This document shows, piece after piece, positions 1-64,000 of a DNA stretch of 64,000 bases. The DNA is from a virus. Taxonomy: Duplodnaviria > Caudoviricetes. A model generated the notes under the pieces. The model worked only from the letters and a program-made list of their open reading frames with translations. It did not search any database and had not been told where the DNA came from. The stretch covers positions 1-64,000 of the IMG/VR virus record IMGVR_UViG_2974601178_000001, one strand, 5' to 3'. Both the position numbers and the translations under genes were made by a program. Each line of letters opens with the position of its first letter. Positions within the stretch are counted from its first letter, which is position 1.

Positions 1-544
1 TAGGTATACCTAATAGCTTTCTTCGGTCACTTATAGAGGAAGTGGATATACTGATCGCGTTAGATAGGTCTTTATCAGACATAGTACCTAGTAGACTATC
101 ATGATCTGTCCAATCGAACTTATTAGCTTTTACGTAGGAAGGTATTCCTGCCCCTTTTCTTCTACTGGAGACTATATCAATACTTGTACTTGTCTTTTCT
201 GCTACAACTCTATCGGGATACTTTCCTAAAAGTTTATTCCATTCATCTTCCCATTTAACTTTAGTTGCACCATCCCCACCTAATGTGATGTTGTAACCGT
301 TAGGTGACACAGTGTTGAATTTTTCTATAGCCTTCACTTCTAATTCATCTATATACTTATCTTCTCCACAAACCAGTAATTCAAATGTAAAATTATCAGC
401 TCCATATTTATTAATTGCACTTTTAAGGACACTACAGTTAGTATTCATCCTTCTGTGTTGTGACCACCTTCTTTCAGGGTCTATAGTAACGCCTATGTAC
501 ATTTTATTATTTAAGGTGTTGGTAATCTTATACAACCACTTCAA
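1..544 (-). CDS. GIY-YIG homing endonuclease (partial, runs off the window; absent from the ORF track)
   Basis: Manual translation from TTG at 544 (SD TAGGAG): MKWLYKITNTLNNKMYIGVTIDPERRWSQH...ELEVKAIEKFNTVSPNGYNITLGG; LY-YIG, R, E and GYN motifs. Confidence 0.9.
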   Translation of the reverse strand, partial: MKWLYKITNTLNNKMYIGVTIDPERRWSQHRRMNTNCSVLKSAINKYGADNFTFELLVCGEDKYIDELEVKAIEKFNTVSPNGYNITLGGDGATKVKWEDEWNKLLGKYPDRVVAEKTSTSIDIVSSRRKGAGIPSYVKANKFDWTDHDSLLGTMSDKDLSNAISISTSSISDRRKLLGIP

Positions 545-605
545 AACTAAAAATCTCCTAAAATTATCACCATTTACCCAATACTACCACACCCCTCCCA
601 CAATG

Positions 606-1043
606 TCAACACCTCCACTTGCAAACCACCTTACGCCAAATAGCAGCTACTCTCACAAAGGTATAATTTACAAAAGTTTTCCCTTTACAAAGTCCACACT
701 CTTTCATCACTTGTTTATAATATTTATGAATTGTCACTTTGTCATAACCGTCTAATCCGTGAGAATGTCTATACATTTGGCGTAAAACGTCTAACACTAA
801 GCTTGGCAAGTACATCACACTTTCACCATGAACAGTGATTTCCTCTTTACCAGTGCAATTCCACACATTCCAACTGTACCCTTTATAAATAATCAACTTA
901 CCAGAAGGGTGTATTTCTGCTAACAATGTATTCCTTTCTGCACAACCCCTTGCGTAGATGTAATGTGGTGTGCCGCTGTAGGGAGGAGTTTTAAAGGTGA
1001 TTTCGCAGTAGGTGGTGTAATCGTATAAGTTTCCATTTTTCAT
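606..1043 (-). CDS. hypothetical protein, DUF1353-like
   Basis: IYKGYSWN...PSLVLDVLRQ resembles the GY.WDG...SL.HD.LYQ pattern; has its own sigma70 promoter. Confidence 0.5.
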   Translation of the reverse strand: MKNGNLYDYTTYCEITFKTPPYSGTPHYIYARGCAERNTLLAEIHPSGKLIIYKGYSWNVWNCTGKEEITVHGESVMYLPSLVLDVLRQMYRHSHGLDGYDKVTIHKYYKQVMKECGLCKGKTFVNYTFVRVAAIWRKVVCKWRC

Positions 1044-1079
1044 AGCTCTACGGCCTTAATAGAAGGGTTATTTGTAATA

Positions 1080-1108
1080 ATTATATGCTTGTTGTAAATG
1101 GTTGTCAA
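1080..1108 (-). promoter_or_regulatory. sigma70 promoter TTGACA-17-TATAAT
   Basis: Perfect consensus upstream of 606..1043. Confidence 0.85.
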
Positions 1109-1120
1109 ATTTCAGGCAAG

Positions 1121-1155
1121 AAAAAGCCCCAGCCGAGGAGAGGCGACTGAGGCTT
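1121..1155 (-). terminator. intrinsic terminator with CCUCUCCU loop
   Basis: AAGCCTCAGTCG/CGGCTGGGGCTT stem followed by a T-run on the minus strand. Confidence 0.8.
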
Positions 1156-1265
1156 GGAGTTTCCTCAAAAGAGGAGTTCCCTTTTAAAGGGATGCACCAT
1201 AAGGTATGATGCGAGGAGAGATCTTGAGGAAAGATCAATTTTTATTATTGTTATTGGAATTTTTG

Positions 1266-1772
1266 TTAATTTACAGAAGGTTCATCATTGTCAAATTGGA
1301 TATCTAAATAAGGGGCGAACTCTTCTTCAATCTCTTCATCTTCTAAATTAGAATTAGCCTTCTCTTGAGCAAGTTTAAGTTTACGCTCTGCCTCTGCTAA
1401 AGCTTTCTGTTCCTTTTCAAAAGCATTATTATTATCCAATACTTTAGACACCACTGTTAACTGTGTGTTCTCTTTGTACTTAGTTGGATTATATGCTGGA
1501 ACATACTCATTTAGGAACATAGGATTATCTTTAGAAGGTTTCTTAGATGCATCAAAATTAGGGTTCTGAACTTGTACAATATTAGCTTTACCTATGTTAG
1601 CAGGATCAGTACTTTCATCAATATCTAAAACAAGTCTTTCTAAAATGTCCATACTCTTTCCAGAAAGTTTTGCCATACGTTTTTGTACACGTACATAAGC
1701 AATCTGATGAGCATTCTTCATTTGATCTTCTAATAAAGGAGCACCACCTTTGTTGGTTTTATCATCTGCCAT
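1266..1772 (-). CDS. hypothetical protein, possible terminase small subunit
   Basis: NKGGAP N-terminus, helical core, acidic tail, position downstream of tRNAs; function is inference. Confidence 0.35.
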   Translation of the reverse strand: MADDKTNKGGAPLLEDQMKNAHQIAYVRVQKRMAKLSGKSMDILERLVLDIDESTDPANIGKANIVQVQNPNFDASKKPSKDNPMFLNEYVPAYNPTKYKENTQLTVVSKVLDNNNAFEKEQKALAEAERKLKLAQEKANSNLEDEEIEEEFAPYLDIQFDNDEPSVN

Positions 1773-1786
1773 AATAGGGTCACCTT

Positions 1787-2068
1787 TTAATAATCTGCAC
1801 TTCTGTCAATATTAACTTCAATCAAAGTAGCAATCTCTTCCATCAAATCATATTCACTTTCATGAATACCTTCATATTCAGAATAATCACTACCTGTTGA
1901 AGATTGACAACGTGAGCACATATCTTCTTCTACTATTGGATAATTACCATTGCTACCATCTAATGTGATCTTAGTGACTTTATTCGGATTAGTTTTATGT
2001 GGGACTACTATTTTCTTGAATTGTCTGGTGCGTGGTAATTCTTTGTTGCAGCTTACACATCTACACAT
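1787..2068 (-). CDS. hypothetical protein with two CxxC pairs
   Basis: CVSC...CSRC; SD GAGG. Confidence 0.6.
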   Translation of the reverse strand: MCRCVSCNKELPRTRQFKKIVVPHKTNPNKVTKITLDGSNGNYPIVEEDMCSRCQSSTGSDYSEYEGIHESEYDLMEEIATLIEVNIDRSADY

Positions 2069-2228
2069 GGAATACCTCTTGAATTTGGAAGGCTGTTAAA
2101 ACAGCTCTTATTATTGTAAAATATATTAATAAAGAGCACAAGGCTCTTGAGGAGGTCTATTATGAAAATAGTATTATGAAGATTAAAGAATGGATGTTCT
2201 TTATTAATATATCTCTGTTTATGTTGTA

Positions 2229-2258
2229 ATTATAACACTTTGTTTAAGGGTGTGTCAA
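2229..2258 (-). promoter_or_regulatory. sigma70 promoter TTGACA-18-TATAAT
   Basis: Consensus hexamers upstream of 1787..2068. Confidence 0.7.
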
Positions 2259-2259
2259 A

Positions 2260-2333
2260 TGGATGCCTTCGGTTGGAATTGAACCAACATATCCTCATTA
2301 AAAGTAAGTCGCTTACTAGTTAGCTACGAAGGC
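2260..2333 (-). tRNA. tRNA-Lys(UUU), atypical or possibly degenerate
   Basis: GCCTTCG/CGAAGGC acceptor, T arm GTTGG-TTCAATT-CCAAC, loop CTTTTAA; D-loop lacks GG; extra nucleotide before CCA. Confidence 0.65.
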
Positions 2334-2334
2334 T

Positions 2335-2411
2335 TGGCACAAGAGGTAAGATTCGAACTTACAACCGTCTCCTTAGAAGGGAGATGAACTATCCAATTGT
2401 TCTACTCTTGC
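2335..2411 (-). tRNA. tRNA-Arg(UCU)
   Basis: Full cloverleaf GCAAGAG...TCTCC-CTTCTAA-GGAGA...GTAAG-TTCGAAT-CTTAC-CTCTTGT-G-CCA. Confidence 0.95.
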
Positions 2412-2627
2412 TAAAAATAAATAACCCTGTTCAAGCAGCGAAACTTGTGCAGATCGGGTTAGCTTCTGCATACTAGACACCTGATGCCAATAAAGACAAC
2501 GGTTTCCTAAGGTATTCTCTATGTAACCAAATTCACTCCCTTTTACAGAAGTAACCACTTTTAGTTTCATTATAATAAATTTAGGTGAAGAGTCAATTCC
2601 TGCTGCACAATCCACCTCATATTTACA

Positions 2628-2655
2628 AGTATACACTAATTTGAAGTGTTGTCAA
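2628..2655 (-). promoter_or_regulatory. sigma70 promoter for the tRNA transcript
   Basis: TTGACA-16-TATACT. Confidence 0.65.
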
Positions 2656-2691
2656 CTACCCTAAGTTTAAACATCATTAGTTTAACTATCT

Positions 2692-3408
2692 TTAATTAAT
2701 TAAGCTTTCAACAAATGCTTGTTCCTTTTCATCATTCCATTTCACATTGGCAAGTAACCATTGTACATAAGAAAGATCCTCTTGCACCAAATCAACCCAC
2801 TTCTTACCTTGGTCTTTATACTTGTTGAAATCACACACTTCAATATTATTAACCTTTGGTGCAATTAGTGCATACGCTTCATCAACAGTGAGGTTATACT
2901 TTTCCAATATTGCAACCAATATGTTCGCTGTCATCAAAACATCGGACAAAGAATCGTGTGCCTTCTCAATAAACTCTTTACCAAAAGGGTCTTTATAGCA
3001 ACCCAGATAATAAAATAAAGTGGTATTCTTATGATCACCAGATTCACCTTTTGGTATAAGTTTCCTAGCTAGCTTCAAAGTGCATAACAATTTCACATCA
3101 TCAGGAATAAACCCTTCTGGAAAGAACTTTTCATCAAATGACATATTGTGGCAAACCACGTACTTTGTTGAAGGGTGAATTTTAAACTTAGGTAATACTT
3201 CATCAATAGTATGTTTATCTGCCACCATTTCATTTGTGATACCTGTGATACCCATTGCACCCCATGTAATATCCTTTTCTGGGTTGATGTAACTACTTTT
3301 GCATGTACTTTTGATAAGTTGGTATTTCTTATCTAATCGACATTTACCAATTTGAGTTGCTTTTGGATCGCCTAATCCTGTTGCCTCAAAATCAAATACT
3401 TCTATCAT
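2692..3408 (-). CDS. DEDDh 3'-5' exonuclease (ExoX/DnaQ-like)
   Basis: VFDFEATG, VCHNMSFD, AHDSLSDV motifs; C-terminal F.KY...Y.QWL module. Confidence 0.9.
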   Translation of the reverse strand: MIEVFDFEATGLGDPKATQIGKCRLDKKYQLIKSTCKSSYINPEKDITWGAMGITGITNEMVADKHTIDEVLPKFKIHPSTKYVVCHNMSFDEKFFPEGFIPDDVKLLCTLKLARKLIPKGESGDHKNTTLFYYLGCYKDPFGKEFIEKAHDSLSDVLMTANILVAILEKYNLTVDEAYALIAPKVNNIEVCDFNKYKDQGKKWVDLVQEDLSYVQWLLANVKWNDEKEQAFVESLIN

Positions 3409-3616
3409 GTTTTCTCCTCTTTAATTGTTTTAAATAATCTTCTGCACCTTTAAACCATTCTACATTAAGGGTTTCTTCATCAGAATACTCTCCTGAATAA
3501 TATAATTCCCAATTAAGAGTTTTTATTCCCGTGGTATCATCCTCAAAGAAACTCCCTTGTTCAATGTAGTCTTCTGCCCAAAGCAACCCTTCCATCCAAT
3601 CTGATCTCTTTTTCAT
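3392..3616 (-). CDS. hypothetical protein
   Basis: Likely start MKKRSDW overlapping the upstream stop. Confidence 0.6.
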   Translation of the reverse strand: MKKRSDWMEGLLWAEDYIEQGSFFEDDTTGIKTLNWELYYSGEYSDEETLNVEWFKGAEDYLKQLKRRKHDRSI

Positions 3617-4092
3617 AAAAATAATACTCCTGATAACACAATAACACCTGCCAACAACCATCCAATTAATTTAGCATCATTATCCATTTGTTTAAGGTTG
3701 TTTTTCCTACGTTGATAATCTTTCTCAACAAGGTTCTCCTTTTCAAAAGACACTTTATCAAGTTGTTCACCTAATTCAGAAAGTTTCTTCTGATAATAAG
3801 AGGAAATTTCAAATTCTACGGAAGTGGTTTTCTGTTCCAAAAGAACATTTACAAATTTATCCAATTCAGGAGTAAAATTTATATAAGATGAGATATCACT
3901 TTCACAATCATGAAATTCGATAATAGGAGTCCTAGTGTAATTGATATAATCTTCTAAAAAGGTTTTATCCCCTTGTTGTGCCACATAAGGCTGCCTGCTA
4001 AGGAAACTCATATCCGCATATTCGATATCAGTAAGCATTGGATAGACTTGAGCATCATCTTTGTTTATACTGAACACTTGTACTGGTTTCAT
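3613..4092 (-). CDS. hypothetical protein with C-terminal transmembrane helix
   Basis: Coupled ORF with hydrophobic C-terminus. Confidence 0.7.
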   Translation of the reverse strand: MKPVQVFSINKDDAQVYPMLTDIEYADMSFLSRQPYVAQQGDKTFLEDYINYTRTPIIEFHDCESDISSYINFTPELDKFVNVLLEQKTTSVEFEISSYYQKKLSELGEQLDKVSFEKENLVEKDYQRRKNNLKQMDNDAKLIGWLLAGVIVLSGVLFL

Positions 4093-4613
4093 AAATTCTC
4101 CTTTAAGTAGTCATCTAATGTTGTCAACGACATATCATTACAATCTACACCTTCTGGTAAAATTACAGATTTATCGCAAACTTTAGATAACATTTTACCT
4201 GCTTTATCCCCATCGCACAAGGCAATAGTTTTACAAGGTAGTGTTCTGAACCAAACTTTGAGGTTTTGTGGGTTATTAGATAGAACTGCTACACAGCGTC
4301 TGCCTGTATTAATAACACTTATCGCATCCCAAACTCCTTCCACAACAAATAAATCTTCTGTTGAAGTTAAATCGTTACAATCAACTCCCCAACAGGAAAG
4401 TATATTCTTATCACGGTAAGTGTAGTATTTTCCTTTATCAGAGTTATTCCTTAATTTATCAGCCCTCCAATCATACCTCTGATAACCTACTAGTTTGCCA
4501 TTAGTTGTCCACAAAGGAAAGGTGATTATTTGATTTTCACTATCTACAAAACAGTTAACCCTTTGTTTGCAGAAGCCACCACCTCTTTCTTGGATATGTT
4601 CATGGAATGTCAT
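4089..4613 (-). CDS. Toprim-domain (primase-like) protein
   Basis: FVVEGVWDA, LCDGDKAG and DCND motifs. Confidence 0.85.
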   Translation of the reverse strand: MTFHEHIQERGGGFCKQRVNCFVDSENQIITFPLWTTNGKLVGYQRYDWRADKLRNNSDKGKYYTYRDKNILSCWGVDCNDLTSTEDLFVVEGVWDAISVINTGRRCVAVLSNNPQNLKVWFRTLPCKTIALCDGDKAGKMLSKVCDKSVILPEGVDCNDMSLTTLDDYLKENL

Positions 4614-5737
4614 ACTTCCTCCCTCCAATATTCATAAACTTCATCCCCTTGGCACACAATAACAACTTCAACTTTAAGTTTATCTACGTACTGTGTAGTC
4701 CCTTGGCAAATCACCTTTTCCAAAAACTTCAATCTCACATTATTAAACCTTTTGCAGAAATTTATAATATCTTCTTCTGAAAGTTTATAGTTTTCGAAAA
4801 TGTAATCCTTCAAGGCACATTCTTCTTTTTCCAAACGTAACCTGTAGTAGGACGGTACTCTCTGTAAGCAAGTGTAAGCTCTTCTAAAGCAGCTACCTTT
4901 CCGATGACACCTGATACCTCTAAAAACAAACGAGATTGCGTTAAAAGGGGTTTATTTTCGATAATTGAATCTTGTTTCATGATAAGTCCTCTTTGTAACT
5001 AACACTTTTCAATAGTTCAGGCGACCAATTCACAAATGAACAACCATTACGGCATTTAACACTTCCGCTTGGTAGGAAACCTTCTACAGTAAGTAATCTT
5101 CCGTCAGGATCAACTACCACTTGATACTCTGATAATAGGTGACCGTTCATATCTTTCTTCATTTCATTTCTCCTAAAGGTAACCCTTTCACGAAGTCTAA
5201 ATCTTTTTCCCACGCTTCTACAATCTCGTGGGTACCTTCTCCATATTCTAAAGTGTACTTGAAATTAATTCCTAAGTTTGTTTCATAAGATTGTCTTTTT
5301 ATAATAACACCTGTCGTGATGATATTAAACACTTGTACCTTAACTTTTTGATTAAAGGAGTATTTGAAAGTGTTACTCTTACCATACTCATACAAATTAG
5401 ACTCTTCTGGGAAATGTCGAATACAACTACTATCTAATCTATTAGTGGGGAGGGTATACTTTGGGTTAAAGGGTTGCCCACTAAATGTAGCAATCTTAAA
5501 AGCATCTGAACGATTATGGAAGTGTCCAGATTCATCAACAAAACCTTGACCATTATCACCAAGTTCCTTTTTAGCTTTAAAAGTGCATCCGAATTCTTCA
5601 CGAAGTAAATGATAAACACCTTGCATATTTCTTCCCATATGACAGCAATCTACCAATGTAACATCTTGTAAATAGTTACCGTTTTTGTCATAAACCTCGA
5701 AAACATTTGCCGCTGCAGATATCATTTTCTTAAACAT
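4610..5737 (-). CDS. run of hypothetical proteins (4610..4834, 4810..4980, 4977..5213, 5159..5737)
   Basis: Overlapping start/stop coupling and SD motifs. Confidence 0.6.
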
Positions 5738-5875
5738 TATAATTTCTCCTCATAATTAGCTTTCCCAGAAACGAGAAAACCTTCAATAGAGGTGATTCTA
5801 CTGAAGGTTTAGTGTTGTGTCAAGGGTTACTTATTATAAAGTGATATTTTACTCTTTATTAAAAATGCCCGTTAT

Positions 5876-7033
5876 TTAAAGTGTTTCACTGAATACATGT
5901 GGTAGGTTTAAATCAAAACATATAGTTTTAAACAAGGGGATTAAATCTGCGAACTCCGTATCACTACCTTCTCTGAAAGGCTCATCACCATCTTCTTTAC
6001 TAACAATTAATATATCGTCTAACCAAGTACCTTTATCGTAATATTTACAACCTTTCTTTATTTTTATAAATCCTGTACTTAGAAGCATATTTACGCACCT
6101 ATGCATTACCGCAGCCCTTGATTCTCTAGGTAATCTTACTGATTGATGTTCATTGAGATGGATTAGTAGGTTATAAATATGGTCGTAATGAGCAGGAGAT
6201 ACTCTTTTTAAACCTAAAGACTGCTTTATCTTCTCCATGTGGTAATCTTTAAATTTAACACAGGGCTTATTAAAACTTAAGGTTTTTACAGTTTTGTAAA
6301 ACTCGTACTCCAATTCTGAATAGTTTGAATCATTACTTACCTCTTTTACTATATTCTGTTTTATTTTCTCTACATCCCTGTATCTGACGGGATTGTTGAA
6401 CCTTCCTATATGTTCGGTATTACAAGGTATAGTTTTGCTAGAAATTCTTTCTTCTCCTCCTACAACCCCTTGACATAAGTCTCTTCTTTTTAGAACCTTT
6501 TCCTTACCTATAGTACTTATATCTACCTCTGTGAATATTATAGATGTAGTGTTATAGTTTAATTTGTATTTACTTATTAAAGATCTAACCCTATTGTAAG
6601 TAAATGTACTATTCTTATTATAGTACTCTTTACTTCCTAAAGGAATAAGTATTTTATTGTAACCGTAGTAATTTAAGGTTCTGAAGTAATCCAATGGTTC
6701 ATGGTGGATGTGTTTAGGTATAATTAGAAACCTACCTTTCCAGTCTGATATTAATTTCTTTGCACTTTCTACACCTCGGGCATTTTTATGTAAGCTATAC
6801 ATAAATCTTTGCGCTGTTATCATTTTATATTTGAACTTTCCACTAACAAACTTTGGCAGTAGTCTATGAGCAATGCAGTGCTCTCTTATAGTTAATTTCA
6901 CCAGATTATTATCTTCATCACCTCCTCCCATAGATCTTGGTATAATATGGTGTATCTCATATCCTGCTTCTCTAGTTAGATCTCTGCTCTTCCTAGAATA
7001 GCATAACCTTTCATATATTTTCTTATAGTTAAT
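5876..7033 (-). CDS. HNH endonuclease (MobE-like N-terminus), probable ATT start
   Basis: In-frame extension (I)NYKKIYERLCYSRK...YEIHHIIPRSMGGGDEDNNLVKLTIREHCIAH; SD AAGGGG before ATT at 7033. Confidence 0.85.
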   Translation of the reverse strand: MNYKKIYERLCYSRKSRDLTREAGYEIHHIIPRSMGGGDEDNNLVKLTIREHCIAHRLLPKFVSGKFKYKMITAQRFMYSLHKNARGVESAKKLISDWKGRFLIIPKHIHHEPLDYFRTLNYYGYNKILIPLGSKEYYNKNSTFTYNRVRSLISKYKLNYNTTSIIFTEVDISTIGKEKVLKRRDLCQGVVGGEERISSKTIPCNTEHIGRFNNPVRYRDVEKIKQNIVKEVSNDSNYSELEYEFYKTVKTLSFNKPCVKFKDYHMEKIKQSLGLKRVSPAHYDHIYNLLIHLNEHQSVRLPRESRAAVMHRCVNMLLSTGFIKIKKGCKYYDKGTWLDDILIVSKEDGDEPFREGSDTEFADLIPLFKTICFDLNLPHVFSETL

Positions 7034-7048
7034 AGTAATACCCCTTTA

Positions 7049-8329
7049 TTAAAATTCTATATCGTAAAAACAATTATCTCGTTTACCTAAAACACTTTCC
7101 CATGCTTCTCTCATAATATTAATTAGTAAGTCTCTATCACCCACCTGAACAACAAAACTATCATGCCAAGGAAGTATACATTTACCAAGTTTTATAAACT
7201 TATCAATAATGAAGGATGCAATTTCAGAATCATAGTGCTGCAACACTGCCCATAGTTTCTCTTTCCCAAACCAATGAGATATTTCCTTATTCTTCTCAAG
7301 AAGTCTTTCGAATATCTTATTTACTGAACCCTTAGGTAACTTTAAACTCGGTATTACCTTATTTTCCTTAGTTTTATCATCGCAGAAATATTTAAACAAA
7401 GCTGATTTAGCTTTACCTGTGGTCTCACAGTTAAGTAAGCACATAAGAGCAAACTTGCTTAATGTTCTTGATTCCTTTCTACAACCTCCTGTGATGTCTG
7501 AAATATCCGTGTATGGTTCCCAATTCATAGGTTTTTTAATACCATCCAACTCCATTAATATTCTAGGGTGCATTTGCCTGAAATCTACTTCTGTGGTCTT
7601 AACTCCATTTATCGTTATAAAAGGTCTTAGTAAAGAGCTGGTTGTTTGAAAAGAACCGTGGCTATACCAACGACCATGTAGATCAAATAGATCAGTGAAT
7701 ACTCTTTTATATACAGCAGAAACTCGATGGGACTTACACCTTATATCAAACTTCAAAAGCATCTCATTGTACTTCTTTACTAACTCTCTTTTATTTTTAA
7801 TACCTTTAAGTTTACTGAGTTCTGTTATTATTTCCTTTGTTTTAGAATCTTTTAATTCTACATAAGTTTCTATAGGTAAAGGTCTCCCTACCTTATCTAT
7901 ATTAATTCTATCAAACAAAAGTCTTAATTTATCGTTTATAATAAAACAGCTTTTTAAGCTTAAACTCTCGCTGTGGTCATAAAACCCTTTGTAAAGAGTT
8001 ATGTAACCTAAGTCATCAAGCTTATCGATTATACGTTTACACTTAACGTAACTGATCTTGCTGTTATTTAATTTATTGGCTTTTGTGTAGTCCTCTTTCC
8101 TCATAGAGAATATACTACCAGATAAATTATTCTTTATAGGGCTTACTGCAGCAGTTATAAAAACCCACAATTCCTTTTTGTGATTACTAGGGAAATACTT
8201 ACTCAATTCATTATGGACGGGTTTAAGTTTATTGTCTTGAGTAAATCCTATATAGAATGGGTCACATCCTATCGTTATTAATGTTCTCTCCTCTATTGAG
8301 AGATCTTTTAAGTTTATCATTACATTCAC
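7049..8329 (-). CDS. compact superfamily-A (PolA/T7 RNAP-fold) polymerase-like protein
   Basis: GRWY, EVDFRQMHPRIL (motif A-like), RTLSK (motif B-like), PWHDSF (motif C-like). Confidence 0.7.
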   Translation of the reverse strand: MNVMINLKDLSIEERTLITIGCDPFYIGFTQDNKLKPVHNELSKYFPSNHKKELWVFITAAVSPIKNNLSGSIFSMRKEDYTKANKLNNSKISYVKCKRIIDKLDDLGYITLYKGFYDHSESLSLKSCFIINDKLRLLFDRINIDKVGRPLPIETYVELKDSKTKEIITELSKLKGIKNKRELVKKYNEMLLKFDIRCKSHRVSAVYKRVFTDLFDLHGRWYSHGSFQTTSSLLRPFITINGVKTTEVDFRQMHPRILMELDGIKKPMNWEPYTDISDITGGCRKESRTLSKFALMCLLNCETTGKAKSALFKYFCDDKTKENKVIPSLKLPKGSVNKIFERLLEKNKEISHWFGKEKLWAVLQHYDSEIASFIIDKFIKLGKCILPWHDSFVVQVGDRDLLINIMREAWESVLGKRDNCFYDIEF

Positions 8330-8462
8330 CTTCGTTATTTAGGTTTATATTGTTAATCATAATGTAATTCACACATGCTAGTATAAAACTAGGTCTAGAT
8401 CTATAACCTCTATATTTATCGATATACTCCAATAATGGACGAGGTATTATAAGTTTAAGCAT
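8262..8462 (-). CDS. ribbon-helix-helix (CopG-like) protein
   Basis: LKLIIPRPLLEYID...SRPSFILACV strand-helix-helix pattern. Confidence 0.6.
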   Translation of the reverse strand: MLKLIIPRPLLEYIDKYRGYRSRPSFILACVNYIMINNINLNNEGECNDKLKRSLNRGENINNDRM

Positions 8463-8566
8463 AGTAATAATCCTATGTAATTATAGACAGAGTATCATAT
8501 GGTTCGCTAAGAGGAAATTTAGACTTATAAAACTCCTCTACAGCCCATACCATACAAGGGTTTAGC

Positions 8567-8809
8567 TCAGTCTATGAAATTCTCGAAGGTCGGATCGGTT
8601 GAGCAAATAATAGACAAATTACCCCCTAAACATTTTATAACATCTTCTATCACATTAACACTCACAGATGTACCATCTCTTTTTAAAATAGACACTAATT
8701 GTGACCTGTGAAATGCTCCTTCCCCTTTATCTAATATCTGGTCATATGTTAGATTTTTATCCTTTTTCAAAGTTATAACTATATTACAAAGTTGCGTTTT
8801 GATACTCAT
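8567..8809 (-). CDS. XRE-like HTH protein
   Basis: LKKDKNLTYDQI...RSQLVSIL...VSVNVIEDVIKCLG. Confidence 0.6.
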   Translation of the reverse strand: MSIKTQLCNIVITLKKDKNLTYDQILDKGEGAFHRSQLVSILKRDGTSVSVNVIEDVIKCLGGNLSIICSTDPTFENFID

Positions 8810-8891
8810 ATATTCTCCTATTTAACTCTATTATACCAAGAAACTTAGTATATGTCAACAAACATGGTATACCTACCATGTAATACATATA

Positions 8892-9185
8892 CTACTCCTC
8901 CCCAAAAACATCCTCACAATCTTTCATAATCTTCTCATTCTGTTTATCAATAAGAACCTTTGTATGAAATACTCCCGCTAATACAAAAATAAAATGTATT
9001 ACTAAGAACACTGGTTCAAAGAAACCTGCCACCAACACTCCAATACCTACTAAGAAGAAATCCCATTCCTTAATGATCGCGTAGTGTAAGTATAATCCTC
9101 CTAACAATGCCCCGCCAATATATGCCCAGCCGTATCCCACTTTACGTGAATTGTATTCCAATTGTGCTTTAGTTGTCTTATTCAT
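8892..9185 (-). CDS. small membrane protein (TM2-like)
   Basis: RKVGYGW...LLGGLYLHY and hydrophobic segments. Confidence 0.6.
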   Translation of the reverse strand: MNKTTKAQLEYNSRKVGYGWAYIGGALLGGLYLHYAIIKEWDFFLVGIGVLVAGFFEPVFLVIHFIFVLAGVFHTKVLIDKQNEKIMKDCEDVFGEE

Positions 9186-9357
9186 TGTATTCTCCTTTAG
9201 TTAAATAATCAAACATTTTCATAATGTGATGTACAATTTACACAAAGATCCTTCTGTTGTCAAGCGTGATTGTAAAAATAATTATATTCTGTTATAATGT
9301 ATCTTATGGATGCAATCCCGTATCCTACCACAAAACAACCTTTTAAGGAAAAGATAA

Positions 9358-9756
9358 ATGAGTCCAGAAGCAGCTTTGATCGGATTCAAATACCTCTTCT
9401 ACATTGTTTGTGCAATCTTCACTGTAATGTGGGGCGGCTTGATTCATTATGTCCGAAAGGATAAAGAAAAGCTAGACAACACTTACACAAAGAAAGAAAC
9501 TGACACTATCATAAAAAATCATAAGGAGAATGTCCAGCAGGAAATGGATGCTCGTTATGAAAAGTTGTTAGTGACGATTGAAAATGCACTTTATCAGCAA
9601 GCAGAAGATCGTAGAAGTGTTAACGAAGGCCGTAGAGAATACGATCATAAACTTGACATAATCCTAAGCACAGTTAATAAACTCTCCACTGATGTAGCTG
9701 TTACAAACAATGCATTGGTAAACATAGAAAAACGTCTAGAAAATCAAGGGAATTAG
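9358..9756 (+). CDS. protein with N-terminal TM helix and coiled coil (holin/lysis accessory-like)
   Basis: One TM helix then a heptad-rich region. Confidence 0.6.
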   Translation: MSPEAALIGFKYLFYIVCAIFTVMWGGLIHYVRKDKEKLDNTYTKKETDTIIKNHKENVQQEMDARYEKLLVTIENALYQQAEDRRSVNEGRREYDHKLDIILSTVNKLSTDVAVTNNALVNIEKRLENQGN

Positions 9757-9757
9757 A

Positions 9758-9832
9758 ATGCCTACTAAATTAAAGCCACCTAAGACACAGCCTAAAACTC
9801 CACGAGAAAAGACTAAGAAGAAAGATAAATAA
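9758..9832 (+). CDS. 24-aa basic peptide MPTKLKPPKTQPKTPREKTKKKDK
   Basis: Fills the gap exactly; TAATG coupling to the next gene. Confidence 0.5.
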   Translation: MPTKLKPPKTQPKTPREKTKKKDK

Positions 9833-10323
9833 TGGAAGAGGCAACTTTCCACGTAGGGTATTATGAGGTTGTATTCTTTGTTTTGATTTTTGCTCAAGAA
9901 CACATTAAGGACTTTATATCTACAGTTAGTTGCCTCCTCATGAGTTTCTTAAGTGAAACTGTTCCTCTTTACTTTATGACAGAGTATAATTGTACTTATT
10001 ATGAAGCTGTAATGTTCTTCGAGGCACTGGTGTTCTTTTTCTCAGTGTTAATAATTGGATCAAGAATAGGTGTTATGTTATCTGTAGTGTCTTGTATATC
10101 CTTCTTCGTTAACTTTGTTGGATATTGGATACCACTTCATGAATTCTACATTTATTACCAAGAAACTTATGTATTTTGGAATGTATTATTCTTTGAAATA
10201 TTAGTGTGGACATGTTTGATCAATTCACGATTTGCACCTCACATAAAGAAAATGGATGTTCTTATTAAAACAAAAGTTGACACTTACATAAAGAATATCC
10301 GAAGAGGAAGAAATAATGATTGA
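9832..10323 (+). CDS. multi-pass membrane protein
   Basis: 4-5 hydrophobic segments. Confidence 0.7.
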   Translation: MEEATFHVGYYEVVFFVLIFAQEHIKDFISTVSCLLMSFLSETVPLYFMTEYNCTYYEAVMFFEALVFFFSVLIIGSRIGVMLSVVSCISFFVNFVGYWIPLHEFYIYYQETYVFWNVLFFEILVWTCLINSRFAPHIKKMDVLIKTKVDTYIKNIRRGRNND

Positions 10324-10810
10324 AAGTATTTTAACACTTCTTGCTAGTCCTGTTCTAGGCAGTATATCTGGTATGATAGGGAATTGGATACAAAAGAAGC
10401 AAGAAATAGAAATAATTAAAGAACAGAATAACCAACAGTATAAAATGTCCATGTTGGATAGTGAGAATAAACGGAGAGAAATCGAATCCCAATCTAAAGC
10501 AGATGGTGAGCGTTTAGAGGGAGAAGCTTTTGTAAAAGCACAAGATGCACCAAAGACAGGATGGGCAGCAGGGTTAATGAGCGCCGTGAGAGTGCTTGTG
10601 ACGACATATCTGCTTATATTCATGTCCTACTTAGCCTACGAGGTTAATACCCTTGTTGGTGGCTTAGAAACGCTCCCTATGGATGTGCTAATTGATATGT
10701 ACGGTCAGATAATATTTAGCATAATTTACCTTACAATTACGGCAATAACATTCTGGTTTGGTCAGCGTCCATCACAAACATTCAGAATGGTGGGAGCACC
10801 TAAGTCATGA
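10316..10810 (+). CDS. 3TM holin-like protein
   Basis: Amphipathic N-terminus, charged linker, two TMs ending FWFGQR. Confidence 0.65.
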   Translation: MIESILTLLASPVLGSISGMIGNWIQKKQEIEIIKEQNNQQYKMSMLDSENKRREIESQSKADGERLEGEAFVKAQDAPKTGWAAGLMSAVRVLVTTYLLIFMSYLAYEVNTLVGGLETLPMDVLIDMYGQIIFSIIYLTITAITFWFGQRPSQTFRMVGAPKS

Positions 10811-11049
10811 GCTTCCCAGAAAAGATAAAAGAGTATAGAATTTTTAGCATCAGTGCATGTTTATTCATTTCATGTATGTTTTATCATATTGTAATGTGGA
10901 TTACAAGTTTTGGTCTAGAAGAATTACATGCTTTGAGTGCAGGGGCTGGTGTTGCGATCAGCGGTATATTTGCATCAATAGCAGCTACGTACAAATTTAC
11001 CTATGAATTCAGTAGGAATAAAGAAGAACCCCAGAAGGAAAAAGAATAA
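10807..11049 (+). CDS. small 2-TM membrane protein
   Basis: Hydrophobic pattern; translationally coupled. Confidence 0.6.
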   Translation: MSFPEKIKEYRIFSISACLFISCMFYHIVMWITSFGLEELHALSAGAGVAISGIFASIAATYKFTYEFSRNKEEPQKEKE

Positions 11050-11801
11050 TGGCGTATGAATACGAAAAGTTGAGATGGGCTTCTGTTAATGAGGTAGATC
11101 CTATTTCAGGGGAGAGTAACAAAAGTGAGCCTCCTGTACAAGTTAAATCAAGTGGATTGAAACGTTACCAAGCAGAACCTCGTCAATGGAATAACTATTT
11201 AAAAGCGGAAGTTTATAATGCGGTGAAGTCTTTACAAGATCAGATAACCAATTTGACACAAGCTAACACTGATAACCAAGCATTGTTGCAATTGATGTAT
11301 AATGTTGGTGATGTGTGGATGACTCAAACGGAAGATAATCCTGCTGATAGGTTTGGATTTGGTACATGGGAGAAAGTTCAAGGTAAGTTTATTGCCGCAT
11401 CGAGTGATACTGATTCTACTTTCAGCCCTGTTGGTAAAACTGGTGGCAGTAAGAGCCATACTCACAGTGATAATTTTACAGTACAAAGTCACACACTTAC
11501 TGAAGCACAAGTACCAACTTATGCCCATAGTCATGATTATAGAGATCGTTACTATGCAGAGGATAGTGGAAATACTTCTTCATCACCTTACCGAGAATTG
11601 ATGCCCTCTAGTTATAACAATAACCGAGGATCAGGTAACAGTGATACAAATAACATCTACTGGTTATATTATGACACTACTACAGAAAGTGATACTTTTG
11701 GTGGCGGTGGAAGTCATACTCACGGATTAAGTGGTGGTGTTTCTACTGCAACAACATTACCTCCATATGAAACATATCATGTGTGGAAAAGAATAGCTTA
11801 A
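11049..11801 (+). CDS. baseplate/short tail-fibre protein (gp10 C-terminal-like)
   Basis: VGDVW...NPADRFGFGTW, GGSKSHTH, HTLTEAQVP, LPPYETYHVWKR. Confidence 0.85.
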   Translation: MAYEYEKLRWASVNEVDPISGESNKSEPPVQVKSSGLKRYQAEPRQWNNYLKAEVYNAVKSLQDQITNLTQANTDNQALLQLMYNVGDVWMTQTEDNPADRFGFGTWEKVQGKFIAASSDTDSTFSPVGKTGGSKSHTHSDNFTVQSHTLTEAQVPTYAHSHDYRDRYYAEDSGNTSSSPYRELMPSSYNNNRGSGNSDTNNIYWLYYDTTTESDTFGGGGSHTHGLSGGVSTATTLPPYETYHVWKRIA

Positions 11802-11822
11802 TAAAATAAAGGAAAATAAACA

Positions 11823-13880
11823 ATGGCAATACAGATTAAAAACACGTACAGTGGACGTACAGACAACACAGACACAAATTACCCTTATGGTAAAGGTAGG
11901 AATGTTGTAGGTGGTGTTGAGGGAACAGGGACTCCATTTGAAGCTCAGTGGTATAATAACCTAGAGGGTTTTTTGCAAGGATTGCTACTTGAAGCAGGGA
12001 TCACCCCTGATGGGCAAGTGGATAATGCTAATAGTAGTCAATTGGTGGAAGCGGTTAAGGGTATTTCAAGAGAGGGACTGGTTGGTAAAATATTTCAATC
12101 GCCTACCGATGGTGGATTAACAGAAATACAAACTCGCACAGTTAATGCGAATGAAGTGTATGAAGTACGTAAAACTTCGGATAACTCATTGGCTACTATT
12201 TACAGTGATGCTGCTGGAGCTGCCGGAGCTACTGAAATACTGCAAAACGGAGTTGACAACGTATCTGATAGCGCTGGGGTTGTTGAGTTTTATATTGCTG
12301 ATGGTGATTATTATGTTGAGATTAATACTGTTAGTGCTAATTTTAATGTCATAACACCTAGTAAATTAGTTAAGAGCTTTACAATATCAGAGGTTCAAAC
12401 AGTAGGGTTAAAGGTAGGGCAATACGTCCGTCTCACTGATAGAGATAATGGATTATTTTTAGCTCAACCAGTAGGCCTTTCCCCTACTGGCTGGGGTACA
12501 ATTGGCCTACCATCAGGATTAACGCTAGAAGTTCAAAATGAGGGGGTAGCTGCTAATATTAAACACTATGGAGCTAAAGGTGATGACAGTCACAACGATT
12601 CTCCACCAATCAACGAGGTGTTACACAACAACTACAAATTACACATTCCTGTTGGTGATTATTTATGCGTTGAAGAATTAACACAAACAAGACGCAACAT
12701 AATCAGCGGTGAAGGGCAGGCAAGTCGACTATTAACCAGAGCGGGGGATCTATTCCGCATCGGGGTTGCGGGTGGGGTGAGTGATAGGAGTGTATTAAAA
12801 GACATAGCGCTAGTGTCGGCAGTTGGTGCTGGTCACATATTTTTACAGGTCAATCAAGTTATTAAATATCGATTTGAAAATCTTTATGTGGAACAGCAAA
12901 ATACAGATAGGCATATTTATTTACATGATTCGGATTTGGGTAATCACATAGGTAATGTTTGGAGTGGTGGTAAGTTTATACATGACAACGCTGCAACAGT
13001 ACCCGCTTTTAAATACGTGGTCGATGGCACGGCTGGCGCAACTAATTTTAATAAGTGGGTGGACGTAGAGTTAGTTAGAGGGTCTAAGCCTTGGTTTCAT
13101 TTCCAGAGCAATAGACCAAACAATTATATTTATGACGTATTTTTAGAAAACATACTTTGTGAAATAACTGGGAAAGGTATTGCGAAGTGTTGGGCAGTAA
13201 ACGGATTTAACGTAGATGGTCTTACTGTTTATGACCTAAAAAGTGGTGGCAATACTGTTAGCGCTGACATGTTCACGTTCTTGCGGGGTACTAACGACAG
13301 CAACCAGCCTTCGCGTAATGTCAATATCGGCAGGTATCGTAGATTAGACCCTGATAGCGCACTGGGTTCGTTTGTAGACTTCCGCTGTGATAGTGCAAGC
13401 GGTGCATCAGTGCAGTCACTAAGCTTTACAGGGTGTGCAAGGAATATTGCAGGCAAAGTGTTGGCTGACATTAGCAACGCTTATGATGTTACAGCGCAAG
13501 CTTCGAGAATTGATTTCAGCGGCACAGGTTATGTCAACCTTACAAACTACATCGAGGGAGGTGTGGAAGTAAAGCCGGAGGTTTTAGTCTTAAATGGTAC
13601 TATCAGCAATCACCCACTGGTTACAGATACAAAGCTATTAAGGTGCGTTCCAGTGGACACTACAAGAAGTTTAACGGGTATGATTGCACCGGTGCACACG
13701 AGGCAGGTTTTTGTTTACAACGCAAGCGCAACAGAAAACTTAATCTTAGTGCACAATGCGTCGTCAACAGCCAAAAACAGGTTTTTCTGTCCTTCACTAG
13801 TTGATTTGACAGTATCACCTTACAGTGGTGTAACATGTGTATATAGTTTAGACGTGGACAGGTGGATAGTTGTAGGGTAA
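11823..13880 (+). CDS. tail fibre/tailspike with beta-helix (pectate-lyase-like) domain
   Basis: Fibre N-terminus (GTPFEAQW...SQLVEA), NIKHYGAKGD..ND motif, beta-helix-like body. Confidence 0.85.
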   Translation: MAIQIKNTYSGRTDNTDTNYPYGKGRNVVGGVEGTGTPFEAQWYNNLEGFLQGLLLEAGITPDGQVDNANSSQLVEAVKGISREGLVGKIFQSPTDGGLTEIQTRTVNANEVYEVRKTSDNSLATIYSDAAGAAGATEILQNGVDNVSDSAGVVEFYIADGDYYVEINTVSANFNVITPSKLVKSFTISEVQTVGLKVGQYVRLTDRDNGLFLAQPVGLSPTGWGTIGLPSGLTLEVQNEGVAANIKHYGAKGDDSHNDSPPINEVLHNNYKLHIPVGDYLCVEELTQTRRNIISGEGQASRLLTRAGDLFRIGVAGGVSDRSVLKDIALVSAVGAGHIFLQVNQVIKYRFENLYVEQQNTDRHIYLHDSDLGNHIGNVWSGGKFIHDNAATVPAFKYVVDGTAGATNFNKWVDVELVRGSKPWFHFQSNRPNNYIYDVFLENILCEITGKGIAKCWAVNGFNVDGLTVYDLKSGGNTVSADMFTFLRGTNDSNQPSRNVNIGRYRRLDPDSALGSFVDFRCDSASGASVQSLSFTGCARNIAGKVLADISNAYDVTAQASRIDFSGTGYVNLTNYIEGGVEVKPEVLVLNGTISNHPLVTDTKLLRCVPVDTTRSLTGMIAPVHTRQVFVYNASATENLILVHNASSTAKNRFFCPSLVDLTVSPYSGVTCVYSLDVDRWIVVG

Positions 13881-13890
13881 TCAGATGGAT

Positions 13891-13920
13891 ATTAACGCCA
13901 ATTGGCGTTAATTGGCGTTA
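13891..13920. repeat. overlapping palindromic repeat TTAACGCCAATTGGCGTTAATTGGCGTTAA
   Basis: Seen directly between convergent genes. Confidence 0.7.
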
Positions 13921-14041
13921 ATTCCTTAGCCTTACCTTTTAATTTTAACAGCAACGCCTATGACCAGATAAAACAACACCACATATGTAAACGGCTCGTT
14001 TAGTATATCTTTCATGTAAATGTATAGGTTGTTTTTCGGTG

Positions 14042-14533
14042 CTATTTAATCATTAACCTTGTTTTATCTGCGCTACTGCGAGTTGTACCAAACCAGAATT
14101 GCATAGCGCTACCCCACTCCTTAACAACTACGCCTAGCAGCATGAATAAAACCTCACGACTTCCTGTGGGCACATCAACGTAAAAGAGCAAGAAAACCAA
14201 TAAGGCTATCAATACGGTTAAACCAATACTTAAATAGGCTGGCATTTTGCTCTGGTTGTGCGCTTGCCTTGCGTTTGCTTTATCGCCTAGCTCAGCTTGC
14301 AGTGTTTCAAGCTTAATTTGCTGCAATCTTGTTTTGTGTGTTAATTCTATTTCCTTTAACTTTACTTGAGATTCAGGATTGCCAACTAAAAAGCTGTTGA
14401 TAGTGTCTGGCGTGTTATCCGTGCCAAACTCAGAGGATATTAGCGCACCAACACCAGCTCCAACAGGGCCCAATGCGCTACCCAATAACGGCGCAAAATC
14501 TGCAACCTTTTTACCTAGCTCTGACCAATTCAT
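14042..14533 (-). CDS. 3TM holin-like protein in opposite orientation
   Basis: MNWSELGKKVADFAPLLGSALGP...DKANAR...QFWFGTTRSS. Confidence 0.8.
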   Translation of the reverse strand: MNWSELGKKVADFAPLLGSALGPVGAGVGALISSEFGTDNTPDTINSFLVGNPESQVKLKEIELTHKTRLQQIKLETLQAELGDKANARQAHNQSKMPAYLSIGLTVLIALLVFLLFYVDVPTGSREVLFMLLGVVVKEWGSAMQFWFGTTRSSADKTRLMIK

Positions 14534-14781
14534 ACAATCACCATCCATACACAAAGCCAAAATAAAGCACCAATAACAAAAGCACCCACCGTGTATCTAT
14601 TTAATTTCATCGTAAAACCCCTATACCAAAAGTTTGAGCGCCTAAAATCAATATTAAAAACGCCAGCAGTAAAAAGAAATTAAAGCGCCACACTTCACAC
14701 TTAGTTTTATAGCGCCTTATTTTTGTGCGCAGATTAAAACTCTTAATATCCAAGTTATTACACATAAAATATAAAAACTTG

Positions 14782-14841
14782 TTGACAATAACCCCAACAT
14801 AACATAAGCTCTTACCTAATCAAACGGGTAAGAGCTTTTTT
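14782..14841 (+). terminator. intrinsic terminator overlapping a TTGACA promoter
   Basis: AAGCTCTTACC/GGTAAGAGCTT plus T-run; TTGACA at 14782. Confidence 0.7.
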
Positions 14842-14884
14842 CTTGCCTAAAATTTAATTCACCCTTACTAAAAAGGATAAAATT

Positions 14885-17455
14885 ATGCCAAAAGTACACA
14901 CTTTAAACAAAGCTTACTGGTTCTCAGATGAATCCCTTCAACCAGAAGAACAAATTGAGATCAAATGTTTCCTTGCGGATAATCCTGATTCTTGTGTGGA
15001 AGATTATATCCCTTTGTTAAAAGAGATAGCTGCCATTAAAGCAATGTGGGTTCAATTCAAAGCAATGAAAGATTACCCAAATGATAACCCAATTCGATTA
15101 TCTGATGGAGAAATTCACACAAGTATATCTGCACACAAGGAAATGTTTATCCGAATGTCAATTAATTCTTTACAAGAGGAACTTTCTACACTAGAATCCA
15201 CTTTAGAAATGCAATTGGAGCAAGAACGAGGTATCACAATTACCCCAGATATTACAGATGAAGAATTAAACTTTTTAGAGGAGGATTTAATAGATGGTTT
15301 ATTTTAGTATTTTTGCAATAGTGTTGTACATTTTAACCAAAAGTGTAGGATTCATTTGGTCAGGAGTTGATGCTGTTAAACAAAGCAAACTCTCAGGTAA
15401 GAATCACTTACTCTTATCAAAAGGCTGGGGAACACTTTACCGAGAGGTGTTACCTTTACCTGATAATTTAGATTATTTGTCAATAAATAAACTTTCAAAA
15501 CAATCTTCCAATTTCGAAGGTACGTTACAAGTTTGGACAGAATACCATTTTGCATTAGAGTTTTTAACAAGTTTAGAAATATTGCAGAATAATTTTCACC
15601 AAGAAGGTTATAAAAGTGTTGACATTGTTGTCCAAGAAGGTGATACTTTGAAAACAATAGATTTCGATGATTACGTTAATATGATTTCTGATAATAGGGA
15701 TGACCTCTATGAAGAAGCAATATTGATGGAAGATTATTTTCAACATTTACAATACGAGGAATTTGAAAATGAAGACTAAATATTACACAACGATCACTAT
15801 GGGTTCAGAAGATGGTAGCGAACTGAAATTGAATATAAACTTTGTCAGCGAATATCCTGTAACTTTAGGTAAGGTGAAAGAACAAGCGTTCAATATTGCA
15901 TCCACTTATGACATCAGTAGTGAATATATTAAAGTGGTTGATTACACATTAGTTAAACAGGAGAAAATTTATGATTGAACAATTACCAGAAATTGAAATA
16001 GTTGCACCAGAGTATCCAAACAATTTCACGAAGCATAATACTCGTCAGCGAAAGAAGATGAACATTTTACAATACAGTGAGGCTATTGTACAATTAATCC
16101 TTCCTGTAAAGCATACAGAGGACATTATTGCATGGTGGGAAGGTGAATACCAAGCTAAAGGAGAAGAGTTCCTTGTGGAGGTGTTTACAGGCGGATTTGA
16201 TAAACAGGGAAACCCTTGTCCAGTGGAAGTAAACTTCTTATCGGAAACCCCTTTTTATAAAGTGAAAGATGGTAAAATCCCAAGTGTACAAGATGAACCT
16301 GATATGTTCGCAATCAAAGCTATCTCAATGATACCTCCTCACCTACAGGATAAAGTGGTAAAAGTGAATATTTCAGATTGGGATTATATTCCTGTTGAGG
16401 ATAATGAATATGATATTGAGAAAGTATGAAGATTTCAGGGAAAATGGTTGGAAATCTTATTTCAATGATGTCTCTTTCCCTGATGGTGATTCTCCTGTTG
16501 CAAAAGTGATCTCCTACTTCCAGAAAAGAGTGAGAGAAGATGACAACGGTGGGAGTTATCCTGAAAGGGAAGTGGTGTATGATTTGATGGTGAATGCTGA
16601 TTGGTTGGTGTACAGGTTTAATCATACGATGAAATATAAACGTAATTGGAAAGAAAGTGACATTTATAAATTTGCAGCTTTGCAGATGTATGTAAATGAA
16701 GTGGTGAATGGGAACCATAAAAAGGCATTGATCACTCGTACAGAATTTGCTATGATTGTTGAAAAGAAATAAATATTAAAAGAATAATTGAGGAGAGAAG
16801 ATTGGAACATATTACAAATGAAGGGATTACATATCAACCAGAGGAATACTTTAAGCAAATGTTTGAGGATGAAGGGGATTTATCAGAATTTGTACTACCA
16901 GAGGATGCTTATTTAGATAATGATGGCGGATATGTGTTTGAGGGAGATTTACAATGTATGCTGTTTTAAAAAGAGGAGTGTTTTTACAAGAGGTGCATTT
17001 TGCAAAGACATTGATTAGAGGGAAAGACTTACTTGTGGACATGGTTAATGACGACAGAGATGATTACCATGATTGGTGTTTGGTGAGAGTGGAAGATGAG
17101 TGTGAAATAGGTGATTGTCCTGTATTGTACTCTTTGAAAAAGCCTATCAATTATGGAAAGGTAGGTGATTTTACACATTATCACAGGGTGAAGATTGGGG
17201 ATTTAGTTTTGGGGGGGAAAGTGAATGAGTGAGATTGAGAGACTAAAACAAATTTGTACTGATAACGGTATTTGTATGGACTGCGGTCATCACTGGGTAC
17301 ACCATATGAGTGAACCTTTTGCAAGTTGCCATTGCAAGACAGGGGAGGATACAACCTTTAATTCTCCCTTTATGCGATTACAGAGGAGGTACGCGGAGTT
17401 AGAAGTTGAATGTGCTAATTTAAAGAATAACCCTAAATTGGAGGAGGTTTTATGA
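14885..17455 (+). CDS. run of hypothetical proteins (14885..15307, 15294..15779, 15763..15978, 15971..16429, 16395..16772, ~16802..16969, 16954..17232, 17225..17455)
   Basis: Tightly coupled ORFs with GGAG/GAGG SD. Confidence 0.7.
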
Positions 17456-18795
17456 AGAGTATTTTAGATATTTTGAATGAATTGGAAAGCACATCAGGAA
17501 GTAATGATAAACTTGCAATATTGCAGCGAGAAGAAGATAATGAAATCTTGAAAGAAATATTTCGTTTGACATATAGCACGACAATCCAGTTCGGTGTTAA
17601 GAAGATACCCGATTACACCAAAGGTAGTTTATACAATGTACAAATGAATAACTTTGACTATATGCGTAAACTCTTAAATCAATTAGCTACAAGAGAACTG
17701 ACAGGAGATAAGGCAAAGTTTTCAATAAGCTACTTCCTTTCAAGTGTTAGTGAAGCTACTGCAGAAGTGTTTATTCGGATTCTTAAAAAGGATCTACGTT
17801 GTAACACAGGTAAATCTTTAGCTAATAAAGTGTGGAAAGGTTTGATTCATGTAACCCCTAGGATGGGTTCGTGTTCTATGAACGAGAAGTCATTGAAGAA
17901 GATGAAAACAATTAAACATCTAGCGGTAGAATTAAAAAGTGACGGTTCTTATGCTGCAAGTGTTTGTAATGACAACTCTACAATGTTATCAAGAAACGGG
18001 AACCCTCTTGTAATTGAAAGTCTTTCTGAACACTTATCTTGCGGAGCATTTCACGGATTTGCTTTGGAAGGAGAATTAATTTATAACCCAACTAAAGCTA
18101 CCCGTGAAGAAGGTAATGGTCATATTACACGAATTGTGAAAGGGACTGCTACGCAAGAACATTTAGATAATGTTTACTATCAAGTATGGGACTGTATAGA
18201 TACATCATACTACGAACCAAAAGGTGAATACCCTTTTACTAACCAAGAACGTAGAGAATTACTTGAAATAATGGTGAGTGAGTACAATGGGTGGTGTGTG
18301 GAAAAAGGAGTAACCAATCGTATTTTATTAATCCCTCGAAAAGAAAATGTCACTGTTGATGAAGCTTTTGAAACCTTCGAGCAGTATGTTAAAGACGGTA
18401 TGGAAGGTGCTATTGCAAAAGATATGACTTCTCCGTGGAAAGATAATGGAAAGCCATCTTGGTGCATAAAGATCAAAAGAAAAGAAACTGCTGACCTAAA
18501 AGTTGTTGGTTGGTATAAGGGTGAAGTTGGTACAAAGTATGAAAACTTCTTAGGAGGTATTCATTGCGAGTCAAGTTGTGGAACTATCAAAGTGAATGTA
18601 GGTAGTGGTTTTTCTGATGAAGAAAGATTTACTTTACCAGATAATCTTCCAGAAGTTATTGAAGTGGAGTATGATTCTGTGACAGAGGACAAGAAAACTA
18701 AACAGAAAAGTTTATTCTTACCTATTTACAAACGTCCACGTTACGATAAAATGGAATCAGATTCTTACCAAGAAATACTTGATAAACAAATGTAA
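17452..18795 (+). CDS. lig: ATP-dependent DNA ligase
   Basis: ELKSDG (motif I), LEGEL, EGAIAK, IKIK, OB-fold VGSGFSD, SLFLP. Confidence 0.95.
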   Translation: MKSILDILNELESTSGSNDKLAILQREEDNEILKEIFRLTYSTTIQFGVKKIPDYTKGSLYNVQMNNFDYMRKLLNQLATRELTGDKAKFSISYFLSSVSEATAEVFIRILKKDLRCNTGKSLANKVWKGLIHVTPRMGSCSMNEKSLKKMKTIKHLAVELKSDGSYAASVCNDNSTMLSRNGNPLVIESLSEHLSCGAFHGFALEGELIYNPTKATREEGNGHITRIVKGTATQEHLDNVYYQVWDCIDTSYYEPKGEYPFTNQERRELLEIMVSEYNGWCVEKGVTNRILLIPRKENVTVDEAFETFEQYVKDGMEGAIAKDMTSPWKDNGKPSWCIKIKRKETADLKVVGWYKGEVGTKYENFLGGIHCESSCGTIKVNVGSGFSDEERFTLPDNLPEVIEVEYDSVTEDKKTKQKSLFLPIYKRPRYDKMESDSYQEILDKQM

Positions 18796-18903
18796 ATTAG
18801 AATAAAAGTGAAACCTTGTTGACTTATGTAAATTTTAAAGTAGAATACCTTTCATAAGTCAATCATACTTTACTTAAAATGAATATTAAAAGAGGAGAAT
18901 ATT

Positions 18904-20112
18904 ATGAGTGAACAAGTGTTAAATGAAATCCAAGAAGTGATCACCCGATCAAACAAAGGTAAATATTCACGACAGAAGAAACAACTTTTAAGCTTAGTCA
19001 ATGAGACAGAAGGTTTGGAAGAATTGTTCAAAGAGTTAGGCTGCTTTGTGGCAGGTGGTGCTGTGACAAGTGTATTCACTAATAAAGAAGTGCACGATTT
19101 GGACATTTATTTCCGTGATAAGGAAAGTTTGCTTAAATTTATAAAAGTGGCTTTTAGTGATGCGCCTTGTGTACCTTGTACACCGATAAACTTTAATCAG
19201 GATGTGACACCTTCTTCAACATCAGTAATTTTAGATACATTTTCCTTACGTTATGTGGGTCATACGGATAAAAGTGTTATGTTCCTTGACGGAAGTGGTA
19301 TGCAGGTGGAAGCTATTCATTGTGGATTCTACCCAACAGTGGAGGACATTTTCAAAAGTTTTGATTTCACTATTAACATGGGAGTGTACGATTTTGCACA
19401 AGAATGTTTCGTCTTGGATGAGGATTTCCTAACAGATAATGCTTCACGAAAGTTACGTGTTAACGAAGGGACATCTTTCCCAATAATTAGTCAACTTCGC
19501 TTAGCTAAATACCAGCAACGAGGTTATTCAATTAACCGAAAGGAATTTATTAAACTGTGTTTGTCTGTTGCAAGTTTGAATCTTTCTTCTTGGGATGATG
19601 TTAAAAATGCTATCGGAGGTATGTACGGTTATAACATGGATGACCTTTTCGATGAAGATAAAGATTTTACAATGGAAGAAGTGTTTGAACAACTAGAAGA
19701 GTTGGAATGTAATTTAGAAGGAACCACTGCTAAAATTCCAGCTACAGATTTAGAAGATTTATTAGAGTTTATCGAAGAACAACATAAGGCAAATGATCCT
19801 GATAAAGAATATTTCTATTATAAGAAAGTCTTAAAAACTTCGGAAGATGGTGTTTACACAAGTATTTATAAGCGTGATTTTAAGTATATTGTAGGAGAAA
19901 GTCCTGACAATTCAGGTAACGGTATTTACCTTTATAAAAGTGTTGATAAAGCGAAGAACCACTACCTGAATTATGACAGTAACGATGGTGCAGTGATTAT
20001 TAAGTTGACATCAGGTAAAACTCGCGCTAAACTACAATCTGATGGTGGTGGTAAGTATTCCACTTGTACAAAATTAACAGTTGTTGGTGAGATGGATTTG
20101 GAGGATATTTGA
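18904..20112 (+). CDS. nucleotidyltransferase (CCA/poly(A) polymerase-like head)
   Basis: FVAGGAV...HDLDIYF, FDFTIN, RLAKYQQRGY. Confidence 0.85.
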   Translation: MSEQVLNEIQEVITRSNKGKYSRQKKQLLSLVNETEGLEELFKELGCFVAGGAVTSVFTNKEVHDLDIYFRDKESLLKFIKVAFSDAPCVPCTPINFNQDVTPSSTSVILDTFSLRYVGHTDKSVMFLDGSGMQVEAIHCGFYPTVEDIFKSFDFTINMGVYDFAQECFVLDEDFLTDNASRKLRVNEGTSFPIISQLRLAKYQQRGYSINRKEFIKLCLSVASLNLSSWDDVKNAIGGMYGYNMDDLFDEDKDFTMEEVFEQLEELECNLEGTTAKIPATDLEDLLEFIEEQHKANDPDKEYFYYKKVLKTSEDGVYTSIYKRDFKYIVGESPDNSGNGIYLYKSVDKAKNHYLNYDSNDGAVIIKLTSGKTRAKLQSDGGGKYSTCTKLTVVGEMDLEDI

Positions 20113-21026
20113 TGGTTTATACAAAAATTAACGGTGCTAAAGTGGATGAATTCATGAAAAGGTTTAAGGATTATTGTGTTGTTGATTTCACTGACGTTTT
20201 TGAGGGTTGTTACACTTACACAGAAATTAACCTTGGCCCCTTTGCAATAGATTTCCGAGAATTTGTAGAATTGGAAACAGGGTGCTACATTACAGATAGT
20301 GATTGGATTAACACAGGTGTATTTACATGGGAGAAGTTGGTGGAACATTTGAATAAAGGTATGAAAAAAGAGGAAGGTGTTTTGGCAAGTTTTAAAGCGG
20401 ATGAAAAAGAAACTTTCAGCGCCCCATACAACCCTGTTAAAAATATTTCTATTGAAAAGTATTACCGTTGTGCAAAAGGTGCTCCTTCTCAATGTGATCA
20501 ATTCTACAGCGGAAATGGTATTTTATTCATGTCGGAATCTGATTGTGGTAAATACTACTATTGGGAAGATTACAACAGTAAAAATGAATTGATCTTTTTC
20601 CGAGGTGAGAAATCTTGGGTGGAAGGTAATTACCAGAAGTTTGATTTTCTTGATAAAGAAGATGTAGGTGGGGAGGTAAATGGAAAAAAGGTAGTTGACC
20701 TAGGAGAGATTACTTTGATTGGAAAGAAGGAAACCAATCCAACACCAATTAAATCCGATGGTGGTAAAAGTGATTATTATAAGATAGAATTACCTCAGTG
20801 GCTGATGGATAAACATTCTGAAAATGGTTTTATCATGCTGGAGGATTTAGCTGAGATTATGTTTGAAAATGATTTCAACTTCACTAATGTGTTCAAGGCA
20901 CAGAAGCGTATGTTCGAATTAACAAAAGGTCAAGGTAAAGCAGGTAACGATTTTGAATATGATGCCACTAAGTGTAAATATTACACAGATAAACAAGTGG
21001 AAGTTTTCAACAGGGATAAAAAGTGA
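20109..21026 (+). CDS. hypothetical protein with DUF3310-like C-terminal domain
   Basis: SDGGKSDYY...NVFKA...YDATKCKYY. Confidence 0.5.
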   Translation: MMVYTKINGAKVDEFMKRFKDYCVVDFTDVFEGCYTYTEINLGPFAIDFREFVELETGCYITDSDWINTGVFTWEKLVEHLNKGMKKEEGVLASFKADEKETFSAPYNPVKNISIEKYYRCAKGAPSQCDQFYSGNGILFMSESDCGKYYYWEDYNSKNELIFFRGEKSWVEGNYQKFDFLDKEDVGGEVNGKKVVDLGEITLIGKKETNPTPIKSDGGKSDYYKIELPQWLMDKHSENGFIMLEDLAEIMFENDFNFTNVFKAQKRMFELTKGQGKAGNDFEYDATKCKYYTDKQVEVFNRDKK

Positions 21027-22458
21027 TAACATTATTCTTTATTCAAATGTTGGCATCTGCAGGTTATGTGAGTTTCCGTTCCATGCAGGTGATCAACATA
21101 ACAAATAGCCAATGGTGGATGATACTGCCTACGAGCCTGTGTATAGCCTTGTGCGAGGTTTATGTTATTCACATGATAGCTACATCAGACTTGGATAAAG
21201 TGTGGCTGGTGTTGAGCACAGGGACTGGTGGAGCTATAGGTTGCTTTGTTGCGATGTGGGTGAGTAGAATTTTTAAGAAGGAGACAATCAATGAAAAATG
21301 ATATACAAGTTTCAAAACAAGTGTTACTCTACGTGGCAGAACAACTTTATGTGAAAGCATATTCCGATGGGAAGAAAGGGGTTTCCACTGAGAACATTGA
21401 AGCAGTGATTGCAAAAGTGGCAGAACAATTTGTGAATGATGTAGACCGATTAGCATTAGCTATTCCAGTTAAACGATAATACTATTAATAAAGGAGAAAA
21501 CTTTAATGAAAGAGATAACAGCGACAACAGAGACTTTCCTAAAAACTTTAGAAATGATATACCTTGCAGGTGCAAACGATAATGAACAGTCAAAAGAAGA
21601 TGAAGTGTTGACAGAAAGTGAACTTCGTGAGAGAATTGTTTCACATTTGAAAGTTATCACAGCTAATTTAAGTGAAGCTTCTTCAAAGGGTACTTCCTCG
21701 GAACAGGATGATGACTATGGCGAGGAAGCATAAAAGAGAGTTAAAGTTAACCATTGAAGAACAGAATTTATACAATGTACTAGTTATTGATTTGGAGGAC
21801 GCTTTGGGAGCATTACAAACTGCGGAACAGGAATTATCACTTTCCGAGCAACAGGTTAAACAGGCAGAAGAGGATCTTCGGTTGGCAGTGGAAAATTGGA
21901 AAGAAAAGAAGAAGATTGTAACAGGAGTGGAAGCTGCTTACGAGTGGTTCATTCGAGATTATATAGAGGATTAGGTATGGGAAGTATGGAAGGTTATATT
22001 GAAGAAGTGTGTACAGCTTATAACAAAGCGATTGAGTTTGCGTTAGAGTTGAATACATATCACGTAAAGTTATTCTTGGAACTTTGGCACAATGGTGATT
22101 ATGAGGAAATTGAAACTTTATTTCCAGAATTTGATACTAATTGTGCCAAGGATTGTGTTTACGTGGGAAATTATTAATGTGACAAATATGACACTTTAGC
22201 TGCGGAAATGGGGGTTAAAGTGCCAAATAGGGTATATTAGAGGAGATGGGATTTATGACAAGAGAAGGTATATTGGAAGAACTGTTAAAAGAAGCTATGG
22301 GTAAGATAGATTACGTTTTAAACACACCCGATGATACCGTATGGGTATCTAAAGTGACAGATTTTCAAGCATCGTCCTATGGGTATTTGGAGAACGGTAT
22401 TATTGACGATTTAATATACCCTCATAGGTTTATGGACAAGCTTAAACAGGAGAAATAA
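21023..22458 (+). CDS. run of small hypothetical proteins (21023..21301 membrane, 21291..21479, 21506..21733, ~21717..21974, ~21977..22177, 22246..22458)
   Basis: Coupled ORFs with SD motifs. Confidence 0.65.
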
Positions 22459-22545
22459 TTTGAGTAATAGAAAACTTACACCACAGGATTACATTCACAA
22501 AGGTATTATTAGTGCTAAGAAATTTTTAATAAAAGGAGAATAAGT

Positions 22546-23796
22546 TTGAGCAATATTAAGTTAAAGAATAACCCTGAGCTAATGGAAGCAATTGAGAAAG
22601 CGTTGAATTCTGGTTCAAGTGTTCGTGGTGTGGCAAGGGATGTATTGGGGTCGGAGAGCCGAGAGAGTTCAATTCGTGCTGCGATCAAGCGTGGGGATAT
22701 CAGTTTAGATACAGAAGAAGAAACAGAAGATACCTTATCAGAAGAGCAAATTGAGGTTTTGTGTGAGCACCCTGATTATTCAGTAAGTAACTTGGCAAAA
22801 CGTTTACGTAGTGCACAAAGAACTAATAATCAACTACGTAAAGTACAACGTGAGTTGTTTGATGGAGAAGAGGGTAGGTTTACCCTTGAAGGTTTTACTA
22901 GTGAATTAAAAAAGGAATTAAAGTTACCTAAACGTAGTTTTACCAAAGTACCTCAGAACGGTTCTACAAAACGTACAGTAGAGGTTTTATTCTCTGACTT
23001 ACAAATAGGTAAATGTAGTGAATTCTATAACACAGAAAACGCATTGTCGGCTATGGAATACTACGGGAAAGAAGTTCTTAAGATTATTAAAGAAGTTAAT
23101 CCTGAAAAAATAGTTTTCGCATCTTTAGGTGATATTATAGAGTGTGCCAAGAAGCATGGGTTACAGTCAGCATACTCAACTGATACATCTAATGCTCAAC
23201 AATTAGCTAACGCCACAACATCTATGTGGAAGTATGTAATAGAACCTTTACTAAGTACAGGTATTACTATGACTATATTAGGTGTTGCAGGTAATCATGG
23301 TTCTGATGCCGAAAAAGGCTTTGATATGTATAAAGCAGGATTGTACACATACGACTATGTTATTTACCAATCTTTAAAATTACTGTGCGAAGCCGTTGGC
23401 GCTGACCATGTAACTTTTAATATACCAGAGGGTTGTTTTACTACAGAAGAAATCTATGGAAATACTTACCTTTATGAGCACGGATATTTCAATGGTTGTA
23501 CAGAAAAAAGCCTGATAGACCACAAGAAAAAACGTATGGATAACTTAAAAGAGTACTTAGATGGTTACCGTTGTGGTGATATGCATCATGTATGTCAATA
23601 TGATTGTGGTAATCTTGTTGTAAATGGTAGTTTTTTTGGCATTGAGCGTCAAGGTTCAGAATACTCAGGTATATTAGGTTTCAATGCTGTACCTGCACAA
23701 GTTGTAATGATCCATGAACCTTCGCAAGGTAATGATATGGGACAGACAACGGTTATTGATACCAAAATTATACAAGTAGCTAAGAGTTATGTCTAA
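22546..23796 (+). CDS. calcineurin-like metallophosphoesterase with N-terminal HTH-like region
   Basis: FSDLQIG, LGDIIE, GNHG, EHG, GDMHH. Confidence 0.85.
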   Translation: MSNIKLKNNPELMEAIEKALNSGSSVRGVARDVLGSESRESSIRAAIKRGDISLDTEEETEDTLSEEQIEVLCEHPDYSVSNLAKRLRSAQRTNNQLRKVQRELFDGEEGRFTLEGFTSELKKELKLPKRSFTKVPQNGSTKRTVEVLFSDLQIGKCSEFYNTENALSAMEYYGKEVLKIIKEVNPEKIVFASLGDIIECAKKHGLQSAYSTDTSNAQQLANATTSMWKYVIEPLLSTGITMTILGVAGNHGSDAEKGFDMYKAGLYTYDYVIYQSLKLLCEAVGADHVTFNIPEGCFTTEEIYGNTYLYEHGYFNGCTEKSLIDHKKKRMDNLKEYLDGYRCGDMHHVCQYDCGNLVVNGSFFGIERQGSEYSGILGFNAVPAQVVMIHEPSQGNDMGQTTVIDTKIIQVAKSYV

Positions 23797-24385
23797 AGGT
23801 GTACAAGGTGTAGGTTTTAATTCAGGAGGTAGTTACCGCGTAATGGAAAGCCCTAATGTTAAAACCAAAGCCTATTCTGTGTGGAAAGATATGCTACGCA
23901 GGGGTTACTCTGAATCTTATAAAAAGAAGAGACCTACTTATAAGGATGTCACTGTATGCGAAGAGTGGCTGGATTATCAAAAATTTGCTGAGTGGTTTTA
24001 TACCAACTATAAAGAAGGTTTCCAGTTAGATAAGGATATAGTCAGTAGAGGTAACAAGGTATACTGTCCTGAATTCTGTAGATTCATACCACAAGACCTT
24101 AATAGTTTACTGGTTAACAGGACAGGAGGTTCTAGAAATTATGACTTGCCCTTGGGTGTTAGTTACAGAAAGGATTCTGGTAAGTACGTAGCTTGGTGTA
24201 ATAATGGAGAAGGAATCACTATTAACTTAGGCAGCAAAGAGACTCCAGAAGAAGCTTTTATTTTATACAAAGAATATAAAGAGTCTATTATAAAGAGAAA
24301 GGCTACGGAATACTATGGTAAGGGTATTATAGATTCGGATACTTATAATTCTTTGATGGAGTATGAAGTTAATGAATCAGGTTAA
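23789..24385 (+). CDS. HNH homing endonuclease
   Basis: WKDMLRR, VCEEWLDYQKFAEW, LDKDI...YCPEFC. Confidence 0.85.
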   Translation: MSKGVQGVGFNSGGSYRVMESPNVKTKAYSVWKDMLRRGYSESYKKKRPTYKDVTVCEEWLDYQKFAEWFYTNYKEGFQLDKDIVSRGNKVYCPEFCRFIPQDLNSLLVNRTGGSRNYDLPLGVSYRKDSGKYVAWCNNGEGITINLGSKETPEEAFILYKEYKESIIKRKATEYYGKGIIDSDTYNSLMEYEVNESG

Positions 24386-24512
24386 ATTTTCGAATTAAAC
24401 CCTTGACAACAATCCACCCTTCCACTAATATACACCCATCGCAACAAGGAAGCCCTTATCCAAAGTGTTAAGAGCTTACCTTTTTAATCAACAATTAACA
24501 GGAGAAATGTTT

Positions 24513-24932
24513 ATGAAATTTATCGGAATTTTAATCACGGTTATGGCAATATTTTTAATTTGCCCAACTATTATCTATTGTCTATGGGATGACGTTATGG
24601 TGAAGTTTTTCAATCTACCAGATGTAACCTTTTTAGATAGTATTTGGATTTCAATTTTATCATCGGTGTTATTTAAAAGTTCTTACACTGGTAACGATTA
24701 ATTAAAGGAGAATATGATGAGAATTTTAATGGTTTTAATGGGTTGGTTAGGTTTAATATCAGGCAACCTATTTTGGATTGGTCACGCAATTTACGAATTG
24801 GTTAAAACTGACCAAGGGTTTTTCACTATTGTAGCAACAAATTTTGGTTGGTGGTTGCTCCATATGGCAGTATCGATCTTACTTTTCGGAATCGGGTTTT
24901 GGTTCTTTGATCCAAGTAAGAAGAAGTGGTAG
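24513..24932 (+). CDS. two small membrane proteins (24513..24701, 24714..24932)
   Basis: Hydrophobic; SD GGAG. Confidence 0.65.
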
Positions 24933-25042
24933 ACCACAGAAGTCATTCCAAATAATCGAAAAATTTGTTGAAAATAACCCTTTACAAAATATCTCCTTCC
25001 TGTAAAATGGAAGGATACCATAATCAAATAGGAGAATAAATT

Positions 25043-25939
25043 ATGAAAAAATTCGCAGTGTACAATTTCAAAGGTGCTATCCAATTAAACGAAGAAGAAA
25101 TCCTTACTAAAACTGTTAATACTCTTACAAAAGAACAAACCACTTTAGTTTCATTTGATCCACTTTTCGATGAAACGTTTGTCCAAGATGTAAATGATTA
25201 CCAAGTTGCTAAAATTCGATTCAATTCTCGGAAAGAACCAGACAAAACCATTTTAGCAGAACAAGTAGATTCTTATCTGGAAACTATTGACTTACCACAA
25301 GATGAAAGTTCTTACCAACAACTGTGTAACGCTGTACAAGAGGAGAAACGTCTTGAGCTGATGCAATACACTGGCTACACTTCAAAGGCGGCTATCGTGG
25401 CTGTGGACAACTCTACGGGTAAAGTGGTTATTGCAGAAGCTCGTAATTTTGCTGATATGATCATGGGTGATTTGTTATCTTGTTTCGAAGGTGATTATTC
25501 TGAATTGGAATTACTTTCAACAGAGCCTGTTGCAACGGAAACTATTTTAACAGGCTTCCTATTAGATGAGCGTAAGAATCTTCCTGACCCATTTACTCTT
25601 GTGGAAAAGGTGTCCCTTGGTAAGAAAAGTGTTCTTGATAAAAAGCCTTCTTCTGCTACAATTAAAGTTTCTAAAACTTACCCAGCAGTGGACGAGATTT
25701 TATCATTGGTGACAGATTTAGGTAATGTGGTTAAGGATTTAGAGCTAGAATTTGACGGCATTCTATGCTTCAATGTGACAAACACTTTATCAATTGAATC
25801 GGTTAAGTTTTTAGAAGATTTAAAATTTAAACCAGATGAGGATACCTCTGACAGTGTTAACTTTATGACGCAGTATCAATTACAATTACCAGTAGTGTTT
25901 GATGTGATTAATCGTTTGGAAGAAGTTATTGTAAAATAA
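25043..25939 (+). CDS. rdgC: RdgC-like recombination-associated protein
   Basis: About 300 aa; alignable by eye to RdgC (VY.., vDnstG.vvi, G.VVKDLELEF, L.IESVKF). Confidence 0.6.
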   Translation: MKKFAVYNFKGAIQLNEEEILTKTVNTLTKEQTTLVSFDPLFDETFVQDVNDYQVAKIRFNSRKEPDKTILAEQVDSYLETIDLPQDESSYQQLCNAVQEEKRLELMQYTGYTSKAAIVAVDNSTGKVVIAEARNFADMIMGDLLSCFEGDYSELELLSTEPVATETILTGFLLDERKNLPDPFTLVEKVSLGKKSVLDKKPSSATIKVSKTYPAVDEILSLVTDLGNVVKDLELEFDGILCFNVTNTLSIESVKFLEDLKFKPDEDTSDSVNFMTQYQLQLPVVFDVINRLEEVIVK

Positions 25940-26107
25940 CATTTGACATGGAGGCGAGACTTCTGTAATATGGAGTCTCTTATCCTAAAAGGAAACTATT
26001 ATGAAAAAGTTATTCACCTTGTTCAACAACTATTACCACAGCAGCGATAATTACTTTACCAAAAGTGATCCTTCTGTAAGTGGTGATTGGTGGAAGGGGT
26101 TATAATT

Positions 26108-26775
26108 ATGAAAAATGATTTTGATACTTGGTGGGGAGAAGCCTCTTTTATCGAAGATGACGGATGTTACCAAGAGAAATACCTTGCAGCAAAGGAAGCT
26201 TGGGAGGAAAAGGATAACCAACTGGAGGAAGTGATTGGACGCTTGGAAAATTACCCTTGCTGCATGAGTTGTTATCTAACAAAAGAGGAAATGTTCGCTG
26301 CAAGGAATATTAAGGAAAGGTTTATTGAAATTTTGAAAGAGGAATTATTGTGATCACGTCAAAAGCACGTAAATTAGCAGAAGAATACTTTTCAGTAGGA
26401 GTGGCTAAACAATTTAAACTAGAGTACCATTGGACAAACCTTTGGAGCAGACAGGTCCACTTAACCCAAGAGGAACAAACTGTAGAAGTGGAGAAACACT
26501 TAGCTGCAATTAGTTCTCCTATTTGGGAAGTAGTGGAATCTATTTTAGAGTGTCCAGAAGATTTGGAGAAAGTGGATACCTACACTTACAAATTTAGTTT
26601 TGGTGAAGTGGAATTAGAGTTTCACAGTGGAGACTTTGGGGGTATAGGTATTTATCCTGAAATTTACAACACTGCAGAAGAAAAGACTATTATAATAGAA
26701 GCTTACCGAGTTGCAAGAAAGTGGATCGATGGGCAGCAACAGAGAGAAATTTTAAAGGGGGTGTTTAGTGAGTGA
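26108..26775 (+). CDS. two hypothetical proteins (26108..26353, 26350..26775)
   Basis: Coupled ORFs. Confidence 0.65.
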
Positions 26776-28357
26776 ATTTAGTTTTGTAATGGGGGATGTT
26801 CCTAAGGTGGAAGGAGTAGGTTTCCAAGGAGGAACTAACACTTTTATACGAAGTAAGAAAGATAATACTTTGTTTAAAGATCTACAAGTAGAAAATATTG
26901 AAAGACTTTACACAGAAGATGTTATTGCACACATTGATGCGGACAGTATTGCTTATAAAAGTGCATCTTCCATCGAAGATGATTTTGTGGAAGTTGAAAA
27001 CAATAAAGAAAATGACACCACTAAAGAAGGACTTTTTGTACCAAGTGGTACTATCTTTAAGAATAAAACAGAATTTAAGGGTGCAGCAAGGACAGAAGGT
27101 AAGATAACAGCAGGAAGTTATTTAGATATTATCAATGTTAAACGTGAGGTAGAAGGATTAGAACTTTACACTTTAGATGATTTTGAAATAGTACCTAAGA
27201 AGAAATTGAAGTATGAGAAGGGTGCGACTATCGATGGATTAGAGTTTAAAAATAGTACAGAAGTTTTATACTACTTTATGGACAACTGGATTGAGTGTAT
27301 AAAGAAGCAAACCCTTATTGATAATATTAAATTGTATTTGGGTGCGGGTCTTGTGCATAGGCACTTTATACAACTCCCTAAACGGTATAAAGAAGCTCGT
27401 GTTGATATGGAGCGTCCTCTTTTGTTGCAAGAAGCACGTGATTATCTGTTAGAAAATTACCCCTCAGAACTAGCTCCAGAAGGATATGAAGCAGACGAAA
27501 GGGTAGATGCCGCAGCATTTAAGGATTATTTGAATTATAGGAAAACAGGTAAGGTGAGTGGTATTAAGTGTTCTATTGATAAGGATAATTGGAATACAGC
27601 GGGTTTTTCTTTTAACTATACAAAAGATTTCCACTTTAAATACCCTCAAATTATTAAGATTGACTCTACTGATTTAAGTGTAGGTTGTTTAGAGTGGAGT
27701 GGTGATGATCTGAAAGGTACAGGATTACTGTTTACAGCGTTACAACTTTGTTTAGAAGATAGTGCCGATGGTTACGGAAGTAGGTTGTTCTTACCTAAGG
27801 AAATGAAACAAGGTATTAGTTACGGAAGTAAGACTTTTTATAAAGACTTCGTTAACTTGGATACTCCTCAAAAAGTTTTACAAAAGGTTGTAGATAAATT
27901 TGCAGAATGGTTTCCTAATGGTGTAAGATACACGGCTTGGGATGGAACAGAAGTTGATGAGAATACTATAGATTGGTTACAGAAATGTTTCCAATGCGTA
28001 TATATGACTAGGAAAGAAAATGACCCTACTACTATCCATCACTTACTTAAACGTTTCAAAGTAGACACTTCTGCAATTGAAAACAACAACTTGTTAACAG
28101 AACCTTACGAAGTGTTCAATGAGGACAATGCGGAAACTATAATTTCATCTTATGATAATGTTATTGACCACGTTTTGAATAACAACCTGAAAGCATATAA
28201 ATCAGGCAAGAAGCAAGACCTAGTGGACGCAATGGATTCCATTAAAGAAATGTTACTTGAGCAAAGAAAACTTTCTTCGGAAGGTAAGACAAAACTTGTG
28301 CAGAAGAATAAAGACACTGGTGAAATTATTGATTACATTGAAGGAGGTAGTTTATGA
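26768..28357 (+). CDS. 5'-3' exonuclease (T7 gp6/FEN-like)
   Basis: HIDADSIAY, YKEAR, EADE, SIDKD, DSADGY. Confidence 0.85.
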   Translation: MSEFSFVMGDVPKVEGVGFQGGTNTFIRSKKDNTLFKDLQVENIERLYTEDVIAHIDADSIAYKSASSIEDDFVEVENNKENDTTKEGLFVPSGTIFKNKTEFKGAARTEGKITAGSYLDIINVKREVEGLELYTLDDFEIVPKKKLKYEKGATIDGLEFKNSTEVLYYFMDNWIECIKKQTLIDNIKLYLGAGLVHRHFIQLPKRYKEARVDMERPLLLQEARDYLLENYPSELAPEGYEADERVDAAAFKDYLNYRKTGKVSGIKCSIDKDNWNTAGFSFNYTKDFHFKYPQIIKIDSTDLSVGCLEWSGDDLKGTGLLFTALQLCLEDSADGYGSRLFLPKEMKQGISYGSKTFYKDFVNLDTPQKVLQKVVDKFAEWFPNGVRYTAWDGTEVDENTIDWLQKCFQCVYMTRKENDPTTIHHLLKRFKVDTSAIENNNLLTEPYEVFNEDNAETIISSYDNVIDHVLNNNLKAYKSGKKQDLVDAMDSIKEMLLEQRKLSSEGKTKLVQKNKDTGEIIDYIEGGSL

Positions 28358-29014
28358 AAATAGTAGAACAATTCTTTGATGAGGGTTCTGCGGAGAGGTT
28401 TTTAGATAACCTACACAGGAGTATCTATGAAGGTCTAAGTGAATGTATAGATTCTGGTACAGTTGATCAGATTTCTTCTGTAGTGCTGTGTTTACCTTTT
28501 GAAAAGTTTCAGAGGCTTATTAACATACCTTCTTTTAGGGAAGGATATTCTTACTCAAAATCGTTGAGAGGTGATTTTAGTAATACTGTTATAAGAGATG
28601 TAAAGCTCATAGGTTTATCAGGAGATGAAAACTTATTTAGGTGGAAAGGGAATGTTTTCTTGGAAACATTTGATGAAGACTTCCAAGACAAGGTATTTAT
28701 TGTTAAGAGTAAAACTAGGCTAAAAGTTGAAGAATTTACAAAAACAGGAGAATAATATTATGAAAAGTTACACTGCAAAAGATGTAGTTGTTACGGTTAA
28801 TGGTAATCCTGTTTCAGGGACTTGGAATCATACTCTTGATACACGTGAACCAGAGTATAAAATAATCTCCTCATCAAAAGATATCCCTGAAAATGGTATA
28901 GTTTATCAAAATGATTGTGGATTCTGGTATGAATGGGATTTATCAGGTAAGTGTGAAGATGCATTACAAAGCCTTTTCCGAACAAATTTAATTTATGTAA
29001 AAGTAGGAGAATAA
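28354..29014 (+). CDS. two hypothetical proteins (28354..28755, ~28760..29014)
   Basis: Coupled ORFs. Confidence 0.6.
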
Positions 29015-29018
29015 TATT

Positions 29019-29702
29019 ATGACAAAAATTACAAAAGAAGATATTGCTAACAAGATTTTAGAAACTTGGAAAATCTCTGATGAAATTAATATGGCTGTAG
29101 GATTAATTACCGATTCAGAAGAAAGCTTATCACATCAAATTGATATTGCATATTCAGAATTTAAAGAGGGAATGGCTTCTATTAAAGAAAGTAATGAATC
29201 AGAAGCATATGATGCCTTACTAGATTTACATGTGACAGTACCTACTTGTTTGATGATGTATTCTGAAAGTAAAGATCTTCTTTTAGAACCTCCACGTATC
29301 ACAGAAACAGGGTTTGATTTTAATGACTTGTTACACGAAGCACAAAAAGCTTTCTTATCTACCAAATACGGGCAGTATCATTTCGTAGATGCAGTTGATT
29401 GTCTAGTGGATGCAACTCTTGCTACGGATATTGACCCTGTTAAGTTTATGAAGTATGCTGATGCAGTAAATACATCTAACCTAAGTAAAATGCCTCTTGT
29501 AGGTACAGTTGACCCAGAAGAAGAATGTAACTATATTGAATCAAAAGGGCGTTACACGGATGTGTATTTTGAAGAAGGGGAGTTACTTGGTAAGAAGGTG
29601 TATATTTTCAAGAGTTGCTATGACAAAGAAAATAATGAACGATTTCCTAAAGGTAAATATTTAAAACCAAGTAGTTTTGTTGATGTACAGGAGTTGTTAT
29701 GA
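29019..29702 (+). CDS. MazG-like NTP pyrophosphatase
   Basis: SEFKE...EAYDALLDL, VNTSNLSK, GKYLKP. Confidence 0.65.
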   Translation: MTKITKEDIANKILETWKISDEINMAVGLITDSEESLSHQIDIAYSEFKEGMASIKESNESEAYDALLDLHVTVPTCLMMYSESKDLLLEPPRITETGFDFNDLLHEAQKAFLSTKYGQYHFVDAVDCLVDATLATDIDPVKFMKYADAVNTSNLSKMPLVGTVDPEEECNYIESKGRYTDVYFEEGELLGKKVYIFKSCYDKENNERFPKGKYLKPSSFVDVQELL

Positions 29703-30401
29703 TAGTAGACACTTTAGGTAATGTTGTTTCGTGTGGTGATGTTATTTCAATTGCCACTAACCGTTTTGGAAAGTTAGGTGCTACACATGAAATCACAAAA
29801 GTGAAAAGTGTATCTTTTGAAGAAGGTGTTATTACCACTGTTAACGGAGAAGATATTGATACTGGTGTTTATGATATCCTCATACTACCTTTTAGTTATT
29901 TACCACAGGAATTATTAGAGGAAGTGTAATGTCATTATTTGATAAGATCAAAAGTATTGAAGAAGAGTTGGAAAATTACTCTTACTTGGAAACAAACGAG
30001 CACTACTGGTATAAAAACGAAGATGAAGTTAGATGGATTAACAATGATAAATATTGTTTTCTATGTGGTGACTATTACCGAGGTACTTTTGAAAAAGATG
30101 ATTGTGTTTTGGTAAATACCGATACTGGATGTGGTGAAACCGTGACTCAAGTTTTCAAAAAGGAATTACAACTCACCGAAGAGGAATTTTATGATAAGTA
30201 TGAGGACTTCATGTAATGGATAATAAAACTTTAATAAATACTGCCATTGAAACAAGTGACCTTTTGTTCTTTGGAGGTAACCTTATCAAACCGTACTCTT
30301 TAGAAGGTGATACACTTTGGTACAGGGATTTGACGGAAAATTATGAAGCCTGTGCAAATATTGTTGATGTGGAAATTATTGCTTATGTAGAAGGGGTTTG
30401 A
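29699..30401 (+). CDS. three small hypothetical proteins (29699..29929, 29929..30216, 30216..30401)
   Basis: Coupled ORFs. Confidence 0.65.
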
Positions 30402-30402
30402 T

Positions 30403-30987
30403 TTGGCTGTACCTAGTAAGGCAGATATAAGTAAGCGTAAAAAGAAGCTAGAAACTTGGTTGAAAGGTTTGGAAGAAGATGGTAGTATGTCTGAGAAGAA
30501 ACTCTGCACACTCCTTAGAAGTGCTGTGAGAAACGTATGGATGAGGCACCCAGTTAAGCTTTCTTATCTATATTCTAAAACGTACCCTGATATGAATAAT
30601 GCAACTAGGACAAAATGGTTAATAGATTGTGAACACTGCAATAAAAGTTTTAAAACAGGTGATGTACAAGTTGACCATATCATAGGAGAACATAGTTTAC
30701 TTACTTTAGAAGATGTAGTACCATTTGCAGAAAGTATCTTAGGAGTGAGCCATGAAGATCTTAGAATACTTTGTATACCCTGTCACGAAGCTATCACTTA
30801 TGCAGAAAGGTACAATATGACCATAGAAGAAGCTTTCGAAGAAAAGAAAGTTATTGTTAAAATCAAGCAAACAGTTGCTAAACAGAAATCCGAATTGAAA
30901 AAGTTTGGATATAAAGCTTCTGATATGTCAAACAATGATAAAAGAAGGGAACTGTACCGAGAGTTATTAAAATTAGGTAAAATATAA
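30403..30987 (+). CDS. HNH nuclease (CxxC-DH-CxxCH type)
   Basis: CEHC...VQVDHI...LCIPCH. Confidence 0.85.
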   Translation: MAVPSKADISKRKKKLETWLKGLEEDGSMSEKKLCTLLRSAVRNVWMRHPVKLSYLYSKTYPDMNNATRTKWLIDCEHCNKSFKTGDVQVDHIIGEHSLLTLEDVVPFAESILGVSHEDLRILCIPCHEAITYAERYNMTIEEAFEEKKVIVKIKQTVAKQKSELKKFGYKASDMSNNDKRRELYRELLKLGKI

Positions 30988-31052
30988 ATAACCTATTGAC
31001 AGCGGAAAGGATTCTGCTACAATTACCACATTGAACAAACAGGAGAATAACA

Positions 31053-31695
31053 TTGAATAAATCGTACAAACTTTGCAAAACAGCCTCACAATTAAATGAG
31101 TACACTCGCCAAGAACGGGATTCACGTTGCGGATACTTAGATGAACTTTGGAATAAAGGTGGTGGTTTCCAGTCAACAAAGGATGGCCTAAGTGGATTTA
31201 TGCTTCACCCAAGACAAAACACTTTCCGCACAGTGGGAGATTTGGAGAAAGAATTATCTGATGGGCAAGTGGCTGTTTTGAAAGAAACACATTTGGAAAG
31301 TATGCAGAAAAGTGATTATTTGAAAGTATTAACCTTTGGAGAAAATGATTATGAATAATGAAGAAAAATTAGATAAGTGCATTAACTCTTTTTCAAATAC
31401 CTATTACAACTTATTAAAGGGTATTTTAAAAGATATTATGCCTGTAGCTGCAATTGATTTCGTTTCAGATGAAGCGGATAAGGTTATTAAAAAGGAGTTG
31501 GAAGTATTTAAAGATGATAAAGATGTGGAAATGTTGTATCAAGTTTTAGTAAAAGATAACATTGAAGGTGTTACTAAAGATTTCAGCAAAAAGATTCACA
31601 CCATTTCAGATAATATGGAAAAAGCTTTAGAAGTTGTTCTTGATGAGAATGAAGATTACTTGAGTAAATTATTAGATGAAGGTGAAGTGCATTGA
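31053..31695 (+). CDS. two hypothetical proteins (31053..31358, 31336..31695)
   Basis: Own TTGACA promoter; SD motifs. Confidence 0.65.
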
Positions 31696-32546
31696 TTAAG
31701 TATGAAAAAGATTACCTTTCTTTATGTAAGAGGATTCTGGTAGAAGGAGAGTGGGTTTATAACGAACGTACAGGAAAGCGCTGCAAGACAATAATAAACC
31801 ACGACTTTGTTTACGATGTAGGTAAAAAGGAAGTTCCATTGTTGACAACAAAACAAGTTTTTGTAACTAGTGCTATTGCTGAGATAATAGGCTACATCAG
31901 GGGTTATACCAATGCAGAAGATTTTGCAAAAGTAGGTAGCCCTTCTTGGAGAGCTAATGCTAACAAAACCAAATCGTGGCTGGATAACCCAAACAGGAAA
32001 GGTGAAGGAGATTGCGGAGAGATTTACGGTCATGTGGCAAGGAATTGGCACGGTTTGGATTTGATTGATAAGGTTTATAAAAATCTATCTAACGGTATAG
32101 ATGATAGAAGAGAAATTATTACTTTCTTTGACCCTAGTAAGTTTGACAAAGCTTGTTTACGCCCTTGTGCCTTTCAATGGCATTTCAGTTTACTGAATGG
32201 GAAGTTAAATCTGCATGTCTATCAAGCTAGTTGTGACGTACCTCTAGGATTACCTTGGAACTCTGTAAGCTTTTATTGGTTACTGGATACGATGGCAAGA
32301 ATAACAGGTAATCAACCAGATAAAGTTTACCACAAGTTGGTTAACGTGCATGTATACGAAGACCAAATAGAACCTTTAGAAAAACAGTTATCAAGAACAC
32401 CTTTAAAAGTGTCACCTGTACTAGAGTTACCAACTTGGGTAGAAAGTATGGAAGATTTACTTTATGAAGATATTCATGCAAGGGAATATTTCACGTTGAC
32501 AAACTATAAACACTTAGGTAAAATAAGTTTTCCATTTAGTGAATAG
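31692..32546 (+). CDS. thyA: thymidylate synthase
   Basis: RTG, PLLTTK, DDRR, LRPC, SCDVPLGLPWN, HVYEDQ. Confidence 0.93.
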   Translation: MIKYEKDYLSLCKRILVEGEWVYNERTGKRCKTIINHDFVYDVGKKEVPLLTTKQVFVTSAIAEIIGYIRGYTNAEDFAKVGSPSWRANANKTKSWLDNPNRKGEGDCGEIYGHVARNWHGLDLIDKVYKNLSNGIDDRREIITFFDPSKFDKACLRPCAFQWHFSLLNGKLNLHVYQASCDVPLGLPWNSVSFYWLLDTMARITGNQPDKVYHKLVNVHVYEDQIEPLEKQLSRTPLKVSPVLELPTWVESMEDLLYEDIHAREYFTLTNYKHLGKISFPFSE

Positions 32547-32554
32547 GGGGTGAG

Positions 32555-33070
32555 ATGATTAAAGCAATCCTTGCAACAGGAATCAATGGTGAAATAGGAA
32601 ATGATAATTCCCTCCTATGGCACCTTCCAAAAGATTTAGCCTATTTTAAAAAGGTTACTTCTGATGGAAGTGTTGTCCTCATGGGAAATAAGACGCACCA
32701 AAGTTTACCCTTTTACCCGAAAGGTTTACCTAAGCGTAAAAATTATGTTATTACTAATAATGGTTACGGTGAACAAGAAGGTGGTATTATTAAATTACCT
32801 TTGGTAAACTTTGAAAAGTGTTGGGGAAGTGGTGAAAGCATTTTCAACTTCTGGGGTGTTTGGGTAATAGGTGGAGCAACCATTTATGAACAGTTGTGGC
32901 CTTTGGTGCAAGAAGTACACTTGACAACAGTGAGACAATCTTACCCAGAAGCGGATACCTATTTCAAACCAGATTTAACAGGGTTTGAGAAAGTAGGTGA
33001 ACCTTTGGATGTAAGTGAGGGTGATTTAAAGGCAAGTGTTCAAGTTTGGAGAAGAGTTAATAACGTTTAA
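32555..33070 (+). CDS. folA: dihydrofolate reductase
   Basis: IG.DNSLLWHLPKDLAYFKKVT, LMG.KT..SL, VIGGATIY, ADTYF. Confidence 0.95.
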   Translation: MIKAILATGINGEIGNDNSLLWHLPKDLAYFKKVTSDGSVVLMGNKTHQSLPFYPKGLPKRKNYVITNNGYGEQEGGIIKLPLVNFEKCWGSGESIFNFWGVWVIGGATIYEQLWPLVQEVHLTTVRQSYPEADTYFKPDLTGFEKVGEPLDVSEGDLKASVQVWRRVNNV

Positions 33071-33166
33071 AGGTTAGTAACAATTAACCACAAAAACCTA
33101 TTGACAACAAGACACCCTTATGAGATAATAAGCGCCCAGTTTGAGAATAAAGGAGATTCATTTTGA

Positions 33167-33622
33167 ATGAAGAAGCAGTCATTACCTAAGAATAATAACA
33201 ATTCAGATAAAGGAGGTGATGGTATAAAGTCTCCCCCTACTTGGAAAATAATGGGTTTCCCAAGTGAATATGAGTACACACATCGCAGAATGTATGACCG
33301 TCCTGCCAATGATGTTTTTGTAGAAGATGAATACGATTTTGATTAAAAAGAAGGAAATATAATTATGACAACAGTGAATATTGAGATGGAAAGTTTGGTA
33401 GATTTTAAATTGGATAGTAAAGACTTCCCAGAAACGGTGATGCTTCTGCAAAACCATTTAGAAGTTTACAAAGATACACATGGCAGAAAAGCACCTTATG
33501 CGGAAGATTTCAATAAACTTGTGTGTGATATTCAGGCTGCTTGGGACAAGAAAGAGAGTTACATTTTGGTAAATGCCAAAGAAGCGGAAGATGTTCGTCA
33601 TATTTTAGTTAATGGTCTATAA
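33167..33622 (+). CDS. two small hypothetical proteins (33167..33346, 33365..33622)
   Basis: SD AGGAG/AAGGA; first is 59 aa, below the track cutoff. Confidence 0.55.
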
Positions 33623-33632
33623 GGGGTAGATT

Positions 33633-36133
33633 TTGAGTATAAACTATGTTACTAAAAGTAATGGTGATGTTGTAGAGTTTTCTCCTGACAAATTGAACCG
33701 TATGGCAGAATGGGGAGCAACAATAGGAATTTGTTGGTCAGGGTTAGTTTTTGATGCATTACGTAAAGTAGAAGATAAATGTTCAACACAAGAATTACAA
33801 CAAGCCTTAATTGATGCATGTTCTGACAAGAAAACCCCTGAACATTTAGATATGGCAGCAAGGTTATATTTAGGGTCTTTGTATAAAACTGTACACGGGG
33901 GTTTCGAAGAGAGACCATCTTTACCAGATTTCTATTATAAAATGACATCTGCTGGTGTATGGGAGTACATGGATTATGATGACTCTGATTTAGATTATCT
34001 TGATAGTGTTTTGGATAATGACAAAGATTTGAATTATAAGTTATCTACAGTAAAACAAATAAGTACAAAATATGCAAAGAAGTTAAATGGAGTGGTTTGT
34101 GAAACACCCCAATATGCTTTCATGGGTATTGCAATGAAGGTGATGGAAACACAACCTGATGAGCGCAGGTTAGAAGATGTTGAGAAACTGTATACATACT
34201 TAAGTGATTTGAAGATTAATATGCCAACACCTTTCTTAGCAGGTTTGAGAACTTCTTTTAAAGGGTTTGCTAGTTGTTGTGTAATTAAGTCAGAAGATAC
34301 TGCAGACTCTATTGAGAATTTAGTACATGCTGCTTACAAGTTTACTAATGCGTCATCTGGTATTGGTTGTACTTTAACTACCCGTTCTGTTAAAGATCCC
34401 ATAAGAGCGCAACCCGATAAACATACAGGAAAGATACCTTACTATCGCTATTTACAAGGAGCGGTTAAGTCTACTAAGCAGGAAGTGAGAGGTGGTGGTG
34501 CAACAGTCCATTACACTGTACTTGACCCAGAAGTAGAAACCTTGTTACGATTGAAGCATCCCACCACAATAGAAGATAAGCGTATACGTGGTCTTGATTA
34601 TTCAATGGGGGCAACAAAATTATTAGCTGAAAAAGCTTCTAGGAAAGAACCTTGGATGTTAGTGTCTTATTATGATTCTCCTGAGTTATATGAAGCACAT
34701 TTTAAAGGTTATGACGAGTTTAAGAAAGCTTATCAAGCTTATGAAAAGAGTGAAGGCAAGAAGAAGTTTGTTAACTCTTTTGAAGTATTAAAACTATTCT
34801 TAACTCAACGTGGTGACACAGGCCGTAAATACCACACTTGGTTAGATGAAATGAATACGCATACGCCGTTTAAAGATACAATATATAGTAGTAATCTGTG
34901 AAATGACGCAGCCTTACGTGGGAACACGTATTGAATAATTGGGTGAATTGACTGGAAAGCTAAGAGGATTACCTTATGCCAATCAGCAGCGAAGCTCTAA
35001 GGATAGAGAACGTTCAGAGACTAGTGGAGTTTGAGAACTTAATTACCACATTAGCGCCCAACACCTAGAACAGGTGATGATATAGTCCGACACTTGTAGA
35101 AATGCAAGATTAACATTAAGGTCAGGAGATTTTTCTCCCTACTAAAGGTTATTTAAACGTTGTAGATATGTATGATAAGAATAAAGGTGTAGAAGCAGGG
35201 GAAATTGCTTTATGTTTCCTAAGTTGTTTAGTTGCAGGAAGAATTTCAGAAGAAGAATATGAAGATGTAGCTTATTATTCTCTTCTAGCAGTTGATAATG
35301 TTATCGACTTAATGGAGTATCCTTTCCCTCAAGTAGAGAACACTGCTAAAGGTAGACGTAGTGTAGGTATAGGTATTACCAACTTAGCGCATGATATGGC
35401 GGTAAGAGGGTTAAGTTACAGTAGTCTAGAGGGTAAGAATTACATGCACTCTTTGGCTGAAATGCATAGCTTCTATTTACACAGTGCAAGTTTACGTTTA
35501 GCAAAAGAAAAAGGTAACTGTTCTTTAATAGACAGGACTAAATACCCTGAAGGTTGGCTACCTATTGACACGTACAATAAAAACGTAGATGATGTGCATA
35601 GTCAAGGTTTGAAATTTGATTGGGAGAGTTTACGTAAAGAAATTATAAAGCAAGGTGGTATACGTAATTCAGTATTAGAGGCAACTCCTCCTGCTGAAAG
35701 TAGTTCTCAAGCAAGCGAGACCACTAATAGTTTATACCCTATACGTGAATTTTATACTGTTAAGCGTTCTGGTAGCACAGTGAATACTTTTGCAGCGCCT
35801 GATATCGAGAAGGAAGAAGTTAAAAATAGTTATGAACTTGCTTATAATGTTCCTACTAAGGATATTATAGATTGTTACGCTATCTTCCAAAAGTTTCATG
35901 GACAAGGTATTAGTTGTGACCTTTACACAAATTATAGTAAGTATGAAGGTGAAAAAGTACCACTGACTGTAATGATGAAAGATTACTTTTACGCTACTAA
36001 AATGGGGCTTAAAAGTTTATACTATCAGAATAGTAAAGGTGGTATCAAAGAAGACGAAACTAAGGTCACGGTTGCAGCAACTTCTATTTTAGAAGATGAA
36101 GAAGACGAGGGGTGCGAAAGTTGCCGTATGTAG
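33633..36133 (+). CDS. nrdA: class Ia ribonucleotide reductase alpha subunit, join(33633..34899,35121..36133), 759 aa
   Basis: ATP-cone, ASCC, spliced SSNLCQEI, PPAESSS, SLYYQN, C-terminal CESC. Confidence 0.95.
34900..35120 (+). mobile_element. 221-nt group I intron without ORF
   Basis: 5' splice after U (CTGT pairing GCAG), terminal G, core elements GAATTGACTGGAA, AATCAGCAG, TCAGAGACTA, GATATAGTCC; removal restores the frame and the NLC.E motif. Confidence 0.93.
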
Positions 36134-36633
36134 ACAAAACTATGATAGAAAACTGCCTAGAATGGGATAATACTCTAAGTAGGTTCTTATGGAAGTTCAG
36201 GAAAGATAAACCCCCTAATTGGAATGGGAGGTTTGCTGGAAAGCTTGCTGGGTATATAAAGAAGGAGGGATATGAAACTATAACTATAGATTATGTCCCT
36301 CATTACACTCACAGACTTGTTTGGGTGCTATTTTATGGAGACATACCAGAAGGGTACATTATAGACCATATAGACAGGAACAGGAGTAATAATTCCTCTG
36401 AAAATTTAAGACTTGTTACCAACCAAGAGAATTGTTTCAACACTAAAGGTAGTAAAGGTACTAGTAAGTACAAAGGTGTTCATTTAACTTCTAGGGGTAA
36501 ATGGGCCGCTCAAATAACCTGTAACGGAAAGACACACCACTTAGGAGTGTTCGAACACGAAGAAGATGCAAAGGATAGTTATAATTGTGCGGCAAAGAAA
36601 TACTTCAAAGAAAAAGCGTATATTAACATTTAA
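36112..36633 (+). CDS. free-standing HNH-AP2 homing endonuclease between nrdA and nrdB
   Basis: HRLVW, IDHIDRNRSNN..ENLR, SKYKGV...W.AQI...LG.F. Confidence 0.9.
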   Translation: MRKLPYVDKTMIENCLEWDNTLSRFLWKFRKDKPPNWNGRFAGKLAGYIKKEGYETITIDYVPHYTHRLVWVLFYGDIPEGYIIDHIDRNRSNNSSENLRLVTNQENCFNTKGSKGTSKYKGVHLTSRGKWAAQITCNGKTHHLGVFEHEEDAKDSYNCAAKKYFKEKAYINI

Positions 36634-36648
36634 AGAGGAATTATATCA

Positions 36649-37986
36649 GTGATAGATAATGTATTGAATCGTTCTAACACAGGATGGAAAACAGGAAAGT
36701 ATCCTTTATTTATGGGAGAGGAGTTGGGTTTACATGATACCATGAACAGACCTTACCCAGAATTATTCAAACTGTTCAAAAAGCTTAAAAGTTTAGATTG
36801 GGCAGAAGATGAGATAGATTTAGAAAAGTCAAGGTTAGATTTTGCAAGTTGTGATAAAAATAGTTATGATGTTATGATAAAAACTTTATCATTTCAATAT
36901 GAAGCGGATAGCCTTGCATCTAGATCTATAATCGCGTTGTTTGCCCCTTTCATTTCTAACAGTGATTTAAGTCAGATGATGTTGAAGTGGAGTGAGAATG
37001 AATCCCTTCATGCATTAACGTACTCTGAGATAATTAGGCAATGTGTATCTAACCCAGATGATATATTTAATGAGATACTATCTGATAAGAATATAACTGA
37101 CCGTTCAGATGTTATTGCTAAAAGTTTTTCTAAGTTAAAAGTACTTGGTGCTAAGTATTCTTTAGATAAAAACTCAGTATCCTCAGAAGAAGTACGAGAG
37201 ACTTTACTTTTAAGTTTGGTAGCTTTATATTGTCTAGAGGCAATGGAATTTATGGCTTCTTTCGCATGTACTTTTAGTCTAGCGGAAAGAGATTTATTCG
37301 AGGGTGTAGCAAGCTTAGTTCAGAAGATAATGGTAGACGAAACAATCCACACTCAAATGGATGAAGCTATTATTGATATTCTGTTTAAAGAATCGGAATG
37401 GAAAGCTACTTTTGAGAAGATTAAACCTCAAGTACAAGAGTTAGTGGATAGCGTTTATCATCAAGAGGTTTCTTGGGCGGAGTATATATTCAGTGAAGGG
37501 CGTAGTGTACTTGGCTTGACATCAGGATTACTTAAGGATTGGGTCACATACCGAACGGATGCCGTGTACAATAAACTAGGTCTGGATAAACCATACACTG
37601 TTGTAGAGGAAAATCCTTTACCTTGGATGGATAAGTGGTTAGATATAGATTCTAATCAACAGTCAGCGCAAGAAGTTAGTTTGAACAATTACCGATTAAA
37701 CTCTGTTATTGATGATACTAGTGAAGATATCGTTTATGACTTTGGAAGCAGGGAGAACAGTCTACCTTCTGATGTCGTGGTTTATACAAAAGAGTCTTGT
37801 CCTTTTTGCGATAAGGTTAAGCAGTTTCTTAAAGATAAAGGAATTAATGTAACAGAAGTTGATGTAGAAAGGGTTTATGCAAAGCAAAGTTTGATAAACA
37901 AAGGGCTAACCACAGTACCTCAAGTATTTACTCAAGAGGGAAATTACTTAGGTGATTGTACTTCTATCATTAACAAATATTCATAA
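36649..37986 (+). CDS. nrdB: ribonucleotide reductase beta subunit fused to a C-terminal glutaredoxin
   Basis: ENESLHALTY, EAMEF, DETIH; C-terminal VYTKESCPFC...TVPQVF. Confidence 0.93.
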   Translation: MIDNVLNRSNTGWKTGKYPLFMGEELGLHDTMNRPYPELFKLFKKLKSLDWAEDEIDLEKSRLDFASCDKNSYDVMIKTLSFQYEADSLASRSIIALFAPFISNSDLSQMMLKWSENESLHALTYSEIIRQCVSNPDDIFNEILSDKNITDRSDVIAKSFSKLKVLGAKYSLDKNSVSSEEVRETLLLSLVALYCLEAMEFMASFACTFSLAERDLFEGVASLVQKIMVDETIHTQMDEAIIDILFKESEWKATFEKIKPQVQELVDSVYHQEVSWAEYIFSEGRSVLGLTSGLLKDWVTYRTDAVYNKLGLDKPYTVVEENPLPWMDKWLDIDSNQQSAQEVSLNNYRLNSVIDDTSEDIVYDFGSRENSLPSDVVVYTKESCPFCDKVKQFLKDKGINVTEVDVERVYAKQSLINKGLTTVPQVFTQEGNYLGDCTSIINKYS

Positions 37987-37997
37987 AAGGAGAAACC

Positions 37998-39277
37998 ATG
38001 ACACAAGAATCAAATGGCTCAAATTATCAAGAAGATTACACCAAATTGGAAGCAATCATTATTAAAATGTTAGAACACGTTTCAGCATTGGATAACGTTG
38101 ACCAAGAATTACAGACCACTTTAAACGATTTCGTTTATGAAGTTGTTGGTCAAGTTAAGTACCTTTTATCGATGTATGACCAGAATATCCAAAAGTATAA
38201 TCACACTTTGGAAAATATGGACACTGTTATCGATGGTTTGGATTGTTCAAGAGGGGTGAAAGCTTCTCTGAAAGCAACCTTGCCGCAGAAAGGTTGATTT
38301 TATATTTTAAAGAGGAGGTTATAATGGCCTTCTCAATTATTCACAGAGGTTATTATGGTTACTGTATATGATTATAAAGAAAGTACTATAACTTTAAGTA
38401 AAGGGGAGCATAAAGAGGTTATCCCTTTTAATTGTGGAGATGTAGATTGTCCTTACGAAGCGATAATCCTCTTGAAATTCAAGGAAGGTAAACTTTCTTT
38501 ACAGGAAACTTATCACCTGTTAAAATATGACCCTAAGTTGTATTTTTTGTAGGAAGATTGGACACTATGACAAAAAAGAAAAGAAATATTGTTAAAAGGA
38601 AAACTGCTTCTGACGATATAGTTAATTTCTCAGAAGGTAATATCCAGTTTAAATATTATCCTTACACTGGGGAAGTCTTTTGTCCATCTTCTCACTCCCT
38701 TGTGTTAACAGCACATCACTTTGGGGTAAGAGGGTTTGAGATTTCAGAAAGTAGAAGTGAGATACATAAGAATATGTTATTTGTTCATCCTCCTACTGAT
38801 ATGGAAAAAGTGGAAGCCTTTAGGTTAATTAAGAAAACCTTGCGTGAGTTGAAAGATGATCGTAAACAGAGGCGAGCAGAACTTATTGCTAATAATATTA
38901 ACAATAGGACAGGTAATCCTATAACATGGGCTACTATCAATGCTTATATTCACAAGCTTAAAACAGGTGATTTATCAAGGGAGAAAGTTGCCAAATGGTT
39001 TAATACTTTTAACGTGGAAGATGACAAACATTTAAAAGCTAAGCACACCACTGTTATAGAAGTGTCTACTCGTAGTAAAGCTACTATTATTAAGATGGGA
39101 TTGGACATTTTGAAAAGGTTGTTCAAAGAAGGTAAGCTTAGACGTTTGACAGAAGAACAATATCAAGCTAAGATGGAAGTATATGCTAAAGAAAAAGCCG
39201 ATAAGCAAAAAGAAAGTGCACAAGAGGGAGAAGAGGAAACGATTGTTAAAACTGGCGAAAGAACGGAGGAAAAATAG
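37998..39277 (+). CDS. three hypothetical proteins (37998..38297, 38355..38552, 38558..39277)
   Basis: ORFs with SD motifs. Confidence 0.65.
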
Positions 39278-39858
39278 TGAAGAATAGTTATAAAAATGCA
39301 CCTCCTTTTGTGCAGGAAATAGTTGACCATATTATTGATGTGGAAGGGGGCTATGTTGATAACAAGGATGATTCTGGTGGTGCAACCAAGTATGGTGTCA
39401 CAGAAAAAGTGGCAAGAGCTAATGGTTATGAAGGACATATGTCAGAATTACCAATAACCTTTGCACAAGATTTATATGTCACCGAATATTACCTTGCACC
39501 TAAGTTTAACCTTGTTGCAGAAGTGTCAGAAACTTTAGCAAAAGAAATGATGGACTCTGGGGTGAATGTAGGTTATCGTACTCCTATAAAATGGTTTCAA
39601 CGTTTACTAAATGTATCCAATTGTAAGCAGAAGTATTACAAAGATATAGAAGTGGATGGATATTTAGGTAGTAAGTCTATTGGTGCATATACAGCTTTGT
39701 GCAAAAGAAGGGGAGAACTTGAAGCAGAGAGATACATGTTTAATGGGTTGAATAGTTTTCAGCAAGTGTATTATGTTGAATTGGCGGAACGTAGGGAGAA
39801 GGATGAGACTTTTGTTTATGGGCAAATTGTAAACAGAGTGGAATATCTTCCATTTTAG
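39277..39858 (+). CDS. GH108 lysozyme (endolysin) with peptidoglycan-binding domain
   Basis: EGGYVDNKDDSGGATKYGVT, DSGVN.G, FQRLLN, VDG..G. Confidence 0.9.
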   Translation: MKNSYKNAPPFVQEIVDHIIDVEGGYVDNKDDSGGATKYGVTEKVARANGYEGHMSELPITFAQDLYVTEYYLAPKFNLVAEVSETLAKEMMDSGVNVGYRTPIKWFQRLLNVSNCKQKYYKDIEVDGYLGSKSIGAYTALCKRRGELEAERYMFNGLNSFQQVYYVELAERREKDETFVYGQIVNRVEYLPF

Positions 39859-39923
39859 AGGAGGGTTGACAGTTTAAAGGTTAAGTAGTTTTTTCATAAT
39901 AATTATTAATTAAGAGGTGATAT

Positions 39924-40730
39924 ATGGCTCGTAAGAAACGTAATAAAGGTAACAATACACAATCAGTAACACGACACCCCAATAGAGTAGATAAGCACAC
40001 CTCACGTACTCAGAAAGGTATGAAGGATATTGCAGAAGACCACAAAGTTAATAATGAAAGTTACTCTTTAGATTGGTTTTCTCCTACAGAAGGGCAACAG
40101 GATGTTATTCGCAGTATGATTGAGAATGAGCTTACATTAGTGCAAGCTTCAAGCGGATCAGGGAAATCCACTACGGTTATTTGGCAAGCACTTAAGGATT
40201 TAAAATCAGGTTATTACAAAAGTATTTTATTTGTTAAAACCCCTAATGAATCCTCAGACGACCTTATAGGGTTTTTACCTAGTTCAGCAGAAGACAAACT
40301 TTCTGTACATTTTGAAGCTACTCGTAGTGTATTCCACCAGTTTATGACTAAAGAAAAACTAGTTATGGAAGAGAAAAAGGGGAGAATTAATTTTAAGATA
40401 CCTAACTTTATACAAGGTGCTACTTTTGAAAACACTTTAATGATTCTTGATGAAAGCCAGTCTCTATCACCTAATACAATGAAGTTAGTAATGGAACGTG
40501 TAGGAAAAGGTAGTAAGATTGTGGTTTGTGCTGATAAAAGACAACGATACTCATATAGAAAACGTGAGGATGGTTTCACTAACTTTGTGAATATGGTTAC
40601 TGCAGTTGATGAAGATGGTAGGTACTCTAATGTAGATACTATCGGTTATGTGGAGATGCCAGCATCAGCTAATATGCGTTCTGATTTATCAAGATTAATT
40701 GTAACGTTGTATGAAGAGGATGATGAATAG
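39924..40730 (+). CDS. phoH: PhoH-like ATPase
   Basis: SGSGKS, IGFLP, QGATF, ILDESQ, ERVG.GSKIV, RS. Confidence 0.9.
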   Translation: MARKKRNKGNNTQSVTRHPNRVDKHTSRTQKGMKDIAEDHKVNNESYSLDWFSPTEGQQDVIRSMIENELTLVQASSGSGKSTTVIWQALKDLKSGYYKSILFVKTPNESSDDLIGFLPSSAEDKLSVHFEATRSVFHQFMTKEKLVMEEKKGRINFKIPNFIQGATFENTLMILDESQSLSPNTMKLVMERVGKGSKIVVCADKRQRYSYRKREDGFTNFVNMVTAVDEDGRYSNVDTIGYVEMPASANMRSDLSRLIVTLYEEDDE

Positions 40731-40748
40731 ACCCTTCGGGGTCTTTTA
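40729..40748 (+). terminator. UUCG-loop terminator
   Basis: AGACCC-TTCG-GGGTCT-TTT. Confidence 0.75.
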
Positions 40749-40759
40749 TAAGGAGAGGT

Positions 40760-41539
40760 ATGAAGATTACAAAACGGAGAGCTAAAGATAGGGTAGGTGA
40801 GGTTTTTGGCAGGTTGACTGTAGAGGATTGTTATAAAAAAGGTGGACGATCTTGGTATAAATGTAGTTGTTGTTGTGGTAATAAAGATTTCCATGTTGTA
40901 TACCACTCTGTGACAGGAGGTAAGACATCATCTTGCGGGTGCTCTAGATACTCAAAGAAGATTAAAAGCCACGGTATGTCTAAAGATAAAGTTTATAGGA
41001 CATGGATCTCAATGAAAGGTAGGATTAACTGTAAAACACATACATCATACCCTTACTATGGGGGCAGAGGTATATCTTACTGTGAAAAATGGGAAAGTTT
41101 TGAAGGGTTTTTTGAGGACATGGGGATTCCTCCTTCAGAAGACCACACCCTAGATAGGATAGATAATAATAAGGATTACTCTAAAAGTAATTGTAGGTGG
41201 GAAACCAGATCTGTGCAGATGAAGAATCAAGGTAAAAGATCTATACTGACAGCTTCGAGTCGTTATAAGGGAGTAATAGTAGATGCAGGAGGTAACTGTG
41301 ATGTTTGTGTTACATTAAAAGGGGTGTCTATAAGGTTCAGGGTAAGTAAAGATGAAGAGTTAGCTGCAAAGTACTTTAATTATTTAAGTAAGTATCTATA
41401 CTCCGACCAGATAGCCCTGAATAACACCGAAGATTTAACGTTAACCGTACAACAAGCTGAGCTTTTAAATGCTAAAGTTGAAGATAAATTTTATTATTCT
41501 CAAGAATTGAGAGAATATTCACCTATAAGAGGAAAATAG
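40760..41539 (+). CDS. HNH homing endonuclease
   Basis: GRLTV, C.CG, SCGC, YGGRGI, TLDRIDNN..YS..NCRW. Confidence 0.9.
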   Translation: MKITKRRAKDRVGEVFGRLTVEDCYKKGGRSWYKCSCCCGNKDFHVVYHSVTGGKTSSCGCSRYSKKIKSHGMSKDKVYRTWISMKGRINCKTHTSYPYYGGRGISYCEKWESFEGFFEDMGIPPSEDHTLDRIDNNKDYSKSNCRWETRSVQMKNQGKRSILTASSRYKGVIVDAGGNCDVCVTLKGVSIRFRVSKDEELAAKYFNYLSKYLYSDQIALNNTEDLTLTVQQAELLNAKVEDKFYYSQELREYSPIRGK

Positions 41540-41540
41540 T

Positions 41541-42611
41541 ATGCAAGATAACCATTTCGTAGAGACATTTAAAGTTCAATCTTACCCTAGTACATTAGCT
41601 TATGATATTTTTATTGATGAGACTATTAGCTCTCCAGAGTACTACCGTAATGTTATTAATGTACTTAACCGTGCAGCAGAAGGTGATGTCCTAAATATAT
41701 ACCTTAACACTGTTGGAGGTTACGTTAGTTCATCTTCTGCTATTACTGCCGCAATGGACCAATGTAAAGGTCATATAGTAGTACATATGGCCGCGGAAGT
41801 ATGCTCTGCAGGGACAATGATTGCACTACACGGAAATGAATGGGTTGTAGGTGATGGTATTTGTTTTATGTGCCACAATATCAGTTTTAGTTGTGGGGGT
41901 AGTGCGGAGAAGGTTAAAGATCACCACGATTTCATTCAGGATTGGAACAAAAGTTTACTGGAACGTGAATACAGTGGTTTCCTTACACCAGAGGAAATTA
42001 GTAATATGTTCACTAATGGCAAGGAGTATTGGTTTAATGCAGAAGAGGTTAAATCTCGTCTTAAAAACTTTGTAGACTACCGTGAAGGTTCATACAAAGA
42101 AGCCATGAATCAAATGTTCGACCAACAAATTGCCGCAGAAGACGAAGCCCTTGACGCAGGATTGAATCACCTTCTAACAAGTGGAAAGGTAACTCAGGCA
42201 GAAGTAGATGCCATTAAGAAAATCACTCCACTTTTAGATGAAGCTTTTGAATCTGGTGAAATTGATTTGGACAACCTTCCTGAAAGTGTGGAAACATTAT
42301 CAGAAGATGTATCTGACTATTCAAATGCTTTTGCCATCAACGTCAAAGATGAAATTGCGGCGATATGTATGTACACTTTAGATGAAGAAGGTATTATTTC
42401 AGAAGTGGTGTTAGATATTGCAGAATATGATGATGAGGTTATTGTTTCTAATATTTGGCTAGAAGATAACCTTGACCGAAGTGAGCTTATCACTTTAGCA
42501 AAAGATATTGGTGTCAAAGGAGTTGCACATAATACTAAAGACTCTGGTAAAATTATAAATAAGATTATTGATTATGTGGATTCTCTTATTGAAAAAGAAG
42601 AGAATAATTAA
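41541..42611 (+). CDS. ClpP-like serine protease with acidic C-terminal extension
   Basis: LNTVGG.V, CSAGTMI, MCH, EYWF.AEE. Confidence 0.85.
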   Translation: MQDNHFVETFKVQSYPSTLAYDIFIDETISSPEYYRNVINVLNRAAEGDVLNIYLNTVGGYVSSSSAITAAMDQCKGHIVVHMAAEVCSAGTMIALHGNEWVVGDGICFMCHNISFSCGGSAEKVKDHHDFIQDWNKSLLEREYSGFLTPEEISNMFTNGKEYWFNAEEVKSRLKNFVDYREGSYKEAMNQMFDQQIAAEDEALDAGLNHLLTSGKVTQAEVDAIKKITPLLDEAFESGEIDLDNLPESVETLSEDVSDYSNAFAINVKDEIAAICMYTLDEEGIISEVVLDIAEYDDEVIVSNIWLEDNLDRSELITLAKDIGVKGVAHNTKDSGKIINKIIDYVDSLIEKEENN

Positions 42612-42723
42612 TTTCATTAAATGCTTAAATAACATTTGACACTATAACACCCTTTTGCTAATATTTACTTATTGGTGAGAGGGTGTTTTTATATCCGATG
42701 GTAAATTTTAATTAAGAGGTACT

Positions 42724-43442
42724 ATGAGAAAACGAGATAAGATTAAAAGTATAACACCTTTTATATTTGGAGCACTTTGGGCAATTGTGTTCTGGTTAAT
42801 GGGAGTCACTACTGAAGGAGGAGATTCACTATTAGTTGTAGGTGGATGGGTAGCTTTGGTGTTAATAAGTGTCCTTGTCACAGATGAAGGTATTGACCTT
42901 TTCGACAAGAACGATAATGAAGAAGATGATTAAATTTTAAGAAGGGGTTATTATGAAACAGTATACTCACGTAAATCAAAATCACATCAGGAAGAATATA
43001 AAACTTCCGCCAGAAGAAAGATTACCTGTTGTGACAAGTAAAACTTATAAAGAAAATAACTATTTCAACAATGCGGAATTAGTTTGCAAAGATACTGGTA
43101 AAGTTGTGGCAAAGGTGGTATATTCTCCTGATAAACCGTTGAGCTGCGGTGCTCGTCTTTTCATACTTACAGATACAGATGATATTGAAATTAGGGAGAT
43201 GACTAATGGTGATAGTTGATATACACTTAAGCAGATTAGGTATTATTTCAGGTGATTCCAAACGTTTATTGGAACCCTATATAGATAGTAGGTTATTTTC
43301 ACAAAGGAAATCTTATGATGAATACACCATTGACACTGATAGTGTTAAAATTAGAATGGACATCAAAGATTTATTTATACTTTCAGAAAAGTTTATTGTC
43401 ACTGTGGGGAATGGTTGGGTAGAATTGGAGGAAATAATTTGA
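42724..43442 (+). CDS. three small hypothetical proteins (42724..42933, 42953..43219, 43206..43442)
   Basis: ORFs with SD; second carries VYSPDKPLSCGAR. Confidence 0.65.
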
Positions 43443-44023
43443 ATAAAAGTTTAATGTTTAGCAGCGACAACCAAAAATGGGCAACTAGAGAAACCTGTTT
43501 TAGAAGCATAGAACAGCAATTAGGACGTTCCTACAATGTTGACCCCTGCTGCGAAGAATCCACCGCAAAATGTAAGTTGTTCATCACACAAGAAGATGAC
43601 TTATTTAAAGTGGATAGTATACGAGAGAAGTTTAACCTTCCTAAAGTGGAAATGTTTGTCAATCCGCCTTATGGAACAATGCAGAAGAAGTTTGTTGAAA
43701 AGGTAATTACTTTGTGTGAAGAAGATAACGTTGTTGCGGATATATTAATTCCTTCTCGCACAGATACACAACTTTTCCACGATGTTATTCTTCCTAAAGC
43801 AAATGCTGTATATTTTATAAAAGGTCGTATCACATTCGGGGATGATGCTTATTGGCAGTGGGTTTGGGAACAAGAATTTATTGATGGAAAGAAGAATTCC
43901 CTTTATCAAAAGTTTGGTAAGATGAATCCAGCACCATTCCCCTCAATGGTAGTGTCTGTTGGTGGAAAGGGTATTTTCCAAATGAGTACATTACAATTAG
44001 AGAAGGAGAAATATGATGGATGA
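43439..44023 (+). CDS. phage N6-adenine DNA methyltransferase
   Basis: W.T, DPC, FVNPPY, PSRTDT, FIKGRITF, APFPS; likely TTG start after SD GGAGG. Confidence 0.88.
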   Translation: MNKSLMFSSDNQKWATRETCFRSIEQQLGRSYNVDPCCEESTAKCKLFITQEDDLFKVDSIREKFNLPKVEMFVNPPYGTMQKKFVEKVITLCEEDNVVADILIPSRTDTQLFHDVILPKANAVYFIKGRITFGDDAYWQWVWEQEFIDGKKNSLYQKFGKMNPAPFPSMVVSVGGKGIFQMSTLQLEKEKYDG

Positions 44024-44375
44024 AGATTCCTTACAAGGACAACTTTCATCAATAGGAAACCTTCTGCACAACATTTGTTGTTCAATAGAAGATGAACAGC
44101 ATCAAGATACCCTTGGAAAAATGGCAACTGACCTCTGGGAATTATCTAAGTTTTATAAGTTAACACCTGAACAAAAACTTCGTGCAAAAGTATGGGACAC
44201 TGTTGCGGAAACAGATATTCGTGAATCGGATATCGACTCTATCACAACGGACATTTTGGAAAGTATGATCCTTTCACATGGACTACTTCCTATGCAAGTG
44301 TTGGAAATTGTGTTGGAGGAATGCCTCACCAAACAGGACGTTTCAGACGCAATTGATTCCCTTATGGTAGGGTAG
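44013..44375 (+). CDS. hypothetical protein
   Basis: Coupled ORF. Confidence 0.65.
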   Translation: MMDEDSLQGQLSSIGNLLHNICCSIEDEQHQDTLGKMATDLWELSKFYKLTPEQKLRAKVWDTVAETDIRESDIDSITTDILESMILSHGLLPMQVLEIVLEECLTKQDVSDAIDSLMVG

Positions 44376-44608
44376 CTTACCTATTATTATAAAAACCTCT
44401 TAGACGTTCTGTTTAAGGGGTTATTTTCGTTTCAAAGGATATATTTATGAATGGGTACAAGGTTGGTGAAGTGGTGGGACGTAAATTGGCAGGGAGTAGA
44501 CTTTTCAAATTGAAATATGTTGGGGAAGTTTATTGCATTGCGGAAAATGTTTCCACTGGTGAAGAATGTGTTATTAAATTGAAGAATTTGAAGAAGCCTA
44601 TCTAAAAT

Positions 44609-44633
44609 AAAAGGGAGCGAAAGCTCCCTTTTT
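44609..44633. terminator. bidirectional terminator
   Basis: AAAAGGGAGC-GAAA-GCTCCCTTTTT between convergent genes. Confidence 0.9.
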
Positions 44634-44645
44634 GCTAGGTGTAAA

Positions 44646-45193
44646 TTATTTAACCTTGTTTGCCTCTCTACGTTTCTTGTTATTTACCCAAACAACACTT
44701 TGCTCAATGTCATATTCCTTTATCAAAGCATTATAACTCTTTTCCAAATCAACATTTGAAACAATACCCTCCCTTTCCATAAAACGAGATACACTTCCTA
44801 AATTAGGGAAAGTTTTGGTTGAAGCTTTATACCAATTACCCGAATCTTCTGCCACCTTGTGATGATGTAGAAGGTAATACCCGTTTTTGTACTCTGTACT
44901 CCATGTTTTATTAATAAACATTATTTAATCTCCTTTTTGTTAAGTTCCCACTTCTTCCAAACGTCATTCATCACTTGTGAATAACTCCTCAAATACTTTT
45001 CCTTATATTGCTCACATTCCCATTCATCACCAACTTCTGCCATGAACAAAGTGTACTCCTCTTCGGGTAAAGTATCCCACTTACTTTCAACCAAAGGGAC
45101 TTCCTTTTTAGGAGGAGCACCCTTCCTCGCATCTTCTTTCATCTTATCCGCAAAAGCTTGTAATTCTACTAAAGCTTCCTCTACACTAGACAT
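44646..45193 (-). CDS. two hypothetical proteins (44646..44921, 44921..45193)
   Basis: Divergent promoter near 45.25 kb; SD AGGAG. Confidence 0.7.
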
Positions 45194-45333
45194 ATATTCT
45201 CCTTTTGTTAATATTAATCTTTATTGTAACAGGTAACACCTTTATGTCAACAGGGAAATACTTTTAGACAAGGTGTTGACTTGCGGAAATATTAGTGTAG
45301 AATTGAGGTTTATTGTTAATGAGAGGAGATGTT

Positions 45334-46887
45334 ATGAGTTATAACTCGGAGAAGTTGGGGCAAGTGTTAAGTAGATTACCTTTTACTCTGACAGAGGAAC
45401 AAGATTTCTTCGTGAGGGATTTTATTAAAGGAGAAGGTCATGGGGTATTATTAGGTGATCAGGGTTCGGGGAAGAGTACTGTAATGGAAGTTTTAGCAGA
45501 ATATTATCAAGATGAGATACTATTTGGAGGTAGTAGTGGTGTGGCTACAGTTAACCTACCTAATAATATTGGGGCAGCCACAGGCCACAAGATGTTAAAG
45601 TTGTCGGTAGGAGAGGCAATAGAAGCTGACTACAAAAAATCGGCAATAGCAACTTTAACCAAGAGTGATATGATTAAAATTATAGTTTTAGATGAAGCCT
45701 TCTGCTATACAAGTCAAGATCTCGACCAGATGCTTAATCAGATTAGAAAATTGAATAAATCCACAGCTAAAAGGGGTATGCGAAATATAAGGTTACTTTT
45801 AGTGGGAGATTGTCTACAAAGATTACCTATAGTAGAGGATCACTTGAAGGTTAAGATGGAAGAAAAATTCGGACACTACCTGATGTTTAAAAGTTGGGTT
45901 TGGAAAAGGTTCAATGCTAAATCTTATGTGCTGCAAGTTAATAAGAGGCAAGATGGAAACTCTCCCAAAGATATATGGTTCAAGAAAGCACTGTACGTAC
46001 TTCGTTATGGAGTAGAACAGCATTACGACAAAGTATTAGAAGGGTTGAACAAATTGGTGGTTGGTGATGATTACGAGGAAGGTAGCTTATACCTTGCCCC
46101 CACTAACTCTGCTGTGAACGCATACAATAATGCTTACTTACAAACCAATCCTAACGAAAAATTTACCTTTACTGTAGAGTTCGATAAGAAATACGATAAA
46201 AAGGATTTTCCTATGGAGAAGGAAGTTACTCTTGCAGAAGGTTGTAAAGTTATTGCTTTGGTAAACAATGAGGATGGTGGTTATCAAAACGGAACAGAAG
46301 TGACTATTAAGAGTATCTTACCTAACGAGGGGGTTGTTGGTTTAAAAGAAGACGGTAGTGAAATATTCATAGAATTGCACGAATTTAAACAAGAGGAAAT
46401 AGTGGCGGTGGAAGCTACCCCAGAGAGTTTGAAGACGTATGATGTAGTAAACAAGTTATCAGAGGAAGATATTCTTTCGGAAGAAGGACAAGAGTCTTTA
46501 ACCAGAGAAGCCCTAAATAAACTTTACTCTACTAAAGTAAAGAATAAAATACTTGTACAAGAGAGGCAGCACATAGCGAGTGCTTTCATGTTACCTTGTA
46601 AACTAAGTGCAGGTTATGTGATAGCCCGTTCGCAAGGTAAGACGTTTAATAGAAAAGGGTTGATTGATGTAGGAGAACCAAATAAAGATTACTTTTACAC
46701 TTGGAGTAAAATGCCAGACTACATGGTAGCTGGTCTGTTTGTAGCTTTAGGTAGGTTTACTAGTATTGACCATATCCAGCTAGTACGTCCTATAGAAAAG
46801 AAGCATATAAAAGTTTGCCGAGATTCTGTAAACTTCTGGTGGAAATGCGTTGACGAGTTTAATAAAATGAGAGGTTGTAATGACTAA
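45334..46887 (+). CDS. SF1B helicase (Pif1/RecD-like)
   Basis: GDQGSGKST, VLDEA, VGDCLQRLP, NKRQ, YQNG, RSQGKT, VALGR. Confidence 0.9.
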   Translation: MSYNSEKLGQVLSRLPFTLTEEQDFFVRDFIKGEGHGVLLGDQGSGKSTVMEVLAEYYQDEILFGGSSGVATVNLPNNIGAATGHKMLKLSVGEAIEADYKKSAIATLTKSDMIKIIVLDEAFCYTSQDLDQMLNQIRKLNKSTAKRGMRNIRLLLVGDCLQRLPIVEDHLKVKMEEKFGHYLMFKSWVWKRFNAKSYVLQVNKRQDGNSPKDIWFKKALYVLRYGVEQHYDKVLEGLNKLVVGDDYEEGSLYLAPTNSAVNAYNNAYLQTNPNEKFTFTVEFDKKYDKKDFPMEKEVTLAEGCKVIALVNNEDGGYQNGTEVTIKSILPNEGVVGLKEDGSEIFIELHEFKQEEIVAVEATPESLKTYDVVNKLSEEDILSEEGQESLTREALNKLYSTKVKNKILVQERQHIASAFMLPCKLSAGYVIARSQGKTFNRKGLIDVGEPNKDYFYTWSKMPDYMVAGLFVALGRFTSIDHIQLVRPIEKKHIKVCRDSVNFWWKCVDEFNKMRGCND

Positions 46888-47692
46888 AAGAAAGAAGAGT
46901 AAAATTTATCCTGATGGGAGTAAGTGGTTGCAAAATAATGGATGTTACTTGGAAGTGGTAGAATTTCTAGGTAATGGGTCTTTTATGGTTAAGTTCGAGG
47001 ACAGTCCTGTATTTAAAGCTGATGCCAAAGAGTTTAGAAAAGGGGTAGTTAAGAATAAAAATAAACCTCAGGTATACAATGTAGGGTACATGGGGTATGG
47101 AGAGTTTATGTCCAAAAACTCTTCTAAAAAGCATACACCTGAGTACGAGGTATGGAGGGGAGTGATTCGAAGATGTTATGATGAAAATGCGACTAGTTAC
47201 AATATCTATGGAGGAAAAGGAGTTACTGTTTGCAAAGAATGGCACAACTTCCAAAATTTTGCCCAATGGTATACAAGTTTACCTAATTACAATAAAGGTT
47301 TCAATCTTGATAAGGACTTACTGGATAAAAGCAACATAACATATTCACCAGAAAAATGTACCCTTGTACCTACTTCGGTAAATTCACTTTTCACAGGAGG
47401 TTTTAAAACTATAGTATTCCTGAGACGAGATAAATGGGTTGTTCAAATGCAGATGGGTGAAAAGTGTCTCAATGGTAATAAACGCCAATCTTACTTTGGA
47501 GAATATCATGACCGAGATGAGGCAATAGAAGTTTACTTTGAAAATAAGATTAAACATGTTATAAGTGTTGCCAATAAAGAAAAGGAAAATCTTGATGAAA
47601 TGGTTTATCTGAATTTAACTAACCCTGCTTGGATAAGAGAATACATCGAAGAATTAACACTTTCTCACAAGGACAATGGAGAAGAAGAATGA
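46880..47692 (+). CDS. HNH homing endonuclease
   Basis: W.GVIRRCY, YGGKGVTVCKEW.NFQNF, LDKD, YSPEKC. Confidence 0.88.
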   Translation: MTKRKKSKIYPDGSKWLQNNGCYLEVVEFLGNGSFMVKFEDSPVFKADAKEFRKGVVKNKNKPQVYNVGYMGYGEFMSKNSSKKHTPEYEVWRGVIRRCYDENATSYNIYGGKGVTVCKEWHNFQNFAQWYTSLPNYNKGFNLDKDLLDKSNITYSPEKCTLVPTSVNSLFTGGFKTIVFLRRDKWVVQMQMGEKCLNGNKRQSYFGEYHDRDEAIEVYFENKIKHVISVANKEKENLDEMVYLNLTNPAWIREYIEELTLSHKDNGEEE

Positions 47693-48099
47693 AACTAATC
47701 ATCGCAGGAGGAAGAACCTTTTCAAATTTTGAATATGGTTTCAAATGTATTGACTACATGACAAAAGATACTCCTAAATCCGAAATAACCATCATTTGCG
47801 GCAAGGCCGCAGGTGGTGACACTTGCGGAGAAGAGTGGTACAAACTTCACAAAGAAGATGGTGTGCAAATAGAATACTTTGTCCCAAAGTGGGATGACAC
47901 TTCCGCACCAGACGCTGTTATTAAAATTAATAAATTTGGGAAAGAGTACAATGCTAAAGCAGGAATGGATCGTAATCACGCAATGGGAGACACTGCCACA
48001 CATTTGATTGCCTTTTGGGATAATAATTCTCGTGGTACAAAAGATATGATAAATTACATGACAAAACTGGGTAAACCTATTAAAGTGTTTGAATATTAG
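47689..48099 (+). CDS. SLOG-family (YspA/DUF2493-like) protein
   Basis: LIIAGGRTF, G.A.GGD, AGMDRN, AFWD..SRGT..M. Confidence 0.85.
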   Translation: MKLIIAGGRTFSNFEYGFKCIDYMTKDTPKSEITIICGKAAGGDTCGEEWYKLHKEDGVQIEYFVPKWDDTSAPDAVIKINKFGKEYNAKAGMDRNHAMGDTATHLIAFWDNNSRGTKDMINYMTKLGKPIKVFEY

Positions 48100-48113
48100 G
48101 AAAGGAGATATTA

Positions 48114-51100
48114 ATGTTAAAAGAGATGAAATGTAATTGTGGCTTACCCGTGAGATACTCCCACGGAGCTAAAGGGGATTCTTGTAATAAGTACACTGTA
48201 TGTCCTACGTATGACCAATTGTTAGAAGAAAACCAAAAACTTCAAAAACAATTGTACTGGTACAGGTATTCCGTTAATCAAATTGATGACTATTTCGAAT
48301 ACAGAAATGAATCATTAAAAGACAGGAAGAAGGTTCACCAATTATTAGGTAACCTTACAGATAAACTCGTTTAAATTGAGGAGTAAACCAATGGATAAAG
48401 AAAAATGTGTTGAAATTATACATAGTACTATATCTAAAGTACTGTTCACCACTGAAGAGTTTAATTTAACAGATAGTAGGATATTACTAGAAGTTTTAAT
48501 AAAAGAAGGTTACATTAAGGAAACAGTTTTCAAAGGAGAACAATAATGAATAAAATTTATAACTTAACCGAAGGGGATTGGACTAATGCATCAGAGGATG
48601 TCAATGAAATTGTTTACCAATATTTAGAAAATTACCCTAAAGAGGAATTGATCGCCACCAAGAGTGTATTCCTTTACGAAGGTGTTCCTGTTCAAAAGTA
48701 CATGTCCGATTATATCGATGTGGATTACATATTGGATATGGCAGAGAGCAACGCTTGTGATGAAGTGGGTGAATTTGCGGAAGGGTGGTTAGATTATGTC
48801 ACCACACCTCAACGGGATGAATTGGCAGAAATGATCACCTTGTGGGCAAATAAGAACCACCTTCAACCAAAGTTTCAACATGTTGATGAGGTAGAGGAAA
48901 TTGAGGTGGAAGTGGATGAAATTATCCGCAATGAATTATTAAAACTTTTAGAAGGGGAATAATAATGTTCAAAAGTAAAAGACGTTTAGAATTGGAGAAA
49001 GCGGAAGATGAGTTGCACCTTCTTAAAAATGAAATTCGTGAAATGATGTACTGGTGTGCAGCAGATTCTCCTGAAATAGGGTTTGCCATGAGAAGACTCC
49101 TTGGAGAAGATATTCACGAAGTAGGTATTAGTTGTTGGAGAGATAAACTTCGTAAGGGTGTATTCACTTGGGAAGAATATGTACGCCCTACTCCACCTAA
49201 ACCACCTGAGAATCGTATCGTCCATAACGGTAAAATTTTGAGTGAATAATACTTGACTTAAAGAACACTCTTGGGATAATATCATCCAAAAGAGAAATAT
49301 ACTTTACTTTAGAAACACTGGATAGGAGAAATATTATGAAAGAATTAGATTTAACAGGTGCAAAATTATTAAAACTTTGGTTACGAATGGGATACTATGA
49401 TTATCAGCTTTCTGGTGAAAAGGATATTTGCACCCTTGTAAGAATGTGTTTGAAAAGTGGTTTATGTGGAGCGGGTTATTTAGTGGTGATTAGTATTTTA
49501 CTTGCGGGGGTGGTTGCTTCACTTTGGGCAGGGTATTTGATGTTCTCATTTTTAACATTGTACTTACCAGAAGCTTACTATGCCCCTGTGGATGATATAC
49601 TATTCAGTTACATACTCTTACCTGTGCTAAGTGGAATCGCTTTAGTAGGTTTCACTTCGGAAGTGTGCCAAGGTAAAAGAAACTTTACCCCAGAATATAT
49701 GAAACGTCCACTAAGGAAACTTTTCAAAAATAGTACATCTTCTACGGAAGAAAACATTGTTAAAGAAAAGACACCATCTAAAACGTGGATTGCCATTAAG
49801 GAAATGTATCGTAGTGTGAAAGATAAAACTTGTATCAAGGTGAGATTATGAGTAAAAAGAACCCTCCTAAAAATAGAGACTTTCTCGGATTAGTTAAATC
49901 TGGTGAGAATGTTTATTGGGACATATTCTTCTATGGCAGAAAGGAGGACGGTCTTAGAAAAGCTGAATTTGTTGATAGAGGTTTGTTCTCTATGCCACCA
50001 CTTATACGTTGGGAAGAAATGCCTATTATAAAGGAATCAGATTATGATAAATAACATTAGAATCAAGAATCAACCTCTGTTCAAAGAGTTAACTTTTCAT
50101 GAACAGGAGATGAAACCTTTTGTGTTGAAGTTTTCTGTGCCCTATAATCATCGTAATCTTTATGTCGATAGTACATCACACTCAGAAGTGTTATCAACAC
50201 CTTTTGAATATAAAATCCTTGAGGAAGTGTTCAACTATGAACCAAATTCAAACATTTTTACAAAGGAAGAAACTGAGAGTAAGTTACGAGAGATATCGCA
50301 TGTTTTATCAGCAGCATCTGAAATTGTAAAAGTGATGTCTCTAGATGAAGTGGAATTTATTGAAGTGGACAAAGAAACTTTTGATAAGTGGCTTACATTT
50401 CGGGAATGGTATTATATTGTAGGAGAAGGTTTATGAGAACAGAGAAAATATTGAGACGTGAAGATGGTTCCCGTGTTAAAATTATAGTAGAGTACCATAT
50501 AGAACGTTATATGCAAAAACAAGGATACAGAACGCTAGTATTCACTTGTGAGAAAGGTAAACGCACTTGGAAACCTAGTTTCGATGAAGATTGTTACAGA
50601 TACCGCACATTAAGTATGGAAGATCGTAAAGTTTTTGAAGAGGAGTCTAAGTTGAATCATGTCACGGAAGAAGAATTATTGGATGCAAAAATACTCTTAT
50701 GGCAGAGGATGAAACCTGATTAAAGTGTTAATCACTATTTAACAAGAGGAGGAATTGAACATGAGTTATATACTTTTGACAATGGCTGTTGTAACATATA
50801 TCCTACTTCAAAAGATTAAGTTTAAAAATATGGAAATGGAAGCTTATAGGTCAGAGGATCAAGGTTGTTACGATGTAAATCTTGGAAGAAGGAATTTCAC
50901 TTTTGATAATGGCAATGTCAGGTCAAGAAGGGCTTGCCGTAAACGAAAGGTAATTGCACATTTTGAAAGTATTGAAGATTCAGGGAACATGGATTGGAAA
51001 ACTAAGTGGAAAGTTTATAGAGGGTACTAATATGAAAGATTTTAACAGTTTTACAAAAGAACTAGTGGAAACAAAGAATAAACTGGGCAGCATGGAGACA

Positions 51101-52385
51101 ACACTTAACGAACTTTGCGATTTTCTAAATAATGTTACCCACTTATGTATAGACGGAGAAGACTTATCATATTATAATCCATTTTCTAAAGGTTATAATG
51201 AAACAGTGGATAGCTGGGGTGTAGGTGACAACAATATCACAGTGGCGCTCTCTTACCACGATTCTTATGACGATTATGAAACACATTCAAGAATGGAGAT
51301 ACCTTCTGAAATAGTAGACCTTTTTCTCAGTAAGGATAAGGCTGCAAGTGAGGATACTATCACCAAAGAAGTGCTACGTTTGTGCAAAGATAGTAAGGAT
51401 AGGGAAGAGTATTTATTTTTAGAAGGTTTGAAATCTTCTGCTAAAGAGTTGGGTTATGTTTTGGTGAGGGAAGACTTATGAAATATAAAGTGATAAGTTT
51501 CACCCAAAGGGAATGCCCCCAAAGGGAGAGTATTTTCAATGTGTTGATCGGAGAATATACTATAAAATCTTTATGTGGTGGGTACGTTAAGATAATAGGA
51601 CATAATGAGTACGAAAAAGGTATTGAAGAAGATGGATATATCAATTTTTATGGTGTTCAGGCTTTAGAAAGGGTTATTACACGGTTGACTAAGATTGGGA
51701 TTGAGCTAGAGTTGATTGGTAATGTACCTTGGGTGTACTTAAGAAGTGTAAATGGTATTCCTGTGACTGAGAAGAAGAATGCGAGACATGGTTACTGTGT
51801 AGATTACATGATAGGCAAAAGGCATCTGAATTTTAGGAAAGATTTATTTGCTAAGGTGAGAGAGTTGGTGAAGGAGAAAATATGAAAACTCTAATCTACC
51901 GAGTAGAGGATAAATTTGGTAAAGGGTACAGTGGAGATTTTGAATATAGCTTATCCTCAGAAATAAACAACTTCACCAAACTAGGTGTTCACATGTGCCA
52001 TGTAGATGAAGATACCTACATGAGGAAACGTCCTCGTCCAGAAGATGATAACATTTTTAACATAGAGGAACACCACTTATTCGGATTCACTTCACATTCA
52101 CAAATTGTATCTTGGTTTGGTGAAGAACAATTGGTACTGGGTAAATTACTTGGTGGAAAAATAGTGATCTATGAAGTGGACGGCTCTAGTGTGAAAAGAG
52201 GTGATTGCCAAGCAGTGTTCGATAGCCGTTGTACTAAATTGGTGTCCTCTTATGAAATGGATTACTTTCTGGAAGATAGTGTAAGAGAAAGTTTATTTGA
52301 TTTCAAAGAAGAAGTGGAAGACTCTTTAGAATGTGATATGGAAATTCCAGAAGGGTTGCTGTTTTTGATAGAGGAGGTAATATGA
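48114..52385 (+). CDS. run of about 12 hypothetical proteins (48114..48374, 48546..48962, 48965..49249, 49336..49851, 49830..50054, 50044..50436, ~50433..50723, 50755..51030, ~51032..51481, 51478..51885, 51882..52385)
   Basis: Coupled ORFs with SD motifs; no function recognised. Confidence 0.7.
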
Positions 52386-52765
52386 AAAACAAAAAACACA
52401 AGATATAATAGCACTTGCACAAGATTTACTTTATTTAAAAGGGGAATTTGAAGGAGAGAATAAACTTTACGGAAGTTGTCCTGATGGGTATGTGACACTT
52501 GATGCAATTATTGAATATTGCAAAGAGAATGACTACCTTTTGGAACATGTGATTAAGGTTGCGAGGCAGGTGCATAAATTTTGATTAAGAGTGTTGACAT
52601 ACATTTTTATAAAAGTTAATATACTTGCATAAAATATATTTAAGAGGAGGAAAAGTATTATGAATATTGTAAAAAAGGTGTTATCCTTGTTTTCAAAGGG
52701 TGTTGATTGGACTGATGTGGTACGTGATTGTGTTAAGTAATTTAGAATAAAGGAGGTGGTTTATT

Positions 52766-53287
52766 TTGAGCAATGTTAATGATAAAGTTATGACACCAGA
52801 TTTTATAGTGGACGAGGTATTAGAAGAGTTTGGGTATCTTATAGGACAACAAGAGTCTATACTAGAACCTTTTCTAGGAGAAGGGGCGTTCTACAATAAA
52901 CTGTTAAATTACAGTGAAGATGTATCTTGGTGTGAGATAGATAAGGGTGTGGACTTTCTAGATTATAAAGGTAAAGATGATTGGATTATAACTAACCCTC
53001 CCTATTCCGTGTTTAAACAGATGCTACCTAAAATGCTAGAGGTTTCTGATAATGTGGTTATGGTGATACCATTGAATAAACTGATGTCTAGTATGCCAAG
53101 GTTAATGGATGTGGAAAGGGCAGGTTTCGGTATCAAGAGGCTGCATTATCTTGGTAGTGGCAGGCAGCTTAAGTTCCCTTTCGGGTTCCCTGTGGCAGCT
53201 ATTTACGTCAAGAAAGGTTATAAGGGTGATACAAAGATTACATACGCTAAAAGGTGTCTGGATGCGAAGAGAAAAAGGGAAGGTTAG
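52766..53287 (+). CDS. second amino-methyltransferase (N6-adenine type)
   Basis: MTP, ILEPFLGEGAF, CEID, DFL, ITNPPYS. Confidence 0.88.
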   Translation: MSNVNDKVMTPDFIVDEVLEEFGYLIGQQESILEPFLGEGAFYNKLLNYSEDVSWCEIDKGVDFLDYKGKDDWIITNPPYSVFKQMLPKMLEVSDNVVMVIPLNKLMSSMPRLMDVERAGFGIKRLHYLGSGRQLKFPFGFPVAAIYVKKGYKGDTKITYAKRCLDAKRKREG

Positions 53288-53306
53288 ATAACATTGTGTA
53301 AAAGAT

Positions 53307-53330
53307 GCCCTCTTTATTGAGGGCTTTTTT
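53307..53330 (+). terminator. intrinsic terminator
   Basis: GCCCTC...GAGGGC plus T-run. Confidence 0.75.
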
Positions 53331-53348
53331 CTTTGTAGAAGGGTTTTG

Positions 53349-53909
53349 TTAGAAACAATAGGGTGGGATGTAAAGGGACTCGTCTTCGTTGATGTTATCT
53401 TCTTTGGTGAAATCGTAACCTCTTCCCACCAAATCTTTGCCTTCTAAACGGTAATGGTCTCCACACCATTTAAGAGGTAGTTGCGTAGGGAAAGTTAAAT
53501 GAGATAAACCTTCATAATTAGGTGAACGTTTAACCCACACAAGCGGATTATCTCCTTCTTCAACCAAGTAACTTTCTTGCTCTTCTCCTTCCCTTTCATA
53601 TTCCCACTTAATCTGTAAGTCCTCTACTGCAGCAAGGTATAATTCTTCTGTAATCCTAGGCTTCACAACATTACAAGGCGGATTTTCTGAATGTATAAGT
53701 TGAGCTTCTCTTAACTTAGCTCTGTTCTCTGAAATACCCGAAACAAATTTATGACCAAAAAGTTCAACACCTTCAAAGAATTTAGCGTTTAGTAAAGAAC
53801 TAGAACTACATCCTGTTAGATGAGTATCCATCCTTGACCCTTTACCCTTTCCTACATAAAGCAGTTTTTCATCTGAGAATATACCATATACATAATACTC
53901 ATTATTCAT
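53349..53909 (-). CDS. GIY-YIG superfamily nuclease
   Basis: YYVY...YVGKG.G.R..H, E..LI....P..N. Confidence 0.8.
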   Translation of the reverse strand: MNNEYYVYGIFSDEKLLYVGKGKGSRMDTHLTGCSSSSLLNAKFFEGVELFGHKFVSGISENRAKLREAQLIHSENPPCNVVKPRITEELYLAAVEDLQIKWEYEREGEEQESYLVEEGDNPLVWVKRSPNYEGLSHLTFPTQLPLKWCGDHYRLEGKDLVGRGYDFTKEDNINEDESLYIPPYCF

Positions 53910-53910
53910 T

Positions 53911-54237
53911 TTATTCTCCTTGTTGACATTTCTTAGCTGCTAGATAAACCCCTTGACGAGTTATATCAATACCTAATTCCTCTTTTATCATATCCACTGC
54001 ACCAACAGCTCCATATTTATCACGGTAATACTTAGCTACACTGGGTTCAATCTTCCTACTTTTGCTAAACTTCTTACGAAAAGCATTTATCCATTCCAAC
54101 AAACTATCGTACCTACCTTCTAAATTATTATCCTTGAACCAGCAGTATTTAATACCTACTTCTGTTAGGCTGTAGTCCATAGCTAAACAATACTTTTCTA
54201 AATCTTCATAACTTGTTGCATCTGTTATCTTCTTCAT
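53911..54237 (-). CDS. hypothetical protein with C-terminal HTH-like motif
   Basis: IKEELGIDITRQGVY. Confidence 0.55.
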   Translation of the reverse strand: MKKITDATSYEDLEKYCLAMDYSLTEVGIKYCWFKDNNLEGRYDSLLEWINAFRKKFSKSRKIEPSVAKYYRDKYGAVGAVDMIKEELGIDITRQGVYLAAKKCQQGE

Positions 54238-54238
54238 G

Positions 54239-55819
54239 TTACCCTCTTTTACTTATAATATTATTTATTTTGGTGTTACATTCTTCTTCGGTAGGTTCTC
54301 TGCCCTTTGTTTTCCTAAAGTAACTCTTGAAATTCCTGAATTTAGCAGACTCCTTTTTATCAAGGTTAAACTTCTTAGCAAGAATATCTTTATTCAACCC
54401 ACCGTTGTTTTCTCTGTTGTCAGGGATGTACAGTGCAAGGGAGTTATCTATCACACAATTAGGGATGTAATTATCTTTTATGTAATGGGCAACATCAATG
54501 TCAGGCACAATAAATTCAATCTTCTCATTAGGTAAATCAAACCTACGTAAGGCACTTCGAGTACAAACTTGGTAACTGGCATCCTTATATTTCATATCTA
54601 TATACTTACCTTCGATATCAGGGAAATCATATAACACTTTCAGATAAGCTAATAAAGACTTATGCAAAGGAGAGGGTTTGTAACAAAACAAGCTTAACAC
54701 TTTCGTATAATGTGAATACCCATTCAGACCATGACACCCATAAGGGATGCACGTACCATAAGGAACACCTTCAAACATCACATCTTTGTACACTTTGGTC
54801 TTAGGAATATAGTTAACCGTGTAAAGGAAATCTTCTCCTAGCTTATCACAAGCCCTGTTCACATACTCTTGGTAGACATTAACAAACCCTTCATCAAGGT
54901 CATCCATACCATTAGGTAAGTGTCTATACTCTCTGTAAGAAAGCTTCTTTCCTGTCTTAAGATTAAATGCAGCATTGAGTAGACTACTTGTACACCCTGA
55001 ATCCACATTCTCGTCTGTTAGGTAGTATATGGTAACCCTTTCTTGATTTAAGTATTCAGACCTGATAGGCTTAACATCATTGAACACTTCAAAAGAAATA
55101 CCTTGTCTTTCCAGTAGACCAGATGTTAAAGTGTTATTTATCTTAGCACCAAGGAAAACAACTCTGTTAGAAGTTTCTATAAAATATCTGTAATCTAGAA
55201 CACTATAAGTTTGGTACACAACATAATCAGACATTTCCTGTCTTAATACAGTGTTAGTTTCTTTTAGTGCTTTAGCAAAATAAGTTATCTTCTTAGAACC
55301 GTTCCTTTCACCATCTTTCTTTAGGTTTTCTAAAGCGGTCTTACTCTTATCTAAAGTGAACACATTGTCATAGTCATCAGACTTAACTAACCTACTTTTA
55401 ATAAAATCACTTTCATTACTAAGAGAGATATCATGCATATTAAATACAGAAGGCAGTTCATCCACCACAACATTAAAACCTTCAAAGATGTGTGTCTCGC
55501 ATTTAGTAATAATATTCTCTAGATTGGCATGAGTGATGAGGTAAATATCGGAAGTGTTCTCTTTTAAGAGTTCTATAGTATTAACCATAACACCCTTGAA
55601 GTAGTCATCAGTTATAATACAAAAGTCCACACTGTCATCTATACTTTCTATAACTTGAGCTGTCTCATTAATCAACTCTTTACTTGGTGCAACATAAACC
55701 CACTTATTACCTTGTGGTATTTGTTCTTCTACAATCCATTTTATTGTTGAGTATGTCTTGCCCATTCCAGCGGATAATTCTAGGTACTCTATAACTCTAC
55801 TGTTGTCTCTTCTTGTCAT
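54239..55819 (-). CDS. SF2 helicase-like protein, putative origin-binding protein
   Basis: SAGMGKT, YVAPS, ITH, VVDELP, HGLNGY, QVCTRSALR. Confidence 0.75.
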   Translation of the reverse strand: MTRRDNSRVIEYLELSAGMGKTYSTIKWIVEEQIPQGNKWVYVAPSKELINETAQVIESIDDSVDFCIITDDYFKGVMVNTIELLKENTSDIYLITHANLENIITKCETHIFEGFNVVVDELPSVFNMHDISLSNESDFIKSRLVKSDDYDNVFTLDKSKTALENLKKDGERNGSKKITYFAKALKETNTVLRQEMSDYVVYQTYSVLDYRYFIETSNRVVFLGAKINNTLTSGLLERQGISFEVFNDVKPIRSEYLNQERVTIYYLTDENVDSGCTSSLLNAAFNLKTGKKLSYREYRHLPNGMDDLDEGFVNVYQEYVNRACDKLGEDFLYTVNYIPKTKVYKDVMFEGVPYGTCIPYGCHGLNGYSHYTKVLSLFCYKPSPLHKSLLAYLKVLYDFPDIEGKYIDMKYKDASYQVCTRSALRRFDLPNEKIEFIVPDIDVAHYIKDNYIPNCVIDNSLALYIPDNRENNGGLNKDILAKKFNLDKKESAKFRNFKSYFRKTKGREPTEEECNTKINNIISKRG

Positions 55820-55976
55820 TCAATAGCTCCAATAGCTCTTTATCATTGTGTTTCAAAAACTGTTCTAATATTAGTTCTACAGTTTCCCCTAAATTGTAAT
55901 AGTGTTCCCTCTCCTTTATCAAAGATAAAATATCTGCATGAGAAGGGTTGATGTAAATACGTTGTCTTTTACTCAA
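55797..55976 (-). CDS. 59-aa RHH-like protein (not in ORF track)
   Basis: TTG start after AAGGAG: MSKRQRIYINPSHADILSLIKEREHYYNLGETVELILEQFLK... Confidence 0.6.
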   Translation of the reverse strand: MSKRQRIYINPSHADILSLIKEREHYYNLGETVELILEQFLKHNDKELLELLNDKKRQQ

Positions 55977-56012
55977 TGGTGCTCTCCTTTAATTTATCCA
56001 CCTTATACATAT

Positions 56013-56041
56013 ATTATACATGTAAACTAATGTTATGTCAA
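56013..56041 (-). promoter_or_regulatory. sigma70 promoter TTGACA-17-TATAAT for the RHH-helicase operon
   Basis: Perfect consensus. Confidence 0.85.
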
Positions 56042-56049
56042 GTGATGTT

Positions 56050-56900
56050 ATAACGTATCAAAATATGTCGCAGCTTATACTTGTTAAAAGAGTCACTTTC
56101 TAAAAAGCCAATCCATTTTCATACACCAATCCTTGTAGAACTTTTCTCCCCTTTTGATAATATTTTACCTTTGTATTAAATTAACCATTTCTATAATTTC
56201 CATTCTACCAAAATATCCCTTATACAATCGGTGTATAAATTTCCAAAATACACTAACCTCCTTCAAAATAATACCATTCCAAAAGGAGCACTTCAATCAA
56301 AATATCCCACTTTAAAATATCATTATGGAATAAGGGTGTAACCTTTTGTTATAAGGTGTGTTGGGGATAGGGTGTTTTTGTTGAATGGGTAATTTTATAA
56401 AAAATTTTAAATCTACTTCTCGAAATGGGGGTGTACCTTTGGTATATATCTGTGGGAAAATATTTAACTACTTGATATAAAAGGGGTTATAGGTTGGAAA
56501 AGGTTATTTTGGGAAATATTAGAACTACTTCCGTTACTTGTTTAACGCTTCACCTCATACTAAAGTACCACTTCTGAGAATATCAAAATAATTTCCCAAT
56601 AGTCCACTTCCCACAATAATAACATCTTATTAACAAGTGATACCCTTATAACAAAACCTTTCAATAAATGGATTCCTTATTCCAAAAGGTAATTCAACAT
56701 AATATATCTTATAGGAAGTCATTACAATTGTTACAATATAACACTTCCCAAAGTATTATCCCCTTTTGTTTTATAATACCAATTACTACAATAAAACAAA
56801 GATTAACCCACTTTATGCAATTATTACATTGTGTTAAAAGTATTAACATTTAATCAATATTTATTCAATTAGTGTGGGAAGTGGGATAATTTTTGTAAAG
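56050..56900. other. non-coding origin-like region with (C/T)ACTT repeats
   Basis: CTACTT at 56413, 56468 and 56525, two preceded by GGGAAA(A)TATT; adjacent to the helicase operon. Confidence 0.4.
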
Positions 56901-57874
56901 TGGGGTAACTTGTGTTACTTTGTAACAAAGGGATGAGGTAGTGGGGTAGTTTGTGGCATTGCGTTTTTAAGGGGTTAAAAACCTCAACCCCAAAATCAAC
57001 CCCCCTTTCCCTCACATCCACCTATAACCTAATCAACTAACATTTGTTTACACGTAAACAAGAATAATCACCATTTGACACAACGTGTCGAAGTATCCCC
57101 TATATTGTTACTATGTAACAAAATCAAGCCCTATAAGCTTTTCAAGCTAATTGATAATCCTTATCATTACATAAAAACACCTTGATCAATGTAATAAAGG
57201 ATCACCCTTTTGATATAACATAACATATCAATTTTTATTATGTATCTATCTTAATATATAACTAATGCTTATAAGCTATCATTAATTATTGTTACATTAT
57301 TACATATTCTTATAATCAATATAGTGTATGTTTACTATAACTAGTTGTTATAATTATAAATCCTTGTAAATTGTTATATTATCACACTAAATTTTGTTGT
57401 TTAAGAGTGGCACAATCTTTGCTAATAGATACCCTTTTGTTGTATAGCAGATTAATACAACAAAGTAAACCCTTTAGCATAAATAAAAGCCTAATTAAAA
57501 TCTACTCACAATATGAATATTTATTCAAAAATGGTGCATATTAGCTAAAACCCTCTTTGTTGATAACAATTATCATTTATTCATGATATTGCATAAATAA
57601 GCACATATTTGCATAAAAGTGGTGTATGCATACAACGTGCCATCTTGGTTTGTGTGGTTATTTGCTCCTGTGAGCCATTCTGAGAAGGGTTTATTTTAGC
57701 TAAACAAGTGTACTGGGTAGCATTGCATATGCTCACAGGGGTGATTCTGTTGATACAAGCTGGAGGCCTTTATTTATAAGGGATTCCGAGGGTGCAAGGT
57801 ATTTTTAGGTGAAATGGTGTTATGCATAAAAGTGCATAGGATTTTGGCACGTGGTGGGGTAAATTTTAGGCAAT

Positions 57875-57901
57875 AAAAAGCCACCTTTTACAGTGGCTTT
57901 A
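57875..57901 (-). terminator. terminator of the early minus-strand transcript
   Basis: AAAGCCAC...GTGGCTTT with flanking A/T runs. Confidence 0.8.
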
Positions 57902-57936
57902 TTTTAAATCTGTTAACATTTTCGCTCAGGTAGTTT

Positions 57937-58302
57937 TTAAGCTAATTTTTCAATATCCCAGTTATCTTCCTCATAACTCGCATCTCTAGAAACAACTAAC
58001 GATTGACCACCCATTTTAACAACCCCGTACAAGTTGCCATCTTTTTCAACAATGTTTTTAACTGTTCGTTTTATCATATGTGTGTAATTATCCACCTGTG
58101 GGAAAGAGTTAGTACTGATATTAAATTTAACCATTTCAGACCATGTTAAGCTAACCTCTTGATTTTTCATGTTAGTTGTTTTTACTTCAGTGTTATTAAT
58201 TTTACCGTGTTTATCTTCAAAAGCTTTTTTATTTGCTTCAAATTCTGCATTCATTTTAGCAATGTTTAATAGTGAATTGTGAGCTTGTGATAATAAATCC
58301 AT
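57937..58302 (-). CDS. early hypothetical protein (121 aa; start MDLLSQ)
   Basis: SD GGAG before ATG at 58302; upstream promoter. Confidence 0.75.
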   Translation of the reverse strand: MDLLSQAHNSLLNIAKMNAEFEANKKAFEDKHGKINNTEVKTTNMKNQEVSLTWSEMVKFNISTNSFPQVDNYTHMIKRTVKNIVEKDGNLYGVVKMGGQSLVVSRDASYEEDNWDIEKLA

Positions 58303-59043
58303 GATATTCTCCAATTGATAATGATTCTCATTTAGAAGGTGCTTTTTGCCTTTTCCTTCCCACCCCTTAATAATAGCAAACCTGTAGAATAACACAACCC
58401 CTTTTAAGCAAATAAATCACACTTTTATCAAATTAATTCCAATTGATAACTATTATCATTACCTCCCACCAATACACAATTTTTATAAGGTGTCAACTTT
58501 TTGAAAAAGGATTAGATTTGCTAAAACGTCCTGTATGCAATTCTAAGAGGTGTTAACCTACAACCCTACCACTAGTATTAAAACATTTACTTTTTAGCAT
58601 ACAGCGATTTTATAAAAAGATGGCATTCTAATTGCATACAAAAATTTATGATATTCTGGCATACTATTTGCTACGTGTGCAACACTTTTGTAAATGGTAA
58701 CTGTTATCAAATGATAATAGTTCTCATCAACACATAAAAACATTATAACCAAAATCAAATCCTTTATAACAAAACGTTATATGTGAAAAATGGCTTTTGT
58801 GGTAGTGTTTACCCCCAGTTGAAAAGGTTACTTAGTTAAACAAGAATTACTCGCATTTGATAATAATTCTTATTTATAAAGATTTTTAACTATTTGATCA
58901 ATGTGCCTAGTTCCCTCTATAAGCCCCGCTAAGCTCCTCAAATTAATATTAATACAATCGTATAACATTGTTATCAAAAACGCTTCCAGTTCCTTTACAA
59001 TGAATATAACAGCCAGTTCAAACAAGTTTTAATAGTGTTAAAA

Positions 59044-60298
59044 TTATCTTTTAAAAGTGGTACAACTACGAGTATTTAATTCGCCTTTAAGTTTTACCCA
59101 CTTCGACCCACTTTCACACATAACTTTAGCCATTGCCATTCTATCAGATTCTATCTTTTTGCTAGCTTCAGATAATCCACTACCTATAAAAACCAATACG
59201 ATAATAGAAAGAGTAGTAATTGATAAAGTTGTGATTAAAGTTAAAGTTTTCATAATAATAACGCCTTTAAATTAAAAGCCCTTGCACCATTGCCCGAGCC
59301 GATAAATAGATAGTAAACTAGCTAAATTTTAATAACAACCCTTTTGAGCAAATTAAATCAAACTTTTTAAAAAATCCAACTCAAGCGCACAACCCGCAGC
59401 CAATCCAACACAACAACCACCACCAAAGCACACGGCACCATTAACCACATTGCACTTTTAACAAAGTTTAGCCCTTTGTGTTTAAATGTTTTCTTTTTTA
59501 TGTAATCTTTAGTACGTTTTGAATAAAATTCATTGTTTGTCATTGTCTTGGCCTATTGTTAAAAATTATCTGTTATATATATTAATTTTGTTTTAAAAGT
59601 TGTTTTATATCTTTGTTGTCCAGTTTTAAGACATCTTCGAAAATTGTTTTATCATTGCCATAATAAGTATGATCTTTAAAAATTATAGAAGACTCTGAAT
59701 AATTTAAATCAGTTTCGACTTCTATAACTTCTAGTTTTAAATCATAATTTAGTTTATGATCTTTCAATATATTATCAAAGTAGTTATAAAGCGCTTTTTC
59801 TACTTGTTTAAAGGTAAACTTATAATCGTTTTCTAATGGTAGTTTATTTTGAGTTGGTAACATAGCAACACCTATTTATTAAAAATTATCTCTTAAGGAA
59901 TAACCCGTATATTACAGGCTATTAGTTTAAAAGTAAACTTTTATTTATGAGCTAAATACGATTACCCAAACGATCAACAACCCTTTTTTGCAAATTAATT
60001 TAATTATTTTTTAAACACTCTCTTCTATTGACACAAGCGCCCCATTTTTAAACACCACTTTATAAAAAATATTATTTATATATAAACTATGCTCCCCTTC
60101 TGCGTTCAATTTTAACAAACTTTTAAAAGCGCTCAAGACACATTTAGCTTGTGTTTTACCCATTGCACTGAGTGAACGTTCTAAACCTTGCAAACGTAGC
60201 TTAGTAAACGTATCGGCCTCATCTCGTTTTAATTGTGCTTTAGCTTGTGCAATTTGTTGATCTTGTTGACTAGGAAAAAATGCTTTGAATAAACTCAT
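59044..60298 (-). CDS. early small proteins (59044..59253 membrane-anchored, 59582..59863, 60011..60298)
   Basis: Preceded by promoter-like elements. Confidence 0.65.
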
Positions 60299-60507
60299 AT
60301 TTTGCGGCCTGTTATAACGATTTTAAAAATTGTTTAGCTTTGCGGGCATTCTTGCGTTCACGTTTTAAGGTGTCGTGATCCTGTTTAAGTTGATCATTTT
60401 TTGTTTGTGGCTTGCCTTTTTTGGTTCGTGTCGTTTTGATAAAGTTTGTCATTTTTGGATGCCTTTTTTAAAGTTGGGAGGTGGCGGGAGTGTCCCGCCG
60501 TTGTTGG

Positions 60508-60948
60508 TTATTGATTGTCGTCTTCGTCATAATCAAAGTCTGTTTGCTCAAGTATTTCGCTTATTTCTTCCTGAACATCGGCATACATTGCATAAAAAGC
60601 TAGTGCCTGATGTAAACCAGTTAGCCCATCTTTTTTAAGAATACTTGATAAACTATCACCACAAAATATGTTATCAATTGCATATTCTGAATTAGCAGAA
60701 TATTTAAGTATATCTAAGTGGTAATGGTAGTAAATTGCATACTGGCTACCGTCTATTGTTTCATGTAACAAACTATCATTTACCAATTCTTCGATCTCAT
60801 CCCTGTTAAAACTAATTTGATCGCAATCTAAAGCTTCATTAATTGCATAGATAACACTATCCGTTAATGATAACACCGCTTGATGGTAGTTAAAATCAGA
60901 GTTTAAGTTTTCAACGTTTTCGTAAGATACAGTAGTTAAGTTTTTCAT
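60508..60948 (-). CDS. acidic Ocr-like (DNA mimic) protein
   Basis: Highly acidic; LHETIDG...YY resembles Ocr IH..AD..V..YY; acidic tail. Confidence 0.55.
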   Translation of the reverse strand: MKNLTTVSYENVENLNSDFNYHQAVLSLTDSVIYAINEALDCDQISFNRDEIEELVNDSLLHETIDGSQYAIYYHYHLDILKYSANSEYAIDNIFCGDSLSSILKKDGLTGLHQALAFYAMYADVQEEISEILEQTDFDYDEDDNQ

Positions 60949-61056
60949 AATAATACTCTCTTTTAAAATGTAAATTTTGCCTTAATTGGCGTTTTGTTTC
61001 AATAATGTAATTCTAGGTTAATTGGTATTTGTTGTCAATAAAAATTTTTAATTTAT

Positions 61057-62564
61057 TTAAATTAATTTTGCAGCAATAGCGCTAACTTCAGTAGCAACCC
61101 CATTCACAACGTCAAAGCGCTTTTTATTAAGTGGCTTAACACTTGGCATAGTAGCCGCCCATTTTTCGCCTGTAGCCTTGCTGCGCTCGTTAGATTCAAT
61201 TTTAACAAGCTGATCCGCCTTAACTGATTTGATGAAATTGCGTAAAGCTGTACGTGTTGGGAAGGTGAAAGTTTTCATGATTTGATCCTAGTTTGTTTTT
61301 ACTGGTCAACGGTATTGCTAACCAGTAATTTAATATTAATTGATAACGTTTAATATTGCAAGTAGTTTTTAAAAGTTTTCTGCAATTTGTTTTAAATAAA
61401 AATAACACTGATCAGCGTGATCTGATTCACTGCCACCGATTAAACTGATCGCGGTGTTAATAGCTACCTTTTGATCCTGTGTTAATTCTACCGTTGTAAG
61501 TTTTGGCACAATTGGTAATAAATCGGACTCTTTAAAATCAAAACCAGATTCTTTTAATATATAATTATAAGCATTGTTTAAAATCGCTTGCTTACTATCA
61601 AAAGGTAAACCGACTTGATCACCGTTAACCATCGCACCATGTTTGACATAGAATCGCCATAGTTTACCCCAGCGTACCGCACTGATATAAGTATCTTCAT
61701 TATTTTTAGCTAGTGTGATTGATTGATCAAAATCTGATAATTTCATAGTTTAAAACCTTTTTAATAATGTGATTGTTTGATTGAGTGTTAATTGTAACGG
61801 TTGGCGTTGGTGGTGTCAACCGCTTTTTATGGTTTATTTTACTAAGTGGTAAATTAGGTCTTCTATATCTATTATGGTAAAATCTTCACTAGGGAAAAGT
61901 CTACAAGCTATATTAAAAACATCTCTTGTGTTTTTGTTCCCTTTTATCAACTCATTTTTAACCAAATTAATAATACCAGTGTTTAATCCATAAGTTTTGC
62001 AAATATTGCCTTTCATAATCTTAAACCTTAATTTTAAGCCTTGGCGGTATTGCCTAGCCGATAAATACATAATAGCACAATGTTTTTAATTTGTGCAAGT
62101 GTTTTATTAAATTAACTGAGAATTAATGATCTTTGATCTTTCCTTTTCATAGATGACAACGCTTGAAAAATCATTTTTCATAGTGCCTGTGTGGTTTAAT
62201 CTATCCAGTTTACTAAGTGCTAACCATCCACTAACATAAGAATTTAAACGGTCTTTTAAAAGTTGACAATCTTTGTTTAAACTAACTTGATCTTTTAATT
62301 TGTCGATCTCTTTTTGGTAATGATCTTTTAACATCTGCAAATTATCCATTTTTAAGTCCTTATTTATTTATATTCAAAATCAACTTGATCAAACTCGTTT
62401 ACCAATTGCACTTTATAAAATCCACCATTTAAGCCAACCTTATGAGCTTGATCCGCTGGTACGTTGTAACGTGTAAATGGTGCGCTTGTTTCATATTCAA
62501 AAGTAATAACTGTAAACATATTTAAAAACCTTGTGTTAATTGTTCGTTGTTTCAATACGTACAC
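61057..62564 (-). CDS. early small hypothetical proteins (61057..61278, 61369..61746, 61834..62070, 62107..62349, 62364..62564)
   Basis: Short ORFs, several with their own TTGACA promoters. Confidence 0.65.
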
Positions 62565-62605
62565 ATTATAAGGATATTTTATCCGCTGTCAACAAGTAAA
62601 AACAA

Positions 62606-63112
62606 TTATTTTAAATATTTTTTAAACCTTGTGCTATAAATTTGCCAGCTGTGATCATCATCTATAACATTTTTAAAAACACTATTCCTTATATTAGGGT
62701 ATTTGATCACCGTTGTTAATGTGTAATCTTTTTTACGTAGATTAAACCGCTCTTGCAAACGTTCAATTAATAAAGCGTGATCCGTTGGTGTTGGTGTCCA
62801 GTCATTGCAACAAAGATCTTTTATACTTTTATCTAATTTGTATAATTCAACTTTAACATTTTTATCGTGCTTGATCCCTCTTGCTTTTAATTCACGTTTT
62901 AAAAGTCGGTGTCGCTTGGCTAAGTATAACAATTTATTTCTAAAAAATTTAACATGCCCCGCATTTAATGTGTAATTTGCTGGTATATCCTTTTGTTTGA
63001 AGCGGTGCGGATGTGTTACTAATTCATTAACTATTCTAGGCAACTCGCGCCATTCTGCAATTAGCCATTGGTCGGTTAGATCGCTTGGATCAATCGTATT
63101 GATTCTAGTCAT
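62606..63112 (-). CDS. denV: pyrimidine-dimer DNA glycosylase (T4 endonuclease V family)
   Basis: MTRIN...LTDQWLIAEWRELPRI, Y.L..GHVKFF.NKL.YL..R...L..E...RG. Confidence 0.93.
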   Translation of the reverse strand: MTRINTIDPSDLTDQWLIAEWRELPRIVNELVTHPHRFKQKDIPANYTLNAGHVKFFRNKLLYLAKRHRLLKRELKARGIKHDKNVKVELYKLDKSIKDLCCNDWTPTPTDHALLIERLQERFNLRKKDYTLTTVIKYPNIRNSVFKNVIDDDHSWQIYSTRFKKYLK

Positions 63113-63222
63113 AATAAGCCTTTGTTTAAGTTGTTCCAACACGTACAAAGTTATATTATTTTTAAGGTAGTGTAAACAGTTTTATTAAAAGAATTATTTT
63201 TGCAAATAGTTGGTGATCTTTG

Positions 63223-63252
63223 TTGACAGGTTAAAACTTTTTCTTATATAAT
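63223..63252 (+). promoter_or_regulatory. sigma70 promoter
   Basis: TTGACA-18-TATAAT upstream of 63297. Confidence 0.7.
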
Positions 63253-63296
63253 AGCAGGACACAAACAGAGAATATTATTTATAAAGGGTATATATT

Positions 63297-63515
63297 ATGA
63301 AAACTAAATTACCAATTAAACGCGGTGGATCTTTTATTGTTGGATCTGATTGCGAGCCGATGTTGTTTACTGAAGCACAAGCTAAAACTTTTATTAAAAA
63401 ATGTATAGCTTATAGGAACAGACAATTTAAAAGGAATAACCCTAATAATACATATAGAGAAAAACTTTTATCAGTAGATAACAGAGGATCATACTTTTCA
63501 TATTCTAGTATTTAA
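63297..63515 (+). CDS. basic hypothetical protein
   Basis: Divergent ORF with its own promoter and downstream hairpin. Confidence 0.65.
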   Translation: MKTKLPIKRGGSFIVGSDCEPMLFTEAQAKTFIKKCIAYRNRQFKRNNPNNTYREKLLSVDNRGSYFSYSSI

Positions 63516-63742
63516 AAGTTTAAATTAATCCACAAAAGCCCTTGCAATTAAAAGTGTAAGGGCTTATACTTCCTAACATAGTAAATTGGATTGATTGAAG
63601 ATATACAGGCCCCCTGCTTGTCATTCCTGCGAGCGCCTGTATGCGATTTTAAGAGGGCGTTTTAATAAAGGTAGTTTTGCACAAGTGGATTGAGATCACC
63701 TTATACGGTGTTATACATGCTGAAGGGTAGCGTTTAGAAGAG

Positions 63743-63790
63743 TTACACACAGGCTTATTTAGTTATCCACAGGTAGAAAAGTTATCCACA
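63743..63790 (+). promoter_or_regulatory. DnaA box array
   Basis: TTATCCACA at 63763 and 63782; TTACACACA at 63743. Confidence 0.8.
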
Positions 63791-64000
63791 ATAAAATTAA
63801 TTTAATTTATTTTTAAAAAAGTATTGTAATCTTATATTAGGTGCGTATAATGGAATACATAGAAACAAGCATGCGAACTTTAGCGAAAGCGGGAACGGTG
63901 GAGAATAAAACACCGAGGCTGCGTGAAATTTAAAATGTTATGATATAACATAACAACTATTTTGCTATAATATAACATCTCATATATTTTGATACAGTAT

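Follow-up and report, generated by a model that had tools for sequence, protein, structure and literature searches.

Host regulators are known to be borrowed by phages: cyanophages carry NtcA and PhoB boxes, and the stx1 promoter of Shiga-toxin prophages is repressed by Fur. Binding sites can also act by titration, as in the Fur titration assay, where Fur boxes in multiple copies relieve repression of the Fur regulon, and at datA, a chromosomal titration locus for DnaA; sigma54, for its part, is present at low abundance and stays stably bound to promoters that do not fire. Phage and plasmid origins such as lambda ori and P1 combine iterons with sites for host factors. The Fur titration assay (FURTA) is named in previous work (PMC2189734), the small RNAs GlmY and GlmZ have overlapping sigma54 and sigma70 promoters (PMC3045617), and E. 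coli contains non-productive or intragenic sigma54 binding sites (PMC4591121).

The segment described here, positions 56830–59040 of a 64,000-nt stretch of viral DNA (the window), is part of the 120-kb genome of an HM1-like Pseudoalteromonas myovirus, a marine phage. It forms a nearly gene-free, conserved island of 2–3 kb in the early region, and has a GC content of 27–35%; two genes lie downstream of it, one of 59 aa and one helicase-like (DEAD/ResIII, PHROG 2467). An accessory cassette at about 57150–59040 is absent in phage HM1 and in L020, hence it is non-essential and, judging from these genomes, is dispensable within the phage family; HM1 and the cassette-bearing relatives offer a ready-made comparison for experiments. 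The cassette motifs occur in the relatives L005, L006/L007, L008, L009 and L010/L011. In L005, which is ~78% identical overall, the motif positions are 92.4% identical, compared with 78.1% in background non-coding DNA and 75.4% in coding sequence. A preliminary description of this DNA had drawn an analogy with T5 terminal DNA and suggested that bound host proteins could ratchet in a first-injected end. We rejected such a terminus, and the analogy is inapplicable, because the phage's relatives are myoviruses of the HM1 type and the break in the HM1 record near the island is only a 24-nt assembly overlap, the sequence being contiguous in L020; the ratchet idea finds no support either, as HM1 is wholly without the cassette.

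Seven sites in the island match TGATAATNATTATCA, with one mismatch each at 57152, 57561, 58316 and 58444, two at 58712 and 58858, and three at 58695. Against the 7-1-7 Fur inverted repeat TGATAATnATTATCA the boxes show 1–3 mismatches over 14 positions, and against the 19-bp GATAATGATAATCATTATC class 13–16 of 19 positions match. The whole genome contains five such sites with at most one mismatch, four of them in 56830–59040, and ten with at most two; across 1000 dinucleotide shuffles of 56830–59040, the mean was 0.001 at up to one mismatch and 0.08 at up to two, and the observed counts were never reached. The sigma54 signal is comparably concentrated: the exact pattern TGGCAY-N5-TTGCW occurs three times in the 120-kb genome, both strands counted, always in the island and always on the plus strand (57408, 58621 and 58657), and a fourth motif with one mismatch lies on the minus strand at 57627–57642. 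The shuffle mean was 0.009, again never attaining the observed count in 1000 dinucleotide shuffles, and the island motifs show GG at -24 and GC at -12 at the fixed spacing of such promoters (TGGCAC-N5-TTGCW). The preliminary counts of about seven Fur boxes and four sigma54 -24/-12 sites were thus borne out. Two outcomes named there as refuting did not occur: site density is far higher than in shuffled AT-matched DNA, and the motifs are conserved above background, in L005 and in further relatives.

Chance matches in AT-rich DNA, or functionless relics, would fit the low GC content of the region and the weakness of its ArcA, LysR and additional ARG labels. For the Fur and sigma54 motifs this explanation is refuted, retaining a probability close to nil: their counts were matched in none of 1000 dinucleotide shuffles, the sites are concentrated here within the genome, and their conservation exceeds background. 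The motifs are present, far beyond chance, conserved and arranged in a fixed geometry, and we infer that host Fur and the sigma54 holoenzyme very probably bind the island sites. The density of palindromes in the island is also the maximum for the genome, at 2–3 sd over shuffles.

The first Fur box (57152–57166, TGATAATCCTTATCA) has one mismatch to the 7-1-7 consensus; the same position holds a perfect box in L005 and a degenerate one in HM1. Box 2 (57561–57575) lies downstream of the minus-strand sigma54 site b and is degenerate in L005. Box 3 (58316–58330) occupies the leader of a 121-aa gene, between its sigma70 promoter and ribosome-binding site, an arrangement seen in all relatives, with the box at the same position in L005, L006/L007, L008, L009 and L010/L011. 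Box 4 (58444–58458) is kept in L005 and L008, boxes 5 and 6 form an adjacent pair (58695–58726), where L005 has an insertion bearing additional boxes, and box 7 lies at 58858–58872. L005 has lost box 2 and gained about three boxes, the number being kept while positions turn over. Spacing between boxes is irregular, candidate sigma70 hexamers overlap boxes 1, 2 and 7, and L006 has one Fur box at the end of a gene. The island resembles Fur-regulated promoters and the constructs of FURTA in its 7-1-7 and 19-bp consensus and in having several boxes that overlap or directly follow promoter elements; unlike them, it packs seven predicted boxes into 1.7 kb, in the genome of a lytic-type phage and with just one small gene among them, and several of the boxes lie downstream of the start site or lack any gene.

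All four sigma54 motifs are identical over 16 of 16 positions in L005. Motif a (TGGCACAATCTTTGCT) lies at 57408–57423 on the plus strand. Motif b (TGGCACGTTGTATGCA, 57627–57642, minus strand) points in the direction of the genes and is identical in L008 as well. Motif c (TGGCATTCTAATTGCA, 58621–58636, plus strand) has an altered spacer in L008, where the -24 and -12 elements are retained. Motif d (TGGCATACTATTTGCT, 58657–58672, plus strand) is followed by ACGTGTG and belongs to a motif class seen in 35 viral loci. Three of the four are oriented away from genes, and downstream of sites a–d in this phage we found neither a conserved ORF nor a structured RNA. Like the non-productive or intragenic sigma54 sites of E. 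coli and like datA, they would bind with high affinity while having no evident transcription unit, and could hold a factor inactive; those are host loci, whereas the island is phage-borne, and the literature searched contains no description of a phage-borne, amplifying titration locus.

A conserved 18-nt element, which is not a dyad, accompanies the sigma54 motifs. Copy A (CCTGTATGCAATTCTAAG, 58530–58547, plus strand) lies ~100–115 nt upstream of the inferred start site for site c, and the element stands ~100–150 nt upstream of sites c and d; copy B (CCTGTGAGCCATTCTGAG, 57667–57684, plus strand) adjoins site b at a distance of 26 nt. The element is placed like an enhancer, and the unit of element followed by sigma54 motif recurs in the unrelated contig L018, including bases past the -12 element. 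No exact match to the 18-nt element was found among GTDB representative genomes. An RNA reading of the element and of 57640–57905 was rejected, with only a weak alifold consensus (-7.9 kcal/mol) and the terminator alone supported; a long stem seen by eye in 57640–57905 is lost in L005 and L008. Like sigma54 promoters with enhancers, the island has GG and GC at exact spacing and a conserved element ~100 nt upstream; unlike them, its motifs come in convergent and tandem sets, and the phage encodes no enhancer-binding protein. Searches of the genome for a phage-encoded Fur, an enhancer-binding protein (AAA+ Sigma54_activat), sigma54 or a sigma70-family protein returned none. No single-subunit phage RNA polymerase was detected in the genome either, a weak negative because control genomes also gave nothing.

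Other labels given to the island fared less evenly. One perfect ARG-type palindrome, TATGAATATTTATTCAAA, lies at 57512–57529 as a single box and is the only perfect one in the genome; it is identical over 18 of 18 positions in L005, and ARG-like boxes occur at the syntenic place in PH357. A second ARG-like box with two mismatches (56852–56869), kept in L005 and in HM1/L020, overlaps the text labelled ArcA-like. The island thus contains the 18-bp ARG box TNTGAATWWWWATTCANW in one perfect and one two-mismatch form, the earlier count of four or more being too high, and shows no tandem pair ~3 bp apart, the single boxes having 660 bp between them. The palindrome TGTTAC-N3-GTAACA, correctly reported, is present in two exact copies at 56913–56927, where it is shared with L005 and HM1/L020, and at 57106–57120, amounting to two of three copies in the genome for a pattern that was itself derived from the island. 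The same caveat of derivation applies to ATAAC-N5-GTTAT, exact at 57337 and 58766 (two of three in the genome); the sequence reported near the latter position is there, and its LysR label is unsupported, T-N11-A being too generic for a test. ArcA is unsupported as a label for the text at 56844, which has two mismatches to one consensus and is one of three such matches in the genome. IHF cores showed no clear enrichment.

The only gene in the island, as previously described, is the 121-aa gene at 57937–58302 (minus strand), which has no known family and whose substitutions relative to L005 show third-position bias. We rejected hidden small genes, as every ORF of at least 25 aa in the non-coding parts is broken by stops or indels in L005 and lacks third-position bias, and no remnant of the small genes of L006 is found in this phage. 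The gene's sigma70 promoter (TTGTGT, 16 nt, TGC-TATTAT; 58365–58398, minus strand) is also present in L006, L009 and L010, and the terminator noted before was confirmed as a bidirectional intrinsic terminator 3' of the gene (57877–57900), conserved in relatives. An Rfam scan of 55500–59600 at E≤10 gave sub-threshold noise only. The 121-aa protein has no Pfam or PHROG family and no atlas or Foldseek match, and its AlphaFold2 model is poor (pLDDT 65). Searching with this protein found no further relatives in viral, metagenome or genome contigs, nor did searching with the helicase-like neighbour gene.

The boxes and the 121-aa gene occur together in every carrier and are both absent in HM1, and one box always adjoins the gene's ribosome-binding site. 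This co-occurrence would suit Fur-like palindromes that serve as operators of a phage-encoded protein, perhaps the 121-aa product itself, in autoregulation or in mimicry of Fur sites. We consider this very unlikely: sites for some other protein would hardly be expected to match the host Fur 7-1-7 consensus with as few as 0–1 mismatches over 14 positions, and the 121-aa protein has neither a recognisable DNA-binding domain nor, with the model quality given above, any fold match.

Promoter and box are spaced in recurring ways. Counted from where the sigma54 -12 element ends, the Fur box stands 25 nt away in L006, L007, L010 and L011, 22 nt away in this phage (site d to the first box of the pair) and in L005, and 50–51 nt away in this phage (site b to box 2, 51 nt) and in the unrelated L058. 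In L006/L007, the 18-nt element, sigma54 motif and Fur box stand upstream of 64-aa and 63-aa genes, and in L009 and L010 a gene-direction sigma54 motif lies 140–190 nt upstream of the 121-aa gene; such a motif precedes genes in L006/L007, L009 and L010/L011. We infer the direction and products of transcription and its physiological purpose, and favour, with a confidence somewhat short of even, that the sites are host-gated promoter-operator units controlling an accessory early cassette. The sigma54 promoters would be fired by an enhancer-binding protein, presumed to come from the host because the phage encodes none, and sigma70 promoters are present as well. A Fur box would follow closely behind each promoter, so that Fe-Fur would block initiation or early elongation, and transcription of the cassette would be gated by host iron status together with the activity of the sigma54 activator. 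In every carrier the gated cassette would include the 121-aa gene; to this some relatives would add further small genes, and this phage non-coding or antisense transcripts.

Such promoter-operator units come close to an alternative offered in the preliminary description, that the sites report host state. They would mean that a lytic-type marine phage senses host iron through Fur, and a sigma54 activator, before expressing an accessory early cassette; iron is among the major nutrients that limit marine hosts. The likeness to the host-regulator boxes of cyanophages and Shiga-toxin prophages is that a nutrient-sensing host regulator is borrowed to time or condition phage transcription, and the difference is that there one or two boxes precede a recognisable gene, whereas the island is multi-site, combines Fur with sigma54 and is mostly ORF-less. 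Sigma54-dependent phage promoters are essentially undescribed within the literature searched.

Several features sit awkwardly with promoter-operator units. Besides the orientation of three of the four sigma54 motifs away from genes, no conserved ORF lies downstream of Fur boxes 1 and 2, of sigma54 sites a and b or of the ARG box in this phage, the orphan promoters would have no conserved RNA structure or Rfam family as product, and seven Fur boxes are excessive for simple repression of one 121-aa gene; the keeping of box number despite turnover of position, and the L006 box at a gene end, belong here too. The earlier remark that many sites have no gene to regulate stands in so far as several lack a conserved downstream ORF in this phage; in L006 and L007, modules of this kind are found ahead of small genes.

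Two of these features, the sites without a conserved downstream ORF and the upkeep of box number, speak for a decoy or sponge, as the preliminary description had proposed, in which seven Fur boxes and four sigma54 sites would tie up Fur and the sigma54 holoenzyme, which is scarce. Upon replication to hundreds of copies, host iron uptake would be derepressed and sigma54-dependent host programmes shut down, independently of any transcript, and the virus would rewire host regulons without a protein, possibly in addition to any gating. The near-consensus quality of the sites (four of seven Fur boxes at one mismatch, and the perfect box in L005) would suit this, as would the gain of boxes in L005 through a local insertion. 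Unrelated contigs offer denser arrays: a 1.7-kb non-coding stretch of L035 contains ~12 Fur boxes and L033 has 16, L073 packs ~12 tandem sigma54 motifs into 360 bp, too tightly for separate promoters, and at least 120 loci carry tandem sigma54 pairs where ~5 are expected by chance. A sponge, however, has no need for fixed promoter-operator spacing or for box 3 beside a ribosome-binding site, nor for the same modules to stand before genes in relatives; the genome supplies only seven plus four sites, and HM1 manages without the cassette. Some of the Fur-like clusters in other contigs, moreover, adjoin terS and may be packaging sites. On balance we regard the decoy explanation as rather unlikely, though by no means negligible.

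To the left, a non-coding block common to HM1 (56300–56950) contains iteron-like GTGGGRTA repeats (four of the 11 in the genome); conserved palindromes are also found in it. Together with the neighbouring helicase-like gene, this shared block would fit a replication or nucleoprotein control region, in which the island would lie in or control the phage origin and host factors would shape or activate it, for example by transcriptional activation. In 120 unrelated loci, exact DnaA boxes reach 0.163 per kb within 1 kb of sigma54 clusters versus 0.005 per kb, a ~30-fold enrichment, and in L058 and L049 arrays of DnaA boxes lie directly upstream of a sigma54 motif. Against this, the cassette at 57150–59040 is missing in HM1 and L020, contains no exact DnaA box, the paired DnaA boxes of the genome lying at 63763 and 63782, and spaces its Fur boxes irregularly. 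It thus shows neither the family-wide conservation nor the DnaA boxes of a replication origin, and we judge this explanation improbable for the island; the left block (56300–57120) is still a candidate origin. As at the lambda ori and P1 origins, a replication gene here adjoins non-coding AT-rich DNA that contains repeats and palindromes; the island differs from those origins in that its Fur/sigma54 part is dispensable, free of DnaA boxes and irregular in repeat spacing.

Beyond this phage family, at least 120 unrelated viral contigs contain sigma54 motifs in tandem or in clusters, with DnaA boxes enriched and Fur boxes less so; we found no literature on such clusters in viral contigs. Clusters of Fur-like boxes in other phages were rejected as independent support and serve as a lead only, because several adjoin terS or terL and are possible packaging sites. 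It is conceivable, though we think it rather improbable, that non-coding landing pads for the sigma54 holoenzyme, DnaA and Fur form a widespread, undescribed class of phage element, acting at least in part as amplifying decoys. If so, scarce host factors would be sequestered and the infected cell reprogrammed without a phage protein, the island being one member of the class. Whether the sites of the island gate a cassette or act as decoys, the pattern is not confined to one phage, and with at least 120 unrelated contigs carrying sigma54 clusters the question is testable in many systems. In some lineages, a TTGAC -35-like hexamer lies directly upstream of the sigma54 motif.

The source IMG/VR record is 120,295 bp long and rated complete, and its end repeat, only 119 bp, is an assembly overlap. 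Its closest named relative is Pseudoalteromonas phage HM1, with PH357 further off; HM1 belongs to the genus Qingdaovirus and is a non-T4-like myovirus (PMC5498523). All genes on both sides of the region 56830–59040 lie on the minus strand: to the left lie, within 53349–55976 and behind a perfect sigma70 promoter (56041–56013), a 59-aa gene and one for a DEAD/ResIII helicase-like protein (PHROG 2467), and to the right is a series of small early-type ORFans (59044–63148). The first gene of this early block (62606–63148, minus strand) matches a UV-repair N-glycosylase of the endonuclease V type (T4 DenV-like; PHROG 1183, E = 1e-47).

Between these flanks, 55977–59043 holds a single gene (57937–58302, minus strand, 121 aa), confirming the one short gene of the preliminary description. 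Every other ORF of at least 25 aa carries stops or indels in L005, a 140.9-kb contig whose alignment spans 56250–59018, and none shows third-position substitution bias against it; the 121-aa gene has 20, 25 and 48 substitutions at codon positions 1, 2 and 3. An Rfam search of the region gave no match, and an alignment fold of 57640–57905 supported the terminator alone and no other RNA structure. Judged from these comparisons, the region outside the 121-aa gene is non-coding.

Scoring the whole genome by mismatches to the 7-1-7 Fur consensus TGATAATNATTATCA gave five sites with at most one mismatch, four of them within 57152–58458, and ten with at most two, six of them in the region; a seventh regional site has three mismatches. 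The sigma54 pattern TGGCAY-N5-TTGCW, searched on both strands of the genome, has three exact matches, all in the region and on the plus strand, and a fourth site with one mismatch (TGGCACGTTGTATGCA) lies there on the minus strand. In 1000 dinucleotide-preserving shuffles of 56830–59040, mean counts were 0.001 (Fur, at most one mismatch), 0.08 (Fur, at most two) and 0.009 (sigma54). Because none of the 1000 shuffles attained the observed Fur and sigma54 counts, AT-richness does not explain them, and the proposed clustering of both motifs, at a density far above AT-matched shuffled DNA, is upheld.

Other parts of the proposed multi-regulator array fared less well. The "4 or more" ARG boxes shrink to one perfect box (57512–57529), the only one in the genome, and one site with two mismatches (56852), which do not form the tandem pair usual in ArgR operators. 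The ArcA and LysR labels find no support. The palindromes TGTTAC-N3-GTAACA and ATAAC-N5-GTTAT are real repeats, two of each, with both patterns derived from the region itself; short palindromes overall lie 2–3 sd over shuffles, and no other stretch of the genome is as rich in them.

The 121-aa protein has six homologues at 60–83% identity, each from a phage-like contig. In L005, 92.4% of 342 motif positions are identical to the window, against 78.1% for the non-coding background (coding, 75.4%), so the motifs themselves are conserved; no position differs in the four sigma54 motifs (64/64) or in the ARG box (18/18). The relative L008 retains the GG and GC elements of one sigma54 site (site c, 58621) with an altered spacer. 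Fur boxes turn over: the box at 57561 is lost in L005, where an insertion of ~130 bp brings extra boxes. Only the left block 56388–57198 has a counterpart in HM1 and the HM1-like contig L020 (~83% identity), where the Fur box at 57152 is degenerate, and similarity resumes at 59041. Since both carry ~500 bp of unrelated sequence in place of 57200–59040, the Fur/sigma54 part is, on this alignment evidence, an accessory cassette, always accompanying the 121-aa gene. The same replacement rules out the cassette as an essential origin or packaging site. At the syntenic place, PH357 has a 2.2-kb non-coding gap whose sigma54 motif, Fur-like boxes and two ARG-like boxes (both near-perfect) are ordered differently.

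The non-coding block 56300–57120, common with HM1 (~83% identity) and locally 92–98% identical to L005, lies upstream of the helicase-like operon. It contains iteron-like GTGGGRTA repeats (4 of 11 in the genome), copies of CCCACTT in inverted orientation and two TGTTAC-N3-GTAACA palindromes, and may serve as an origin or control region.

Within the cassette, the conserved minus-strand sigma70 promoter of the 121-aa gene (58398–58365; TTGnnn, 16 nt, TGC-TATTAT) is followed in the gene direction by the Fur box at 58316 and directly by the RBS, an order kept in every relative. The tandem plus-strand sigma54 sites c and d (58621 and 58657) have Fur boxes at 22 nt (58695 and 58712), a gap also of 22 nt in L005. 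Site b (57627–57642, minus strand) lies past the terminator, with the Fur box at 57561 51 nt away, and site a (57408, plus strand) converges with it across that box and the ARG box. The divergent relatives L006/7, L009 and L010/11 have an exact sigma54 motif in the gene direction, followed 25 nt on by a Fur box in L006/7 and L010/11 and, in L006/7, by two extra small genes; its window counterpart has degenerated into a sequence of TTGACA type, and the other sigma54 motifs are retained there.

An 18-nt element (consensus CCTGTATGCGATTYTAAG) occurs in three plus-strand copies (57667, 58530 and 63636), at the same positions in all relatives. The copy at 58530 lies ~100–150 nt upstream of the inferred starts for sites c and d, a spacing like that of sigma54 enhancers. 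The combination of this element, ~85 nt and then TGGCAT..TTGCTACGTGTG recurs in L018, an unrelated 49-kb contig. In another unrelated contig (L015:880–1030), the element has a nearby inverted near-copy with central GCGAT changed to CGCAT.

Because promoter-operator spacing is fixed, the box beside the RBS is fixed and the modules precede genes in relatives, we argue that the sites would act as functional promoter-operator units under the control of host Fur and a host sigma54 activator. No gene for Fur, an enhancer-binding protein, a sigma factor or RNA polymerase was found in the phage genome. Products of the orphan units in the window phage might be an RNA, non-coding or antisense, or else a long leader that extends toward the helicase operon. 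The earlier proposal, a sponge titrating host factors, may also hold and draws on the orphan sites, on how near these come to consensus, on the number of boxes maintained despite turnover and on dense arrays in other contigs; regulation by promoter-operator units is the better supported reading. A literature search found no paper that describes arrays of Fur boxes or clusters of sigma54 promoters in a phage genome. The island would be an unusual case, apparently undescribed so far, of phage DNA controlled by host regulators.

The third element copy (63636–63653), conserved in HM1 (L003:5082), lies in a second non-coding gap (63516–64210) beyond the early genes. This gap, which may be the origin, has two of the four exact DnaA boxes in the genome (63763 and 63782) and a strong sigma70 promoter (TTGTAA, 17 nt, TATAAT, near 63824–63852) with no obvious ORF.

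Similar motif clusters recur in other viral contigs, which we treat as a lead, not proof. Pairs of Fur boxes are rare in IMG/VR, at 19 loci, several of which hold arrays, with ~12 boxes across 1.7 kb of non-coding sequence at L035:9780–11472. This locus, L033:10760–11320 and L029:2950–3240, all in unrelated contigs, are non-coding arrays of 7–16 Fur-type boxes, that of L033 being a tandem repeat of 89-bp period at a contig end. Other loci adjoin terminase genes: clusters of Fur-like palindromes immediately precede genes for the small terminase (Terminase_2) in contigs of low GC (L023:1759–1893, L027:180–304, L037:1681–1803); these may be packaging (pac) sites, not Fur sites, and caution against Fur calls by motif alone.

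The sigma54 motif of site d with its downstream ACGTGTG occurs at 35 viral loci (GC 0.37 to 0.60), where the sequence past the motif is also alike and many have adjoining DnaA-box arrays or a Fur box. Tandem exact sigma54 pairs at most 30 nt apart occur at at least 120 viral loci (GC 0.31 to 0.64; e.g. L073:4900–5300, L081, L107, L123), against a roughly estimated ~5 by chance. Among the matches listed, 78 have at least three and 27 at least five motifs within 500 bp; exact DnaA boxes are ~30-fold and Fur boxes ~4-fold denser within 1 kb of a pair than elsewhere in these loci, and 44% of the motifs lie fully outside ORFs, which cover 85% of the loci. Many such contigs have 5–12 motifs in a few hundred bp, with ~12 in 360 bp in L073. 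The unrelated L058:100–900 has a layout as in the window, with sigma54 motifs, two in tandem and two opposed, and four DnaA boxes, followed by a further sigma54 motif, a Fur box 50 nt on, a sigma70 promoter and a gene; its repeated AAGTCATTGATTTATAAGG matches the IHF core.
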